DNA of 64,000 nt from Bacteroidaceae bacterium (GTDB taxonomy: Bacteria; Bacteroidota; Bacteroidia; Bacteroidales; Barnesiellaceae_A): the NCBI GenBank assembly GCA_017481745.1, contig JAFUOV010000012.1, forward strand, positions 28,181 through 92,180. Reading direction: 5' to 3'. Positions 1 to 64,000 of this stretch are shown here, in pieces. Under the pieces are notes generated by a model. The model ran no database searches. It had not been told where the DNA came from and saw only the letters and a program-made list of their open reading frames with translations. The position numbers were made by a program, and so were the translations under genes. Each line of letters starts with the position of its first letter. Position 1 is the stretch's first letter.

Positions 1-822
1 TGCATCGCGGTGTCCGCCGTAGAGCGTGTAGCGACAAGTCATGTTGAGCTTGCTATTGCCGTATTGCCAACCTTCTACTGCCATGTCGACGATGGTGCGA
101 ATAGGACCGTATGCTACGATAGTGGCTCGTCGGTTGTCAACAGGATCGATGTGGATAGCTTTCTTGCCATTCCAGCCTTTCAGTGTTCCCACGCCGCAAC
201 TACCGCTTACGCGCAGTACGTCGTCGCCAAAACCTTGCGCCAACTGCTCGTCGTTGGGATACCAACCGCTTGGTGCTACTTCAAATCCCTTGTTAAACTT
301 GCCGTATATATCGACGGTCTGTTTGCGGTCGAAGTATATGCGATATGCTACCAGTTCGCTCTCGAAGGCAGGACCATGGTGATGCAGGTAGTTGTATAGG
401 TCGCCCGTTGGGGTTGCTATGGTGTTGATAGGTGCGTGAGGGCGTTTCTTGCTCTTGGTGGCAACCAACATGTCGGCATATACACGTGCCGGGTAACGAT
501 TGCTCTCTGCGGCAATGTCGCTTACAACGATGCGTGCCTCTATCTTGCCCTTTGCCGGCATATCAATCAGAAATGCAATTTCGTCGGCTTGTCTGTCGCC
601 GTCGAGGTCATCGACTTGCGAGGGTATCTCGGTGTCGGATATGTAGACCGTTGCCGATTGTATGTCGAAGCCGGCATCTACGTCGCTTGTTGCTATTACA
701 ACCGGTACATCACGACGTTGTATATTCATAGGGTTCTCTACTATAACACCTATCTCGTGTGTTGTGGCAAAGGCTGTCGCACAGCATAGCAGTGCCCATA
801 AAATTGTGGTTGCTTTTTTCAT
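1..822 (-). CDS. DUF4861-like secreted protein (N-terminal 274 codons; C-terminus runs off the left edge)
   Basis: This ORF is absent from the ORF track because it has no stop in the window. My reverse-strand translation from the ATG at 820-822 gives MKKATTILWALLCCATAFA (signal peptide) ... HGPAFESELVAYRIYFDRKQTVDIYGK ... GFGDDVLRVSGSCGVGTLKGW and stays open to position 1. It starts 4 nt after the GH28 stop, so it is probably co-transcribed. The family call is from remembered motif patterns only. Confidence 0.5.
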   Translation of the reverse strand, partial: MKKATTILWALLCCATAFATTHEIGVIVENPMNIQRRDVPVVIATSDVDAGFDIQSATVYISDTEIPSQVDDLDGDRQADEIAFLIDMPAKGKIEARIVVSDIAAESNRYPARVYADMLVATKSKKRPHAPINTIATPTGDLYNYLHHHGPAFESELVAYRIYFDRKQTVDIYGKFNKGFEVAPSGWYPNDEQLAQGFGDDVLRVSGSCGVGTLKGWNGKKAIHIDPVDNRRATIVAYGPIRTIVDMAVEGWQYGNSKLNMTCRYTLYGGHRDA

Positions 823-826
823 CGTG

Positions 827-2461
827 TTACTTGAATTTGATGGTTTTCGGGTTGGTAGTATCGTCTATCGTTGTGTTTTCGCGTTTGATGTCGGACGATA
901 CTATCTTTATATCGCTACACCCCGAGCCTATGGCTGCTTGTGCCGTTTGAGGTTTTGTGTGTAGTTCCTTTATCTCGATGTTGCTTGCACCTGTGAGGGT
1001 TATCACGTTGCCTTGTGCGGGCTCGACAGTCGTGTTTGTGATAGCAACATTGTCGGCTTGGTTGATGACGATACCGCTTTGGGCATTGATGATGGATACA
1101 TTGTCGATGTAGATGTTCTTTATCTTCATCTCGGGCAGACCATTGAAGTACATGGCTCTGCCTGCACCACGACAGATAATATCTTTGATGTGTATATCGC
1201 GGAATATCGGAGTCTCTTCGCTCACCGGCGGGATACTATCGGCTGTGGCTTTACCTTTTTTGCCGTAGAAGAGGTCGAAGAGTAGTGGCTCCTCGGGGAT
1301 ATTGGTCATAACAATGTCCTCGATATATATATTTTCTACCACACCGCCGCGACCGCGAGTACTCTTAAATCGCAACCCTACGTCGGTACCTATAAAGCTG
1401 CAATTACCGATAAAGATATTACGTGCACCGCCCGACATTTCGCTGCCTACTACAAATCCGCCATGACCATGCAGCACTGTATTGTTGCGTATGATGATAT
1501 TCTCGCAGGGAATGGCACGACGACGACCATCGGCATCCTTGCCCGACTTGATGCATATAGCATCGTCGCCGGCATCGAATGTACTGTTTATAACCAATAC
1601 GTTGCGACACGACTCTATATCGAGTGCATCACCGTTCTGGGCATACCATGGGTTGCTCACTTGTACGCCGTCGATGGTAAGATGGGTGCAAATGAGAGGG
1701 TGCAGACACCACGCAGGTGAGTTCTTGAATGTGGTGTTCTCGAGCAATACTGTATCGCAAGCAATGAAGTTGAGCAGAGTGGGTCGTAGCCAACGTTTGA
1801 TGCTTTCCCACTCGGCATCGGTGTCGATGTTGTCGGGGACGTTGAAGTCGTAGCAAGCCTCTGCACCGCGGCGCGACTCCTCCGACGGATACCATATATT
1901 TTTCTTCTCGTTGGTTATATTGGCTTTTTTCAGCAGAGCTTTCCATTGGTTGGAGGTAACCTTACTCTTTTTTACCGGTCGCCAATCTTCGCCACAACCG
2001 TCAAATGTGCCATGACCTGTTATGGCTATGTTGTGTGCATTGCGAGCGTATATAGGCGATTGGCATCGACGAGTGTCAAGACCCTCAAACGAAGTGTCTA
2101 TAATCTTGTAGGAATCGAGATTGCTTGTAAAGAGTATCAATGCGCCATACTCGGTGTGTAGCCGCACATTGCTCTTCAGTTCGATAGGACCGGTATACCA
2201 CAATCCGGCAGGGATAATCACCGTACCACCGCCCTTTGCCGAAACGTGTGTAATGGCATTGTTTATCGCATCGGTGCATAGCGTTGTGCCATCACTCACC
2301 GCACCATAGCTGGTAATGTTCACCTCATAGTCGGGAAACGATGGGCGGACAACCTGCGGCATATCAAAGGGTACGCCTTCATATGTATTGTTTAAATTTT
2401 CGGCCGGTGAAGCAGTTGCAACAGCAAGTAGCAATGCCCCTAAAACGAGTCGTGCTTTCAT
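827..2461 (-). CDS. Glycoside hydrolase family 28 (polygalacturonase/rhamnogalacturonase-like), secreted
   Basis: 544-aa ORF with an ATG start and a signal peptide (MKARLVLGALLLAVATA). It has parallel beta-helix GH28 motifs: NGDALDIESC, DAGDDAICIKSGKD, GHGGFVVGSE and RFKS. Confidence 0.85.
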   Translation of the reverse strand: MKARLVLGALLLAVATASPAENLNNTYEGVPFDMPQVVRPSFPDYEVNITSYGAVSDGTTLCTDAINNAITHVSAKGGGTVIIPAGLWYTGPIELKSNVRLHTEYGALILFTSNLDSYKIIDTSFEGLDTRRCQSPIYARNAHNIAITGHGTFDGCGEDWRPVKKSKVTSNQWKALLKKANITNEKKNIWYPSEESRRGAEACYDFNVPDNIDTDAEWESIKRWLRPTLLNFIACDTVLLENTTFKNSPAWCLHPLICTHLTIDGVQVSNPWYAQNGDALDIESCRNVLVINSTFDAGDDAICIKSGKDADGRRRAIPCENIIIRNNTVLHGHGGFVVGSEMSGGARNIFIGNCSFIGTDVGLRFKSTRGRGGVVENIYIEDIVMTNIPEEPLLFDLFYGKKGKATADSIPPVSEETPIFRDIHIKDIICRGAGRAMYFNGLPEMKIKNIYIDNVSIINAQSGIVINQADNVAITNTTVEPAQGNVITLTGASNIEIKELHTKPQTAQAAIGSGCSDIKIVSSDIKRENTTIDDTTNPKTIKFK

Positions 2462-2489
2462 GATTTTATGGTATTTATGTTATCCTTGA

Positions 2490-2497
2490 CAAATATA
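2490..2497 (-). promoter_or_regulatory. Bacteroidetes -7 promoter box (reverse complement tatatttg = TAnnTTTG) upstream of the GH28 gene
   Basis: caaatata on the plus strand lies 29 nt upstream of the ATG at 2461. A second box, caaagata, sits at 2565-2572. Confidence 0.4.
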
Positions 2498-2726
2498 GTG
2501 AAAGGTGTGAGATGATACATCGAACCTATTTGATTTAATTATCCCAACAGCCTCCTATCTTTTACAAAGATAATTATTTCCTGAAAACGGCTGCAAACTT
2601 TTGCCTACTTTGCAGAGGCTTTATCAAGATAATACAGCAATATATTAAAATTGAGAATGTTGGGTGTAAAACAAAAGCGCATGCCACTTTGTGGCACGCG
2701 CTTTGGGTATCTATTACAAGTGTATG

Positions 2727-4664
2727 TTATTGACGACCTTTTCCGTTGTGCTTGGCTTGTTGCTTGCGTTGTTCGCGGAGCATAGCCTCTTGTTGGCGTT
2801 GTGCTTCTTCAAGACGAGCCATGAAACCGCTTTTCTTGCGGGGCTTCTTGGCATTGGCTTCCAGCTCGGCAAGCACTTTCTTCTCGTCGACAAACTTGCG
2901 GAATGCCCATGTTTGGATAATGGTTATCAACAACGAGAGGAAGTAGTAGTAGCTAAGACCCGATGCGTAGTTGTTGAAGAATACCAAGAACATGAGGGGC
3001 ATCAAGTACATCATCCACTTCATACCGGGCATGGTTTCTTGTCCGCTTTGCGACATGGTAACCTTGGTATAGAGTATGTTGGTGATAGTCATCAACAAGC
3101 AGAAGAGGCTGATGTGGTTGCCAAAGTAGGGTGTGATAAGGGGGATGTAAGTATCCCATTCTACAATGGCATCGTATGACGAAAGGTCTTTAGCCCACAA
3201 GAAAGATTCTCCGCGCAACTCGATAGATGAGGGGAAGAACGAGAACATGGCTACGAGTATAGGCATTTGTAGCAACATGGGCAAGCAGCCTCCCATGGGA
3301 TTTACGCCGGCACGGCTGTAAAGTTCCATCATGGCGTTTTGCTTCTTCATGGCATCCTCGGGGTTGGGATACTTCTCGTTGAGGGCTTGTATTTGGGGTT
3401 GCAGCACACGCATACGAGCTTGCGACTTGTACGACTTGTATGTGAAGGGGAACAAGACAAGCTTGATGAAGACGGTGAGCAAGAATATGATAAGACCGTA
3501 ATTGCTGATAAACTTGCCGAGGAAGTCGAATACGTTGATAATAACCAAAGTATTAATCCAGCGGAAGATAGGCCAGCCCAAGGGTATTACCTTGTCGAGG
3601 TCGAGACGCTCATCTTTGTCAAGACCTTTGTCGTATGAACGGAACAACTTATAGTCGTTGGGTCCGAGGAAAATCGAGAATGTGCCTACGTTAGCCTCTT
3701 GGGGTGTATATTCCAATACGGTCTCAGTGTGGAAGTCTTTGAGGTAAACGGGGTCTTTGTCGAGCGACTCGGATGTGAAGTAAGCCTCAACGAAGTTGTT
3801 GTCGGCAATAAATGCTGTTGTGAAGAATTGGTCTTTGTAGCCAATCCATTTGAGGCTTGTCTTGGCGTGCTCTTTGTCGTCGCCTTGTTGCTTGAGGTTC
3901 TCAACATCGTCGCCGGTATACTTGTAGTATAGTGCGCTGTTGTTTTGCTCAAACATACGACCTTTCTCTTGGCGAGGCATCTTCAAGTCCCAATACATGT
4001 CGAGATTGACGGTATTCATAGGTATAACCTTTTCCATACCTTTTTGTGTAATTTCCATCTTCACGCGGTAGCTATCCTCGGGCAGTGTGTAGCGGATGTT
4101 CCATTGAGCACCGCCGGCAAGGTTGAGGGTCATATCAACAGTGCTGTCGGTAGCGCTGGGGGTGAAGTATAGGTTTTGGGTGTCGATGATGCGAGCACCG
4201 GCTTTGAAGATATAGCCATAACGGTTTTCATTGCCTTTAAACAATACTACGTCGGTTGTATCCTTGCCTGTGTAGTTTTTGTAGTCTTTGAGTGTTGCTT
4301 GTCGCAGATAACCACCTCGGCTCGAAAACTCGAGCGATAGTACGTTGTTCTCAAGTTTGATGGTCTCTTCTGTGCCTTCGCTTACAGGGGCAAAAGCTCC
4401 ATATTGAGCTATCAACTCGGCTTTGTGCAACGAGTCGGCAGTGAGGCTGTCTACGGCAACAGGCATCATAGCAGCTTGTGCAGCCGAGTCGGCTTGTTGT
4501 TGCCATGCTTGCATTTCCATCGCCTGAGCCAACTCTACGGCGGCAATGGAGTCGTTGTATCGTTGTTGTCTTTCGATTTCCTCGGTCGAGGGTTGTGTAA
4601 ACCAAGAGAAGCCGATGACAACGGCAATCATTAATACAAATCCTATAATGGTGTTTTTGTCCAT
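2727..4664 (-). CDS. yidC: Membrane protein insertase YidC (long Bacteroidetes form)
   Basis: 645 aa. It has an N-terminal TM (IIGFVLMIAVVIGFSWF), a large periplasmic domain, and the C-terminal 60-kDa insertase core (PLGWPIFRWIN...GCLPMLLQMPILVAMF) followed by a basic tail. Confidence 0.9.
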   Translation of the reverse strand: MDKNTIIGFVLMIAVVIGFSWFTQPSTEEIERQQRYNDSIAAVELAQAMEMQAWQQQADSAAQAAMMPVAVDSLTADSLHKAELIAQYGAFAPVSEGTEETIKLENNVLSLEFSSRGGYLRQATLKDYKNYTGKDTTDVVLFKGNENRYGYIFKAGARIIDTQNLYFTPSATDSTVDMTLNLAGGAQWNIRYTLPEDSYRVKMEITQKGMEKVIPMNTVNLDMYWDLKMPRQEKGRMFEQNNSALYYKYTGDDVENLKQQGDDKEHAKTSLKWIGYKDQFFTTAFIADNNFVEAYFTSESLDKDPVYLKDFHTETVLEYTPQEANVGTFSIFLGPNDYKLFRSYDKGLDKDERLDLDKVIPLGWPIFRWINTLVIINVFDFLGKFISNYGLIIFLLTVFIKLVLFPFTYKSYKSQARMRVLQPQIQALNEKYPNPEDAMKKQNAMMELYSRAGVNPMGGCLPMLLQMPILVAMFSFFPSSIELRGESFLWAKDLSSYDAIVEWDTYIPLITPYFGNHISLFCLLMTITNILYTKVTMSQSGQETMPGMKWMMYLMPLMFLVFFNNYASGLSYYYFLSLLITIIQTWAFRKFVDEKKVLAELEANAKKPRKKSGFMARLEEAQRQQEAMLREQRKQQAKHNGKGRQ

Positions 4665-4699
4665 ACTTTCTTTTATAGATGTTTTTTCTTATGCGTCTA

Positions 4700-6310
<1,611 letters not shown>

Positions 6311-6350
6311 TTAGTTATGTTGTTATGTTTTGTGTGAAAAAATACGTTTG

Positions 6351-6358
6351 CAAAAGTA
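6351..6358 (-). promoter_or_regulatory. -7 box (reverse complement tacttttg) for pyrG
   Basis: caaaagta on the plus strand lies about 55 nt upstream of the pyrG start. Confidence 0.35.
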
Positions 6359-6566
6359 AGAAAAATTATCGACATAGCGTATGCCGAATAGTCAATAAAT
6401 CAAAAAGAAGTATTGCTCATCGAACTTCTTGGCGAAAATCTCTATATCGCATTGCGATGTTGTGATGGAATGTATTGTAAAAACTTTTTTATATTGTTAA
6501 CGAAATATTTCGCATTACACTCTATTTATATTATCTTCGCAGCAGGAATTTATAAAAGCTTATAAA

Positions 6567-7877
6567 ATGAAACACAGTTTGCGCTTACTTTTTACAGTGA
6601 TATGTACGTTGAGTTTGGTATCTCCGTTGATGGCACAAGATGAAGTTGCTGTTGCCGACAGTGTTGCTGTTGCCGACTCGTTGTCTTTTATCTCACAGAT
6701 AGATGAGGTGTTGGAAGATGGTCTGCCGGACTATGATATAAGTGTGCTTTTCATGCCATTGGTGTTTGAGAAGCAAGAGACTTTCCCCTTGGATAAGTTG
6801 GCGCAAGCCGATACAATCATTGTACTATGTGGTGGTAGTGTCGATGCTGCTGCGTTGCCCGAGGCTACATGGTTGGTAAAAGCCAATCGTCAATCCAATC
6901 GTTTGCATGGCGCGCGCAACTATGTGATGGTAAATCGCCCCGACTTGGTGAAATACAATACCAATACCTTACCCAAAGCACCCGAGGGTTATATCTTGCA
7001 GAACGATCCCAGTAAGACGACTGTTGCAGTGGCGGGTGAGCCGGTTATTCCTAATGCCGATATAGAGAAGAAGGTGGTGAAGGTGAAACGTTGGAAAACA
7101 TCGTTTACAAGTGCTGTGCAGATGTCGCAAGCTTATGTGTCGGACAACTGGTATCAAGGCGGTACAAGCAGCCTCAACCTATTGAGCGATCAGCTGTTTA
7201 CAATAAGCTACAATGACCCTTCGGGTAAATTGTTGTTTGAGAACTTGGTGCAATGGAAATTCAATCTTACCTCGTCTGCCGAAGATACTGTGCACTCGGT
7301 GCGTGTGAGTGAGGATTTGTTCCAAATCAACTCTAAATTTGGTTACAAAGCTTTTGGCAAGTGGTACTATTCGGCTGCTTTGCTGTTCAAGACACAGATA
7401 CTTACCAACTATGCAGCCAACTCCAATGATATACAAGCCGAGTTTCTTTCGCCCGGTGAGTTGAATATTGGTCTTGGTTTGTCTTACTCGCATAGCTATG
7501 AGAAGCCTGTCAAATTGTCGCATACCCTTACGATAGCTCCTCTCTCTTACAACTTGCGTTTTGCCAAGAGTTTAGACCCGCTCCGTTTTGGTATTGAAAA
7601 TGGACGCACTCGTAACGAGGTCGGTTCGTCGGTCGACTATACCCTTACATGGGATCTTCGTTATAATATCCGTTGGATGAGCCACCTATATGCATTTACC
7701 AATTATGAGAATGTATTGCTCGAGTGGACCAACTCATTAGACTTTGCTTTCTCAAACTACTTCTCGGCTCGTGTATATGTCGATTTGCGATACGATAATA
7801 GCGTAGCTCCCGATCCTAAGTTGGGACACTTGCAAATCAAAGAACTCTTGAGTATAGGTTTCTCGTATAAGTTGTAG
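6567..7877 (+). CDS. Outer-membrane beta-barrel-like protein, DUF3078-like
   Basis: 436 aa with a signal peptide (LSLVSPLMAQ), a VSDNWYQGG motif, alternating beta-strand pattern and a terminal aromatic residue (GFSYKL). The family name is from memory. Confidence 0.5.
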   Translation: MKHSLRLLFTVICTLSLVSPLMAQDEVAVADSVAVADSLSFISQIDEVLEDGLPDYDISVLFMPLVFEKQETFPLDKLAQADTIIVLCGGSVDAAALPEATWLVKANRQSNRLHGARNYVMVNRPDLVKYNTNTLPKAPEGYILQNDPSKTTVAVAGEPVIPNADIEKKVVKVKRWKTSFTSAVQMSQAYVSDNWYQGGTSSLNLLSDQLFTISYNDPSGKLLFENLVQWKFNLTSSAEDTVHSVRVSEDLFQINSKFGYKAFGKWYYSAALLFKTQILTNYAANSNDIQAEFLSPGELNIGLGLSYSHSYEKPVKLSHTLTIAPLSYNLRFAKSLDPLRFGIENGRTRNEVGSSVDYTLTWDLRYNIRWMSHLYAFTNYENVLLEWTNSLDFAFSNYFSARVYVDLRYDNSVAPDPKLGHLQIKELLSIGFSYKL

Positions 7878-7879
7878 CA

Positions 7880-8446
7880 ATGAACAGCCGGTGTAGTTGC
7901 TTATTGTTGTTGGTGCTGATAGTACCGATATTGACTTGTTGCAACTCGTTCTATTCGCGCGGTTACGACCATGCAGCTGTCCATTACGAAGTGCCCGATA
8001 CACTCGATAAGGATGCCTTTATAGCCTATCTTGATACTGCCGCTGTTGATGACTGGGAGGGGCTGTGGCTACTGCTGGGTCCCGAGCAACATTGCTATCT
8101 GGCTATCGAGCGTATCAATAACTATTCGCATGGAGCTGTCTACACACATCGCATACGCTTGTGGGAGCCACATTACGTTGGGTGGGTGTATCGTGTTGAG
8201 CCGGGAGTGATTGTCGGCTATCTCGAGCAAGGGCTGTATGAGGGTGTAAAACGGGTTTCGCTGTACGAAGGATTTTTCTTTACCCGCCGTCGATATGACA
8301 CAGGTGTGCGCCTTGATGAAAGTAAGCGTTTTATGCTCTTTGATGGCTATACCAAGCGCAATGCCGATGCCTCGCAGGTGGGTATGAAACGCATATATCC
8401 TATACGCACGCCCGACGAGCGCGAGTATAAGGTGCGTTATCTGTAA
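7880..8446 (+). CDS. Hypothetical lipoprotein
   Basis: 188 aa with a lipobox-like N-terminus (LLLLVLIVPILTCCNS). It starts 3 nt after the upstream stop. I recognised no family. Confidence 0.5.
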   Translation: MNSRCSCLLLLVLIVPILTCCNSFYSRGYDHAAVHYEVPDTLDKDAFIAYLDTAAVDDWEGLWLLLGPEQHCYLAIERINNYSHGAVYTHRIRLWEPHYVGWVYRVEPGVIVGYLEQGLYEGVKRVSLYEGFFFTRRRYDTGVRLDESKRFMLFDGYTKRNADASQVGMKRIYPIRTPDEREYKVRYL

Positions 8447-8462
8447 TGAGGTGTGAGTGGGG

Positions 8463-8909
8463 TCAATCGAGCTTGCTGAATGTGTAGCGGTAGTCGTTGT
8501 ACTGCAAGACCATCTCGTTCCAATTTAGCTTTTCTACCACAAACAGCGGGGCTGTATCTTCAATGTGCAAAGACTCTAAAAATCTTAATAGCTGGGCTGT
8601 TTGGGCTTCGGTTGTAACCTCTTGCCCATAGTAATTGTATAAGTTGACTTTTATAGAGCCTTCTTGGTGAGTATACAACCCTGTTGCAGCTATTCTCTCG
8701 TATGTAAGGTAGTTTACTTTCTGTATCTGCATGACATCCGATTGAAAGGCAAAAAAGACGGTATCGCACTCCTCTACAACGTTGTCGTGGCAGATGTTTT
8801 CCAATCGCCATTGTCCAAACAAGTCGCCTATATAGCCATTATTCTGCAAGCAAGAACTTGTCATGCAAAGTATGATGATTGATGCAATAAAATATAAGGC
8901 TTGTTTCAT
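8463..8909 (-). CDS. Lipocalin-like domain lipoprotein
   Basis: 148 aa with a lipobox (ILCMTSSC) followed by GDLFGQWRLE, which is typical of Bacteroidetes lipocalin-like domains. Its ATG overlaps the upstream stop by 4 nt (ATGA). Confidence 0.5.
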   Translation of the reverse strand: MKQALYFIASIIILCMTSSCLQNNGYIGDLFGQWRLENICHDNVVEECDTVFFAFQSDVMQIQKVNYLTYERIAATGLYTHQEGSIKVNLYNYYGQEVTTEAQTAQLLRFLESLHIEDTAPLFVVEKLNWNEMVLQYNDYRYTFSKLD

Positions 8910-10459
8910 CGCTTATCTCCTTTCTTCTTGAAGTTAAAAAGAGTGCCGCTCTTCTTGACACTGAGGCTTATACCCACATTGTCGCCAATGAGATTGCCTG
9001 CATCTACTGCTACCGCACCGCAGAATTGCCATCCGGCAAGTTTCTGTGGTGCGTAAGTACATTCAATAAGCATTGAACCTTGGCGTTTATCTTCTTTTGC
9101 AGGGATAAATGGTGTGCCCCAAGCCTCGCGATACGATGCCATGATGCGGTATTGCCAGTTGGTGTTCATGTAGCCACGCAAGGCAATGTGTCCGCCGCGG
9201 ATGCGAGTGTTGAGGTAGCGCATATAGCCGTCGGTGTTATACATGATTGAGGGCGACATGGGTGTGCCTATGCCAAAGCCGGCTTGTTGCCAACCGTTGT
9301 AATAATAGTTGTTGTAGTAGTCGTCGCCGCCCGAGGTTTCGGTTGTAACCTGTGTGCCGGGGAAGTCGGTGGGCTGCCAAGGTATCGCACCGCTTTGGTT
9401 GTCAAGACCTATGTATTCGACGAGAATATCGGACACGATGCTACGTCGGTTGGTGTGGTAGGATATACCCCATAGCCCGTCAAATCCGTTCTGCTTGCCC
9501 ATGCCCGAGCCGTCTTCAAAGAGCCATTGCGTGTATACTCGCAGTTTCGATTGGTCTTTCAGCTTATATTCGGCAGCCATGTCGATAGCTCCCACGTGAT
9601 TGCCGTAGACAAAGAGTTGGTCGCCAACCGATGCAGTGTTGTCGCCACGACTTGGCAGGAATGCTTGCCAGAAGGCTTTCAGATTTACTTGTGGCTTGTA
9701 GCTTGCGGTGGCTACACCATCTTGATAGGTAGTGCGATTACCGCCAAACTGCACACCATCTTCTATACCGATTGTAAAGACGAAGCGTTGGTGGGGGTTG
9801 GTACGCAGATATAATGACTTGTAATGGTAAAACACATCGGTTGTGATAAACGACGAATAGTAGCCGTAATGGTTGCTCAAGTAGTCGTTACCCAAGAATT
9901 TTCCGTAGGCTATATCGCCCTTAATCTGCACCCAACCGCTTGTGAGGGGTATGTCGACAAACTTATGAAAGCCCACTTGTACCTGTGGCGAGGGGCGTGT
10001 ATTGCCCGAAAGGACAAGGTTGCCCGACGATAGGTCAAAGTTGGTAATAGGATTTTCGTCGGCTTTCTCGCGCATACCTACCGAGAGGAACACTGCACGA
10101 TACTTGATGTCGGCATATAGTTGTTGTATGCGGAATATTTGCGGGCGCACTTGCTTGGTGTTGAATGAGCCGTTTTCCCATTTTCGCACCGGCGATGTCG
10201 TTTCGTAATTGCCCATCAGCTCTATACCCGCGGCGTATGAAAACCGCTTGGTACTATCCATCTCGATGAATGCGCCGGCACGCAAGTATGCTCCACAACC
10301 ATTGGCTACAGTACCGTAGCGATTGGCGGTCATGTAGTATGGAGCGAAATCTCTCGGTGCTGCATGTGTAGCTATTTCGGCACTATACTTTACACCATCT
10401 TGTGCTGTTGCAGTGGTGAACGATAGTAGTGCGAGAAATAATAGTGCTATTTTCTTCAT
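8906..10459 (-). CDS. Large outer-membrane beta-barrel, capsule-assembly Wzi-like
   Basis: The ORF-track start at 10462 is TTG and the adjacent ATG is at 10457-10459. It has a signal peptide ending TATAQ, an N-terminal APYYMTANRYG...GAYLRAG pattern resembling Wzi family proteins, and is rich in Y/G/N beta strands. Confidence 0.45.
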   Translation of the reverse strand: MKKIALLFLALLSFTTATAQDGVKYSAEIATHAAPRDFAPYYMTANRYGTVANGCGAYLRAGAFIEMDSTKRFSYAAGIELMGNYETTSPVRKWENGSFNTKQVRPQIFRIQQLYADIKYRAVFLSVGMREKADENPITNFDLSSGNLVLSGNTRPSPQVQVGFHKFVDIPLTSGWVQIKGDIAYGKFLGNDYLSNHYGYYSSFITTDVFYHYKSLYLRTNPHQRFVFTIGIEDGVQFGGNRTTYQDGVATASYKPQVNLKAFWQAFLPSRGDNTASVGDQLFVYGNHVGAIDMAAEYKLKDQSKLRVYTQWLFEDGSGMGKQNGFDGLWGISYHTNRRSIVSDILVEYIGLDNQSGAIPWQPTDFPGTQVTTETSGGDDYYNNYYYNGWQQAGFGIGTPMSPSIMYNTDGYMRYLNTRIRGGHIALRGYMNTNWQYRIMASYREAWGTPFIPAKEDKRQGSMLIECTYAPQKLAGWQFCGAVAVDAGNLIGDNVGISLSVKKSGTLFNFKKKGDKR

Positions 10460-10527
10460 CAATTGGGTTGTGTGAGCGTTTGAAAAACGATCCTTCGTTG
10501 TTCTGTTTTAGACGTAGGGTCCCTCGG

Positions 10528-11154
10528 TTAGAACGAGAAACCGAGGTGGAAACCTACGTTGTTGATGCCGTTGATGTTGTATGAGAGCACTTGACTTTGG
10601 TTGGTAGCGTAGTTATAGTATGCAGCTATGTGTATACCAAAGCGTTTGTGAGCCGAGGGATATATCGTTACACCTACCTCGGGTTGTACGTTGAAGCCCC
10701 ATTGCTCGTCGTAGAAGTCGAGAACTTGAGTTGTTGACGAGGTGCTGGTATACATCGTACCCAACTTCAGCGTTGCATAAGGCTCGAACATAGAGTCTTC
10801 GACAAAACGGTATTTGAGCAGTGCACCAAAGGGAATTTGGAATACCGAGTGTATCTGGTCGGTGAATAGATGGCTTGAGGGGCTCAGCTCGAGTAATTGC
10901 TCGCCAATATGCTTGTCGGCAGTGTGGAACGATGCGTACAGACCGATTGCCAATTTGGGGGTTACATAGTATCCACCTTCAAAGTTCATACCCCAACCCG
11001 TAGGCGTGTCGGCATAGTCGTCGCCTACAATGGCGTTAAATTGCCAGTCGATGTTGAAGTACATGGGGCGATATATTTGTGCCGATGCCGTATTGGTATA
11101 GATGGCACTTGCCAATACAGCTACTATTGCTAATATAGAGAGTTTGCTTTTCAT
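10528..11154 (-). CDS. Small outer-membrane beta-barrel protein (OmpW/OMP_b-brl-like), paralog 1
   Basis: I chose the internal ATG (MKSKLSILAIVAVLASAIYTNTASAQ, a signal peptide). The protein ends in the aromatic GFHLGFSF. It is roughly 55% identical by eye to the product of 12096-12722. Confidence 0.6.
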   Translation of the reverse strand: MKSKLSILAIVAVLASAIYTNTASAQIYRPMYFNIDWQFNAIVGDDYADTPTGWGMNFEGGYYVTPKLAIGLYASFHTADKHIGEQLLELSPSSHLFTDQIHSVFQIPFGALLKYRFVEDSMFEPYATLKLGTMYTSTSSTTQVLDFYDEQWGFNVQPEVGVTIYPSAHKRFGIHIAAYYNYATNQSQVLSYNINGINNVGFHLGFSF

Positions 11155-11170
11155 TGTTATACTGCTTGAT

Positions 11171-11830
11171 TTATTGTGCATTACGATTGATGTAGGGAGA
11201 TTGCTCAAAGGCTTGGTATATACCCGATACGGCTTTTGAGATATTCAGCTGGTTGCTTGTTTCGATACCCGATAGGATTGATGTCCATACAAAGGGTATC
11301 TGTTTCTTGCCGTTGTCAATGTCTTTAAGAGCTATAATCTCTGTTACAAGGTTGTTTACAGTGTATGAGTATGAAACGGGGTAGGGGTAGTAGGGTATCC
11401 AACCGGGATAGTAGGGATCCCAATAATCAATGGGCCAATAGTAGTCGTACCACCACCAATAGGGGTCGACGTAGCCTATATATTCGTTGGTATTCTTAAC
11501 GTATGCCATTACTACACCTAAGTCGGCATCATCGGGGTTGCTAACTTGTACGTAACCTCTCGCCTTCATTTCGCTGACAACAGCCTCCAAAACTTGGCGA
11601 GCGCGAGGGTCATCCTTGGTATAGTAGGTAGGCTCGGGTTGTTTTGAGTCCAATTTTACCAAACCTTCGGGGATATAGAAAGTCTTGTATTGCGAGAAAT
11701 CGCACGTATTGTCATAGTGGGTATAAACCATCAGGTCGCTCGATAGTTGTTCAATATCGGGCATTTTTTGGCAAGCCGAGAAGACAACTGCCAATAGGAA
11801 CAATGGGAGAAGTCGTTTAAATTTTGTCAT
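11171..11830 (-). CDS. DUF4136-like lipoprotein with W/Y/P-rich insert, paralog 1
   Basis: I chose the internal ATG (MTKFKRLLPLFLLAVVFSAC, a lipobox). The ORF-track N-terminal extension runs into the repeat and promoter region. It is a paralog of 12777-13436. Confidence 0.55.
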   Translation of the reverse strand: MTKFKRLLPLFLLAVVFSACQKMPDIEQLSSDLMVYTHYDNTCDFSQYKTFYIPEGLVKLDSKQPEPTYYTKDDPRARQVLEAVVSEMKARGYVQVSNPDDADLGVVMAYVKNTNEYIGYVDPYWWWYDYYWPIDYWDPYYPGWIPYYPYPVSYSYTVNNLVTEIIALKDIDNGKKQIPFVWTSILSGIETSNQLNISKAVSGIYQAFEQSPYINRNAQ

Positions 11831-11860
11831 AGAATTAATATTTTGTGTCATAATTTGATA

Positions 11861-11868
11861 CAAAGATA
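11861..11868 (-). promoter_or_regulatory. -7 box (reverse complement tatctttg) for the lipoprotein/barrel pair 1
   Basis: caaagata on the plus strand lies 31 nt upstream of the ATG at 11830. Confidence 0.4.
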
Positions 11869-11871
11869 GTG

Positions 11872-12020
11872 CAAGCCGAGCGGAGAACAAAATAAGTTTA
11901 CTTATTTTTTCACCCGAGGCGCCGCCTATCTTGGACGAAGTCAAAGTAGTGCAACAACAAGCCGAGCGGAGAACAAAATAAGTTTACTTATTTTTTCACC
12001 CGAGGCGCCGCCCATCTTGG
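11872..12020. repeat. Two copies of a 63-bp direct repeat (11872-11934 and 11958-12020; 1 mismatch; 86-bp period)
   Basis: The unit caagccgagcggagaacaaaataagtttacttattttttcacccgaggcgccgcc[t/c]atcttgg was read directly in both places. Each copy contains an AT-rich imperfect palindrome (gaacaaaataag/cttatttttc). Confidence 0.9.
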
Positions 12021-12034
12021 GTGCGACTCGGGTG

Positions 12035-12075
12035 AAAAAAGCATGAGGGTGTCTCGTGTAGAGCCATCCTCATGC
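12035..12075 (-). terminator. Rho-independent terminator of barrel paralog 2
   Basis: On the minus strand this reads gcatgagg-(19 nt loop)-cctcatgc followed by tttttt, 21 nt after the stop at 12096. Confidence 0.55.
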
Positions 12076-12095
12076 TTGTAGGTGTGAATAAAGGG

Positions 12096-12722
12096 TTAGA
12101 ACGACAGACCCAAATGGAAGCCGATATTGTTGTATCCGTCGATGTCGTAGGTAAGCACCTTGCTCTTGTTGGTAGAGTAGTTGTAGTAGACGGCAAGGTG
12201 TATACCAATGCGCTTGTAGGGCATGGGGTAGAATGTTACGCCCAGCTCGGGTTGTACGTTGAAACCCCATGTCTTGTCGTAGTAGGTATATACTTGTGTT
12301 TCAGACTCCATGCGCGAGTACATTGCTCCGAGTTTGGCTGCTATGTATGGCTCAAACATGCCATGTTCTATAAAGCGCCAACGTGCTGCCATGCCGAAGG
12401 GTACTTGGTAAATAGAGTGTTGTTGGTCGGCATAGAGGCTCTCGGTGCTGCTGAGGTGTAGTACTTGTTCGCCAATGTACTTGTTGTTGGTATGGTACGA
12501 CACATAAAGTCCCAACGACATCTGCGGAATGATATAATATCCGCCTTCAAAACTCATACCCCAACCACTGCCATGGTTGGCATACTCGTTTGCCATCGGT
12601 ATGTTAAATTGCCAATCGACATTGAAGTAACCACCCTTGAGGATTTGGGCTTGGACGGTTGAGGGTGTTGCTATGGCAATGAGAAGCAACATCGCGCCCA
12701 ATATTTTAGCTATCTTTTTCAT
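12096..12722 (-). CDS. Small outer-membrane beta-barrel protein, paralog 2
   Basis: 208 aa with a signal peptide ending VQAQ and a C-terminus GFHLGLSF. It is colinear with 10528-11154. Confidence 0.6.
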   Translation of the reverse strand: MKKIAKILGAMLLLIAIATPSTVQAQILKGGYFNVDWQFNIPMANEYANHGSGWGMSFEGGYYIIPQMSLGLYVSYHTNNKYIGEQVLHLSSTESLYADQQHSIYQVPFGMAARWRFIEHGMFEPYIAAKLGAMYSRMESETQVYTYYDKTWGFNVQPELGVTFYPMPYKRIGIHLAVYYNYSTNKSKVLTYDIDGYNNIGFHLGLSF

Positions 12723-12776
12723 CGTAGTTTCATGTTTAAGTGATACAATGTTGTGCGAGATGTGAGTGCCTAACCA

Positions 12777-13436
12777 TTATCGTTGTACGCTCGATAGGAT
12801 GTAGGGCGATTGCTCAAAGGCTTGATAGATGCCCGATACGGTACGATTGATGTTAAATTGGTTGCTCGATTGTATGCCTGCCATGTAGGCTGTCCATATA
12901 ACGGGTATCTTCTTGGTAGTGGCATTGGCATCTTCGAGAGCCACTATCTCGACAATGAGCGAACCGATGGTGTAGGTGTAGGTAATGGGATAGGCGTATG
13001 AGGGTCCCCAACCATACCAATATGGGTTCCAATAGCTGCCGGGCCAATAGTAGTCGTAGCCATACCACCAATAGGGATTGGTCGAGGCGTATGATATGAT
13101 GGTGTTGGTATCTTTTACGTAGCTGACTTGTATACCGAGGTCGGCATCGGCATTGCTCATCACACGTTCATATCCGCGGGTTTTCATTTCGCTGCTGATT
13201 GCCTGTATGATAGAGGTCGTGCGAGGGTCGTCGGCAGCAAAATATGTGGGCTTGGCTTTATCGTCGAGCACCAAGATGCTGTCGGGTAGGGCATAGGTTG
13301 TGTATTTGCCAAAGTTGGCACTCTTGTCATAGTTGGTGTATACGATAAGATCGCTCGACAACTCGTTGGGGTCGGGCTCTTTTTGACAGGCGGTGAATGC
13401 TACTGCCAATAGTAAAATGGGAATTGCCTTTTTCAT
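12777..13436 (-). CDS. DUF4136-like lipoprotein with W/Y/P-rich insert, paralog 2
   Basis: I chose the internal ATG (MKKAIPILLLAVAFTAC, a lipobox). It shares the C-terminal motif VSGIYQAFEQSPYI with paralog 1. Confidence 0.55.
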   Translation of the reverse strand: MKKAIPILLLAVAFTACQKEPDPNELSSDLIVYTNYDKSANFGKYTTYALPDSILVLDDKAKPTYFAADDPRTTSIIQAISSEMKTRGYERVMSNADADLGIQVSYVKDTNTIISYASTNPYWWYGYDYYWPGSYWNPYWYGWGPSYAYPITYTYTIGSLIVEIVALEDANATTKKIPVIWTAYMAGIQSSNQFNINRTVSGIYQAFEQSPYILSSVQR

Positions 13437-13558
13437 AACACAATTTTTTGGTAAAAGATGAATACTCAAGGGCAACGTTTTTTAGGGTTGCCGTACCAAA
13501 AAAACAATGTTATGTTGCTAAATGTTTTTAAATGCGATGAAAATAGCGCGATTGTGGC

Positions 13559-14644
13559 TTACATCTTGTCGTATAACGCCTTGATTTGTCGTGCAATGTT
13601 GTCCCAATTGTAGGGCGATAGGTCGTATTGACGAGGTGTTTGCCGCTGCGCAAGTTTCTCTTTAAGTGTGTGTGCGAGTGAGTCGATGTCGCCGGTGCGG
13701 TGAAAATCGCTTTCGGCAAGGCATGACAACTTGTTGGCGGGAATGTCGCTCACAGTTACATCGAGGTTGTAGCTGAGGGCTTCCAGCAGGGCGATAGGCA
13801 GCCCTTCGTGCGACGATGGCAGTACGTATAGTGCTGCGTGAGATAATATTTCGTTGAGTTTCTCTCCGCGTATAAAGCCTGTGAGCACCACGCCGTTTTC
13901 GTGAGCTTTTTGTTTCAAGCTATTGCTATACTCGTCGGGGTGGTCGGCATCGCCTGCAATAACGAGTTTGTACTCTTTGTTGTTGAGGCGGGTGTAGGCA
14001 TCAATGAGCTTGTCGAAACCTTTTTCCTTGACAAACCTGCCGGTAGCAAGGATGTATTTGCGAGGTTGCAACCCCAAGGATGTTATGTATTGTGTCGTTG
14101 TGGCAATGTCGGGCTTGTTCACACCATTATATATAAGGTGTGTATCGTGTCTATTGTGCTTGTTGCTGCAAATGTCGGCAATAACTTTTGATATGACAAT
14201 GACTTGATTGGCGCAGCGAACACCCCAAGCCTCGCCTGTGCGAAGAATGAACTTTGCCAATCTGCCCCATTTCTGGCGGTCGTAGTCGGGACCATGGTGG
14301 GTCATGATGACTTTCAACCCTAATAACCGGGCGAAAGGTACTAAAAGGGCAGGACCTATGGCGTGGATGTGTACGATGTCGGCTTTAGCTCTCTTGGCGT
14401 AGAGTAGCGCCAGAAAGGTGTGTGTGATAGCCTCGAAACTTTTGCGACGTGGTGTGTAGATGTCGTGTAGTTTTGCACCCTTGTATTCCGATAGCTCGAT
14501 GTCGGGAGTTATGTAGCACTTGCGGCGCACTACCGTTACATCGCAACCCATATCGACCAATCGCGGATATAGCTCTTCGCAATGTGTCTCAACGCCGCCC
14601 ATTATATTGGGGATGCCTCGTGTGCCTATGACTACGACCTTCAT
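13559..14644 (-). CDS. Glycosyltransferase family 4 with DUF1972-type N-terminus (WchF-like)
   Basis: 361 aa. The N-terminus MKVVVIGTRGIPNIMGGVETHCEEL matches the DUF1972 pattern, and the C-terminal GT1/GT4 motif is PSSHEGLPIALLEAL. Confidence 0.75.
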   Translation of the reverse strand: MKVVVIGTRGIPNIMGGVETHCEELYPRLVDMGCDVTVVRRKCYITPDIELSEYKGAKLHDIYTPRRKSFEAITHTFLALLYAKRAKADIVHIHAIGPALLVPFARLLGLKVIMTHHGPDYDRQKWGRLAKFILRTGEAWGVRCANQVIVISKVIADICSNKHNRHDTHLIYNGVNKPDIATTTQYITSLGLQPRKYILATGRFVKEKGFDKLIDAYTRLNNKEYKLVIAGDADHPDEYSNSLKQKAHENGVVLTGFIRGEKLNEILSHAALYVLPSSHEGLPIALLEALSYNLDVTVSDIPANKLSCLAESDFHRTGDIDSLAHTLKEKLAQRQTPRQYDLSPYNWDNIARQIKALYDKM

Positions 14645-14650
14645 GAGTGC

Positions 14651-15718
14651 CTATTTGCGAGGTTGCAAGTCGCCTTGTCGGGGGTCTTGACCTACATCAT
14701 ACCATTTCTTGTCGATGCATACGGGCTTGCCTCTCATGACATTCCATTTGTTGCGCAATACCCAACCAAGCGGATGCTTGATGTATGCCAACTTTTTCAT
14801 TACCGGAGCAGCCGTTCCTACCATCCAACAGTTTTTGGGACATGAGCGTACAAGTTCTCGCACGCGGGCAGCTTGCTCGCTCTCCCATATCTCGGCAAAA
14901 TTCTTTACATTCTTGATGTTACCCATGCTCTCTTTCCAGAATTTCGACTCAAGACCGTTGCAGGGGTATACCTCGCCATAGGGGTCGACAAAGAAGTTTA
15001 CCATGCCAGCCTCGCAGGGGAGCATACGGCGGTTGCCCTCGATGTAGTTGATAAGTCCCATATTGAAGAAGGCGCGGAACCACGATTTGGGATGTTTCTC
15101 GTTGAGTTGCATCTCGATGAGTTTGGCAAAGTTGTTGCACACCTCTTCTTTGTTGCTTATTACGTTGTCGTCTTTGTGGAAGTAGTATGAGTTGTGGAAA
15201 GCTGCTGTGGCAAACTCCATATTGAGTTTCTTCGACAAGCTATACAGCGAAAGCATGTCGGACGAGTTGTTGTTTGATACAGTGATACCAAATCCTACAT
15301 CCTTAACACCCATTTCACGCAGCTTGAGCAGCGTGCGCAATCCCTTGTCGAAGCCGCCTTCTCTACCGCGCAATTCGTCGTTTTTCTGCGACAAACCCTC
15401 GATGCTGATGCGTATGCCTATGTTGGGAAAACGTTGTGCCAAAGCTATCACCCTATCCTCAAACCAACCCGAGGTGGATATAACAACGCGCGGAGCTTTG
15501 CGGAAGGCAACCTCGACAATTTCGGGCAAGTCTTCGCGGATAAAAGGCTCTCCGCCGGTGATATTGATAAATTTTACATTGGGCAATATCTCCAAATCCT
15601 TGGGCTGAATCTCCTCCTTGGGATTGGTGGGATTGTTCCATATATTACACATCTTACAGCGCATGGGGCAGCGGTAAGTGGTAATGATACTTATATCGGT
15701 AGGTGCAGGAATTTGCAT
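14651..15718 (-). CDS. Radical SAM enzyme with C-terminal SPASM/twitch-like Cys cluster
   Basis: It carries the CxxxCxxC motif in TYRCPMRCKMCNIW, the SAM-binding GGEPF, and C-terminal cysteines (LPCEAG...YPCNG...SCPKNCWMVG). The ORF-track start at 15748 is TTG inside the repeat, so I chose the ATG at 15716-15718. Confidence 0.8.
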   Translation of the reverse strand: MQIPAPTDISIITTYRCPMRCKMCNIWNNPTNPKEEIQPKDLEILPNVKFINITGGEPFIREDLPEIVEVAFRKAPRVVISTSGWFEDRVIALAQRFPNIGIRISIEGLSQKNDELRGREGGFDKGLRTLLKLREMGVKDVGFGITVSNNNSSDMLSLYSLSKKLNMEFATAAFHNSYYFHKDDNVISNKEEVCNNFAKLIEMQLNEKHPKSWFRAFFNMGLINYIEGNRRMLPCEAGMVNFFVDPYGEVYPCNGLESKFWKESMGNIKNVKNFAEIWESEQAARVRELVRSCPKNCWMVGTAAPVMKKLAYIKHPLGWVLRNKWNVMRGKPVCIDKKWYDVGQDPRQGDLQPRK

Positions 15719-15740
15719 ATCGTAACTCTCCAAACTAATT

Positions 15741-15912
15741 TTATGCAAATATAGTGAAAGGCGAGAGAATAAAAAACAAATTTATTTGGTTTTTATTCCG
15801 AGCCGCATCCTATATTATGAAAATATAGTGAAAGCAGAGAATAAAAAACAAATTTATTTGGTTTTATTCCGAGCCGCATCCTATATTATGCAAATATAGT
15901 GAAATGCGAGAA
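15741..15912. repeat. Tandem repeat of about 2.4 copies of a 71-74-bp unit (15741-15814, 15815-15885, 15886-~15912), each carrying a -7 promoter box on the minus strand
   Basis: The unit is ttatgcaaatatagtgaaaggcgagagaataaaaaacaaatttatttggtttttattccgagccgcatcctata. Copy 2 differs by 1 substitution and 3 deleted nt. The -7 boxes are caaatata at 15746-15753 and 15891-15898. The box in the middle copy is degenerate (aaaatata, 15820-15827). Confidence 0.9.
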
Positions 15913-15941
15913 AAACTAATGCAACAAAAAGAGTAGCCCGA

Positions 15942-17132
15942 TTAAAAAAGAGAGGTTAATGATGCAAAATGTTTTTCCTCCGAAAATCGCACTTGCGATT
16001 TTTGTGCGATAGCCTGGTTGTCAAATTGCATTTCCTCAAAAACCGATGTAATGCATGCTTGCAGTTGGTTGAGATTTCCACTGTCATATAGCAGTCCTGT
16101 GTTGCCATGGTCTATGAGTTCGGGTATGCCACCTATGCGAGCTCCTATTACCGGCGTGCCCATGCACAACGACTCTATCACCGATAGCGGGTTGTTTTCG
16201 TACCATATAGAGGGTATTACCGTAGCTGTGGCGTTGCTCACCAAGTCGACAACTTGTTGTGCCGAGAGGTGTCCGGTAAATATGATATTGGCATTGTCGG
16301 CATATTGTTTCTGAAGGGTCTCGGTAAGAGGTCCTGCCCCTGCCACGTATAGCGTGTAGGGAAGCTTGGCAGCAACAGCAAGCAAGTCTTCGATGCCTTT
16401 TTCTTGGCTGAGGCGACCTACATAGCAGTAATATGGCGTAGAGGGTGTTGTGCGATTTATTTGAGCAAACGAGTCGGACTTTTTCTTGTCAATGCTGTTG
16501 CAAATAACCGTAATCTTGTCGGGGGCATATCCGGCTTGTATCATCTTCTCGCCCATAAATTGGCTGGGTGTAATGAAGTGGTGCACATACTTTTGCAATA
16601 CATCTTTATTCCACTTCAAGGCTTCGACGTATGCCAATACACTTGCCGGGAGGCTGTTTTTCATGCAACGAGTGCGCAGCACCTGACTTTTATCTTTGAC
16701 GCATAGCTCACATGTCGTGCCATTGCGCAGGCAGTTGTATGAGGGGCATATCAACTTATAGTCGTGCATTGTCCACAACACCTTGCAGCCATAATTGTAT
16801 GCCTGCTTGACGATTATGGGCGACAGATAGGAGTGTATGTTGTGAAAGTGAACGACATCGGGGCGGAACGTCTGTAACATGTGGTTGAATGACGATTGAA
16901 TATCGCCCATACCCAATGAACGCATGGTTGCTTTTATAATGCCTTTGCCTGCAAAAGACACCTCCGAGGCAAAGCAAGATGCGTACTCCGATGCAACATT
17001 CTGTTCGTAGCTCATGGCATATACGGCAACTTCATATCCTGCTTCGCGTAGCATCCGCTCGGTATTCATCATTACCAAGCAGTCGCCTCCGCGAGTGTAG
17101 TAGAACTTGTTGACCAATAATATGCGTTTCAT
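15942..17132 (-). CDS. Glycosyltransferase family 4
   Basis: 396 aa with N-terminus MKRILLVNKFYYTRGG and the C-terminal motif IPSIWYENNPLSVIESL...G.P (an E-x7-E-type motif). Confidence 0.8.
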   Translation of the reverse strand: MKRILLVNKFYYTRGGDCLVMMNTERMLREAGYEVAVYAMSYEQNVASEYASCFASEVSFAGKGIIKATMRSLGMGDIQSSFNHMLQTFRPDVVHFHNIHSYLSPIIVKQAYNYGCKVLWTMHDYKLICPSYNCLRNGTTCELCVKDKSQVLRTRCMKNSLPASVLAYVEALKWNKDVLQKYVHHFITPSQFMGEKMIQAGYAPDKITVICNSIDKKKSDSFAQINRTTPSTPYYCYVGRLSQEKGIEDLLAVAAKLPYTLYVAGAGPLTETLQKQYADNANIIFTGHLSAQQVVDLVSNATATVIPSIWYENNPLSVIESLCMGTPVIGARIGGIPELIDHGNTGLLYDSGNLNQLQACITSVFEEMQFDNQAIAQKSQVRFSEEKHFASLTSLF

Positions 17133-17137
17133 TGAAA

Positions 17138-18265
17138 TTACCGTTTTTCTGATTGTTGATAAAACTCGGTGTAGCTTTTCTGTACGACCTCGTCGGCGTA
17201 TATCTGATTATAGAATGCTTTGTTTGTAGTTTTCTCTTCTTCTGTTTTGTTGGGCGATGTACCGAGGCAAACCTCAAGAGCATGTTGTAGGCTTGTTGCG
17301 TCGCCTGTTGCGAAGAGGTGGGATGCTTGGCTTGCATTCTCTTTAAAAAAGTCTATATCACTCATTACTAATGGCGTCCCGTAGTAGTATGCTACTGATA
17401 GCACGCCGCTCATAGTGGCTGAAAGATAGGGATATACAATACAAGATGCTCGCGTAAACAAATCTTTCAACTCTCTGTCGTCTATAAAGCGTGATATTCG
17501 CACAACATTGTGGTGTGGTGTGCGGTTTAGAGTGCCTTGTCCTGTTATGACTAATTTGTATTTCTCGCACAACTCTGGTGAGTTTACATAGGCATCGTGT
17601 AGCAATTCAACACCTTTGTAGTGCTTTATTCCACCAAAGAAAAGTATGTAAGGACCTATATCTTGTATCTCTTTGCACGGCAAATTCCCTTCTTTCATCT
17701 CTTGAGAAACGAGAGTGGGGAAGGGGGTGAAAGAGGCTGCTCTGCTGTGCAACTGTTTCAATTGCTGTACTTGCTTGGGCGAGCAGGTTGTAACATAGTG
17801 GGCGCGGTGTATCATTTGCAACGTACCTATGCGCACTATAACGCCATTAAGAAATCTTTTGTGTAGTGGCAAGTGGTTTAATGGGTGTGGTGTTACATCG
17901 TGTGCTGTGTAGAATAGGGTATATTTACGTCGCAAGAATAGTGATAGAAAACCAAATGTAAAATCACCCGATACGAAGTGTATATTCTTAATGCCATGCT
18001 TGTCGGCAGTATCACATATTGTTTGATATAGTGTTATTGGCAAGAACTTGTTGCAAAGATTTTTTATTCTTCCGCTTGTGTTCTCAATAAAGATAGCGCG
18101 GTTGTGAAGGTCGGTATCTATGAGACGACGATAGTTGCAATTGCCTTTGGAGTAGAAGATGCCATATACCTCCAACCCATCGACCCGCGATAGTATGTTG
18201 TAGAGGTTGCTGGCAAAAGGCAACATCCCTATGGCGTATTCTGAAGCTACAATAAGAATTTTCAT
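17138..18265 (-). CDS. Glycosyltransferase (GT1/GT4-like)
   Basis: I chose the internal ATG (MKILIVASEY). The C-terminal half (FFGGIKHYKGVELL...VYPYLSATMSGVLSVAYYYGTPLV) fits a GT-B fold. A -7 box, caaagata, lies about 15 nt upstream. Confidence 0.65.
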   Translation of the reverse strand: MKILIVASEYAIGMLPFASNLYNILSRVDGLEVYGIFYSKGNCNYRRLIDTDLHNRAIFIENTSGRIKNLCNKFLPITLYQTICDTADKHGIKNIHFVSGDFTFGFLSLFLRRKYTLFYTAHDVTPHPLNHLPLHKRFLNGVIVRIGTLQMIHRAHYVTTCSPKQVQQLKQLHSRAASFTPFPTLVSQEMKEGNLPCKEIQDIGPYILFFGGIKHYKGVELLHDAYVNSPELCEKYKLVITGQGTLNRTPHHNVVRISRFIDDRELKDLFTRASCIVYPYLSATMSGVLSVAYYYGTPLVMSDIDFFKENASQASHLFATGDATSLQHALEVCLGTSPNKTEEEKTTNKAFYNQIYADEVVQKSYTEFYQQSEKR

Positions 18266-18386
18266 AATATGCAATCTTCTATCGTAATACAAAGATATGC
18301 ACTAATTATGAAAAAATCCACAAAAACGTGTAGCTTTTGCAGATTTTTTATTGTTGAGTATATACGTTCAATAGGTAGAAGCGTTG

Positions 18387-18959
18387 TTATTTCTCATCTT
18401 TGCATTTGACAAAGGGCTTCTGTACAAACTTGTCGTCGTCAAGACTGAGTAGTAGTTCCTTCTTATCATTAATATCCATGCGCCCTGTGCGTAGGTCATA
18501 ACCTTTTTCTTTGAGCGATTTGTACCAATCTTCGGTATATCCGATGTGCCTGATGGGATTGCCTGCTACCATATAGCCGTCGGGAATACTTTTGCTTACT
18601 ACCGATCCGGCTCCTATGATGACATTATTACCGATAGTAACACCTGCCATAATCTTGCAACCTTCGCCTATCGATACATAGTTACCAATCTTTATTTTGC
18701 CGAAATAGTCTAAATCAGGGTCGTTATATAGAATTTGTAATGCTACAATACCGCCATGTGTAAAGAATTCTGTGTCTTTGGCTATACGGCAATAATTGCC
18801 AATCTCTATCAGCCAAGGCTCTGAGGTGGATAAATGACATGGCGATATATTACAACCTTTTCCTATCTTTACACCTTTTTTTCTTAAATAGTTTTCGGGG
18901 GTGTCATAAACACCCGATATCAAGAATTGTTTTACTTTCTGTCTGTTTATTATGCCCAT
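18387..18959 (-). CDS. Hexapeptide-repeat (LbH) sugar O-acyltransferase
   Basis: 190 aa with hexapeptide repeats (IGNYVSIGEGCKIMAGVTIGNNVIIGAGSVV). Confidence 0.8.
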   Translation of the reverse strand: MGIINRQKVKQFLISGVYDTPENYLRKKGVKIGKGCNISPCHLSTSEPWLIEIGNYCRIAKDTEFFTHGGIVALQILYNDPDLDYFGKIKIGNYVSIGEGCKIMAGVTIGNNVIIGAGSVVSKSIPDGYMVAGNPIRHIGYTEDWYKSLKEKGYDLRTGRMDINDKKELLLSLDDDKFVQKPFVKCKDEK

Positions 18960-19021
18960 AGTGGATGCTTTATATACATTAGCTTTATTACTCTACAAAG
19001 ATAGTGTAAATAACGGAAAAA

Positions 19022-20428
19022 TCAATGTGGCAAGGCTTTTTTGTTTGTGTCCTTTTGTTCGGTTTTATGTTCGGCGCAAGCGACAATAAAGAATATGAGT
19101 AGCCATATATTCCTCATACGAGGGGTTAAGGGTACCCAGTCGCTCATACCATGCACCATGAGATAGCACAATATACCTATGGCAAATATTGCACAAATAT
19201 GATATTCGACCGATGTCTCTCGGCGAAGTTGTTTCTTGATGTTCGCAAATTTGCGTATGATAAAGTATAATATAGGCATAAAGCCAATGAAGCCAAACTC
19301 TGTAAGGAATATCAAGAAGATGTTGTGCACAGGATTGCTGAACATAAACTCTTCGGGGTTCCATACCGTCTTGTCAAACATGGCAAATATGCTTGGGTTC
19401 ACATTGCTGCGTATATACTCGAGGTGGGCGTTGAAGCCTACACCAATGAAGGGGTGTTCTATAATAGCCTCGTATGCACAGTAGAAGTGCATCAAACGAG
19501 CAATGAACATTTCGTCGACGTTACTGCCTATAAAACTATCTTTGATGGGTGTGAGGAAGATAAGTGCGACGGCAAGTATAATGATGGGTATGATGCGATA
19601 GAATATGTTCTTCACTGTGAAGATTGAACCATTGCGGGTGTTGTAGATAAGATATACCATTGCTACGGCAAATATTGATGCCAATAGTGCCGAGCGCGAG
19701 AATGTGAAGATGAGTACAAATGTTGCAAGCAGGGCGCATACGATGCTCTTACGGCGTTGGTATCCGTAGAGAATACATGACCAGAAGAAGGCTAAAATGA
19801 GCGATACGTAACCACCTAACGCATTGGGGTGTGAGAATGTTCCCGGTGCTCCCGGGCGCTCTTCGGCTCGGATTGATACACCTTCGCGGAAGAGCAATGT
19901 TACCTCTTTGATGCCCAATATGGGGTAGCATAGAGTGAGTGCTGATTGTAGGATGATGGTGTATACAAAGCCTTCGTATATACCGCGCATTATGACTTCG
20001 ATGCTGACACTTGAGCACACAATGTATAGGAACACGATATATAGTAGGACTTGAAGTATTCCGACGATTGTCGAGCCTACGGCAAGATTGTTGGGGTTGA
20101 ATATGTTGACGGCGCAAAACAATGCTATCGCAAACACGACGTACCATGGTATAGGCAGGAAATTCCACTTTTTGCGTTGCGATAGTACGATAAAGAATAT
20201 AGGGGTTATAATCATAAATACCTCCAACCTCAGGTTCATACCCAATGCGCCGTCGATATATTGGTTGCCCAGACTGAAGTAGGAGAAACCAAAGTTGAAG
20301 CAATTGGTGAAAATGAAGAATGAGATAAATATTTCGCACCACTTGTCAAACGTAAGATTGTTGCTGTTGTGTACAATCTTTATGGCATATATGCATACCG
20401 CAAGTATAATACAAAGTATCGCTCCCAT
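19022..20428 (-). CDS. wzy: O-antigen/polysaccharide polymerase (Wzy-like, O-antigen ligase family)
   Basis: 468 aa with more than 10 predicted TM segments and a large loop (EERPGAPGTFSHPNALGGY) typical of the Wzy_C family. It lies next to the flippase gene. Confidence 0.65.
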   Translation of the reverse strand: MGAILCIILAVCIYAIKIVHNSNNLTFDKWCEIFISFFIFTNCFNFGFSYFSLGNQYIDGALGMNLRLEVFMIITPIFFIVLSQRKKWNFLPIPWYVVFAIALFCAVNIFNPNNLAVGSTIVGILQVLLYIVFLYIVCSSVSIEVIMRGIYEGFVYTIILQSALTLCYPILGIKEVTLLFREGVSIRAEERPGAPGTFSHPNALGGYVSLILAFFWSCILYGYQRRKSIVCALLATFVLIFTFSRSALLASIFAVAMVYLIYNTRNGSIFTVKNIFYRIIPIIILAVALIFLTPIKDSFIGSNVDEMFIARLMHFYCAYEAIIEHPFIGVGFNAHLEYIRSNVNPSIFAMFDKTVWNPEEFMFSNPVHNIFLIFLTEFGFIGFMPILYFIIRKFANIKKQLRRETSVEYHICAIFAIGILCYLMVHGMSDWVPLTPRMRNIWLLIFFIVACAEHKTEQKDTNKKALPH

Positions 20429-20431
20429 ATC

Positions 20432-21826
20432 TTACGTGGTTTTAGTTCCTAATATTCGTTTGGCGTATATCGCCAATGCAACCAAGCCACCGCACAGTAG
20501 TATGACAGAGATGTAGGTGGGTATGGGTAGGTATGCCAACAAACCTCCTATGGCAAGTATTGCCAATGATAGGAAGAAGAGCCTGTTGGGTACGATGTTA
20601 AAGCAGAAACGTGTGTCGAACAAGCGGTATATCATCAAGTAGGCGTATGAGATGATAAGCGAAACAGATACTCCCATCAATCCCCAACGTGATACTGTGA
20701 AATAGTACAATGCGATAGCCAATACAGCTGTCGATATGATAGATGGCAACCCGCGGTAGGTCTTACGTGAGCATTGGTACGCCAGGTCGAGAAACGAACC
20801 AATGGCATGGAATTGCACTGCAATGAAGAGCGGGAAGATGTAGATGTAGCTCTCTTGATAGGCTTCGGCTACAATGTATGGGTATATCAGGCGCAACCCT
20901 ATTGTGGCAAGGACTACGGTGATAGATAGTAGCAAGAAGTAGTTGTTGAAGATTTGCGAGAAAAATCGGTTGTGATCCTTTGAGTATATCTCCTTGATAG
21001 CTGTCTCTTGCCACGCTTGGTAGAAGATGCTTGCTGCTATCTGCAATACGTTTGAGAATTTGATGGCTACGGCAAAGATACCGTTGTATTCCAATCCCAA
21101 AAACTCCTCAATGAAAATCTTGCTGGAACTCTCTATCGCCCACCATGCAAGTACGTTGGGCAGTAGGGGAATAGTGTATTTCAGCAGGTCTTTTCCCACT
21201 TCGCTCTTGTACTCCTTGCGGTGTCTAATGCATAGCCCTATAATGTGCAAGCGGCACTCTATGATGATGCAGCTGATAACGCGGCTAATGAAGTTGGCAA
21301 GGAATATCGCCAATACACCCCATTTGAATACTACCAAAAAGATAACACTCAATAGCAGTATGAGCAGAGTGTTGATAATGCCTATTGTAACAAAAAACTT
21401 GGTGTGCCCCATGCCGCGCACTACTTGTATGATGACTTCGTAGTAGGCGTATGCGATAAGGGTTGCTACAAGAATGGGGTAGTAGTCGAGGTGCGACAGG
21501 TATACATACCCTATTACCGACAATAGGGCTATTATAACGCTGTTGCGGGTGAGGGTGCGTACGATGAAGGTGATGGTGTCCTTGGGGCTGAAGGGGCACT
21601 CTTTGTCGATGAGGTAGCGAAAGGCTCCGTCGCGCAAGTCGAATGTTATGAACGGAACCATGAGCATGATGATGGTTATCGACAAGTCGAAGTAGCCCAT
21701 GTCCTCTTTAGCCAAGAAGAATGTATATAATGGCATTAGTGCAAAGGCTATGAGCTTTGCACCAATGGTTCCTATTGCGTATATCGAGAAAGTATTGAGA
21801 AACTCTTTACCTCGATTCTTTGCCAT
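20432..21826 (-). CDS. wzx: Oligosaccharide flippase (MOP/Wzx family)
   Basis: 464 aa polytopic membrane protein whose N-terminus (NTFSIYAIGTIGAKLIAFALMPLYT) is typical of polysaccharide flippases. Its stop is 3 nt before the wzy start. Confidence 0.7.
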   Translation of the reverse strand: MAKNRGKEFLNTFSIYAIGTIGAKLIAFALMPLYTFFLAKEDMGYFDLSITIIMLMVPFITFDLRDGAFRYLIDKECPFSPKDTITFIVRTLTRNSVIIALLSVIGYVYLSHLDYYPILVATLIAYAYYEVIIQVVRGMGHTKFFVTIGIINTLLILLLSVIFLVVFKWGVLAIFLANFISRVISCIIIECRLHIIGLCIRHRKEYKSEVGKDLLKYTIPLLPNVLAWWAIESSSKIFIEEFLGLEYNGIFAVAIKFSNVLQIAASIFYQAWQETAIKEIYSKDHNRFFSQIFNNYFLLLSITVVLATIGLRLIYPYIVAEAYQESYIYIFPLFIAVQFHAIGSFLDLAYQCSRKTYRGLPSIISTAVLAIALYYFTVSRWGLMGVSVSLIISYAYLMIYRLFDTRFCFNIVPNRLFFLSLAILAIGGLLAYLPIPTYISVILLCGGLVALAIYAKRILGTKTT

Positions 21827-21862
21827 TATAATACAGTTTTTAGAAAGCGTTTATAGCAAGCT

Positions 21863-24187
21863 TTACTTTTTCTCGTTGTTTTGGTAGCCGTAGCCATAAC
21901 CTTGCTTGGCTGTTGTCGCGTTGATAACAAGCGATACGTTGCGCAAGCGTTCTTCGGCAACGAGCGAGTTGCAGTAGCGTATCAACTCGATGTTGGTATA
22001 GTTTGCACGGCATACATATACGACTGTGTCCGATACTCGCATGAGTGAGAATGTGTCTGATACCATTCCTACGGGAGCCGAGTCGATCATGATGTAGTCG
22101 TAGCGATTGCGCAATTCATCAAACAAGGTGTCCAATCGGTTGCTCAACAGCAACTCGGCAGGGTTGGGAGGAACAGGACCGGCAAGGATTACGTCCAATT
22201 GGTCGTTGACACCGCAAGGTACTATGATCTGGTCTACGGTAACATCTTCCGATGCCAAGTAGTTGGTGATACCCAATTGAGATTTTGTTCCGATATATTC
22301 TGCGAGTTTGGGGCTGCGGATGTCAAGACCCACAAGCACCACTTTCTTGTTGAGCAATGCAAATGATGCTGCGAGGTTGATACTTACAAAAGATTTACCT
22401 TCACCACTGACCGACGAGGTGAGCAATATAACCTTGTCGTTCTTGTTGGTGAGCAAGAATTGCAGGTTGGTGCGCAGCAGACGGAAGAGCTCCGATATTG
22501 AGCTGTTTTCGCCTTTGCGTACAACAACCGATTGCTTGCTTGTATTGGTGCAAACCTCGCCCAAGATGGGTATGCGGGTAATTTTTTCCAACTCTTCTCT
22601 TGTGCTGAACTTGGTGCGGAAGATGGCCTTGAGATAGAGGTATACCGAGGGGATAACAACACCAATAATGAAGCCAATGAATAGCAACATGAATGTCGAG
22701 AGGTTCGACGGCTCGCTGTAGTTGAAGGCGGGGTCTACTACTTGACCTTTGGGCGAAGCCATTGCCAATGTGATGGCATTCTCTTCTTGCTTTTGCAGCA
22801 GGAAGATGTATAACTCTTCTTTGATAGATTTCTGACGGTATAGAGCTATAAACTCGCGCTCTTGTTCGGGGATAGAGCCTAAGCGAGAGAGCATCCTGTC
22901 TTCTTGGGCGCGCAAGTCTTGCAGTGCAATGTCGGCACTTGCTTTAGCTGTCTTTACGGTAATGATAACGTTCTCGCGCGAAGCATCTATCTGATCTTCA
23001 ATCATCTTGAGCGCGGGGCTGCCGGGCTTGGCTGCGCCGAGCATGTTGAGGCGTTTCAGTGCAAGTTCGTTGTATGTGCCTACTGCCAATCCTGCTGCAT
23101 CGCTCATGTTGGGAGTGAAAGGTATGAGCGCAAAGCGATTGGTGGGGTTGTCAAAGAAGTCCGATACGTATTGCAACACTTTTACCTCTGTCTCTACCTC
23201 GATGAGTCTTGTGCGGAAAGTAACAGAACTTTCGAGTATTGCTTGGGCTTCGATTTGGATATCCGAGAGGTTGTGGTCGGTCTTGTATTTCTCAACTTCT
23301 CGCTCCGCGATGTCGAGCTCTGCTGCTATAATATCGAGGCGCTCGTTGATAAAGACTGCTGTGTTGCTGGCTTCGATGTTCTTCTCGACGATACCACGCT
23401 CGTTGTAAAGTGATGATATGGTGTTGAGCAACTCTTTACCATACTCTACATCGGGGGTTTCGAGTACGAGGCGTATAAGGTTTGACAACTTGCTGGGGAT
23501 GAAGATGTCAACGTTTCTACCCAAGTCTTCGGCAACGAGGTCATAACCGCTCACCTTGATGTTGTAGGCGTATTTCTCACCAGGAACGTAGTCGGGTGTT
23601 GTGTTGATAATGAAGTCGCCATAAATTGAGTTGACTGTTACGGGCAGAGTGGCATCTTTTATGTTGACAAGTTTCTTGAAAAAGCCTTTTTTCAAGGTTA
23701 TGTCGGCAAGACCATTTTCGTCAATTTTTACTTTGAAGTTGATGGTGCGTCCCAACGTGTCGCACACGTTGTTTACGTCGATAAGGTCTACTGCATAGCC
23801 TTTATATTCGGTGTGGCGTTGCAAGAAGCTCTCTCGGTAGATGTGCTTTTTGTTGAGTTGCATCTTTTCGGCAGTTTGGCGCAGCAAAGAGTGCGATGCG
23901 ATGATGTTTATTTCATCATCGACGCTGATGCCTTGTCCCATCATGCCCAGCCCCATTTGTTGCATGAAAGCACCGGCCATGTTGTTGGTGCTGCTCATGT
24001 CGGTGCGAATCATTACATTCGATTCGACAACATATTTGTCGGGGGTTATCTTGCTATATGTAAATGCCAATACAACGCATATAAATATTGATATGGCATA
24101 CAGATACCAATTCTTTAAGATGGTAGATGCTATAGAGGTGAGACTGATGTTCTCGTTATTCATGTTATTGTGCGATGAAGAATCCAT
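21863..24187 (-). CDS. wzc: Polysaccharide co-polymerase / tyrosine autokinase (Wzc-like)
   Basis: It has a Wzz-type N-terminal TM plus a coiled-coil periplasmic domain, a second TM, a Walker A motif (SSVSGEGKS) and a Tyr-rich tail (QGYGYGYQ). I chose the internal ATG (MDSSSHNN), which avoids overlap with wza. Confidence 0.85.
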   Translation of the reverse strand: MDSSSHNNMNNENISLTSIASTILKNWYLYAISIFICVVLAFTYSKITPDKYVVESNVMIRTDMSSTNNMAGAFMQQMGLGMMGQGISVDDEINIIASHSLLRQTAEKMQLNKKHIYRESFLQRHTEYKGYAVDLIDVNNVCDTLGRTINFKVKIDENGLADITLKKGFFKKLVNIKDATLPVTVNSIYGDFIINTTPDYVPGEKYAYNIKVSGYDLVAEDLGRNVDIFIPSKLSNLIRLVLETPDVEYGKELLNTISSLYNERGIVEKNIEASNTAVFINERLDIIAAELDIAEREVEKYKTDHNLSDIQIEAQAILESSVTFRTRLIEVETEVKVLQYVSDFFDNPTNRFALIPFTPNMSDAAGLAVGTYNELALKRLNMLGAAKPGSPALKMIEDQIDASRENVIITVKTAKASADIALQDLRAQEDRMLSRLGSIPEQEREFIALYRQKSIKEELYIFLLQKQEENAITLAMASPKGQVVDPAFNYSEPSNLSTFMLLFIGFIIGVVIPSVYLYLKAIFRTKFSTREELEKITRIPILGEVCTNTSKQSVVVRKGENSSISELFRLLRTNLQFLLTNKNDKVILLTSSVSGEGKSFVSINLAASFALLNKKVVLVGLDIRSPKLAEYIGTKSQLGITNYLASEDVTVDQIIVPCGVNDQLDVILAGPVPPNPAELLLSNRLDTLFDELRNRYDYIMIDSAPVGMVSDTFSLMRVSDTVVYVCRANYTNIELIRYCNSLVAEERLRNVSLVINATTAKQGYGYGYQNNEKK

Positions 24188-24221
24188 AGTTTGTAGTGGT
24201 AGTAAATGGTACCTGATATTA

Positions 24222-25031
24222 TTATTTGAGGAAAAGTGCAATACATAATGAAACAATTACCGAAGCAGCCGATGTGATGGCGCTTACGATAGATACGGTA
24301 TATTGTTTGTCTTGGCTATAGCTTGCGTAGCCTTGTCTTGCATCGTTGGGCTCTACATATATCACATCGTTGCGTTGCAAGTAGTAGTAAGGCGATGTGA
24401 AGATGTCGGGTTGTGAGAGGTCGATGCGGTTGAATGTACGCTCGCCGTTTATCTCGCGGATGAGCAGTACATTGGTGTGATTACCATAGATGGTCATATC
24501 GCTGGCTTTTCCAAGGGCATCGAGTATTGTCAGACGCTCGCTGGTGAGTTTGTATGAGCCGGGCTTTGACACCTCACCCAGTATGGTTATCTTGGCGTTG
24601 GTGCATTGCAATGTTACAATGGGGTCGTTGATGTAATGGCTTATTTTCTCTTTGAGAAGCTCGGTAGCCTCGGTGCGAGTAAGCCCGCCCAATTTTACCT
24701 TACCAATGACAGGATAGTCTATGTAGCCTTCGTTGTCGACAAGGAAGGTTTGCATAGTGGGGGTTGTTATAAGTTGAGTCTCGCCGGGAGCCAAGAAACT
24801 TTGGGTCGGGAGGTTGAATATTGCAACTGCGTTGGGGTCTAAAGCCGATACGGTGATAGACAACATATCGTCGGGTACGATGGGCGACTCATACTCTTTT
24901 ATCGAGTCGGGGATAACTTGTGTGATGTTACCCTCTTTTGCCAACTCGGGGAAGTATAACATCTCTTTAGAACTCTTGCACGATGAGAGTGCAAATGCCA
25001 AAATAGGGATAAGAAGTATATATTTTTTCAT
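24222..25031 (-). CDS. wza: Polysaccharide export outer-membrane lipoprotein (Wza-like, Poly_export + SLBB)
   Basis: 269 aa with a lipobox (FALSSC) and the DMLSITV...PTQSFLV...VDNEGYIDYPVIGKVKLGGLT pattern. Confidence 0.8.
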   Translation of the reverse strand: MKKYILLIPILAFALSSCKSSKEMLYFPELAKEGNITQVIPDSIKEYESPIVPDDMLSITVSALDPNAVAIFNLPTQSFLAPGETQLITTPTMQTFLVDNEGYIDYPVIGKVKLGGLTRTEATELLKEKISHYINDPIVTLQCTNAKITILGEVSKPGSYKLTSERLTILDALGKASDMTIYGNHTNVLLIREINGERTFNRIDLSQPDIFTSPYYYLQRNDVIYVEPNDARQGYASYSQDKQYTVSIVSAITSAASVIVSLCIALFLK

Positions 25032-25051
25032 TGGTGTTTTTTTTAGCGTGG

Positions 25052-25059
25052 CAAAGATA
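25052..25059 (-). promoter_or_regulatory. -7 box (reverse complement tatctttg) heading the polysaccharide locus
   Basis: caaagata lies 21 nt upstream of the wza ATG, inside an AT-rich 225-bp divergent intergenic region. Confidence 0.4.
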
Positions 25060-25256
25060 TTACTTTTTTCCGTACTAATTTTAATTTTAAACGAATTAAT
25101 ACCCCTTTTTATTATATAGTTGTGTAGTGTTTTTGTCGATATTTGCTTATTTTTTTTATATATGATTGATTAGTAGGTTGTTATATTGTTTGTTCGTTTC
25201 TATTTTATAGATTTTTAGCAAATGGGAAAATATAAGCTTCAGAGAGCTTTGTTTGC

Positions 25257-26513
25257 ATGCCTATGATGTGGCAAATTTCAAAACAAATGCTTATTTTTGC
25301 ACTGCTATTTTATCATATCAAAGCTATGTCTTTTTATTTCGATTTTAATTTCACTCCTATACAGATAGCGCTCTTGGCGTTGCTCTTTGCACTCTTTTGT
25401 ATCGAGCTTGTTTATCTCTATTTTATCTATCATCGAGTGGCTGTGTATGCTCGCAAGGCGATGCTTGGTAAGGTGCAGTATGCGAGTGAGTTGCCGTCGG
25501 TGTCGGTGGTTGTTATAGCGCGTGATGAAGAGGGTGAGCAGGTGTTGCAATTACTGCCGCATTTGGTGTCGCAAGAGTATCCCGATTATGAGGTGATTGT
25601 GGTGAATGACGGTACGAGCGAGGTGTTGCAAAATGCTATTTCACTATATGAATGTGATTATAAAAATGTCTATCAGACGTTTGTCCCCGATACGGTATAC
25701 AATGTGAGTCGCCGCAAGTTGGGTATAACGCTGGGTATAAAAGCTGCCAAGAACGATGTGGTGATACTTACCGATGCCAATTGCATGCCGCAGAGCAATC
25801 GCTGGATATACGCTATGGCGCGTAATTTTGTGCCCGGCGTGGATGTTGTGCTCGGGTATACCCGTATGGCATATAACGAGGGCGAAAAGCGAGGCTATTA
25901 TCAGGTTTTCGATCGCATGATTTTCGCTCTTCGATATCTGGCTTATGCAGTGATGAAACGTCCTTTTATGGGTGTGGGAAGCAATCTTGCGTATCGTCGT
26001 GATACGTTCTTTGCCAATAAGGGTTTCTCGGCAAGGCTCAATCTGCACTTTGGCGACGACGATTTGTTGGTCAATGAGATAGCGCGTAAGGGTAATACTC
26101 GCATTGAGATGTCAGCCGAGAGTATTGTCGAGAGCCATTATGCCGATAAATCGGAGGCATGGAATGAGATGCGAATGAAATATAACTTTACCTCCAAATA
26201 TTTGCATACATCGTCAAAGGGCGTTTTTGCTTTTGAGTCGGTGCTGCATATCTTGTTGTGGATTGTTTTTGCGGCTGCTGTTGTGCTCTCGTTACCCAAT
26301 ATGGTGGGCGTGGCTTTTGCACTGCTTATAATGTTGATATATTGGCTTCTTACGTGGCGAGTATATCTGTCGGCAGGGGCTTTGCTGGGAGAGCGTTGTG
26401 CAGTAGGTTTAGCTCCTTTGTTTCAGCTTGTACGACCTTGGTATGCGTTGTACTATGCTATTGTGGGTAGGAGCTGCAACAAAAGTAATTTTACATGGCA
26501 ATATTTGCGATGA
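25257..26513 (+). CDS. Membrane-anchored glycosyltransferase family 2
   Basis: 418 aa with the GT-A motifs VSVVVIARDE...YEVIVVNDGTSE...LTDANC and N- and C-terminal TM segments. The true start may be a downstream Met (MSFYF). Confidence 0.7.
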   Translation: MPMMWQISKQMLIFALLFYHIKAMSFYFDFNFTPIQIALLALLFALFCIELVYLYFIYHRVAVYARKAMLGKVQYASELPSVSVVVIARDEEGEQVLQLLPHLVSQEYPDYEVIVVNDGTSEVLQNAISLYECDYKNVYQTFVPDTVYNVSRRKLGITLGIKAAKNDVVILTDANCMPQSNRWIYAMARNFVPGVDVVLGYTRMAYNEGEKRGYYQVFDRMIFALRYLAYAVMKRPFMGVGSNLAYRRDTFFANKGFSARLNLHFGDDDLLVNEIARKGNTRIEMSAESIVESHYADKSEAWNEMRMKYNFTSKYLHTSSKGVFAFESVLHILLWIVFAAAVVLSLPNMVGVAFALLIMLIYWLLTWRVYLSAGALLGERCAVGLAPLFQLVRPWYALYYAIVGRSCNKSNFTWQYLR

Positions 26514-26556
26514 ATAAACGTTTGTCTTAGTATAAGATACACATAATACTGTGAAT

Positions 26557-27783
26557 ATGAAAAAAATACTTTTTGGGACAGTGGCACTCATGATGCTGCA
26601 AGCCTGCACAACATCGGACCTTGTGAAGGTAGAGGTTGAAAACACCTCCGATTGGGTGAGAATGAATGAAATGGTTGAACTCGACTATGCTGCGATTGTC
26701 GACAAGTTGCAACTCGCTGAAGATACGTCGATTGTAGTGCTTAACAATAGGGGTGAGCAAGTACCCTATCAAATTACTTTTGATAATAAGTTGATATTTC
26801 TGGTAGACGAGTTGGAGCCTTCGCACGCTCGAGCCTATCTTGTTAAACCCGGTGTGCCCGATACTTTCGATGTGTGCGCAACGGGCGATTATTATCCCGA
26901 GCGTGTCGATGATATCGCATGGGAAAATGGTTGTATCGCCTTCCGCGCTTATGGCCCGGCATTGCAAGAGAGTGGCGAACGCGCCTTTGGTTACGATGCG
27001 TGGGTAAAACGTGTTGGCTATCCTGTCGTTGCCGACCGCTATGCTGCCGAGCTCAATCCCGAGACGGTTGCCGAGATTGCTCGTTTGAAGAGTGTTGCTC
27101 CCGATTCGGCGGCTGCGTTGTATAACAGCGTTTCGTACCACGTCGATCATGGCAATGGTCTTGACTACTATAAGGTAGGTCCTACCTTGGGTGCCGGAGC
27201 TGCTGCCTTGTTGGATGCCGATGGCAACATTGTTTATCCCTACTGCTACAACGACTTTGAGATACTCGATAACGGTCCGTTGCGTTTTACGGTGAGCTTG
27301 CGTTATCGCCCCTTTGTATTGGGTAACGACACAGTTGTTGAGACTCGTGTTATTACGCTTGATGAGGGTAGCCAACTCAATCGTATTGATGTTACCTATC
27401 ATAACCTGAAGTCGCCCACAGGCATGGTGAGTGGTATAGTGCTACACGATGTTGATGGTGCTATGGAGTATGATGCAGCCTTGGGTTATGCCGCTTATGC
27501 CGAGCCTGCCGATAGCTTGAATGGACAGACCTTCTTGGGCATGGCCTATGGCGCTTCGGTGCAAAGAGCCGAGCCGGTCTATTTTGATGAAGCCGAGCGT
27601 GCTGCAAGAGGTGCCGAAGGTCATTTGCTCATGGAACGCATGTATGTCCCCGGTGAGACTATTACTTACTATGCCGGTGCAGGATGGAGTAAGTGGGGCT
27701 TTGAGTCGTCGCAAGATTGGTTTGTGTATATGAAATACTTTGCCGATAAATTGTCGACACCGCTGGTTGTTACAGTGAAGTAG
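26557..27783 (+). CDS. DUF4861 domain lipoprotein
   Basis: The ORF-track start at 26551 is GTG and the ATG is at 26557. It has a lipobox (MMLQAC) and the motif PERVDDIAWENGCIAFRAYGPAL...GYDAWVKR, which matches my memory of DUF4861. Confidence 0.6.
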   Translation: MKKILFGTVALMMLQACTTSDLVKVEVENTSDWVRMNEMVELDYAAIVDKLQLAEDTSIVVLNNRGEQVPYQITFDNKLIFLVDELEPSHARAYLVKPGVPDTFDVCATGDYYPERVDDIAWENGCIAFRAYGPALQESGERAFGYDAWVKRVGYPVVADRYAAELNPETVAEIARLKSVAPDSAAALYNSVSYHVDHGNGLDYYKVGPTLGAGAAALLDADGNIVYPYCYNDFEILDNGPLRFTVSLRYRPFVLGNDTVVETRVITLDEGSQLNRIDVTYHNLKSPTGMVSGIVLHDVDGAMEYDAALGYAAYAEPADSLNGQTFLGMAYGASVQRAEPVYFDEAERAARGAEGHLLMERMYVPGETITYYAGAGWSKWGFESSQDWFVYMKYFADKLSTPLVVTVK

Positions 27784-27844
27784 AATAGCATGAAATGTGG
27801 ACAGAATGGTTGGTTTTGTCCACGTTACCCTCAAAAGTATAAAC

Positions 27845-27877
27845 AAAAAAACAAGCCCTCCGAAGGCTTGTTTTTTT
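27845..27877. terminator. Bidirectional rho-independent terminator
   Basis: aaaaaaacaagcc-ctccgaa-ggcttgttttttt lies between convergent genes. Confidence 0.8.
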
Positions 27878-27939
27878 GTTTATATGTGTTTGTGTATGAT
27901 GTCTTGTTTAAAGTTGTAGAGATATCTTGACTGAGGTAT

Positions 27940-28224
27940 TTAGTCGCGGATGTTTATCTCTACTTTTCCGCTCGTCTTGTTTAAAATGTATATACAACCG
28001 CATAGGACAATGTATATATATTGAGGCTCTTCAACAATGGCGCAAATACGATTTATTTTTATCGTGTTGAGCGGTTTATATTCTTCGCCTATTGTGATAG
28101 CGTTATTTTCAATCTTGATATCGAATTGTTCGATATAAGGCGACAGCATTTCTTGTATCTGCTCTGAATTGTACTGAACGGGATGTTCCGCGTAGGTGTT
28201 GTATAAATTGGTAAAAGTTGCCAT
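27940..28224 (-). CDS. Hypothetical small protein (94 aa)
   Basis: It has an ATG start, AT-rich coding sequence and is bracketed by hairpins on both sides. I recognised no family. Confidence 0.35.
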   Translation of the reverse strand: MATFTNLYNTYAEHPVQYNSEQIQEMLSPYIEQFDIKIENNAITIGEEYKPLNTIKINRICAIVEEPQYIYIVLCGCIYILNKTSGKVEINIRD

Positions 28225-28239
28225 ACTTTTATAATTTAA

Positions 28240-28270
28240 ATAGGCTGTCCGAAAAAATCGGACAGCCTAT
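28240..28270 (-). terminator. Terminator-like hairpin after the decarboxylase operon
   Basis: ataggctgtccg-aaaaaat-cggacagcctat is a perfect 12-bp stem 15 nt after the stop at 28285. The trailing T-run is weak. Confidence 0.5.
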
Positions 28271-28284
28271 GGTGTGAAAATTTA

Positions 28285-29445
28285 TTACAATAAGAAACCA
28301 AGCAAGATACCGGCGGCAACAGCCGAGCCGATAACACCTGCTACGTTGGGACCCATGGCGTGCATCAACAAGTAGTTTGAGGGGTCGTATTCCAAACCTA
28401 CGTTTTGAGAGATACGAGCCGAGTCGGGTACTGCCGATACGCCTGCATTACCAATGAGGGGGTTGATTTTGTTATCTTTCTTCAAGAAGAGGTTGAAGAA
28501 CTTAACAAATAATACACCCGATGTGGTTGCGATGATAAATGACAAAGCTCCCAAACAGAAAATGAGGATTGAATCGACGGTAAGGAACTCAGAAGCTTGT
28601 GTAGATGCACCTACAGTAACACCAAGGAGGATTGTGATGGTGTCGATGAGCGGACCGCGAGCAGTCTCTGCCAAACGACGTGTAACGCCACTCTCTTTCA
28701 AGAGGTTACCGAAGAACAACATGCCCAACAAAGGAAGACCCGAGGGTACGAGGAAGCAAGTGAGCAACAAACCAACGATAGGGAACATCACTTTCTCGGT
28801 GTGCGATACAGCGCGAGGTGGTTTCATGCGGATAACGCGCTCTTTCTTGGTAGTGAGCAATCGCATGATAGGCGGTTGAATTACAGGTACAAGTGCCATG
28901 TAAGAGTATGCCGACACTGCGATAGCACCCATCAAGTTGGGAGCGAGTTTCGATGAAAGGAAGATCGCGGTAGGACCGTCAGCACCACCGATGATACCGA
29001 TAGCACCGGCTTGCATGGGGTCGAAACCGAGTGCAAGAGCGATGATGTATGCACCGAAGATACCAAATTGGGCAGCAGCACCGATGAGCATCAATTTGGG
29101 GTTAGAGATAAGAGCCGAGAAGTCGGTCATAGCACCAATACCCAAGAAGATGAGCGGGGGATACCAACCCGATGTTACACCTTGGTAGAAGATGTTGAGT
29201 ACCGAGCCTTGTTCGTAGATACCTACTTGCAAACCGGCATCCATGTTGAATGGAATATTACCGATGAGCATACCAAAGCCGATAGGAATCAAGAGCATAG
29301 GCTCAAATTCCTTTGCCACGGCGAGATATATGAAGAATATACCGATGGCTATCATGGCGAAGTGTTGCCATGTGGCGTTGTATATACCGGTATATGTCCA
29401 GAAGTCGCCGAGGTTTTGACCTATAAATGAAAGAAATTCACCCAT
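28285..29445 (-). CDS. mmdB: Na+-translocating decarboxylase beta subunit (methylmalonyl-CoA decarboxylase beta)
   Basis: 386-aa polytopic membrane protein with OadB/MmdB-type motifs (LLIPIGFGML..N, GAADGPT). Confidence 0.9.
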   Translation of the reverse strand: MGEFLSFIGQNLGDFWTYTGIYNATWQHFAMIAIGIFFIYLAVAKEFEPMLLIPIGFGMLIGNIPFNMDAGLQVGIYEQGSVLNIFYQGVTSGWYPPLIFLGIGAMTDFSALISNPKLMLIGAAAQFGIFGAYIIALALGFDPMQAGAIGIIGGADGPTAIFLSSKLAPNLMGAIAVSAYSYMALVPVIQPPIMRLLTTKKERVIRMKPPRAVSHTEKVMFPIVGLLLTCFLVPSGLPLLGMLFFGNLLKESGVTRRLAETARGPLIDTITILLGVTVGASTQASEFLTVDSILIFCLGALSFIIATTSGVLFVKFFNLFLKKDNKINPLIGNAGVSAVPDSARISQNVGLEYDPSNYLLMHAMGPNVAGVIGSAVAAGILLGFLL

Positions 29446-29446
29446 A

Positions 29447-29875
29447 TTACTCGATTGTTACGAGAACGGTACCTTCGAGAACCGAATCTCCTTGTTTAAC
29501 ATTGATAGCTGATACTTTACCATCGCGGTCGGCTTTGATGGCATTTTCCATCTTCATAGCCTCGAGTACGAGGATAGTATCGCCTTTCTTCACTGTGTCG
29601 CCTACGTTGATGTTAACGCTGAGGATAACACCGGGCAGGGGCGATTTGATACCGCTTGCACCGCCGGCGGGCGTAGGACGATTGAGTTGAGTTGTAGGTG
29701 CAGCAGGTGTTGTAGGACGTGCTTTTACTACGGGTTTCATAGCGGGTTTAACCACTTTTTCCATCTCGACAAGGTAGGGAGTACCATTTACCTCTACGTG
29801 AGCTACGTTTTCTTCGATATCTCCTATTGTTACCTTATAAATATTGCCGTTGATGGTATATTTATAGTCTTTCAT
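29447..29875 (-). CDS. mmdC: Biotin carboxyl carrier subunit (gamma)
   Basis: 142 aa with an Ala/Pro-rich linker and the biotinylation motif LEAMKMEN. Confidence 0.9.
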   Translation of the reverse strand: MKDYKYTINGNIYKVTIGDIEENVAHVEVNGTPYLVEMEKVVKPAMKPVVKARPTTPAAPTTQLNRPTPAGGASGIKSPLPGVILSVNINVGDTVKKGDTILVLEAMKMENAIKADRDGKVSAINVKQGDSVLEGTVLVTIE

Positions 29876-29910
29876 TGTTTTTTGTTTTTTTTGAATGTTA
29901 GGATTTAAGA

Positions 29911-30852
29911 TTATTTTTTAGGCATTTCACGCAAAGAGTAAATCTTTGAGCTCCAAGGTGAGTAGCGACGCTCTGTTTGGTGGATAGTAAGAATTGTGTC
30001 TTCTACGTCGTGAACGTCTTCTTGCATCTCGTGCATAGCCATAGCGATTGCTGCAAAAACCTCACCGGGAGTAGAGCCCTTAGCCATAGCTTCTTTGGTC
30101 TCTTCTTCGTTGAGTCCCTTGGTCTTGGCGGCAGTGCGTTGTGCATTCCATGCCGAAACCTTACCAATGGTGCGGAAGATGATGTAGAGCAATAACAAAC
30201 CAGAGAATACAACAGCCATAGCCGATATTGCCATGCCGACACCAATGCTGTCTTGTGTTTGGAATTTCTCCATCTTCACGTTCTTGTCGAGTGTGAGGTT
30301 GTTGGTGCTGGGAGTTACAAACTTGTCAGTGCCTGCACCTCTTACTTCCCATTCATTGCCACCGTCTTGTATGCGGGCATAAGATTGGTCGGCTTGGAGG
30401 ATGCCTGCGGGAACAACTACTTCGTTGAGAAGTTTGTTGCCACTATCGTAGATACCAATCCACGTTTCTTTCTCGGGGTTGAATACGAAGTTAACGTGGA
30501 ATGTGCCGCGAGCGGGTTGTCCGTCGGCCCAGAAGAGGCTGTGTTGACGGGGTTGGATGAGTGTGAGCACGTCGCCCTTGGGGATGAAGTATACAGCAGT
30601 ATCGCCCGGGGTGTCGCTATACTTGAGCAAGTGAGCTGCTACGTTATAGCTGCCGTACGATTTGTTGAACAATTCCACCCATGCGCTGTGCATGCCATAA
30701 TCGTCTTGAAAGTTGGTTTCGTTGGTCATCAAAATCTCGTTGATTAAGATTTTGCTGCCTGTTTCCTCGCCTTCAACAGCCGGTTTGCACGAAGCAAAAG
30801 CTACGACAACAGCAAGCAACATGCTCAATATCCCAAATTTATTTTTGTTCAT
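29911..30852 (-). CDS. mmdD: OadG/MmdD-type delta subunit fused to an N-terminal lamin-tail-like domain
   Basis: 313 aa with a lipobox (AFASC), an LTD-like segment (ILINEILMTN...AWVELFNKS) and a C-terminal OadG-like TM (GVGMAISAMAVVFSGLLLLYIIF). Confidence 0.65.
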   Translation of the reverse strand: MNKNKFGILSMLLAVVVAFASCKPAVEGEETGSKILINEILMTNETNFQDDYGMHSAWVELFNKSYGSYNVAAHLLKYSDTPGDTAVYFIPKGDVLTLIQPRQHSLFWADGQPARGTFHVNFVFNPEKETWIGIYDSGNKLLNEVVVPAGILQADQSYARIQDGGNEWEVRGAGTDKFVTPSTNNLTLDKNVKMEKFQTQDSIGVGMAISAMAVVFSGLLLLYIIFRTIGKVSAWNAQRTAAKTKGLNEEETKEAMAKGSTPGEVFAAIAMAMHEMQEDVHDVEDTILTIHQTERRYSPWSSKIYSLREMPKK

Positions 30853-30871
30853 ATTGATTGTGTTTTAAAGA

Positions 30872-32425
30872 TTATAGAGGAATATTACCGTGTTTCTTGG
30901 CGGGGTTGATGAGTTTCTTAGTACGCAATTGCTCCAATGCGCGGATTATGCGGAAGCGAGTGTTGCGAGGCTCGATAACATCGTCGATGTAGCCATAACG
31001 AGCGGCATTGTAGGGGTTGGCAAACAACTTGGTGTATTCTGCCTCTTTCTCTGCGATGTATGCTTTGGGATCGGCTTGTTCTTTTGCCTCTTTAGCATAG
31101 AGAACGGCTGCTGCACCCGATGCACCCATAACTGCGATTTCGGCAGTAGGCCATGCATAGTTCATGTCGCCACGGAGTTGTTTACAGCTCATCACAATGT
31201 GTGAACCACCGTACGATTTACGCAATGTAACGGTAACTTTGGGTACTGTTGCTTCGCCATAAGCGTAGAGCAATTTTGCACCGTGAGAGATAACGGCGTT
31301 GTACTCTTGACCTGTACCGGGCAAGAATCCGGGAACGTCTACAAGTGTTACCAAAGGAATGTTGAAGGCGTCGCAGAAGCGTACGAAGCGAGCTGCTTTG
31401 CGCGAAGCGTTGCAGTCGAGTACACCGGCGAGGTATTGAGGTTGGTTGGCAACGATACCAACAGATTGTCCGTTGAAACGAGCAAAACCGATGATGATGT
31501 TGCGTGCAAAGTCGCGTTGTACTTCGAGGAACTCGCCGTTGTCGATGATAGCGCCGATAACTTGATACATGTCGTAGGGTTGGTTGGGGCTATCGGGGAT
31601 AATCTCGTTGAGTGAGTCTTCGAGACGGTCGATGGGGTCTTCGCAAGGAAGTACGGGAGCCTCTTCGAGGTTGTTTTGGGGAATGAAGCTGATGAGCTTG
31701 CGGATAACCGAAAGACCTTCGTCGCCGGTTTCGCATGCAAAGTGTGCTACACCCGAAGTCTTAGAGTGCATCTCGGCACCACCCAATTGCTCTTGAGTAA
31801 CGTCCTCGCCTGTAACGGTCTTAACAACTGCGGGACCGGTGAGGAACATGTAAGAAATCTCTTTTACCATCACGATGAAGTCGGTGAGGGCGGGAGAGTA
31901 TACAGCACCACCGGCGCAAGGACCGAAGATACCCGAGATTTGGGGTACTACACCCGATGCGAGGATGTTGCGTTGGAAGATTTCAGAGTAACCGGCAAGG
32001 GCGTTGATACCTTCTTGGATACGAGCACCACCCGAGTCGTTGATACCGATGATGGGAGCACCCATTTTCATCGCCATGTCCATCACTTTGCAAATCTTCA
32101 TTGCCATTTGCTCAGAGAGTGAACCACCAAATACGGTGAAGTCTTGTGCAAATACATAAACAAGACGACCTTCGATTGTACCGTAACCGGTTACAACACC
32201 GTCGCCGAGATATGATTTTTTCTCTTGACCGAAGTTGTAGCAGCGGTGGCGTACAAACATGTCGATTTCTTCAAAACTACCTTCATCGAGGAGTTGGTTG
32301 ATACGTTCGCGGGCTGTGTATTTGCCACGTTCGTGTTGCTTGGCAATGGCTTTTTCGCCACCACCGAGGCGAGCTTCATTACGCAGTGCGATAAGCTCTT
32401 TTACTTTTTCGAGTTGTTTGCTCAT
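30872..32425 (-). CDS. mmdA: Methylmalonyl-CoA decarboxylase alpha subunit (carboxyltransferase)
   Basis: I chose the internal ATG ([11 protein letters not shown]) because it begins 4 nt after the epimerase stop. It shows typical acyl-CoA carboxylase beta-family sequence throughout. Confidence 0.9.
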
Positions 32426-32429
32426 TTTA

Positions 32430-32843
32430 TTATTTGTTAGGATTTTCACAAAGTTCGGTTAATACGCCACCGGTCGATTTGGGGTGGAGGAATGCGATGT
32501 TAAGACCTTCAGCACCTTTGCGGGGAGCTTTGTCGATGAGGCGAACACCTTTGCCTTCTACTTCGGCAAGTGCGTTGGCTACGCCATCGGCTACTGCAAA
32601 TGCGAGGTGGTGGATGCCTTCGCCACGTTTCTCGATGAAACCGGCAATTGTGCTCTCGGGGCTGGTGGGCTCGAGCAATTCAATTTTGGTTTGACCTACT
32701 TTAAAGAAAGCAGTTTTTACCTTTTGGTCGGCTACTTCTTCGATTGAATAGCATTTGAGACCAAGGATGTTTTCATAGTAAGGGATAGCTTCTTCAAGGC
32801 TTTTGACAGCTATACCCAAGTGTTCAATGTGAGAAAGTTCCAT
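32430..32843 (-). CDS. mce: Methylmalonyl-CoA epimerase (VOC family)
   Basis: 137 aa with IEHLGIAV...IELLEP...GEGIHHLAF. Confidence 0.85.
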
Positions 32844-32908
32844 TGTAAATTTGGTATTAAGTTAAACAGAATTTTTAGTTTGGTTGCAATACTACGGTAT
32901 TAGCGATG

Positions 32909-32916
32909 CAAAGATA
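32909..32916 (-). promoter_or_regulatory. -7 box (reverse complement tatctttg) of the mce-mmd operon
   Basis: caaagata lies 66 nt upstream of the mce ATG. Confidence 0.4.
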
Positions 32917-33048
32917 CAATTTTCTGTCTAATTACCTAAATAATTCTGTAAAAAACACATTATAAAATGCGTTATATATTTTTTCTCTTTTTCGCCGTTG
33001 TATGGTTGTATCTTGGCGGTGTGGCGAAAGTGGTTGATAGTGTTTCTG

Positions 33049-33942
33049 TTATAGCTCGTCGAGGGGAGTGCGCAGTTTTATGTCGTCGGGTGTCGTTTGT
33101 ACGTATTGATGGTTGGGGTAAATGGTGATTTCCATCTCTCGGTTGTCGGTAAAGATATGCACGTTGGGGTGCTCGAGCAATAGCTGTATGGCTGGCAAAT
33201 GGGTGTTGCGACCGTAGTATAAATCTTCGATGATATGTGCCTTTTCTTTGCCCAATAATGTAACAATAATTCGGGGTGTTTTTTGTAGGATTTGCATGCC
33301 GGCTGTGATGCGTTTTTCGCCACTCGCGGGGTGGGGTGTTACGTTGTATTTTGCGCTGTCGCAAGGTGTTGATTTGTGGGGCGAAATGGAGGTGATGTGA
33401 TAATTGCTGTCGATGTCTAATATGGCGCAGTGAAAGTTTGATTTATAGGCTGTTACACATGGTCTTTCCTTGGTGTAGCGGCGCGTTGGATCGTAGACTA
33501 AACCTCTCGAAGATGGCAGTAGTGAGGTGTATCGTTTTGCCTCTTCTTCGAGGGTGTTGTCGTACCTTATAGGGTGTATGCGATGGGGGTTGATTTTGGT
33601 GTGTCGGAAAAATCGTCGATAGGCTTCTCCAAAGTTGTTTTCGGGGCTTGTGAATGGTGCGTGATTTTCGTCTAACCAATAGTAGTTGATCGTTCTCCAA
33701 ATGTCGTTTTTTAGGTGTCTTCTGCGCCAATGGGTGAAGAGTTGCTTGCTTGTTTCGCCACTCGCGATGGCGAGCGAAAATAATACTTCTTCGGTGTGAG
33801 GGAAAATACCTTGATAAAATAAATCGTCGATTGAATAGTATGGGTCGATGATGAAACGTGTGCTTTTTATGTGCTTGAAAAGTTGCTGTGTCAAGCCTTC
33901 AAGGGCATCTTCCGGATTGTGGTAGAAATGGGCTCTAATCAT
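33049..33942 (-). CDS. Divergent 6-phosphogluconolactonase / glucosamine-6-P isomerase-fold protein
   Basis: It is colinear with the Pgl family pattern, but conserved positions are altered: LAIASGETS versus LSGGSTP, YYWLDENHAP versus DERxVP, and DSNYHITSISP versus GxDGHTASLFP. I preferred the internal ATG (MIRAHFYHNPEDA) over the Cys/Arg-rich extension to 34050. Confidence 0.4.
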   Translation of the reverse strand: MIRAHFYHNPEDALEGLTQQLFKHIKSTRFIIDPYYSIDDLFYQGIFPHTEEVLFSLAIASGETSKQLFTHWRRRHLKNDIWRTINYYWLDENHAPFTSPENNFGEAYRRFFRHTKINPHRIHPIRYDNTLEEEAKRYTSLLPSSRGLVYDPTRRYTKERPCVTAYKSNFHCAILDIDSNYHITSISPHKSTPCDSAKYNVTPHPASGEKRITAGMQILQKTPRIIVTLLGKEKAHIIEDLYYGRNTHLPAIQLLLEHPNVHIFTDNREMEITIYPNHQYVQTTPDDIKLRTPLDEL

Positions 33943-34080
33943 GTTTTTATGTGCGTATGGGGTTTGTCGAGTTCTTCTTGTGTATGATTTGTGTCGGATG
34001 ACACCTGCATTGCAGATGCCTCTTATAATATATAACACATGGCAGCCCATTAATGTTCCATCGCTATTGTCGAATGTCTG

Positions 34081-34123
34081 TAAATAAAGCGGGCTTATAT
34101 CCGATATAAGCCCGCTTTATTTA
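34081..34123. repeat. Perfect 20-bp inverted repeat with a 3-nt loop (43-bp palindrome)
   Basis: taaataaagcgggcttatat-ccg-atataagcccgctttattta was read directly. It lies in the divergent intergenic region between 33942 and purH. Confidence 0.9.
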
Positions 34124-34454
34124 CAATCATATAACCTAATATTCCAACTGTATAGTTGTGGTCTTTGGCGTTGTCGCATCACGCGTGTGTCGTTACAAAC
34201 CCAATTTAATACTCGATGAGTTCGGTAATTAAACTGATGCAAAGGTATGACCGTCAGCCCGATGCGACAATAGCTTGATTTGGTTATTTTGCAGTATGCG
34301 ATTACCAACAAATGATTATGAGGATGTAGAACATGTGCTCCTGCATGATTACTTTTCAACGTGTTTAAAATATTGATATTTAGGCAGCTATGAATGTTGA
34401 TAAATTCCTTGAAAATTCTTGCAATATTGTAGTGAAAAAGCTAATAAAAATTCG

Positions 34455-34462
34455 TACTTTTG
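34455..34462 (+). promoter_or_regulatory. -7 box tacttttg for purH
   Basis: It matches TAnnTTTG 28 nt upstream of the ATG at 34490. Confidence 0.45.
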
Positions 34463-34489
34463 CAACCAAATAATCTATAACGAAATAAA

Positions 34490-36013
34490 ATGGTAAAAGA
34501 GAAAAAAATAAAGACCGCCTTGGTGTCGGTCTTTCACAAAGATGGCTTGGACGATATTATAAAAATGCTGCACGCCGATGGTGTTGAGTTTTTGTCAACC
34601 GGTGGCACTCAATCGTTTATCGAGTCATTGGGTATTCCTTGTAAGGCAGTAGAAGATTTGACGGGTTATCCTTCTATTTTGGGAGGTCGTGTCAAGACCT
34701 TGCACCCCAAGGTATTTGGCGGTATTCTCAATCGTCGCGATAACGAAAGCGATGCCGCTCAAATAGCCGAGTATGAAATTCCCTCAATCGATCTTGTGAT
34801 TGTAGATCTCTATCCCTTCGAGCAGACCGTAGCATCGGGTGCCGATGAGAGCGCAATTATCGAGAAGATAGATATAGGCGGTATATCGCTTATTCGTGCT
34901 GCTGCCAAGAACTTTGACGATGTAGCTATCGTAGCATCGAAAGGTCAATATGGCATATTGCTCGATATCCTCAAACGCAACGGCGCAACTACAACACTCG
35001 AAGATCGTCGCTTGTTGGCTCGTGAGGCTTTTGCAGTGTCTTCGGGCTATGATAGTGCAATATTCAACTACTTCGATGCCGGTGCGGGCTCTACCTTCCG
35101 CGCAGCTGTCAATGGCGAGAAATCGTTGCGATATGGCGAAAATCCTCATCAAAAAGGTGCTTTCTATGGCGATTTCGAGGCTATGTTTGAGCAACTGCAT
35201 GGCAAAGAGATTTCTTACAACAACCTCTTGGATATTGATGCCGCAGTGTCGTTGATAGCCGAGTTTGATGAAACAACATTTGCTGTACTCAAGCACAACA
35301 ATGCTTGCGGTATTGCCTCACGAGATACAATACTCGATGCTTGGAAAGCGGCTCTCGAGTGCGACCCCGTATCGGCTTTTGGTGGTGTACTCATTGCCAA
35401 TCGTCCTATCGACCTCGCTACTGCTGAGGAGGTAAACAAAATATTCTTTGAGGTGATTATCGCTCCTGCCTATGCACCCGAAGCACTCGAAGTATTGAAA
35501 CAAAAGAAAAATCGCATCATCCTCATACAGAAACAACCCAACGTGGCTACCAAACAATATCGCTCGTTGTTGGGCGGTGTGTTGGTGCAAGACCGCGACC
35601 TGCATGTTGAGCAACCTTGCGAGTTGAAGCAAGTAACCAACAAGGCTGTAGCCGATGAGCGTGTAGCCGACTTGCTCTTTGCCAACAAGATTGTAAAGCA
35701 TAGCAAATCGAATGCAATAGTTCTTGCCAAGAACCGTCAGCTTTGTGCCAGCGGCGTGGGTCAGACCTCTCGCGTAGATGCTCTGCGCCAAGCTATCGAG
35801 AAAGCGCATTCGTTCAACTTCGACTTGCACGGAGCTGTTATGGCATCAGATGCATTCTTCCCCTTTGCCGATTGTGTAGAGATAGCACACCAAGCAGGTG
35901 TCGATGCAGTGATACAACCTGGTGGCTCGGTGCGCGACCAAGATACCATCGACTATTGCAATGCCAATGACATAGCAATGGTAATGACCGGTATTCGCCA
36001 CTTCAAACATTAA
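34490..36013 (+). CDS. purH: Bifunctional AICAR transformylase / IMP cyclohydrolase
   Basis: 507 aa with ALVSVFHKDGL...STGGT...GGRVKTLHP. Confidence 0.95.
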   Translation: MVKEKKIKTALVSVFHKDGLDDIIKMLHADGVEFLSTGGTQSFIESLGIPCKAVEDLTGYPSILGGRVKTLHPKVFGGILNRRDNESDAAQIAEYEIPSIDLVIVDLYPFEQTVASGADESAIIEKIDIGGISLIRAAAKNFDDVAIVASKGQYGILLDILKRNGATTTLEDRRLLAREAFAVSSGYDSAIFNYFDAGAGSTFRAAVNGEKSLRYGENPHQKGAFYGDFEAMFEQLHGKEISYNNLLDIDAAVSLIAEFDETTFAVLKHNNACGIASRDTILDAWKAALECDPVSAFGGVLIANRPIDLATAEEVNKIFFEVIIAPAYAPEALEVLKQKKNRIILIQKQPNVATKQYRSLLGGVLVQDRDLHVEQPCELKQVTNKAVADERVADLLFANKIVKHSKSNAIVLAKNRQLCASGVGQTSRVDALRQAIEKAHSFNFDLHGAVMASDAFFPFADCVEIAHQAGVDAVIQPGGSVRDQDTIDYCNANDIAMVMTGIRHFKH

Positions 36014-36042
36014 AAAGTAAAAACCCTTAAAATAGAGAAAAG

Positions 36043-37062
36043 ATGGGATTCTTCTCATTAACACAAGAGATTGCTATCGACCTCGGAACAGCCAATACCA
36101 TCATCATTCACGATGATAAGATTGTTGTTGATGAGCCGTCGGTGGTTGCATTGGAAAAAAAGACCGAAAAGTTGGTCGCTGTGGGTGAAAAAGCTCGTCA
36201 GATGCACGAAAAGACAGCTCCCCACATTACTACAATCCGCCCCTTGCGCGATGGTGTTATTGCCGACTTCTATGCTGCCGAACAAATGATTCGCGGTATG
36301 GTGAAGATGGTAAATCCTCAACGTCGCCTCTTTACCCCTTCGTTGCGCATGGTGGTGTGTATTCCGTCGGGAAGTACCGAGGTTGAGATACGTGCGGTGC
36401 GCGACTCTGCCGAGCATGCCGGTGGTCGCGATGTATATATGATATACGAACCTATGGCTGCCGCGATAGGTATCGGTATTGATGTTACTGCTCCCGAGGG
36501 CAATATGATTGTCGATATAGGTGGTGGTAGCACCGAGATTGCCGTTATATCATTGGGTGGTATCGTGTCGAACAAGTCTATCCGTATAGCCGGCGACGAC
36601 CTCACAGCCGATATCCAAGAGTATATGAGCCGTCAGCACAATGTGCGTGTGGGTGAACGTACTGCCGAGTTGATTAAGGTAAATGTAGGTTCGGCGTTGA
36701 CCGACCTTGCCGATCCCCCCGAAGATTATATCGTACATGGTCCCAACCGTATGACAGCCTTGCCTATGGAGATACCCGTATCGTACCAAGAGGTGTCGCA
36801 TTGTATCGAGAAGTCTATCTCGAAGATTGAGGCTGCTGTTCTCAGTGCATTGGAGCAAACTCCCCCCGAGTTGTATGCCGACCTCGTGCGCAATGGTATA
36901 TACTTGGCTGGTGGTGGCGCTTTGTTGAGAGGTCTTGACAAACGTCTTACCGACAAGATTGGTATTACCTTCCACGTTGCCGATGACCCCTTGCACGCAG
37001 TTGCCAAGGGTACCGGTGTGGCATTGAAGAATATTGACAAGTTCAATTTCTTGATTCGATAA
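36043..37062 (+). CDS. mreB: Rod shape-determining protein MreB
   Basis: 339 aa with IAIDLGTANT...DIGGGSTE. Confidence 0.95.
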   Translation: MGFFSLTQEIAIDLGTANTIIIHDDKIVVDEPSVVALEKKTEKLVAVGEKARQMHEKTAPHITTIRPLRDGVIADFYAAEQMIRGMVKMVNPQRRLFTPSLRMVVCIPSGSTEVEIRAVRDSAEHAGGRDVYMIYEPMAAAIGIGIDVTAPEGNMIVDIGGGSTEIAVISLGGIVSNKSIRIAGDDLTADIQEYMSRQHNVRVGERTAELIKVNVGSALTDLADPPEDYIVHGPNRMTALPMEIPVSYQEVSHCIEKSISKIEAAVLSALEQTPPELYADLVRNGIYLAGGGALLRGLDKRLTDKIGITFHVADDPLHAVAKGTGVALKNIDKFNFLIR

Positions 37063-37157
37063 TAAAAACTTTACATACCCCGCGAGTTACACGCTTTGTC
37101 AAAAAAGCAGTGTAGCTCGTTGCGGTAAAACATACTCCTATACAACCGCTTTGAACG

Positions 37158-38003
37158 ATGCGCAACCTTATTGATTTTATACTCAAGCATCACGCATGGC
37201 TATTCTTTATAGTCTATGTGGTGGTGAGTTGTGCTTTGTTGTTTCAAGGCAATCCCTACCAGCGTAGTGTCTATTTCGGCTCGTCCAATAGGGTGGTGGC
37301 AAAGGTCTATGAGGTGTCGGATGCTGTAACGGGCTACTTCGGGTTGCGCAAGGTGAACGAAACCCTGTTGAGCCGTAATGGCGAGTTGGAGGCAGAAAAT
37401 ATGATGTTGCGCCGTCAGTTGCAACGTTACAGCTATGCAGCAGTAGCCGATTCGCTTGCGTTGACCGACCCGCTGTTGCGCAATTACGACTTTGTGGTGG
37501 CTCGTGTCATCAACAACAGTGTGTCGCATGTCGACAACTATATCACCCTCGATAAAGGTAGTGCCGATGGTATTACTCCCGAGATGGCGGTCGTTGCATC
37601 CAATGGCATTGTGGGTATTGTGAATGTTGTCAACGAGCACAATGCAGTGGCAATATCGGTGTTGAATACCAAGCTGCATGTGAGTTGCAAAGTGAAAGGC
37701 ACCGATTGTTTCGGCTCTTTGACATGGGATGGACGTAATCCTCAATATGCCATATTGGAGGAGATGCCTCGACATGTCGATTTCCAACCCGGCGATACGA
37801 TTGTAACGAGCGGTTTCTCGGCAGTTTTCCCCGATGGCATCATGGTAGGTACTATACACGACTATGCCAAGCAAAAGGATGACAATTTCTATGCGATGCG
37901 TGTGAAGTTGTCGACCGATTTTGGGCAGTTAGGAGCTGTAAGGGTTGTATCGAATAGAAATCAAGAAATGCAACAAAAATTGGAACAGGAGGCTCGACAA
38001 TGA
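37158..38003 (+). CDS. mreC: Rod shape-determining protein MreC
   Basis: 281 aa with an N-terminal TM, a coiled coil (NGELEAENMMLRRQL) and a beta-rich domain. It sits in the position after mreB. Confidence 0.85.
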   Translation: MRNLIDFILKHHAWLFFIVYVVVSCALLFQGNPYQRSVYFGSSNRVVAKVYEVSDAVTGYFGLRKVNETLLSRNGELEAENMMLRRQLQRYSYAAVADSLALTDPLLRNYDFVVARVINNSVSHVDNYITLDKGSADGITPEMAVVASNGIVGIVNVVNEHNAVAISVLNTKLHVSCKVKGTDCFGSLTWDGRNPQYAILEEMPRHVDFQPGDTIVTSGFSAVFPDGIMVGTIHDYAKQKDDNFYAMRVKLSTDFGQLGAVRVVSNRNQEMQQKLEQEARQ

Positions 38004-38518
38004 ATATAACGACGGTTCGTGAGATAGGATTGGCTTTGCTTCTTGTGCTGTTGCAAGCTATATTGTTCAATCAGATACACCTCTTTGGCGTAGCAATACC
38101 CTTGGTGTTTATCTATGTAATACTACGCCTTCCTGTGGCTTTGTCGACAGCGTGGGTGCTCACCATATCATTCTTTTTGGGACTTGTGGTCGATATATTC
38201 AGCAATACACCAGGTATGAATGCTTTGGCTTGCACGTTGTTGGCATTTGTGCGCCGACCGGTCTTTACGCTGTACTTGCCTCACGGAAACGATTATGCCT
38301 CTGAAATGCCCTCGTTGAAGGAGTTTGGCATGTGGCTTTATGTCCGATACGCGCTTACTATGACATTCCTATATTGCCTCTTTTTGTATGTCATAGAGTC
38401 GCTTACGTTCTTCGACCCCTTATTTCTCATACTACGCATATTGGGTAGTACATTGCTTACATTTGTTTTTATTCTGTGTATAGATAGTTTCGGTCAACGA
38501 CGTGAGAAAAGATTATAA
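38000..38518 (+). CDS. mreD: Rod shape-determining protein MreD
   Basis: 172-aa polytopic membrane protein. Its start overlaps the mreC stop (ATGA). Confidence 0.75.
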   Translation: MNITTVREIGLALLLVLLQAILFNQIHLFGVAIPLVFIYVILRLPVALSTAWVLTISFFLGLVVDIFSNTPGMNALACTLLAFVRRPVFTLYLPHGNDYASEMPSLKEFGMWLYVRYALTMTFLYCLFLYVIESLTFFDPLFLILRILGSTLLTFVFILCIDSFGQRREKRL

Positions 38519-40364
38519 TCTCGAAAAAAGGAAATGGGTGATAGCCGGTGCTGTGTTGGCAGTGGTGGCAATCTATATCGTGCGCTTGTTTATGTTGCAA
38601 GTGGGCGACAACGATTACAAGCGTTATGCCGATAGCAATGCCTTCCAGCGCAAGATACTCTATCCTTCTCGAGGTTTTATATACGACCGCAACGGCGAGT
38701 TGATGGTGTATAACCAGCCGGCATACGATGTGATGATGATACCGCGCGAGGTGCGTGGGCTCGATACACTCGACTTCTGCAATACGTTGGGTATTACCAT
38801 TGAGCAGTTCGAGAAGTATATATCCGACATGAAAGACCGTCGCAAGAACCCTGGCTATTCGACCTATACCCCGCAGGTGTTTATGACACAACTCTCGGCA
38901 CAAGATTATGGTCGCTTACAGGAGAAGTTGTATAAATACCCCGGTTTCTATACGCAAAACAGGGTGTTGCGACAATATAGCCGACCTATTGCTGCCAATG
39001 TGCTTGGCAATATACGCGAGGTGTCGCCCTCCGATATCGAGAAGGACGACTACTATCGTCGTGGCGACTATACGGGCGACTTGGGCGTAGAAAAGTCGTT
39101 TGAGGAGGTGCTACGTGGTGTCAAAGGCGAAGAGATACTTTTGCGCGATGCACATGGGCGCATCAAGGGTAAGTATGAAGATGGTCGTTATGATGTGCAG
39201 CCGGTATCGGGACGTAATATCACGCTCTCGATTGATGCCGACTTGCAAGCCTATGGCGAGAAACTGATGCGGGGTAAGACAGGCGCTATCGTTGCGATTG
39301 AGCCTGCTACGGGCGAGATATTGGCTCTCGTGTCTAGCCCTACCTACGACCCCTCTGTTTTGGTGGGTCGAGAGCGCGGAAAAAATTATGCCAAACTCAC
39401 TCGCGACCCTGCCAATCCGCTCTTCGATAGAGCTATTATGGCAATGTACCCTCCGGGCTCGACGTTCAAGCCTACACAGGGTCTTATTTTTCTTGAAGAG
39501 GGTATTATCACCCCCGAAACAAACTATCCTTGTACCGGGGGATTTGTGGTGGGAGGCTTGCGTGTAGGTTGTCATGCTCACCCGTCGCCACTGCCGTTGA
39601 TACCCTCATTGGCTACGTCGTGCAACGCATACTATTGCTATGGATTGCGCTCTATGCTCGATAATCGCCGACAATATGAAAGCACATCCGAGGCATTTGA
39701 GATATGGAAAAATCACCTTGTCTCGATGGGGTATGGCTATCGCCTTGGTGTCGACCTGCCCGGCGAGAAACGTGGCTTCTTGCCCAATAGCAAGTATTAC
39801 GATAAATTCTATGGCGAAAATCGTTGGCGTGCACTCACTATTATCTCTATCGCAATAGGACAGGGCGAGATACTTGCCACACCGTTGCAGATAGCCAATC
39901 TTGCAGCAACGATAGCCAATCGTGGATATTTCTATACGCCACACGTTGTCAAGTCTATACAAGATAGTATAATCGATACAACATATACTGAGCGTCGCTA
40001 TCCCTCAATTGACAGTCGTTATTATGACTATATAGTAGAGGGTATGCGTGCTGCTGTAACAGGTGGTACGTGTAAAACTGCCAACTTGCCCGACATTGAG
40101 GTGTGTGGTAAAACCGGTACAGCGCAAAATCCGCATGGTCGCGACCACTCGGCTTTCATGGGGTTTGCTCCTATGGACAACCCCCGTATTGCTATTGCAG
40201 TGTATGTTGAGAATGCCGGTTTCGGTGCTACCTATGGTGTGCCTATCGGTAGCCTTATGATGGAGTATTACCTCAAGGGTGAGATAACAGATCCGGCGCG
40301 AAAAGACCTCGAACATCGTATGTTTAACTCAAAAGTTGTAGGTAACAGTGGCAAGAAGCGTTAA
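38502..40364 (+). CDS. mrdA: Penicillin-binding protein 2 (elongation transpeptidase)
   Basis: 620 aa with the SxxK motif in PPGSTFKP, SCN (TSCNAY) and KTGTA. Its GTG start overlaps the end of mreD. Confidence 0.9.
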   Translation: MRKDYNLEKRKWVIAGAVLAVVAIYIVRLFMLQVGDNDYKRYADSNAFQRKILYPSRGFIYDRNGELMVYNQPAYDVMMIPREVRGLDTLDFCNTLGITIEQFEKYISDMKDRRKNPGYSTYTPQVFMTQLSAQDYGRLQEKLYKYPGFYTQNRVLRQYSRPIAANVLGNIREVSPSDIEKDDYYRRGDYTGDLGVEKSFEEVLRGVKGEEILLRDAHGRIKGKYEDGRYDVQPVSGRNITLSIDADLQAYGEKLMRGKTGAIVAIEPATGEILALVSSPTYDPSVLVGRERGKNYAKLTRDPANPLFDRAIMAMYPPGSTFKPTQGLIFLEEGIITPETNYPCTGGFVVGGLRVGCHAHPSPLPLIPSLATSCNAYYCYGLRSMLDNRRQYESTSEAFEIWKNHLVSMGYGYRLGVDLPGEKRGFLPNSKYYDKFYGENRWRALTIISIAIGQGEILATPLQIANLAATIANRGYFYTPHVVKSIQDSIIDTTYTERRYPSIDSRYYDYIVEGMRAAVTGGTCKTANLPDIEVCGKTGTAQNPHGRDHSAFMGFAPMDNPRIAIAVYVENAGFGATYGVPIGSLMMEYYLKGEITDPARKDLEHRMFNSKVVGNSGKKR

Positions 40365-41796
40365 TGTATGGAAATCTGTCGACAAGCTCACGATATTTCT
40401 TTACGTGGTGCTTGTCTTTCTCGGTTGGATAAGTATCTATGCTGCGAGCTACGATTATGACCAAGCGAGTATCTTCGATTTTGCCGAGCGCTCGGGTAAG
40501 CAGTTGGTATGGATAGGATTGTCATTCATCTTGGCATCGGCTATTATGCTCATCGACTCGCGTATGTTTGAGATATATGCCTACATGATATATATAGCCT
40601 TTATGCTCTTGTTGGTCTTTACGTTTATAGTTGCCGACGAGGTGAAAGGCTCCCGATCGTGGCTTACGATAACCGACTCTATACGGCTGCAACCGGCAGA
40701 GTTTGCCAAGTTTGCAACGGCTCTTGCCATTGCCAAGATGTTCAATGGCTATAACTTCAAGTTTACCAAACCTGCCAATTTCTTTAAGGTTGTGGGGCTG
40801 GTGCTGTTGCCTATGTTGCTTATTGTGATGCAGCAAGAAACAGGCTCGGCACTGGTCTATCTCTCTTTTATTTTTATGATGTATCGAGAGGGTATGACCG
40901 GACTGGTGCTGTTTGGTGGTATATGTGCGATACTCTATTTTGTGTTGGGTATCAAGTTTAGTGCCGACATGTGGATGGGTGCACCATTGGGCGAGAGTAT
41001 TGTGCTCATTATTATATGTGCGGTATTGGTGGGTATGATATACTTTTTTGCCGAAAATCGCCTTGTGGCTCGCAACCTATCTATTGGCTATATTGTGGCT
41101 GCCGTTGTTACTGCCATACTCATAGCTTGTGGCATTGAAGTCCCCATGCTGTATGTACTGTTGGGCATCGTTGCCTTGTCGTTGATATATCTGTTGGTGG
41201 TCTATTTTATGACCTTTTCGTCGCGTATATTGGTAGCCATTGCTGTAACCATAGTTTCGGTGGTATTTCTTTTCTCGTGCAATATGGTGTTCAGCAAGCT
41301 GCAACCGCACCAACGCACTCGTATAGAGGTGCTGTTGGGTATGAAAGAGGACTTGCGCGCAGCCGGATATAATGTCAACCAGTCGAAGATTGCCATCGGT
41401 TCGGGTGGCTTTTGGGGCAAAGGTTTCTTGAATGGTACGCAGACCAAGCTGAAGTATGTTCCCGAGCAAGATACCGACTTTATCTTCTGCACCATTGGCG
41501 AGGAAGAGGGCTTCTGGGGAGCATGTTTGGTGTTGGGATTGTTTACGGCGCTTATATTGCGCATCATGGTTATAGCCGAGCGACAGCCCCGACCATTTGG
41601 ACGTGTGTATGCTTATAGTGTGCTGGGCATCTTCTTCTTCCACCTATTTATTAATATAGGTATGGTGATAGGCTTGTGCCCGGTGATAGGTATTCCGTTG
41701 CCTTTCTTCAGCTACGGAGGCTCTTCTCTGTGGGGATTTACTATATTGCTCTTTATCCTGCTGCGCATAGATGCTTCGCGCAGTGAGCATTTCTGA
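40348..41796 (+). CDS. rodA: Rod shape-determining protein RodA (SEDS family)
   Basis: 482 aa with FTICTIGEEEGFWG...PLPFFSYGGSS. Its GTG start overlaps the end of mrdA. Confidence 0.9.
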   Translation: MARSVNVWKSVDKLTIFLYVVLVFLGWISIYAASYDYDQASIFDFAERSGKQLVWIGLSFILASAIMLIDSRMFEIYAYMIYIAFMLLLVFTFIVADEVKGSRSWLTITDSIRLQPAEFAKFATALAIAKMFNGYNFKFTKPANFFKVVGLVLLPMLLIVMQQETGSALVYLSFIFMMYREGMTGLVLFGGICAILYFVLGIKFSADMWMGAPLGESIVLIIICAVLVGMIYFFAENRLVARNLSIGYIVAAVVTAILIACGIEVPMLYVLLGIVALSLIYLLVVYFMTFSSRILVAIAVTIVSVVFLFSCNMVFSKLQPHQRTRIEVLLGMKEDLRAAGYNVNQSKIAIGSGGFWGKGFLNGTQTKLKYVPEQDTDFIFCTIGEEEGFWGACLVLGLFTALILRIMVIAERQPRPFGRVYAYSVLGIFFFHLFINIGMVIGLCPVIGIPLPFFSYGGSSLWGFTILLFILLRIDASRSEHF

Positions 41797-41799
41797 TGG

Positions 41800-42150
41800 T
41801 TATTCTTTCTCTTTCTCCTTGGCAGCCTCTCGCGGTATGGCGATAGAGGTATATAATTGCAAGAAAGCCGAGATTGTGAGTAATACAATCCAGTCGTTTC
41901 CTCCCTTAAACATGAGATATGAGGCAAAGATAAGTGTCAGCGTTGCCAACAGCTCTATCATGGATAGGCGGCGTAGGCGTGTATTCTTGCCACGATAGGG
42001 GGTGATGAGGCGTATGACCGACATGCCTGCTGCTCCTACGGCAAAGATGTAGGGTACCCACTCTTCGTGTACTATAAGGGGTAGAACAGCACCTACCACT
42101 ACCAGCATGGAGGATGTCTTGAATATAATATCTTTGATGTCAATTTTCAT
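41800..42150 (-). CDS. Hypothetical small membrane protein (about 4 TM)
   Basis: 116 aa, hydrophobic, with a Lys/Glu tail. It is convergent with rodA. Confidence 0.45.
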   Translation of the reverse strand: MKIDIKDIIFKTSSMLVVVGAVLPLIVHEEWVPYIFAVGAAGMSVIRLITPYRGKNTRLRRLSMIELLATLTLIFASYLMFKGGNDWIVLLTISAFLQLYTSIAIPREAAKEKEKE

Positions 42151-42184
42151 GATGGCTCTATTATGAATGTTTGCTGTGTAAGTA

Positions 42185-42499
42185 TTACTCCGAAATCACT
42201 ATATACACATCTTCATGCGCTTGCTGCATTCCATGTTTTTCGCGGGCAATGCGGTTGATGGTTATTGTGTCAGATTCCGAGTTGCTTATCTCTTCCTTCA
42301 GTTGCAGTATCTGCATCTCCTCTTGGGCGATGCTCTTTTCCAACTCGCGTATCTTGTTGTCGTTGCGACAGATGTCGATATAGTTGTTGCGAGCTATGAA
42401 CAGATGCCATATAACAAACGATACAATGAGGACAGGCGAAATGTATCGAATGACATACCTCTGCATAAAGTCCGATATTTTTTCTTTGTTCATCTTCAT
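42185..42499 (-). CDS. Septum formation initiator (FtsB/DivIC-like)
   Basis: 104 aa with a single TM followed by a coiled coil (IRELEKSIAQEEMQILQLKEEI) and the conserved tail INRIAREKHGM...EDVY. Confidence 0.75.
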   Translation of the reverse strand: MKMNKEKISDFMQRYVIRYISPVLIVSFVIWHLFIARNNYIDICRNDNKIRELEKSIAQEEMQILQLKEEISNSESDTITINRIAREKHGMQQAHEDVYIVISE

Positions 42500-42555
42500 T
42501 GTTGCGCTTTTTCCTGCTTGTGATACCGCTTGTTCCTATATTGAGAAGGATTTAT

Positions 42556-43269
42556 TTAATAACTCTCTTGTGCAATTATTGTTTCCAAGAATTGTGCTAC
42601 GAGAATAAGGTGGTCGGTATTTTTCCACTTTATTTTGTTCTCTTTCAAGAAGGTCTTAAAGGCTTTCTTTTGCTCCTTGTCGAGTATTTTGTTCACGCCG
42701 TTTTTGTTGGCATGACACATCTCGCGATTGTCTATGATAAAAACAGTGCGTTTGATGGTAGGCAAGGTGCGAGTATTGCGACGGTCGGCTATCATATCTT
42801 TGTATTGCCATGCGGCTACGTTGCCATGGTCTTTAAACGAAGATACGTTTTGTGTGGCTCCTGTCGAGGTGGCTGTTCCGTACGCACCATTATTATCGTC
42901 GAGCGCATGGAGGTCGCCTTCGCAAGTATGACCTATTATGATGCGGGTTGTTTGTGCTACTACTTCAACGTATAGACTTGCCTTGCGCAGTAACACAGTC
43001 TTGTCGGCGCATACTACCGAGTCGATACGATTGGCATCGCGCACAATCATGATTTTATCGCCGTCGGTAAAGTGCAATGCGTTGTTGAGCAGGTGCACAT
43101 TGATTTTGGCACTCTCGGGATTGCTGTTGTGATAGTATACAATAGCATCCTTAAAGTCTTCGTATAGATAGGGCCATCCTGTCGATGGCTCATATTCGTG
43201 TGTAAATTGTGCTGTTGCCAGGGTGGCTGTCAGACACACCAATAGGGCAGTGATAATATTTCTTTTCAT
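42556..43269 (-). CDS. Hypothetical secreted protein
   Basis: I chose the internal ATG (MKRNIITALLVCLTATLATAQ, a signal peptide). I recognised no family. Confidence 0.45.
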   Translation of the reverse strand: MKRNIITALLVCLTATLATAQFTHEYEPSTGWPYLYEDFKDAIVYYHNSNPESAKINVHLLNNALHFTDGDKIMIVRDANRIDSVVCADKTVLLRKASLYVEVVAQTTRIIIGHTCEGDLHALDDNNGAYGTATSTGATQNVSSFKDHGNVAAWQYKDMIADRRNTRTLPTIKRTVFIIDNREMCHANKNGVNKILDKEQKKAFKTFLKENKIKWKNTDHLILVAQFLETIIAQESY

Positions 43270-43513
43270 CGCTTTTCGTTTTGCGTGATACATAGTTTTC
43301 GCTACGAAATTACACATATTTTTATACTCAATGCTATTTTGAGCCGACAATTCTGCTCAACAGTTCTTGTTTTTATTGATTTTTAATAAAATATATCTCG
43401 GGTGAAAGTGCTCTTAAATTCTTAAATTATCGAAAAACGATAAATATTTATTGATAAATTTTGTTTTGTTCAAAAAAATGTTGCACTTTTGCAGTGCCAA
43501 AATTTTGTTTTAC

Positions 43514-43521
43514 TATATTTG
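43514..43521 (+). promoter_or_regulatory. -7 box tatatttg for the M16 peptidase gene
   Basis: It matches TAnnTTTG 37 nt upstream of the ATG at 43558. Confidence 0.4.
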
Positions 43522-43557
43522 TGATTAAAACATAACAACCAAATAAAAACATTAACT

Positions 43558-46470
43558 ATGAGAACAAGAAATTTAGCGTTGCTGTTGCTCATGCTCGTAT
43601 GCTCTTGCTGCTATTCGGTAGCACAAGGCTTGAGTACATTCACTCTGCGTAATGGTGCAACAGTGTACATCTGGGAAGACAAGTCGCAACCCGATGTATA
43701 TGGTATGGTGACATTCAATGTTGGTTCTATCGACGACCCGACAGAGTATACCGGATTGGCTCACTACTTGGAGCACGTGATGTTTAAGGGTACTCAGACT
43801 ATCGGATGTCTCGATTGGGCAAAAGAGAAACCGCTGTACGACCAAATTATTGCCAAATATGACGAGATGGCGGCTGCTACAAAAGCCGAGGAGAAAGAGG
43901 CAATAGGTCTTGAAATCAACAAACTGTCGGTTGAGGCTGCTCAATATGCTGCTGCCAACGAGTTTACTCTCTTGGTCGACGGTATGGGTGGTCAAGGCTT
44001 GAATGCCGGTACCGGTTATGACCAGACTTCATACTTCAATACATTCCCTCCCACACAGCTCGAAAAGTGGTTGGAGCTATATAGCGAGCGTCTTGTAGAC
44101 CCCGTATTCCGTGGTTTCCAAACCGAGCTTGAGGCTGTTTATGAGGAGTATAACATGTATCAAGACAACATGGGTTCTAATCTCTCACAATTCCTCTTTG
44201 GACAAGCCTTCAAAGGCACTCCTTATGGACGTCCCATCATTGGCTTGCCCGAGCACTTGAAGAACCCCAGCTTGAGCCGTTTGATTGACTTCTATGAGAA
44301 TTGGTATGGTCCTGAGAATATGGCTATTATTCTTGTTGGTAATGTTGATGCAGCTACTGCTGTTCCCTTGATTAAGCAAAAGTTTGAGCGCATCAGTCGT
44401 CGTGCTACTCAACCCCACCAAGCCATTGAGCGCACTCCCTTCAAAGGTCGTAAAGCTATCTCGGAGAAGTTGTTCTATCAACCCTTCGTGGTAATGATGT
44501 ATAATGGTGTATCGTCGAATGCCGAGGATGAGATTGCTATTTCGGTAGCTACTCAGTTGCTTACCAATGCCCAGTCGAGCGGTATCTTGGATAAGCTCAC
44601 TGTCGATGGCGACATCATGGGTGCTGCAGCTGCTCCTACCGGTTTCCGCACAGGTGGTATTGTTATGGTGCAAGCATATCCCTCTTACGACCAAGGTCAA
44701 GGTGTGTACGACAGCCACTCGTCGGTCGAGAAAAAAGTATTGGCAGCTATCGAGCAGTTGCGCAATGGCGAGTTTACTGCCGAGCAGCTCGAGGCTGTGA
44801 AAAACGCTATGATACGTAGCTACAAGTTGGCTATGGAGTCGAGCGAGATGAAAGCTCAAAACTTGGCTTCTCTCTTCAATACCGGTACCAATCCTGTTGA
44901 GTTGCTTGCATATTGCGACAAGGTTGCTGCCGTTACAGCCGACGACGTGAAAGCCGTTGCCGAGAAGTATCTCAATAACGATTATTTGGTTGTCAACGTA
45001 CAAGAGTTGCGTGGCGATCGCAAGACTGAGAAGCTCGACAAGGTTGCCAAGCCCGGTTATGAGCCTGTTGAGGCTGTGCGTGGCGTTAAGAGCGACTATG
45101 CTCAATATCTCGAGTCGATGGATGTGCTGCCTGTTGAACCCGAGTTCTGCGATTTCAACTCGGTACAAGAGCGCACCATCAACAGCCGTAGCAAACTCTA
45201 TTATACCGAAAACCCCGAGAACGACGTATATAGTCTCACATTGCGTTATGGCGTAGGTACTCGCCGCATGCCTATTCTTGAGTATGCTGTTCCTTTGATG
45301 AACAATGCCGGTATCTTGGCTTTCCAATCGCCCTACGAGTTTAAGCAAGCATTGGCTCGCCTCAATACAACCATATACTACTCTGTTTCGGAGGATTATA
45401 TGACTGTAACCATGTATGGTTCGGAGAGCTCTCTCACTGCCGCTTGTCAACTCTTGCAACGTCAGATCTTGATGCCTCAATTGGACGAAAAGCAAGTCTA
45501 CTCGATTATCGGTCAAGAGTATAGCGGTCGTATGAGCGAAAAGCAAAGCGTTGAGTCGCAACAACAAGCCTTGTTGCAATATTTGTTGCATGGCGAGAAC
45601 TCCGACTACCTCACTCGCATGCCTCTCAAGAAAGTTGTCGAACTCACTGCCGGTGAATTGTCGGCTGCATTCCTCGAGGCTACCAAGTACGAGTTTGCTG
45701 CTCACTATGTGGGTAACATGCCTTTCGAGCAACTCTACGGCATCTTGAGCAAGAACCTGCCTCTTGTAGAGAATGAGCAAGAGTCGCTCTCGCCCGAGTT
45801 TGAGGAGCGTGTTGCCTACAACGAGAATACCATATACTTCTTGCCCAACGACAAGGCAAAACAAAGCAATATCTACTTCTTTGTTGAAGGTGAGTCTTTG
45901 GATATTAAAGATAATGTATTGTTGCAAGCCTTTACAACCTACTTCGGTGCAGGTTTTGGCAGCCTTGTAGTAGACGAGATACGTGAGAAACGTGCTATGG
46001 CATACACTGCCTATGGTGTAGTGCGTGCACCTCAAGTGCCCGGTAAGGATTGGATGTTTATGGGTTATGTAGGTACACAAGCAGACAAAACCTTGGAAGC
46101 ATTGCAAGTATACACCGACTTGTTGAACAATATGCCTCAACTCAGTGGCAATTTTGATGTGATAAAGACCAACATGCGCGAGTCGCAGTTGAGCAACAAG
46201 CCCGGTTTCCGCAACCGCAGTGCTGTGATAGAGTATTGGAAACGTATGGGTTACACTCAAGATCCCTCTATCGACGATATGAAGCGTATCGACGAACTTA
46301 CATTCGATGATGTTGTGAAGTTCTACGAAGAGAACATCAAGGGCAAACCCATTGCAATAGCCATCGTGGGTAGTCCCAAAGATGTCAAAGAGAAAGACCT
46401 CGCCAAGTTTGGTAAAGTTGTGAAGATACAACGTTCTAAACTCTATACCGACGATTCTCTCCCCTACTAA
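43558..46470 (+). CDS. M16 (pitrilysin/insulinase) family zinc peptidase, double-length form
   Basis: 970 aa with a signal peptide and the inverted zinc motif HYLEHVMFKGT (HxxEH). The second, inactive-type M16 halves follow. Confidence 0.85.
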   Translation: MRTRNLALLLLMLVCSCCYSVAQGLSTFTLRNGATVYIWEDKSQPDVYGMVTFNVGSIDDPTEYTGLAHYLEHVMFKGTQTIGCLDWAKEKPLYDQIIAKYDEMAAATKAEEKEAIGLEINKLSVEAAQYAAANEFTLLVDGMGGQGLNAGTGYDQTSYFNTFPPTQLEKWLELYSERLVDPVFRGFQTELEAVYEEYNMYQDNMGSNLSQFLFGQAFKGTPYGRPIIGLPEHLKNPSLSRLIDFYENWYGPENMAIILVGNVDAATAVPLIKQKFERISRRATQPHQAIERTPFKGRKAISEKLFYQPFVVMMYNGVSSNAEDEIAISVATQLLTNAQSSGILDKLTVDGDIMGAAAAPTGFRTGGIVMVQAYPSYDQGQGVYDSHSSVEKKVLAAIEQLRNGEFTAEQLEAVKNAMIRSYKLAMESSEMKAQNLASLFNTGTNPVELLAYCDKVAAVTADDVKAVAEKYLNNDYLVVNVQELRGDRKTEKLDKVAKPGYEPVEAVRGVKSDYAQYLESMDVLPVEPEFCDFNSVQERTINSRSKLYYTENPENDVYSLTLRYGVGTRRMPILEYAVPLMNNAGILAFQSPYEFKQALARLNTTIYYSVSEDYMTVTMYGSESSLTAACQLLQRQILMPQLDEKQVYSIIGQEYSGRMSEKQSVESQQQALLQYLLHGENSDYLTRMPLKKVVELTAGELSAAFLEATKYEFAAHYVGNMPFEQLYGILSKNLPLVENEQESLSPEFEERVAYNENTIYFLPNDKAKQSNIYFFVEGESLDIKDNVLLQAFTTYFGAGFGSLVVDEIREKRAMAYTAYGVVRAPQVPGKDWMFMGYVGTQADKTLEALQVYTDLLNNMPQLSGNFDVIKTNMRESQLSNKPGFRNRSAVIEYWKRMGYTQDPSIDDMKRIDELTFDDVVKFYEENIKGKPIAIAIVGSPKDVKEKDLAKFGKVVKIQRSKLYTDDSLPY

Positions 46471-46490
46471 GAGATATAATATATATGTAT

Positions 46491-46524
46491 AAAAAGAGCA
46501 GCCTCTCGAGAGGCTGCTCTTTTT
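46491..46524. terminator. Bidirectional rho-independent terminator
   Basis: aaaaagagcagcctc-tcga-gaggctgctcttttt lies between convergent genes. Confidence 0.85.
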
Positions 46525-46622
46525 GTATCATGATGGTTGTGTGTAAGTTCCGGTATAGCTTGTTGTAAGGAAGTGTGTTGTTGGCTGAAATCTTTTTTAG
46601 TGGGATTGCGCTTTGCGGTAGT

Positions 46623-49556
46623 TTACTTGTATATGATAGATTTGACTTGTGCAAAAAAATCGTCGTTGGGATAGCCTTGCAATAGCACCTCACCATCGGG
46701 CGCAAAAAGTATGAGGTGCGGTATCTTTTCAATATTATATAATTTGGTGTGCGATTGTTGAGCATTGAGTATTTGGGGATAGGGCACTTGATACTGCTCA
46801 ATTATTTGGCGTGAGTCCTCGGGTTTATCCCATGAGGCAACGCCCAGCATATCCAGGCTCTTTGAGTGTCCACGATAGAAGTTGATGAGGTGGGGGATAG
46901 ATTTGAGGCAAGGACCACACCACGATGCCCAGAAGTCTACCAAAACATAACGACCATTGCCTACATAATCGCTCAGCGAAACTTTCGAGCCATCCTCTTG
47001 TGTTACGGTAAAGTCGGCAAATTTGGCATCTTTACTATTTATAATTTCTACTAACTCAATCTCGCAGACAAGCGGTGTGTTGGGAGGTATTACACCTCGT
47101 CCTTCGCTGCCATAGGCTTCTTTCGACGGGATATATACTTTCCACTTTGCTCCCTCTTTCATGTATAAGAGGGCTTCAGTCCAACCGGTTATTACATCTT
47201 CGAGACCAAATTTTGTGGGCTCACCGCCTTTGTTGCTGTCTATGACGTCGCCCTCTACGGTAGAAATGGTATAATAGCATCGTACCTTGTCATTGATATT
47301 GGGCTTGTCGCCTTTACCCTTTTTTATTACTTCATATTGAACACCGACAAGGCTTTTTACACCTTTTCGTTGCTCATTCTCGGCGAAAAAAGCTTCTTCA
47401 TCGAGTTGTAGGTATTTACGACTTGTCCATGCCTCATTGCCGTAGGCATTTGCATATTTTATTCGGGCAAAGTCGCCTTCTACCTCATACACATCAACAA
47501 CTTGGTTGTAGCTGATTGAGCCTACCTGCTCGGCAGATGTCGAGGGCGCTTTGCGCACTTTCATGCCCGACTTGGCGGTGCAAATGTATTTCATCGTTTG
47601 CGGCTCAACAATCTCGATTTTATCCTCAAACTTATCGCCTATGTCGCTCAGCAAGTTATGTCCAAATACCGAAATTATATCTGCTAAACCTATAATTGCT
47701 ACAATGAGGAAAGTCCATACATTATAGAATACAAAGCGAAGGATGTATAGAATTATCTTTGCGACAATATTAATACCTGCAAATATTAATCCCATTACAA
47801 AGAAGCCTATCACACCAAAAATCAGTGCAGCCCAGAAACCTTCGTTTACCCAGTAAGCTATGATGGCTATAACATAGAGTATGAAGATTATTAATGTGAT
47901 GATTGAGGTTACCGATTCGGGGTTATCTTTCCTCTCATCAAACCAGTAGCCTATATCCTCTATCTTGTTCTTAAATCGAGTCCATCCCGATTCGTTGCCA
48001 CTGGTGTTGCGTTGAGGTATTTTGCGGCTACCACCACCGCCTATTTTTACATTCTTGCTGCACAATACCTTGCCATTGTAGCGTATTGTACACTTGATAG
48101 TCTCCGATTCGGTATAGAACTTGCAGTCTTCTCTACCCCAGCCGTTCAAGTGATATTCGCCCGGACCTTGTATGAACACTTCGCAGTCGAAACGTGCACT
48201 TTTTCTATTTTCATATTGATACTCAACCTCAACTGTGATGTTGCCTCGGAAGTTGTTGTCGACAACAATCAAGGGGGTGAGGTATGGAATACCAGTGGGT
48301 ATGGGGTTGCCAAAGTTTACAACGATGTTGCCGTCTTTGTCGGTAGCAGCAAACTTGATGTCGGAAACATGAGGTGCTGTCGATTTTTTGGGGTCTTGTT
48401 GCAGGCTCACTCTGCCTTGCCACAACTTCTTGCCTCGGCATATAAATGTATAATCTACATATTGATAGGTCGAGTATGAAGTACCTGTCTTGCTACCCCA
48501 ACCGGCAATGGTATAGTTTCCTTTACCCTTAAACTCTATTTCGTCGTCATAGTTTACAGTTTCGCCATTCGGATAGCGCATTTTTATCTCAATGGTCTCT
48601 GTGCCATAATACTCGCTGGCAACAATAAGGCGCGGGGTGATATATTGGGTGTCGCTGTATAGTGTCTTACCAAAGTCTTTGATGATGTCGCCTTCGTAGC
48701 TGGTGTTGGCAAATACTACATCCGACAATATCAGCTCCTTGTCGCGCTTGATAGGTGTATGAGTCTCTTTCTTGGGTGTTTTGCGCTCTTCCTTGTGTGT
48801 GGGAATGGGCTCTTTCTTGGGAGGCTTATTCTCTTTGTAGTATTGAGTAATAGCCTTTTTGAATGCATCGAACGTCTCCTTGTTGTCATACACTTTACGT
48901 GCAACACCGCACAGATTTTTGCTCTGTTCTATGATTTCGCGGTTCGACGAGTGTAGCTTGTGAGAGTTTACAAGCACCTTTATCAGCTCGGCAGCCTCTT
49001 CCTTCATCTCGGGCTTGAACATCGGACGTCGCCACATGTCGGCAAGTTGTTCGATAGCTGTAAACTCGTTTGTCTCGAGTAGCGGAGTGATTTCTTCGCT
49101 GCGAAGGAATTGTATGGCTTTGCTCCACTTCTCTACATTCAGCATCATCAGCGCTTCGTTGTGCTGTGGTGTGGGAGTCGGCGTTGGTGTAGGCGTTGGT
49201 GTAGGTGTAGGAGTGGGTGTGGGTACTTTGCGATTGGGTGTCCAACCCATTTCGGTGCGGAACTCGTTGAATGTTTGAGCATCTTTGGTATAGAATGTTG
49301 CAGCTATACCTCTGAAGTTTTTGCTCTTCTCAATAATATCTCGGTTGGAAGAGTGCAGTTTGTCGCAGTTTTTGAGGGTGTTGATGTGAGCTTCGCAAGC
49401 AGCTTTGTTAAATTCGCTGTTTTGCCAAAATTCACAGAGGAATTTTATGGCTGCTTTTTCCTCGTCGGCAAGTTGTTTTACGATGTCGGGGCGTGCAAAG
49501 TATTCACACGCTTTATTCCATTCGGCTATTTTCTGTTTGAGAAGAGTTTTGTCCAT
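46623..49556 (-). CDS. 977-aa multidomain membrane protein. In order: 2 helical repeats, (PT)9 linker, 2 beta-rich repeats, TM cluster, SH3b, FKBP-type PPIase, TlpA-like thioredoxin
   Basis: I chose the ATG at 49554-49556 (MDKTLLKQK) because the ORF-track start lies inside the upstream hairpin. The FKBP pattern is GVQYEVIKKGKGDKP...VITGWTEALLYMKEGAKWKVYIPSKEAYG...IPPNTPLVCEIELVEI. The redoxin motif is VLVDFWASWCGPC (WCGPC is encoded at 46908-46922). The SH3b-like segment is MKVRKAPSTSAEQVGSISYNQVVDVYEVEGDFARIKY. Confidence 0.75.
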   Translation of the reverse strand: MDKTLLKQKIAEWNKACEYFARPDIVKQLADEEKAAIKFLCEFWQNSEFNKAACEAHINTLKNCDKLHSSNRDIIEKSKNFRGIAATFYTKDAQTFNEFRTEMGWTPNRKVPTPTPTPTPTPTPTPTPTPQHNEALMMLNVEKWSKAIQFLRSEEITPLLETNEFTAIEQLADMWRRPMFKPEMKEEAAELIKVLVNSHKLHSSNREIIEQSKNLCGVARKVYDNKETFDAFKKAITQYYKENKPPKKEPIPTHKEERKTPKKETHTPIKRDKELILSDVVFANTSYEGDIIKDFGKTLYSDTQYITPRLIVASEYYGTETIEIKMRYPNGETVNYDDEIEFKGKGNYTIAGWGSKTGTSYSTYQYVDYTFICRGKKLWQGRVSLQQDPKKSTAPHVSDIKFAATDKDGNIVVNFGNPIPTGIPYLTPLIVVDNNFRGNITVEVEYQYENRKSARFDCEVFIQGPGEYHLNGWGREDCKFYTESETIKCTIRYNGKVLCSKNVKIGGGGSRKIPQRNTSGNESGWTRFKNKIEDIGYWFDERKDNPESVTSIITLIIFILYVIAIIAYWVNEGFWAALIFGVIGFFVMGLIFAGINIVAKIILYILRFVFYNVWTFLIVAIIGLADIISVFGHNLLSDIGDKFEDKIEIVEPQTMKYICTAKSGMKVRKAPSTSAEQVGSISYNQVVDVYEVEGDFARIKYANAYGNEAWTSRKYLQLDEEAFFAENEQRKGVKSLVGVQYEVIKKGKGDKPNINDKVRCYYTISTVEGDVIDSNKGGEPTKFGLEDVITGWTEALLYMKEGAKWKVYIPSKEAYGSEGRGVIPPNTPLVCEIELVEIINSKDAKFADFTVTQEDGSKVSLSDYVGNGRYVLVDFWASWCGPCLKSIPHLINFYRGHSKSLDMLGVASWDKPEDSRQIIEQYQVPYPQILNAQQSHTKLYNIEKIPHLILFAPDGEVLLQGYPNDDFFAQVKSIIYK

Positions 49557-49572
49557 TTGTTTTGCTAAAAAT

Positions 49573-49599
49573 GAGGTTGTGTCGTAATGACACAACCTC
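49573..49599 (-). terminator. Intra-operon terminator/attenuator hairpin
   Basis: The minus strand reads gaggttgtgtc-attac-gacacaacctc followed by attttt. It lies between the Hsp70 stop (49636) and the next ATG (49556). Confidence 0.55.
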
Positions 49600-49635
49600 T
49601 GTTATAGTATGTTAGAACGAATGTTTCGTCTTGTT

Positions 49636-51234
49636 TTATACAGTTGCGTTGGCGATGAAGTCTTGCGATTTCTTCAACTCTTCTTCGTCTTTTACGCCGG
49701 CGATTTTGAGCTTGAAGTCTATCACGTCGCTTTCGCGTGTAGCATTAACGCTGAGGATACCCTCGTTGTCGATGCTGAATGTAACCTTGATTTCGGTACC
49801 TTTGGGGTGGTTGCCTGTAATTTTCAATACCGAAATATCCTCTGTTGCCAAGTTGCAGAAGCGGTCTTCTACTGTTTGATCCTTCTCTTCATCGGTAAAG
49901 TCGCTCTCGTAGATAGGCAGTAAAACACCTGTTTGTCCGTCTTGTACGGTTTCAAAAGAACGAGTGCGAGATACGGGAAGAGAAGAGTTGGCAAAGATAA
50001 GGTTACCTACCATGTCTTTATCCAAGCCGAGACCGTAAGTCTTACTTGTTACGTTCACGATGCGAGTGCGTTTTTGTCCGTCGGTGAGAGGTGCAGGTGC
50101 TTCGTCGATAGTACCTTCTTCCCAATCTTTTACTGCTTGAGCGTAAGCCTCATTCATGGCGTAGATGGCAGCACCCTTGGCAACGCACTCGTCGGGGTCG
50201 TTCAAGCGAGTAGGCAAGCCAAATTCGGCTTCTACGCGGTCTTTGATTTGGGGCATACGGCTACTACCACCCACGAGGATGATTTCGTCGATTGTATTGT
50301 AGCCTTTATCCTTGGCGATATCAATAATCTTGCGTGTAGCGTCGATAGTCTCGTTCAAACGGTCTTCTGTGATAGCGTTGAAAGTTTCGCGGGGAAGGTC
50401 GAAGTTGACCGACTTACCTTCGTATGAGAAGTTTACTTTGGCAGTTTGACGAGCCGAGAGGTTCTTTTTCCAGTTCTCGGCGCTGAGCAAGAGGTCGTAG
50501 CGAGCATTGGCGCTGAGAGAGTCGTATTCGTAAGCTGTGCCGTTTTGAGTGTTGAATGTGTTGAGTACATATTTAGCCAACTCGGTATCCCAATCGACAC
50601 CACCCAAGTGGTGGTCGCCACCGGTTGCTACTACCTTGATAGCACCACCGTTTACAACGATGATTGTTACGTCGAATGTACCACCACCAAGGTCGTATAC
50701 CAAGATAGTGCGACGCTCGTCGATCTTCATACCATATGATATGGCGGCTGCTGTGGGCTCGTTGATGATACCCAATACGTTAAGACCAGCACTGATACCG
50801 GCTTGTTTGGTTTGCAAGCGCTCTTTGTTACCAAAGTATGCGGGGCAAGTGATAACGACATCTTTGATAGGCTCGGGGTTGTCGCCCAAGTCGTTGGCAT
50901 CTTGAACAAGTTTTTTCAAGATAAGCGCCGATATCTCAACGGGGTCGCAGTGGTAGGGTGTGGTGTTTTTGCTCTTATCGAAAGCTTCGTCGTTACCAAT
51001 TTGACGTTTGATGAACGAAACAGTTTTTTCGGGCTCAACGGGAAGCATATTCTTTGCCTCTTTACCCACTATCATGTTGCTTTCCGATTCAAAGTATACT
51101 ACCGAAGGTGTTGTTGCATCACCTTCGAAGTTGCGAAGTACGACGGCTTGGTCGTATTTGTCTACTTGCGAGATACAGCTGTATGTTGTACCCAAGTCAA
51201 TGCCGTAAACGGCTCTGCTTTTGTCATTTGCCAT
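49636..51234 (-). CDS. Hsp70-family ATPase, short form lacking the C-terminal helical lid
   Basis: 532 aa with YGIDLGTTYS, VYDLGGGTFDV and ILVGGSSRMPQI, then a beta-sandwich-like region. The protein ends soon after, with no EEVD tail or lid. Confidence 0.85.
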   Translation of the reverse strand: MANDKSRAVYGIDLGTTYSCISQVDKYDQAVVLRNFEGDATTPSVVYFESESNMIVGKEAKNMLPVEPEKTVSFIKRQIGNDEAFDKSKNTTPYHCDPVEISALILKKLVQDANDLGDNPEPIKDVVITCPAYFGNKERLQTKQAGISAGLNVLGIINEPTAAAISYGMKIDERRTILVYDLGGGTFDVTIIVVNGGAIKVVATGGDHHLGGVDWDTELAKYVLNTFNTQNGTAYEYDSLSANARYDLLLSAENWKKNLSARQTAKVNFSYEGKSVNFDLPRETFNAITEDRLNETIDATRKIIDIAKDKGYNTIDEIILVGGSSRMPQIKDRVEAEFGLPTRLNDPDECVAKGAAIYAMNEAYAQAVKDWEEGTIDEAPAPLTDGQKRTRIVNVTSKTYGLGLDKDMVGNLIFANSSLPVSRTRSFETVQDGQTGVLLPIYESDFTDEEKDQTVEDRFCNLATEDISVLKITGNHPKGTEIKVTFSIDNEGILSVNATRESDVIDFKLKIAGVKDEEELKKSQDFIANATV

Positions 51235-51259
51235 AGTTGTATATGTTTTTTATTATTTG

Positions 51260-52060
51260 TTATTCTTTCACAAGTTGATATTTGTAGCAAGCGATGCGTG
51301 CGGGGCGAAGTATTCTTTCTGTGTCCATGTCGCGGAAGCCGCCGTATATTACTTTTGCTATTTTCCTATCATGCGTTTCATCCCCTGTTGTGATGATTTC
51401 AAATGCTTGGTGTGCTTTGGGATTGAAATCGTCGCCTACAGCCGGTAGATAGTATTCTACACCAAAGTCGTTGTATATGCGGTTTTCCAATGCATCGACA
51501 GCGCTCTTGAATTGTGTCATCAAGTCGTTGTAGAGTTGTGTCATATCTGCCTCGCTGTTGTCGAGGTGGTCGAAGTGTGCGTAGGTCTCGAAGAAACGTT
51601 TGTGCAAGTCGAGCATTGCCATCAAATAGGGTTGGGTCAACTTGGCATAGAAGTTGCCGCGGAATTTCTCCAGCTCTTTGTGCATGGCTTTTACGTTCTC
51701 GTCTTGTACGTCGCGGTAGCCAATCAATACTTTCAACTCGTCCGACTTGGCTGTCAACTCCTTGATTGATGCGTTGATGGCTTCAAGCGCAGGAGCGTAG
51801 TCAACTGCTACAACGGGCGCTTCGGGTTGTGCCTCGGGCTCGGTAGGTTGCTCGGGAGTGGGAGTGGGCTCTGCAGTGGGGTCTTGAGGTACTGCTTGCG
51901 CCTTCAGAGCCTCAATGGTTTTCTTTAGATTGAGTATCTCTTCGTCTTTGGCTTTGTTATCTTGTACAAGCTTTTCGCACTCGGCTTTAATGTTCTCGAT
52001 GGTCTGTTCAAATGGAATTTTCTCATTTGAATCGTTCTCTTTTTTTGCAAAGATATTCAT
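51260..52060 (-). CDS. GrpE-like nucleotide-exchange factor
   Basis: It has an N-terminal coiled coil, a Pro/Thr/Glu-rich linker, then a GrpE-like C-terminus (GVEYYLPAVGDDFNPKAHQAFEII...VIYGGFRDMDTERILRPARIACYK). I preferred the ATG at 52060 because the -7 box at 52101-52108 would leave almost no leader for the ATG at 52090. Confidence 0.6.
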   Translation of the reverse strand: MNIFAKKENDSNEKIPFEQTIENIKAECEKLVQDNKAKDEEILNLKKTIEALKAQAVPQDPTAEPTPTPEQPTEPEAQPEAPVVAVDYAPALEAINASIKELTAKSDELKVLIGYRDVQDENVKAMHKELEKFRGNFYAKLTQPYLMAMLDLHKRFFETYAHFDHLDNSEADMTQLYNDLMTQFKSAVDALENRIYNDFGVEYYLPAVGDDFNPKAHQAFEIITTGDETHDRKIAKVIYGGFRDMDTERILRPARIACYKYQLVKE

Positions 52061-52100
52061 GATATAAGGTATTATGTGTTTATTTATCATCTTTACACCA

Positions 52101-52108
52101 CAAAAGTA
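52101..52108 (-). promoter_or_regulatory. -7 box (reverse complement tacttttg) for the GrpE-like/Hsp70 operon
   Basis: caaaagta on the plus strand lies 41 nt upstream of the ATG at 52060. Confidence 0.4.
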
Positions 52109-52183
52109 GTATTATATAGTGTATGATGCCTTGTAGTGGTGTCCCCGTTTGGTTTACACATACGCTATGTAGGTGTCTCTATT

Positions 52184-52393
52184 TTACATTTTGTCTTTAA
52201 TGCATTCGCTGTAATGCTTAAAGAAGTCGTATTTCAAAATGATAGATATGCGCACAAGAACACTTGTGTCGATAGTAGCACGGTCAAATATCTTGTAGAC
52301 ATTGGTGCGGCTACACGGTAGTTGTCGGGCAAGCCACGATACTGTTACGCCCTGCTTTTCAACCTGCTGTCTGATGAGTTGTCCTATATGCAT
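52184..52393 (-). CDS. Small HTH (XRE-like) transcriptional regulator
   Basis: The 69-aa form from the internal ATG reads MHIGQLIRQQVEKQGVTVSWLARQLPCSRTNVYKIF, a helix-turn-helix pattern. It is divergent from the lysis-type cassette. Confidence 0.6.
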   Translation of the reverse strand: MHIGQLIRQQVEKQGVTVSWLARQLPCSRTNVYKIFDRATIDTSVLVRISIILKYDFFKHYSECIKDKM

Positions 52394-52738
52394 ACTATGA
52401 GGTGTTAAAACTATTATCAGTGTATTGCTTCTATCTTGTATACCGGGCAAGGTATGTTTAACGGGTTATGCTTTCTGACTGAAACAGGTGTTCTTGTATA
52501 TTATCTTTAAGTTAAAACTTCGCATTAATATCACAAAATTAGTATTTTAGGCTTTTCTTTAAACATTATAGGTGTATCCTAATAGTTTATATATAAACCA
52601 ATAGAGTACACATTGCATGTAAAACACACTGCCTCGCTGTGTGGTTTGCCTTCTTGGCTATTGGGGGCGGTTGTTTATCAATTCGTTTTATCGCATTAAA
52701 TTCTGTATGGCTGCTTGCATCTTTGCATCAAAAAAGTT

Positions 52739-52975
52739 ATGGCAGAAATAAATAGAATGACGGTGCAGTTGTGGGCGGCTTGCCTCATGTGCGTGGCAGG
52801 ACTGGTGCTCCTCTTTTCGGGCTTCTGGGTCGACCCGGAGGGCGAAATACATAGTAGTGTGCTGGTGGCTTTTGGCGAGGTGCTTACCTTCTCGGGAGCT
52901 TTGTTTGGTGTGGATTATAGTTATAGACGTTGCAATGGAGCTTCGCATGGCGAGAAAGGGGGTGCTGCCACATGA
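52739..52975 (+). CDS. Holin-like small membrane protein (2 TM)
   Basis: 78 aa from the internal ATG, with two hydrophobic helices (VQLWAACLMCVAGLVLLFSGFWV and SSVLVAFGEVLTFSGALFGV). Its stop overlaps the next ATG (ATGA). Confidence 0.5.
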   Translation: MAEINRMTVQLWAACLMCVAGLVLLFSGFWVDPEGEIHSSVLVAFGEVLTFSGALFGVDYSYRRCNGASHGEKGGAAT

Positions 52976-53379
52976 AATACTTTTCGATAGCCGAACTTAC
53001 GGATAGTGCGACAGCTCGGCAGTTGCATATAAACAATAAGCCCGATAATGAGGCTGTGGAGAACCTGAAAGCCCTCGTCGAGAATATTCTTGATCCGGCT
53101 CGTGAGCTGATGGGGGTGCCTGTGCGGGTGAATAGTGGTTATCGCTCGCCGAGGCTCAATCGTGTAGTTGGTGGTGTCGACAATAGTCAGCACATCAAAG
53201 GGGAGGCTGCCGATGTGAGCGCCGGCTCGCCCGAATTGAATAGGCGGTTGTACGAAGTGCTGCTTGATATGCCTTTTGACCAACTGATATGGGAACGTGG
53301 TAGCGACGAAGCGCCTGCTTGGCTGCATGTGAGTTACCGGCGTGATGGTGCAAACAGAGGGGAGGTCTTGCGCTTATGA
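52972..53379 (+). CDS. Peptidase M15-type D-alanyl-D-alanine carboxypeptidase-like metallohydrolase (endolysin-like)
   Basis: 135 aa with FSIAEL...NSGYRSPRLN...SQHIKGEAADV...WLHVS, which matches the zinc-ligand pattern of the M15 (Peptidase_M15_3-like) family. Confidence 0.7.
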   Translation: MKYFSIAELTDSATARQLHINNKPDNEAVENLKALVENILDPARELMGVPVRVNSGYRSPRLNRVVGGVDNSQHIKGEAADVSAGSPELNRRLYEVLLDMPFDQLIWERGSDEAPAWLHVSYRRDGANRGEVLRL

Positions 53380-53813
53380 AACAAATGGGTGTCTTTGCCG
53401 TTGTGATAATCTTTTCGCTCATAATGCTCTCTTGTGTGCGCAAGGTGTATGTGCCGGTTACTGCTCATCGCAGTGAGGTGGTTGTGGTGCGCGATACGGT
53501 GGTAGAGGTGGTAACTGCCGGCGAAATGTATAAAAACAGCACAACCGATACGGTGAGTGTGTTGAGCTGTGATAGGGCTTTTAGCATTGCTCAAATAGCA
53601 CAAGGTGTATTGTCGCATACTTTGTCTATACAGCCTCGGCGCGATAGTGTCGTGCTGCGGTGGCGCGAAGTACATACAACCGATTCTGTGCCATATCTTG
53701 TGCCGGTGCCGGGCGAGAGGGTAGAGGTAATACCCTCATGGATGTGGTGTGTAACAGGGGTGTTGTTAATCATGGTTTTATCTCTGCTGTTGTTGTATCG
53801 GTGGCGCGTGTAA
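53376..53813 (+). CDS. Unimolecular-spanin-like protein (N-terminal lipobox + C-terminal TM)
   Basis: 145 aa with a lipobox (LIMLSC) and a C-terminal TM (WMWCVTGVLLIMVLSLLLLY). Its start overlaps the previous stop (ATGA). Confidence 0.5.
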   Translation: MKQMGVFAVVIIFSLIMLSCVRKVYVPVTAHRSEVVVVRDTVVEVVTAGEMYKNSTTDTVSVLSCDRAFSIAQIAQGVLSHTLSIQPRRDSVVLRWREVHTTDSVPYLVPVPGERVEVIPSWMWCVTGVLLIMVLSLLLLYRWRV

Positions 53814-53980
53814 TTGCTACTCGGCGTGGGGCTTTTTAACTCCTATTTGTATCCTAATGGTGTATCATGATAAAAAAATCAGTGTGAAATTTCGTATATC
53901 AAAAGAAAACTATTAATTTTGTCGGTCGAATGAAAAAAATACATTCGAGTTGGAAAAAGGAATAAAAAATAATACAGAAT

Positions 53981-54640
53981 ATGGCAGAACAAAAAAAGGA
54001 CGAAATGGTAAATGAAGTTGTTTCGTCATCAGAAAAATTCTTAGTGAAAAATCAAAAGACAATTATCACTGTCTTAGTAGCAATCATTGCTGTTGTAGCA
54101 ATCTTTTTGGCTGTAAAACATTTCTATCTCGAACCCCGCGAAGTGAAGGCTCAAGAGGCTTTGTTCCAACCTGTGTTGGCATTTGAACAAGACTCGCTCG
54201 ACCTCGCGTTGAATGGTAACGCCGAGTGGGATGGTTTGCTTGCTGTAGTTGACAACTACGGTTCGACACAAGCCGGTAATCTTGCTTGCGCTTATGCCGG
54301 TTTGGCATACTATGCAAAAGGTGAGTATGAGAATGCACAACAATACTTGAGCAAGTTTGCTGCCGACGAGGCTTTGCTTTCGCCCGCTATTACCGCTACT
54401 ATTGGTAATGCTCTTGTCAATATGGACAAGGCTGCCGATGCAGTGAAATACTTTGAGAAAGCTGCTAAAGTTGCAGACAACGATGTATTCTCGCCTCTCT
54501 ATTTGATGAAGGCTGCCAACGTTTATGAGAAGCTTGGCGATAAAGCTGCTGCTTTGAAAGTTTATGAGCAAATCAAAAACAATTATCCTACATCGCAAGA
54601 AGCTGCACAAGTTGAGGCTTTGATTGAGCGTGCAAAATAA
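53981..54640 (+). CDS. Membrane-anchored TPR-like protein (YfgM-like)
   Basis: 219 aa with a single N-terminal TM ([18 protein letters not shown]) followed by Ala-rich TPR-like helices. Confidence 0.55.
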
Positions 54641-54661
54641 TAAACTATTATAACGATTTAC

Positions 54662-54707
54662 AAGGGCTGTTCTCTCTTTTGCAAGATGCAGACAGCCCTT
54701 TATTTTT
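54662..54707 (+). terminator. Terminator-like hairpin between the TPR gene and ribH
   Basis: aagggctgt-(21 nt)-acagccctt is followed by tattttt. Confidence 0.4.
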
Positions 54708-54726
54708 CACTTTACCAATATTTAAT

Positions 54727-55257
54727 ATGGCAAATGTAGCTGATAATACCCACGTTTTCGCGCAGGGTATGCCATCAATGGAACATTGTTCAAAACTCAG
54801 GGTAGGTATTGTTGCTGCCGAATGGAACGATAATATCATAGCACCGTTGTTGCAGGGTGCGGTAGATACTCTTGTTGAAAATGGTGTGCAGTTGAATAAT
54901 ATATATGTTTCGCGCGTGCCCGGTACTGTTGAGCTCACCTATGGCGCCCGGTGCATGATGGAAACACTGCGCCCCGATGCTGTCATTGTATTGGGTTGCG
55001 TGGTACGTGGCGATACTCCTCACTTCGACTATGTGTGCGATAGCGTTACACAAGGCGTTACCGAGTTGAATTTGCTTGCAGGCTCGCGTATCCCGGTCAT
55101 TTTTGGTGTTATCACAACCAATACCATGGAGCAGGCTGCCGATCGTGCCGGTGGCAAGGTGGGCAACAAGGGTAGCGAGTGCGCCGCAACCGCCTTGAAG
55201 ATGGCTGCTCTTACGTCTTGCTCGCTCGGTGGTGAAGAATTTTCGTTATTGAAATAG
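54727..55257 (+). CDS. ribH: 6,7-dimethyl-8-ribityllumazine synthase
   Basis: I chose the internal ATG (MANVADN...) because the ORF-track start lies inside the upstream hairpin. Motifs are [13 protein letters not shown] and [11 protein letters not shown]. Confidence 0.85.
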
Positions 55258-55354
55258 TTTGAATTATAACATTTTACCATTCATCGGTTTATAAAATGCA
55301 GATTTGAGCATTAAAAATGTTGCTATAAATTTGCATACTTCAAAGAAAACTTCG

Positions 55355-55362
55355 TATCTTTG
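55355..55362 (+). promoter_or_regulatory. -7 box tatctttg for tRNA-Tyr
   Basis: It ends 10 nt before the predicted tRNA 5' end. Confidence 0.5.
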
Positions 55363-55372
55363 CAACAGCAAT

Positions 55373-55455
55373 GGGCTAATACCATAGTGGCAAAATGGTG
55401 CAGAATGTAAATCTGCTGGTTTTTACCTTCGGTGGTTCGAATCCATCTTCGCCCA
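55373..55455 (+). tRNA. tRNA-Tyr (anticodon GTA), class II with long variable arm
   Basis: I folded it by hand. The acceptor is GGGCTAA/TTCGCCC (one T5:C68 mismatch), the D arm is CCA-TAGTGGCAAAA-TGG, and the anticodon stem GCAGA/TCTGC carries the loop ATGTAAA. There is a 14-nt variable arm, the T arm is GGTGG-TTCGAAT-CCATC, and the discriminator is A. No CCA is encoded. It is colinear with the E. coli tRNA-Tyr layout. Confidence 0.75.
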
Positions 55456-55456
55456 C

Positions 55457-55490
55457 AACGAAAGCTGCCAAACGGCAGCTTTCGTTGTTT
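55457..55490 (+). terminator. Rho-independent terminator after the tRNA
   Basis: aacgaaagctgcc-aaac-ggcagctttcgtt is followed by gttt. Confidence 0.75.
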
Positions 55491-55569
55491 AAAGCCTTGA
55501 AGGTCCCCCCCCGATTTTCCTAATTTGCGAACTCTAAACTCTCATCTCTCAACACTCAACATTCACAAC

Positions 55570-56316
55570 ATGGATACATTGGACTTGTTGCGCAGCCGGC
55601 GCACCATTAGAAAATATAGCGGTAAAAACATCAGTAACGAGCTGCTTGCCGAGCTGTTGGAGGCGGCTTTTCGTGCACCTACAACGGGCGGAATGCAGCT
55701 GTATAGTGTTGTTGTTACCCGCGACAATGCCATGAAACAGAAGTTGGCACCCACACACTTCAACCAGCCGACGGTAACATCGGCGCCCGTAGTGCTGACA
55801 TTTTGTGCCGATTACAATCGCTTTGTCAAGTGGTGCGAGGCAAGTAATGCACAACCCGGATATGATAACTTTGCATCGTTTACTACAGCAATGATTGATG
55901 CGTTGTTGGTGGCTCAGCAATTCAATACAGCTGCCGAGGCACGAGGCTTGGGCTGCTGCTACTTGGGTACGACAACCTACAATGCGCCACAGATAGCCGA
56001 GGTGTTGAATTTGCCACGCCTTGTTGTGCCGGTTACAACCCTAACGGTAGGCTATCCTGCCGACATGCCCGAGCAGGTAGAACGCCTGCCCATCGAAGCG
56101 ATTATTCACGACGAGCAGTATCATGACTATTCTGCCGACGACATCCGTCGTCTCTACGCCGAGAAAGAAGCGCTACCTGCCAATCGTCGCTTTGTTGAGG
56201 AGAACGGCAAAGAGAGTCTGGCACAAGTATTTACCGATGTGCGATATACCAAGAAGGATAACGAATATTTTTCACGCATCTGGGCAGACTTTATAGCCGC
56301 TCAGGGTTTCAAATAA
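55570..56316 (+). CDS. Nitroreductase-family NAD(P)H flavin oxidoreductase
   Basis: I chose the internal ATG. The motif LLRSRRTIRKYSGK...AAFRAPTTGGMQ is typical of the family. Confidence 0.8.
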   Translation: MDTLDLLRSRRTIRKYSGKNISNELLAELLEAAFRAPTTGGMQLYSVVVTRDNAMKQKLAPTHFNQPTVTSAPVVLTFCADYNRFVKWCEASNAQPGYDNFASFTTAMIDALLVAQQFNTAAEARGLGCCYLGTTTYNAPQIAEVLNLPRLVVPVTTLTVGYPADMPEQVERLPIEAIIHDEQYHDYSADDIRRLYAEKEALPANRRFVEENGKESLAQVFTDVRYTKKDNEYFSRIWADFIAAQGFK

Positions 56317-56345
56317 ATCGTGTATATATAGGTGGCTTATTATAA

Positions 56346-56381
56346 CCGACGACCATATTGCCTTGGCAATATGGTCGTCGG
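56346..56381. terminator. Bidirectional terminator hairpin (17-bp arms)
   Basis: ccgacgaccatattgcc-tt-ggcaatatggtcgtcgg lies between convergent genes. Confidence 0.7.
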
Positions 56382-56405
56382 TCTGTTATAGTATGTGTGC
56401 GAGGC

Positions 56406-57512
56406 TTACTTTTGTACCTCGACCTTTTGAGTGGCGGGTTGGGTGTTGTTGCGACGTTCTACAGCGTGGACAACCTCCGATGCCAACAAGCGGAATGCCA
56501 AGCCCGAGGCGGTGTCGTCGAGTGCTACCGGATGTCCGGCATCGCCACCGTCGCAGATGCTCTGTACAAGAGGTATCTGTCCGAGCAGTGTTACGCCCAA
56601 CTCTTCGGCAAGGCGCTTGCCGCCTTCGCGACCAAATATATAATAGCGATTTTCGGGCAGCTCGGCAGGGGTAAACCAACTCATATTCTCTACCAAACCG
56701 AGGATGGGAACATTTACTTTGTCGCCCATAAACATGCTTATGCCCTTACGAGCATCGGCTAGAGCTACCTCTTGCGGTGTAGTAACAACAATTGCTCCGG
56801 TAATACCCAATGTTTGCACCAAGGTGAGGTGAATGTCGCTTGTGCCCGGGGGAAGGTCGAGTACAAAGTAGTCGAGCTCGTCCCAAGCGGCATCGGTGAT
56901 AAGTTGTTTCAGAGCATTGCTTGCCATACCGCCACGCCACAGCACCGCATCGTCCTTGCGCACGAAGAAGCCTATTGAGAGTATCTTTACGCCATATTTT
57001 TCGATAGGGATGATATAGCTGTGTCCGTCGCGTTCCTCGGCATATACTTGCTCGTCTTCGATGTTAAACATCTTGGGAGCCGAAGGACCGAATATATCGG
57101 CATCCAACAAACCTACTTTATATCCGGCTTGAGCCAATGCAACGGCAAGGTTGGATGCAACGGTCGATTTTCCTACGCCGCCTTTGCCCGACGATACAGC
57201 GATGATATTCTTGACACCGGGTAGCGGATTGTTGCGTGTGGGGCGGTTTGCTACGCGAAATTTGGTAGCGATGTTGCCTTGTATCTCTACATCGGGAGCA
57301 ACAAAAGTGAGGATAGCCGCCTCGGCAGCCTTGACAACCGAGCGTATAAAGGGGTCGTTTTCTTTTTCAAATATGATAGAGAACGATACTTTGCGACCGT
57401 CGATGCGTATGTCGTCTTCTATCATCTCGTTCTCGACAAGGCTCTTGCCATTGCCGGGATAACGTACTTGTGCAAGTGCATCAAGTATCAGCTTGGGATA
57501 TAGTGCATCCAT
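56406..57512 (-). CDS. mrp: Mrp/NBP35-family Fe-S cluster carrier ATPase (ApbC-like)
   Basis: 368 aa with a DUF59-like N-terminus, a deviant Walker A (SGKGGVGKST) and a CxxC-type region. Confidence 0.9.
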   Translation of the reverse strand: MDALYPKLILDALAQVRYPGNGKSLVENEMIEDDIRIDGRKVSFSIIFEKENDPFIRSVVKAAEAAILTFVAPDVEIQGNIATKFRVANRPTRNNPLPGVKNIIAVSSGKGGVGKSTVASNLAVALAQAGYKVGLLDADIFGPSAPKMFNIEDEQVYAEERDGHSYIIPIEKYGVKILSIGFFVRKDDAVLWRGGMASNALKQLITDAAWDELDYFVLDLPPGTSDIHLTLVQTLGITGAIVVTTPQEVALADARKGISMFMGDKVNVPILGLVENMSWFTPAELPENRYYIFGREGGKRLAEELGVTLLGQIPLVQSICDGGDAGHPVALDDTASGLAFRLLASEVVHAVERRNNTQPATQKVEVQK

Positions 57513-57569
57513 ATTCTAGTTTTCAATATTATACGATGTCGAGTACCGCTTGTTTTTTGCGGTTTAGTG

Positions 57570-57577
57570 CAAAGATA
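57570..57577 (-). promoter_or_regulatory. -7 box (reverse complement tatctttg) for mrp
   Basis: caaagata on the plus strand lies 58 nt upstream of the mrp ATG. Confidence 0.4.
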
Positions 57578-57592
57578 CAACAAATCGACGAG

Positions 57593-57600
57593 TATATTTG
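57593..57600 (+). promoter_or_regulatory. -7 box tatatttg for the NCS2 permease
   Basis: It matches TAnnTTTG about 70 nt upstream of the ATG at 57670. Confidence 0.35.
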
Positions 57601-57669
57601 TAGTTATCGCAAAATATTGAGTAAATTTACAACTTTAATTTTAGGAACACACATAAGAATACATCACAC

Positions 57670-58959
57670 ATGGAAATGCTTAAAAAGCTCTTCGGATTTG
57701 ATAGTAAAAAGACTACCGTACGTACCGAGATAATGGCGGGTGTTACTACTTTTCTTGCCATGGCATATATCTTGGCAGTAAATCCCAACATCCTAAGTGA
57801 AACGGGTATGGACAAGGGCGCGCTGTTTACAACAACGGCGCTTATTGCCGGTATGGCTACGGTCTTTATGGGTTTATATGCCAAGTTGCCCTTTGCATTG
57901 GCTCCCGGTATGGGTCTTAATGCATTCTTTGCCTATTCGATATGCTCTATAATGGGCTATTCGTGGCAGTTTGCTCTTACGGCGGTGTTTATGGAGGGTA
58001 TTGTCTTTATCTTGCTTACGGTTACCAACCTGCGCGAGAAGATTGTAGATGTTATTCCCGATACGTTGAAGAATGCCATAAGTGTGGGTATCGGTCTGTA
58101 TATTGCTTTTATCGGCTTACAGAGCAGTGGCATTATTGTCAATAACGATATGACCTTGGTGAGCCTCAGTCCCTTGTCGTCGCCTTCGCCCATGTTGGCT
58201 ATCATTGGTATTATCTTCACTTCGATACTCCTTGTCAAGAAGGTGCAAGGTGCGTTGTTGTGGGGTATATTGGTAACCACCATTGTGGGTATTCCTATGG
58301 GTGTAACGCAGATGCATGGTGTGGTGAGTGCTCCGCCTTCGATAGAACCTATTGCATTGAAGTTTGAGTGGGACAAAATCTTTACACCCGATATGTTTGT
58401 GGTGGTATTTACATTGTTGTTTGTCGACCTATTCGATACAATCGGTACATTGATAGGTGTATCGACCAAGGCGGGTATGGTGAAGAATGGTAAGATACCT
58501 CGACTCAAGCAAGCGTTTCTTGTAGATGCTCTTGCTACTACAACAGGTGCTATGATGGGTACAAGTACTGTTACCACGTTTGTCGAGAGTGCCGCGGGTG
58601 TCAATGAGGGCGGTAGTAGCGGATTGACTGCTTTTACCGCCGGCGTGTGTTTCTTCTTGTCGCTCTTCTTTGCGCCGTTCTTCTTGGCAATTCCGGCATC
58701 AGCTACTGCTCCGGCGCTTATATTGGTGGGTCTTATGATGATGTCGTCGGTTGTGAAAGTCAACTTCAACGACTATAGCGAGGCTATTCCGGCATTTGTA
58801 TGTATTGTTTTCATGCCTCTGTCGTATAGTATTTCCGACGGTATTGTGATGGGACACCTTTCATATATACTCGTCAACCTCTTCAGTGGTAATTATAAGA
58901 AAGTGTCTATCGGAATGTATATATTGGGCGCATTCTTCCTGTTGCGTTTCTTGCCATAA
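57670..58959 (+). CDS. NCS2-family nucleobase permease (adenine/guanine/hypoxanthine, AzgA/PbuG-like)
   Basis: 429 aa with TEIMAGVTTFLAMAYILAVNP and ESAAGV. Confidence 0.85.
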   Translation: MEMLKKLFGFDSKKTTVRTEIMAGVTTFLAMAYILAVNPNILSETGMDKGALFTTTALIAGMATVFMGLYAKLPFALAPGMGLNAFFAYSICSIMGYSWQFALTAVFMEGIVFILLTVTNLREKIVDVIPDTLKNAISVGIGLYIAFIGLQSSGIIVNNDMTLVSLSPLSSPSPMLAIIGIIFTSILLVKKVQGALLWGILVTTIVGIPMGVTQMHGVVSAPPSIEPIALKFEWDKIFTPDMFVVVFTLLFVDLFDTIGTLIGVSTKAGMVKNGKIPRLKQAFLVDALATTTGAMMGTSTVTTFVESAAGVNEGGSSGLTAFTAGVCFFLSLFFAPFFLAIPASATAPALILVGLMMMSSVVKVNFNDYSEAIPAFVCIVFMPLSYSISDGIVMGHLSYILVNLFSGNYKKVSIGMYILGAFFLLRFLP

Positions 58960-58997
58960 GATGCAGGTAGTAGGAATGGTGTAGTATTGGATATAAC

Positions 58998-59036
58998 GGG
59001 GTGCGTCAAATCATTCATTTTGGCGCACCCTTTTTC
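58998..59036 (+). terminator. Rho-independent terminator of the permease gene
   Basis: ggggtgcgtc-(loop)-ggcgcaccc (one G:U pair) is followed by tttttc. Confidence 0.6.
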
Positions 59037-59077
59037 TATATTTCTTTAGGTTCTCTTCATAGCACTATAAATACAAA

Positions 59078-59108
59078 AACAGCGACTTCTGTATAGAAGT
59101 CGCTGTTT
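59078..59108 (-). terminator. Rho-independent terminator of rpsO
   Basis: aaacagcgacttct-gtat-agaagtcgctgttt. On the minus strand the stem is followed by tttttg. Confidence 0.8.
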
Positions 59109-59134
59109 CTTTTACCTTTACCGTTGGTATCGTA

Positions 59135-59410
59135 TTACTTACGGATACCAAGCTCTTTTTGTGCGATGATGGCACGGTAACGGTTGATGTCGGTGCGGAT
59201 AAGATAATCCAACAAACGACGACGTTTACCTACCAACATTTTAAGAGCGCGTTGTGTGGTATAATCTTTGTGATTTGACTTGAGGTGCTCAGTCAAATGA
59301 GCAATACGGTATGAAAATAATGCAATCTGTGCTTCGGGTGAGCCAGTATCAGTATTCGACTTTCCGTATTTCTCAAAGATTTCCTGTTTTTTCTCAGCGG
59401 TTAAATACAT
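59135..59410 (-). CDS. rpsO: 30S ribosomal protein S15
   Basis: 91 aa with MYLTAEKKQEIFEKYG...HLKSNHKDYTTQRALKMLVGKRRRLLDYL. Confidence 0.95.
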   Translation of the reverse strand: MYLTAEKKQEIFEKYGKSNTDTGSPEAQIALFSYRIAHLTEHLKSNHKDYTTQRALKMLVGKRRRLLDYLIRTDINRYRAIIAQKELGIRK

Positions 59411-59547
59411 TTCCTTGAGTTTTTAATTGTGTTATAAATAATTTTTTTAGCGCACAAAGGTAAGCATTTATTTTTTAATGGCAAACCTTTGGCTATGTTT
59501 TTTGTCAATAATTTCTAAAATGGAGTTTTATCGTGGAGGATAACACT

Positions 59548-61296
59548 CTATTTAATAGCCACTTTTGTAGCATTTCCGTTATGCAATACGATATAGATGC
59601 CGGCAGTGGGGGCGGCGACATTGTTGTTGCCTTGTGCTACGAGTATACCTTGTATATTATATAGCGTTATATGACCGGTGGCTTCGATAGTACGTTGTGT
59701 GATGGTAATCTTGTTGTCGTTATTTACAACGTCTATGGCAGTGTATGTGCCTATAATGCCGTTGTGGTCGTAGATGGCATGGTTTTGCAGAACGAGGTTC
59801 TCGGTTTGGTGCTCGCCCACGCCACCACGTCCGTCGTTGAATATTATCATCGGGTCGTTGGCGGTATATCCGGGGTCGAAGGTAATAGTGTAATACTCCT
59901 TGCCGTCGATGGTTGTTGTGGCGGTCATGAGTGTGCCGGGCCAGTTGCCCAAAAATTCTGTTACCGATCCGTCGTAGTCCCAGCTGTATGCGTGGATGTT
60001 TTCCCACTCAGTGCCTTCGGCAGTGAAGTAGACGGTATAGCTTGTTTCGGTCTCTTCAACATCTTTCCCGGCATCGCCCCAATGCTCGGCAAGGAACTTG
60101 GCACGCTCGCGGATGTTGTTCTTCATGGTTGTGCCGTCGCCCGTCACGTCTTGGCTGCCGTAGTCGGGCCAACGTACATCGTCGGCTTGAATGGCTTTTT
60201 CGTAGGCACTCACATAATTGTCGATATAGGTATATATATCGTCGAAATTGCCGGCGCGGAGTTCCTTCCATATCTCCGAAACCTTCTCTTGGAAGTGGGG
60301 GTATTTGGCTATCTCGGCTATCCAAGTCTGTCCGTAGGGGGGATATTCGTAAATGAACCAGCCCGAGCCACGACGGAATGTGTTACCAAAGTCCCATACC
60401 GGTCCAAACATCCACTTCTGGTTGTCGCCCATATCGCGGTGCATGTAGCAACTGCCATGGAACGACTCGGCATTGTCGAGTATCTCTTGTACGATGTAGA
60501 AGCGCACAAGACGGTCGAGGTCGATGTAATTTTCCCACTCGTTGTCGTTCTTGTCTTCGTTATAAATGGCGGCATCTATTGTGGTCATCTGGTTGCGCAG
60601 GTATTCTTCTTGTGCAGTCGACAATATTTCGGGGGTCTTGTAGGTGAAGATGATGCGCTCGCCATTGCCTTCGGTAATGCGCACGTGGGGGTCGGTGTCG
60701 TAGTTGTCAATCTCTACCAGCCAGCCACCGGTAATGGCTGTGGGGTCGGTCTCTTCGTCCAACTGCTCTACGATGTTCACGCGGTCGCTATCTACTCTGA
60801 TAGTTTCGGTGAGGAAGTAAAGACCTATATACTCGCCGTTGAGTACAACCTCGACAGGCTTGGCAGAGGGTGTCCAAGGCATGCCTATCATACGTGCAAG
60901 TTCGTATCCTACAGCATTGCGCAAACCCGACAACTCGTCGTCGGCATTTGCCATAAGTGCAAAGTGCTTGCTCTTGTTCATGCCCAAGATAGCCGTTTTG
61001 GTGCCAAACTTCAATCGGTAGGGTTTCTTGTCGAAACCATTCCATGTCCAGTTGCCACGACCACGTATTTCGAGGGGTAGTTGGCTATCTACGCTACCAA
61101 AAGCCTCAACTCCCTCGATACCCATAGGGTCGAGGTAGTAGGTTGCTTGCAGGTAGTCTTCTTTCGATGTGATAGGAGTATTATTCTCGGTATTGATATA
61201 TATAACAGGTAGTGTGCCTGAATAATCGGCAGCTTGCACACTTATTGCCGCAAAGAGGCATGCCGAGAGGATAAGGTTCTTTAATCTGAAAATCAT
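59548..61296 (-). CDS. CotH-family protein with CBM-like module and T9SS C-terminal sorting domain
   Basis: 582 aa with a signal peptide, a CotH-like core (KPYRLKF...VVLNGEYIGLYFLTE), a starch-binding-like module (VYF...WENIHAYSW...GNWPGTLM...IIFNDG) and a C-terminal beta tail (ITLYNIQGILVAQG...GIYIVLHNGNATKVAIK). Confidence 0.65.
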   Translation of the reverse strand: MIFRLKNLILSACLFAAISVQAADYSGTLPVIYINTENNTPITSKEDYLQATYYLDPMGIEGVEAFGSVDSQLPLEIRGRGNWTWNGFDKKPYRLKFGTKTAILGMNKSKHFALMANADDELSGLRNAVGYELARMIGMPWTPSAKPVEVVLNGEYIGLYFLTETIRVDSDRVNIVEQLDEETDPTAITGGWLVEIDNYDTDPHVRITEGNGERIIFTYKTPEILSTAQEEYLRNQMTTIDAAIYNEDKNDNEWENYIDLDRLVRFYIVQEILDNAESFHGSCYMHRDMGDNQKWMFGPVWDFGNTFRRGSGWFIYEYPPYGQTWIAEIAKYPHFQEKVSEIWKELRAGNFDDIYTYIDNYVSAYEKAIQADDVRWPDYGSQDVTGDGTTMKNNIRERAKFLAEHWGDAGKDVEETETSYTVYFTAEGTEWENIHAYSWDYDGSVTEFLGNWPGTLMTATTTIDGKEYYTITFDPGYTANDPMIIFNDGRGGVGEHQTENLVLQNHAIYDHNGIIGTYTAIDVVNNDNKITITQRTIEATGHITLYNIQGILVAQGNNNVAAPTAGIYIVLHNGNATKVAIK

Positions 61297-61399
61297 AAAT
61301 TCTGTATTTGGTTAATAGCTACAAAGATATGAGTTTTAGCCTTTTTTATTATTGAAATGATATTTTTTAATAAAAAGAAATTTGTGCAAACGTTTCCAC

Positions 61400-62326
61400 T
61401 TATTTTTGCTTCTTGATACGCGGGAAAAGCCGTCGAATATTGGTCAGTTTTCGAGTCAGATGACTATCGGCTACAACAATTGTAACGGCAGTGATAATGA
61501 GTACGATACCTACAATGTCGTGCCAGGTGAGTATTTCGTTGAAGATGGTTATACCAAAGAATATGGCGGTAACAGGCTCCAATGCACCCAATATGGCAGT
61601 CGGGGTAGAGCCTACGTATTGTATGGCTGTGGTGGTGCACAAGAAAGATATAACCGTAGGGAAGAGAGCCAATGCTACAACACATAGCCACAGCCACCAT
61701 TTGTCGGGGAGAATGAGGTTCTGCCCGCAACCGGTACAGATGAAGAAAATGATAGTGCCTACCAGCAATACAAAGAAGGTAACTTGCAGAGTGGCAACGC
61801 TACGTAGGCTCGATTGGTTGATAGATACTATGTATATGGCGTATGTAAGCGAAGAGGTCATTACCAGCAGTACGCCGGTGAGGCTTAGTACTGCTCCGTC
61901 GCTACCTTTTATAAGTATGCCTATACCCGTAGCTGTGAGCAACAGACACAACACCAGCAGGAGAGAGAGTCGTTCTTTGAAAAACAATGCCATGATAAGA
62001 GCTACCATAACAGGATATATAAAGAGCAGGGTCGATGCAATGCCGGCGTTCATATACAAATAGCTCATAAATAGCGATATGGACGAACTTGCCATGAGTA
62101 CACCCATGATGAGCGAAAGGAACGTGTTCCTACGTCCGATGTTCAATCCACGACCTCGCGCCTTGAGCATTATAGCTACGATAGGTAGTGCTGTGAGGTA
62201 GCGCAGAAAGAGTACCGAGAATGTATCCAATCCATTCTCGTATAGTGGTAATGCAAATAGAGGGTTCATGCCGTAGGTAGCCGCAGCACAGGCTGCCAGC
62301 AAGTAACCTTTCAGTTTGGTATTCAT
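61400..62326 (-). CDS. EamA/DMT-family transporter
   Basis: 308 aa with 10 TM in a two-repeat hydrophobic pattern. Confidence 0.75.
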   Translation of the reverse strand: MNTKLKGYLLAACAAATYGMNPLFALPLYENGLDTFSVLFLRYLTALPIVAIMLKARGRGLNIGRRNTFLSLIMGVLMASSSISLFMSYLYMNAGIASTLLFIYPVMVALIMALFFKERLSLLLVLCLLLTATGIGILIKGSDGAVLSLTGVLLVMTSSLTYAIYIVSINQSSLRSVATLQVTFFVLLVGTIIFFICTGCGQNLILPDKWWLWLCVVALALFPTVISFLCTTTAIQYVGSTPTAILGALEPVTAIFFGITIFNEILTWHDIVGIVLIITAVTIVVADSHLTRKLTNIRRLFPRIKKQK

Positions 62327-62456
62327 CTCTTATCTCCTTGATTGCGGGTGCAAATGTACAACAAAAATCGGGGCGATTATGATTTTGTGCTGCAATTATA
62401 TCGCATATATCTGCTATAAATGCACCATGATTGAGCGGCTTTTCAAGAATATTTTG

Positions 62457-62464
62457 TACCTTTG
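62457..62464 (+). promoter_or_regulatory. -7 box tacctttg for typA
   Basis: It matches TAnnTTTG 66 nt upstream of the ATG at 62530. Confidence 0.4.
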
Positions 62465-62529
62465 CAGCCCGAAATAATAAAGATGATTTGCAGGTTGCGA
62501 GGATGTATCCTCGGTTAAAACAATAGGTT

Positions 62530-64000
62530 ATGCAAAAGATAAGAAATATCGCAATTATTGCTCACGTCGACCACGGTAAGACTACGTTGGTCGATAAGAT
62601 GTTGCTGGCAGGAAATCTTTTCCGCGAAAATCAGAGTACAGGAGAGTTAATTCTTGATAATAACGACTTGGAGCGTGAGCGAGGAATTACGATTTTGTCG
62701 AAGAACGTTTCTATCCAATATAAAGATTACAAAATCAATATCATTGACACCCCGGGGCACGCCGACTTTGGTGGTGAGGTAGAGCGCGTATTGAATATGG
62801 CGGATGGCTGCTTGCTGTTGGTCGATGCCTTTGAGGGTCCTATGCCTCAAACTCGTTTCGTGTTGCAGAAGGCTATCGAAATGGGCTTGAAACCGGTTGT
62901 GGTTATCAACAAGGTCGACAAGCCCAACTGTCGTCCCGACGAGGTGCAAGATATGGTGCTCGACTTGATGTTCAGCCTCGATGCTACCGAGGAACAACTC
63001 GATTTCCCTACCATTTACGGTTCTGCCAAGCAGGGCTGGATGAGTACCGATTGGCACAAGCCTACCGAAACTATTCAACCGCTGTTAGAAGCTATCATCG
63101 AGCATATCCCCGAGCCGGAGTATCTTGAAGGTACTCCGCAGATGCTTATCACTTCGCTCGACTATTCGTCGTATGTGGGTCGTATAGCCGTAGGTCGTGT
63201 GCATCGTGGCGAGTTGCGCGAGGGTATGGAGGTGGCTCTGTGCAAACGCGATGGCTCGGTTGTTAAGCAACGCATCAAAGAGCTTGACGTATTTGAGGGC
63301 ATGGCGCGTACCAAGACCGACCGCGTGGGTTCGGGCGATATTTGTGCTATTGTGGGTCTTGAGGGTTTTGAGATTGGCGATACCATTGCCGATGCCCTTA
63401 ATCCCGAGCCTCTGGAGCGCATCGCCATCGACGAGCCTACCATGTCGATGACCTTTACTATCAACGATTCGCCTTTCTTTGGCAAAGACGGTAAATATGT
63501 TACCTCGCGCCACATTGCCGATCGCTTGGCGCGCGAGTTGGATAAGAACTTGGCTCTGCGTGTCGAGAAAGGCATAAAAGAGGATGTATGGAATGTCTAT
63601 GGTCGCGGTGTGCTGCACTTGTCGGTGCTTATCGAAACAATGCGTCGTGAGGGTTACGAGTTGCAAGTGGGTCAGCCGCAGGTAATCATCAAAGAGATAG
63701 ACGGTGTGAAGTGCGAGCCGATCGAGTTGTTGACAGTCAATCTTCCCGAGGAGTATTCGAGCAAGATTATTGATATGGTAACACGTCGCAAGGGCGAGAT
63801 GATATCAATGACAACACAAAACGACCGTATCCACATCGAGTTTTATATCCCCTCGCGTGGTATCATTGGTCTGCGTAATAACGTGCTCACTGCATCGGCA
63901 GGCGAGGCTATCATGGCGCACCGTTTCTACGAGTATCAACCCTGGAAAGGCGATATAGACCGTCGCACCAATGGCTCGCTTATCGCTATGGAGGCAGGTA
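62530..64000 (+). CDS. typA: Translational GTPase TypA/BipA (N-terminal ~490 aa; truncated by the right edge)
   Basis: This ORF is absent from the ORF track because it has no stop. My translation gives [24 protein letters not shown]...[19 protein letters not shown]...VINKVDK and stays open to position 64000. Confidence 0.9.

Follow-up and report, generated by a model that had tools for sequence, protein, structure and literature searches.

A conserved Bacteroidota operon of a GrpE-like gene, a short-lid Hsp70 paralogue, and a putative membrane-anchored non-J partner with exchangeable C-terminal modules

INTRODUCTION

To our knowledge, every Hsp70 characterized so far is driven by a J-domain partner. 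The J-domain consists of about 70 residues that form four helices, and the loop joining helices II and III contains an HPD tripeptide that is invariant. DjlA is an inner-membrane class C J-domain protein that recruits DnaK via a dedicated cytoplasmic domain. In the mitochondrial and endoplasmic reticulum (ER) adaptors, a membrane protein docks the Hsp70 next to the site of translocation or folding, and a GrpE-type factor takes part in mitochondria.

The contacts of the J-domain on DnaK comprise R167, Q378, L391, P419, and D477 (PMC8215388). Genomic associations of a different type have been reported (Kaur et al., eLife 2020), in which Hsp70 and GrpE genes adjoin that of a protein combining FnIII-like repeats with an Hsp70-cofactor domain. 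Recent reviews have also flagged "DnaK derivatives of unknown function." Here we describe an operon that encodes one specialized Hsp70 paralogue together with a protein, termed X, of unusual domain composition.

RESULTS

The window, i.e., the whole stretch of DNA analyzed, covers 64,000 nucleotides from a Bacteroidaceae bacterium, and all features described below are located on its minus strand. Gene X (46623 to 49556, stop codon included) was recognized in the ORF list, in independent assemblies, and by full-length homologues. It encodes a predicted 977-amino-acid multidomain inner-membrane protein and occupies the third position in an operon conserved among Bacteroidota, following a grpE-like gene and the gene of a short-lid Hsp70 paralogue. 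The grpE-like ORF (51260 to 52090) has 276 codons and a Pfam GrpE match at residues 103 to 266 (E = 4.3e-10); gene calls in other assemblies (L035 to L038) start at Met11, resulting in a protein of 266 amino acids (51260 to 52060). The Hsp70 gene (49636 to 51234) encodes a specialized paralogue of 532 amino acids (Pfam HSP70, E = 5.6e-104; alignment to E. coli DnaK). The gaps within the operon measure 25 bp and 79 bp. A consensus scan and inspection of the sequence revealed a terminator-like hairpin at 49573 to 49599, 17 nt before the start codon of X, with an 11-bp stem followed by ATTTTT; it is kept in related loci and, being located between the Hsp70 gene and X, counts against a reading of the two as joint partners. 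No J-domain protein was detected in the window operon, either in the ORF list or by Pfam.

An earlier note on this DNA had linked X to the neighboring Hsp70, and gene order across loci demonstrates that this link is real and strongly conserved. The order grpE-like, Hsp70, helical-domain gene was observed in 20 of 20 loci (L001 to L020), which span Bacteroidaceae, Barnesiella, Alistipes, Rikenellaceae, and Butyricimonas, and the same order is found for distant members that carry MORN, TonB_C, or rhomboid C termini (L022, L024 to L031, and L039). When approached from the Hsp70 side, all three sampled homologues (58 to 67% identity) have a helical-domain gene downstream, directly adjacent in two cases and, in the remaining one, behind a second Hsp70 copy that is split. 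The GrpE-like gene precedes the Hsp70 gene in all loci whose upstream sequence extends far enough, and, wherever upstream DNA was recovered, genes with the N-terminal helical domain lie directly downstream of the grpE-like and short-lid Hsp70 genes. One or two helical-domain proteins are encoded per Hsp70.

The Hsp70 of this operon has an intact nucleotide-binding domain (NBD) and a beta substrate-binding subdomain (SBD-beta) with an insertion, and its lid is almost absent. It did not reach the equivalog cutoffs for DnaK (331 versus 648 bits) or HscA (317 versus 709 bits), and our search retrieved more than 1,700 clusters of the subfamily when grouped at 90% identity. As judged from the alignment to E. 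coli DnaK, the subfamily has lost J-domain contact residues and keeps the catalytic ones: D8, K70, E171, T199, and D201 are invariant, whereas in all 120 members examined R167 is replaced by A, G, or S and Q378 by Y or F. The acidic patch is also replaced. E217 is changed to K or R, residues 209 to 211 are deleted, and D393 and D326 are substituted by N and I, respectively.

The N-terminal part of X contains all the elements listed in the earlier note, namely, two helical repeats, a (PT)9 linker, a Lys/Pro-rich spacer, and two beta repeats, as verified by BLASTP, a regular expression search, and the sequence itself. Copy 1 of the helical domain (amino acids 1 to 107; 49236 to 49556) is modeled by AlphaFold2 (AF2) as a five-helix bundle (helices 3 to 21, 31 to 46, 51 to 68, 72 to 89, and 93 to 102; pLDDT of about 90) and is conserved. 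The linker (amino acids 112 to 129; 49170 to 49223) has a pLDDT below 50 and is polymorphic in length, being (PT)7 in the L036 assembly. Copy 2 (amino acids 131 to 241; 48834 to 49166), modeled with helices 130 to 151, 162 to 174, 183 to 202, 206 to 222, and 226 to 242, shares 34% identity with copy 1 (BLASTP E = 2e-17). The spacer (amino acids 242 to 275; 48732 to 48833), which is variable in the homologue alignment, leads to beta-sandwich 1 (amino acids 276 to 387; 48396 to 48731), an Ig/FnIII-like all-beta domain with a GWG motif (pLDDT of about 90) that has Foldseek matches to RbmA (E = 3e-7) and transglutaminase C-terminal barrels. Beta-sandwich 2 (amino acids 396 to 506; 48039 to 48371; AF2) is 29% identical to the first (BLASTP E = 2e-20). 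Some relatives carry the same type of beta-sandwich on both sides of the membrane, which would be unexpected if it served to bind clients strictly in the cytoplasm.

The family-defining, conserved part of X is the N-terminal five-helix domain of about 105 residues, which had been taken for a mere repeat. Its signature, kW...E..A...L...W...H.NNR...K.FR...YT, occurs twice in X, and a profile search identified the domain in about 150 protein clusters at 50% identity, nearly always N terminal, in one or two copies per protein, and fused to SH3_3, MORN, TonB_C, Sel1, Big_2, YARHG, CD225, DUF805, rhomboid, or FKBP domains. This fusion pattern resembles that of class C J-domain proteins (PMC8215388). 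In one relative, the domain is internal and part of a kinase that does not adjoin an Hsp70, an occurrence that counts against a partner role. The KLHSSNR segment, previously placed at the repeat end, is located about two thirds along the repeat, where in copy 1 the invariant H68 is followed by N71-R72 in a tight turn between helices 3 and 4. The domain had no match in Pfam, NCBIfam, or the PDB, and we consider it new and so far undescribed.

The possibility that it is a divergent J-domain was rejected on three grounds. A comparison of its profile with a J-domain alignment, built from approximate sequences, gave an hhalign probability of 0.3%, and no DnaJ match was obtained for X at E <= 0.1 in Pfam and NCBIfam. 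The turn reads H-S-S-N-R (consensus H-x-N-N-R) and lacks the Pro-Asp of HPD. A Foldseek search of the model (pLDDT of 83) against the PDB and BFVD returned no match at E < 0.1 and no J-domain. Because neither profile nor fold is J-like, a J-like role of this domain is argued only from its position, conservation, and context.

With moderate confidence, we propose that X is a membrane-anchored, non-J partner of the specialized Hsp70 that carries exchangeable periplasmic modules. The five-helix domain, present twice, would couple X to the operon's own Hsp70, to which we infer that it binds physically, and would take the role that the J-domain has in other specialized Hsp70 systems, i.e., docking and possibly ATPase triggering, whereas the GrpE-like protein would reset the Hsp70. 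A more specific version, in which the domain, with its invariant His in a helix-turn-helix, is a non-J co-chaperone module that docks onto the Hsp70 and triggers ATP hydrolysis by a subfamily that has abandoned the canonical J-domain interface, is put forward tentatively and must be considered doubtful.

Alternatively, X may be a dedicated client. The helical domain would then be a tag for the Hsp70/GrpE-like pair, which would keep proteins with late transmembrane (TM) segments insertion competent and pass such signal-peptide-less proteins to the membrane insertion machinery, much as DnaK guides the insertion of tail-anchored DjlC (reviewed in PMC8215388). In all family members, the TM segments are indeed far from the N terminus, many proteins are essentially tail anchored (e.g., P0098, P0100, P0106, P0134, P0139, and P0173), and each operon pairs its single Hsp70 with one or two of them. 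However, the usual Hsp70 clients are short hydrophobic peptides and not a folded 105-residue domain whose polar turn is invariant. Even an Hsp70 devoted to one client would require something to trigger its ATPase, for which no other candidate is encoded nearby, and the soluble paralogue P0028 possesses the domain but has no TM segment. We regard a client role as unlikely.

The beta-sandwiches are followed by an amphipathic pre-membrane helix (amino acids 524 to 542; 47931 to 47987; AF2; hydrophobic moment 0.42), of which W525 and G536 are conserved among homologues, and by a conserved membrane block (amino acids 547 to 631; 47664 to 47918) delimited by AF2 helices, homologous blocks, and hydrophobic moments. 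The order within this block is TM1, a W-x-x-E-G-F turn, TM2, a basic amphipathic connector (595 to 611), and TM3 (613 to 631). We favor a three-pass arrangement with the N terminus inside and the C terminus outside, because of the homologous blocks, the single-pass relatives, and a TonB_C fusion. In the homologous blocks of P0054, P0092, and P0104, the connector is a K/R-rich sequence such as KWFGRLSRWLK, unable to span a membrane. Among 24 close homologues, the connector contains on average 1.58 K+R and 0.00 D+E per protein, as opposed to 0.04 and 1.25 in loop 1. Relatives with a single TM segment show the order poly-K/R, TM, SH3b, and then FKBP or TonB_C, and the close homologue P0019 possesses the same membrane block as X together with a C-terminal TonB_C domain.

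It is, on the other hand, quite improbable that the block crosses four times, in which case SH3b, FKBP, and thioredoxin would be cytoplasmic and X a membrane-attached cytoplasmic chaperone scaffold. AF2 does model four helices (547 to 572, 574 to 593, 595 to 611, and 613 to 642, i.e., 26, 20, 17, and 30 residues) with breaks of one residue between them, the connector of X itself is fairly hydrophobic, and the K+R counts for X alone do not clearly separate the two models. In addition, cytoplasmic FKBPs such as FklB and SlyD, as well as cytoplasmic WCGPC thioredoxins, exist. However, the third helix aligns with the basic connectors of relatives and exceeds the other three in hydrophobic moment (0.53 versus 0.07 to 0.26), and the single-TM relatives and P0019 place SH3b, FKBP, or TonB_C across the membrane from the N terminus. 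The odd number of passes suggested in the earlier note is favored, short of proof. A three-pass block with its connector on the cytoplasmic face would leave the two Ig-like beta-sandwiches in the cytoplasm and place SH3b, FKBP, and thioredoxin in the periplasm. X would thus tether an ATP-driven chaperone at the inner face of the inner membrane and display ATP-independent wall-binding and folding modules outside.

The three C-terminal domains had been recognized correctly, and all of them have Pfam matches above the gathering scores. The SH3b domain (amino acids 663 to 717; 47406 to 47570) matches SH3_3 (PF08239) with 37.4 bits (cutoff 27) and is modeled as a small beta barrel. The FKBP-type peptidyl-prolyl isomerase (PPIase) domain (amino acids 751 to 836; 47049 to 47306) matches FKBP_C (PF00254) with 73.4 bits (cutoff 21.1; E = 1.9e-20), and its nearest NCBIfam models (FklB, BamJ, FkpA, and GldI) all score below their cutoffs (BamJ-like E = 7.5e-24). 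The pocket of FKBP12 is formed by Y26, D37, F46, V55, I56, W59, Y82, and F99. Compared by eye with approximate FKBP12 and FkpA sequences, X appears to have the Y, D, F, V, I, W, and Y residues, with Ile at the equivalent of F36 and Cys at that of F99, where homologues have Phe. The TlpA/ResA-like thioredoxin-fold domain (amino acids 844 to 963; 46668 to 47027), with WCGPC at 879 to 883 and a Pro in EKIPHLILF taken as that of the cis-Pro loop, matches AhpC-TSA (E = 8.5e-17), Redoxin, and Thioredoxin_8. Its ResA-like NCBIfam match has an E value of 3.9e-17, and it did not reach the equivalog cutoffs for ResA (62.7 of 170 bits), StoA (45.7 of 210), TlpA (33 of 230), or DsbE (26.2 of 123). These three domains are the only parts of X that Pfam and NCBIfam recognize, in line with the earlier view that X belongs to no named family, and NCBI names its orthologues "FKBP-type peptidyl-prolyl cis-trans isomerase" or "hypothetical."

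The emphasis initially placed on the FKBP-thioredoxin pair was not supported. Following SH3b, close relatives contain FKBP only, thioredoxin only, nothing, or TonB_C, and the orthologues P0002 and P0004 have lost the first Cys of CxxC. The pair is an exchangeable accessory and not a conserved part, and the periplasmic module can differ from one relative to the next.

Such fast turnover of C-terminal modules among close relatives might also be expected of a sensing or conflict module, in which the variable extracytoplasmic domain would detect an invader or a signal from the envelope, with the Hsp70/GrpE pair gating a switch in the conformation or oligomeric state of the cytoplasmic part, comparable to the Hsp70-GrpE themes of GTPase-centered conflict systems. 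Kaur et al. (2020) described Hsp70 and GrpE beside FnIII-repeat proteins fused to DnaJ or TPR, one relative is located in a vWA-PP2C-kinase operon, and the L033 locus adjoins mobile-element genes. However, PADLOC found no match for the three proteins apart from a marginal LmuB hit for the GrpE-like protein (E = 0.0014), GTPase, effector, and toxin domains are absent from the window operon (ORF list and Pfam), and the locus is chromosomal, syntenic across genera, and situated among housekeeping genes, so we consider this very improbable.

That the long ORF is an artefact, i.e., a chimeric assembly or two genes read through, has negligible probability and is refuted because independent assemblies encode an identical ORF: no support was found for it, although the PT and K/P low-complexity linkers might hide a junction, whereas the same 977-amino-acid product is present in two ENA assemblies (L035 and L037), a third (L038) differs by one residue and a fourth (L036), apart from its shorter linker, by four substitutions, and homologues at 42 to 70% identity in about 20 genomes retain the domain order. 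P0001, P0002, P0004, and P0005 have the full-length architecture at 60 to 68% identity. X is therefore one intact, real gene encoding a single polypeptide, as had been claimed, and free of the frameshift or assembly error that would have undermined that claim. A TTG at 49595, upstream of the ATG from which the length was counted, would extend X by 13 amino acids, but the ATG was taken as the start because all homologues begin with MDKTLL. The reported absence of a signal peptide was corroborated, since the maximal Kyte-Doolittle 19-mer value within the first 60 amino acids is 0.27, without any hydrophobic segment.

DISCUSSION

If the triggering were J independent, no Hsp70 system before this one would have been found to work independently of J-domain proteins, and the operon is a concrete, testable candidate for such a cycle as well as a handle on the DnaK derivatives mentioned above. 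If the proposed topology is correct, X would couple cytoplasmic ATP-driven chaperoning across the inner membrane to periplasmic SH3b, FKBP, and thioredoxin domains and, in relatives, to TonB_C. X, the most elaborate member, suggests that in abundant gut bacteria the Hsp70 system is physically joined to folding catalysts of the periplasm, and thereby a route linking cytoplasmic ATP to envelope proteostasis. Our best guess for the process served is envelope protein biogenesis or quality control.

Parallels emerge with the HscC system of E. coli (ybeS-ybeV-hscC), in which a specialized Hsp70 paralogue acts with DjlB and DjlC. HscC and the operon Hsp70 share a shortened lid and, in the loop to which the J-domain binds, a small deletion close to D211, and both are encoded beside a membrane-anchored partner that presumably brings the Hsp70 to the membrane (PMC8215388). 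However, DjlB and DjlC have canonical J-domains with HPD and X has none, HscC does not use GrpE whereas the present operon always encodes a GrpE-like protein, and the operon Hsp70, unlike the HscC system, lacks R167 and Q378. X, but not DjlB or DjlC, is also predicted to cross the membrane and to carry periplasmic domains. DjlA, with its N-terminal TM segment and C-terminal J-domain, serves the housekeeping DnaK and lacks enzyme domains in the periplasm, whereas in X the non-J domain is N terminal, the periplasmic modules are C terminal, and the Hsp70 is a dedicated one.

At the domain level, the C terminus of X matches FKBP PPIases (FkpA/Mip and the Bacteroidota BamJ and GldI) and TlpA/ResA oxidoreductases. 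The known periplasmic proteins of these types are secreted or are lipoproteins with signal peptides, whereas the foldase domains of X are attached to the C-terminal end of a polytopic protein that is linked to an Hsp70. The conflict systems with GAP1-N2 GTPases (Kaur et al., eLife 2020) share membrane and SH3b associations with X, but they are centered on a GTPase, occur in Actinobacteria and Firmicutes, and contain a true DnaJ domain or TPRs; the X operon has no GTPase, and the novel helical domain holds the cofactor position. Tim44 and Pam18-Pam16 with mtHsp70 and Mge1, as well as Sec63 with BiP, can be related to X by analogy only: these adaptors use J or J-like domains and are located at the translocon, and what X would have in common with them is the docking of an Hsp70 at a membrane, in its case through a non-J domain.

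Gene integrity and domain content of X

X is encoded by an open reading frame at 46623..49556 on the minus strand and comprises 977 residues counted from the ATG. An in-frame TTG lies upstream at 49595 and would add 13 residues if used; since the homologues all begin with MDKTLL and the TTG falls within a terminator-like hairpin, the ATG was taken as the start. The earlier note described X as a single polypeptide without a signal peptide, in which two helical repeats, a (PT)9 linker, a Lys/Pro-rich spacer, two beta repeats and a cluster of hydrophobic helices precede SH3b, FKBP and thioredoxin domains, and this description holds with one correction. The identical protein was found in two independent assemblies, and a third differs at 1 residue, so that an assembly artefact or a split gene is virtually excluded. 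A fourth assembly (L036) encodes X with four substitutions, and its PT linker (49170-49223, minus strand) is (PT)7, as compared to (PT)9 in the window, revealing length variation among assemblies of the same species. The full architecture is common to four homologues of 60-68% identity.

The N-terminus of X has no hydrophobic segment, the two helical repeats match each other with E=2e-17 and the two beta repeats with E=2e-20, both the (PT)9 run and the Lys/Pro-rich spacer are present, and the hydrophobic stretch forms an 85-residue block. The correction concerns the KLHSSNR motif, placed at the end of each helical repeat in the earlier note, which was found two thirds along each of them. Three regions scored above the Pfam gathering scores, namely, SH3_3 (aa 663-717), FKBP_C (aa 751-836) and AhpC-TSA/Redoxin/Thioredoxin_8 with the WCGPC motif (aa 844-963); residues 1-660 gave no Pfam match. 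The nearest models to the FKBP domain were FklB, BamJ, FkpA and GldI, and those to the thioredoxin domain ResA and StoA, all under the equivalog cut-offs. The search for a more informative homology of the beta repeats returned only generic tandem Ig/FnIII-like sandwiches, such as RbmA (E=3e-7), transglutaminase barrels and NF-kB p52.

Variation among relatives of X

A protein search covering 5.8 billion proteins identified 32 members of the X family, none of which bears a family-level name, as anticipated in the earlier note. Among the genomes in GTDB, with one genome per species, the close family was found only in about 18 uncultured Bacteroidales of animal guts. Its members share residues 1 to ~720, from the two helical domains and the PT linker through both beta domains and the membrane block to SH3b. 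Their C-termini vary, containing FKBP and thioredoxin (X and four others), FKBP alone, thioredoxin alone, TonB_C (P0019), an additional beta domain (P0020, P0022 and P0032) or none of these. In the full-length orthologues P0002 and P0004, WAGPC or WAAPC replaces the WCGPC of X (aa 879-883), so the nucleophilic Cys appears to be dispensable in part of the family. Given these differing C-termini and the two orthologues without WCGPC, the emphasis initially placed on the FKBP and thioredoxin pair was misplaced, and the pair is better seen as an exchangeable accessory. The GWG-type beta-sandwich, on the cytoplasmic side in X, reappears C-terminal to SH3b in P0020, P0022, P0032 and P0033, on what is presumed to be the periplasmic side.

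The N-terminal helical domain

AlphaFold2 modelled residues 1-250 with a pLDDT of about 90 within both helical domains, each of which is a five-helix bundle of ~105 residues; in this model, the invariant His68 closes helix 3, and N71-R72 open helix 4. The domain had no match in the Pfam and NCBIfam libraries. A known fold was not recognized either: two alignments used as profiles (A2 and A8) against PDB sequences gave the chance-level matches RbcS (E=0.069) and ColG (E=0.0045), of ~45-60 residues each, and Foldseek against PDB and BFVD returned nothing under E=0.1. A divergent J-domain was rejected on the basis of the missing Pfam/NCBIfam match, an hhalign probability of 0.3% against a J-domain alignment and the lack of a J-domain among the Foldseek results.

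Searching 1.84 billion representatives with the helical-domain profile resulted in ~150 clusters, 84 of them under 1e-10, with the conserved signature kW...E..A...L...W...H.NNR...K.FR...YT.D..F. The domain is nearly always N-terminal, in one or two copies per protein, and it is the signature of the family. It is fused to SH3_3, MORN, TonB_C, Sel1, Big_2, YARHG, CD225, DUF805, rhomboid protease, FKBP or kinase modules, and in nearly all these proteins one or more TM segments are located C-terminal of it. Where the domain occupies an internal or unusual position, the protein is a fusion with a kinase, Sel1 repeats or rhomboid, and none of these proteins is a Rosetta-stone fusion to Hsp70 or GrpE.

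Conservation of the operon

X is the last gene of an operon that also contains a GrpE-like gene (51260-52090, minus strand) and a gene for a 532-residue Hsp70 (49636-51234, minus strand), with 25 bp between the first two and 79 bp between Hsp70 and X. This order was maintained in 20/20 loci (L001-L020), across which Hsp70 identity is 82-96% (62% in Butyricimonas L020), as compared to only 42-70% for X and 41-78% for the GrpE-like protein. In two loci, a soluble paralogue, in which a single helical domain is combined with four beta domains, is inserted between Hsp70 and X. More distant helical-domain genes lie directly 3' of a 524-532-residue Hsp70 in L022 (MORN), L024 (TonB_C), L039 (rhomboid-Sel1) and the seven metagenomic loci recovered in a scan with a narrower alignment, and a GrpE-like gene is 5' of the Hsp70 in every distant locus for which upstream sequence was recovered. 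In the reverse test, which started from Hsp70 homologues of 58-67% identity (Marinifilum, Prevotella and a third contig), a helical-domain gene was found downstream in 3/3 cases; it adjoins the Hsp70 in two of them and follows a second, split Hsp70 copy in Prevotella L033. That tandem copy (L033:8609-10206) consists of pieces of 104 and 428 aa, reflecting a frameshift or sequencing error, and the locus adjoins mobile-element-like genes (VapE-like and helicase). The sole exception to Hsp70 adjacency seen is a Ser/Thr kinase (L040:2949-4865) with an internal helical domain (aa 375-472) in a vWA-PP2C-kinase operon, with no Hsp70 in the sequence covered on either side (~3 kb upstream and 5 kb downstream).

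Several features of the surrounding DNA were noted. The terminator-like hairpin between Hsp70 and X (49573-49599, minus strand), 17 nt 5' of the X ATG, has an 11-bp stem, GAGGTTGTGTC/GACACAACCTC, followed by ATTTTT; the stem is repeated identically in 12 related loci, and in two more, a hairpin of other sequence precedes a T-run. The hairpin between Hsp70 and X probably acts as an attenuator to fix the Hsp70:X ratio. The spacers following Hsp70 in three Alistipes/Rikenellaceae-type loci (L002:5446-5716, L011:7801-8021 and L017:7737-8000) are 220-270 nt long and form very stable folds (-73 to -99 kcal/mol), with no match in Rfam. Directly 5' of the grpE-like gene, a small ORF (52184-52393, minus strand; 69-88 aa), HTH-like by eye and detected in no relatives other than the closest ones (L018, L035 and L036), could encode a local regulator. 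Divergent to the operon is a phage-lysis-like trio (52715-53813, plus strand) encoding a small TM protein, a Peptidase_M15_3 and a protein of 145 aa whose ends are hydrophobic; the latter two and an adjacent TPR gene are kept beside the operon in Bacteroidaceae/Barnesiella loci but not in Alistipes. A tRNA gene is located at 55373-55455 (plus strand; Rfam RF00005, 46 bits).

The Hsp70 and its J-domain interface

The operon Hsp70 was aligned to an E. coli DnaK sequence, the numbering of which agrees with the residues named in PMC8215388. Its catalytic residues are all invariant in the subfamily, and its lid stops soon after the first helices. In DnaK numbering, R167 is Ala, Gly or Ser in 120/120 subfamily members; in the same 120 members, Q378 is Tyr or Phe, E217 is Lys or Arg, D393 is Asn, D326 is Ile, and residues 209-211 are deleted. 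Judged from this alignment, the operon Hsp70 has lost the J-domain interface. Neither a J-domain protein in the operon nor a J-domain in X was found. According to a 2026 review, the function of prokaryotic DnaK derivatives without DnaJ-binding features is unknown. Class C J-domain proteins consist of a conserved adaptor domain fused to diverse functional modules (PMC8215388). Since the helical-domain proteins have a similar build, with an N-terminal adaptor, many modules and a position beside a dedicated Hsp70, we infer by analogy that the helical domain is the docking partner of this Hsp70 and possibly its activator.

Proposed role of X and membrane topology

We consider that there is about an even chance that X is a membrane-anchored, non-J partner of the operon Hsp70. 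X would tether the Hsp70 at the inner face of the membrane and present SH3b and exchangeable periplasmic modules outside, and the GrpE-like protein would recycle the Hsp70. The most plausible process served is envelope protein biogenesis or quality control. A rather unlikely alternative is that X is a dedicated client, with the Hsp70 serving the post-translational insertion of this late-TM protein.

The proposed partner role involves a C-terminus that is outside. AlphaFold2 modelled residues 265-725 (pLDDT 83.5), in this order, as a pair of beta-sandwiches, an amphipathic helix (524-542), a run of four helices (547-572, 574-593, 595-611 and 613-642) and an SH3 barrel. Taken alone, the four block helices would leave the C-terminus inside, and in a further reading the block crosses four times and everything is cytoplasmic. 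The block, a conserved module, carries the signature W-x-x-[ED]-G-F-W-x-A; the segments of relatives that correspond to helix 3 (KWFGRLSRWLK, LNLSRKTK or NRMPRWLK, for example in P0054, P0092 and P0104) are basic and cannot span the membrane. In 24 close homologues, the connector has a mean of 1.58 K+R and never an acidic residue, and loop 1 has means of 0.04 K+R and 1.25 D+E; the hydrophobic moment of the connector is the largest among the four block helices. Furthermore, one-TM relatives retain the order poly-K/R, TM, SH3b and then FKBP or TonB_C, and P0019 has an X-type membrane block followed by SH3b and TonB_C, which is a periplasmic domain. Because of the basic connectors, the order in one-TM relatives and the TonB_C of P0019, a three-pass topology in which the N-terminus is inside and the C-terminus outside is favored with good confidence, in agreement with the odd TM number proposed in the earlier note, and four crossings are improbable.

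Slightly more improbable still is that the operon is a sensing or conflict-type switch. Such a role is brought to mind by the Hsp70-GrpE pairs beside FnIII proteins fused to DnaJ (Kaur et al. 2020), but the operon contains no GTPase and no effector. A known anti-phage system was also discarded, as PADLOC gave no match except a marginal LmuB (E=0.0014) for the GrpE-like protein.

Comparison with known systems

No description of the operon or the helical domain was found in the literature, where the nearest theme is the Hsp70-GrpE association (Kaur et al. 2020). The operon encodes a specialized Hsp70 with a putative membrane partner. X fails the J-domain tests of sequence and fold and thus does not appear to be a member of that family, but it may work like one. 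That the helical-domain system represents the first co-chaperone of an Hsp70 to be J-independent is a tentative and rather doubtful proposition, which would be of great interest if it proved correct. Among known systems, that of HscC with DjlB and DjlC (PMC8215388) is the closest; in it, like here, a short-lid Hsp70 is found beside membrane-anchored partners. That system has no GrpE, whereas the operon here has a GrpE-like gene; DjlB and DjlC possess true J-domains, of which X has none, and they have no periplasmic domains, unlike X.
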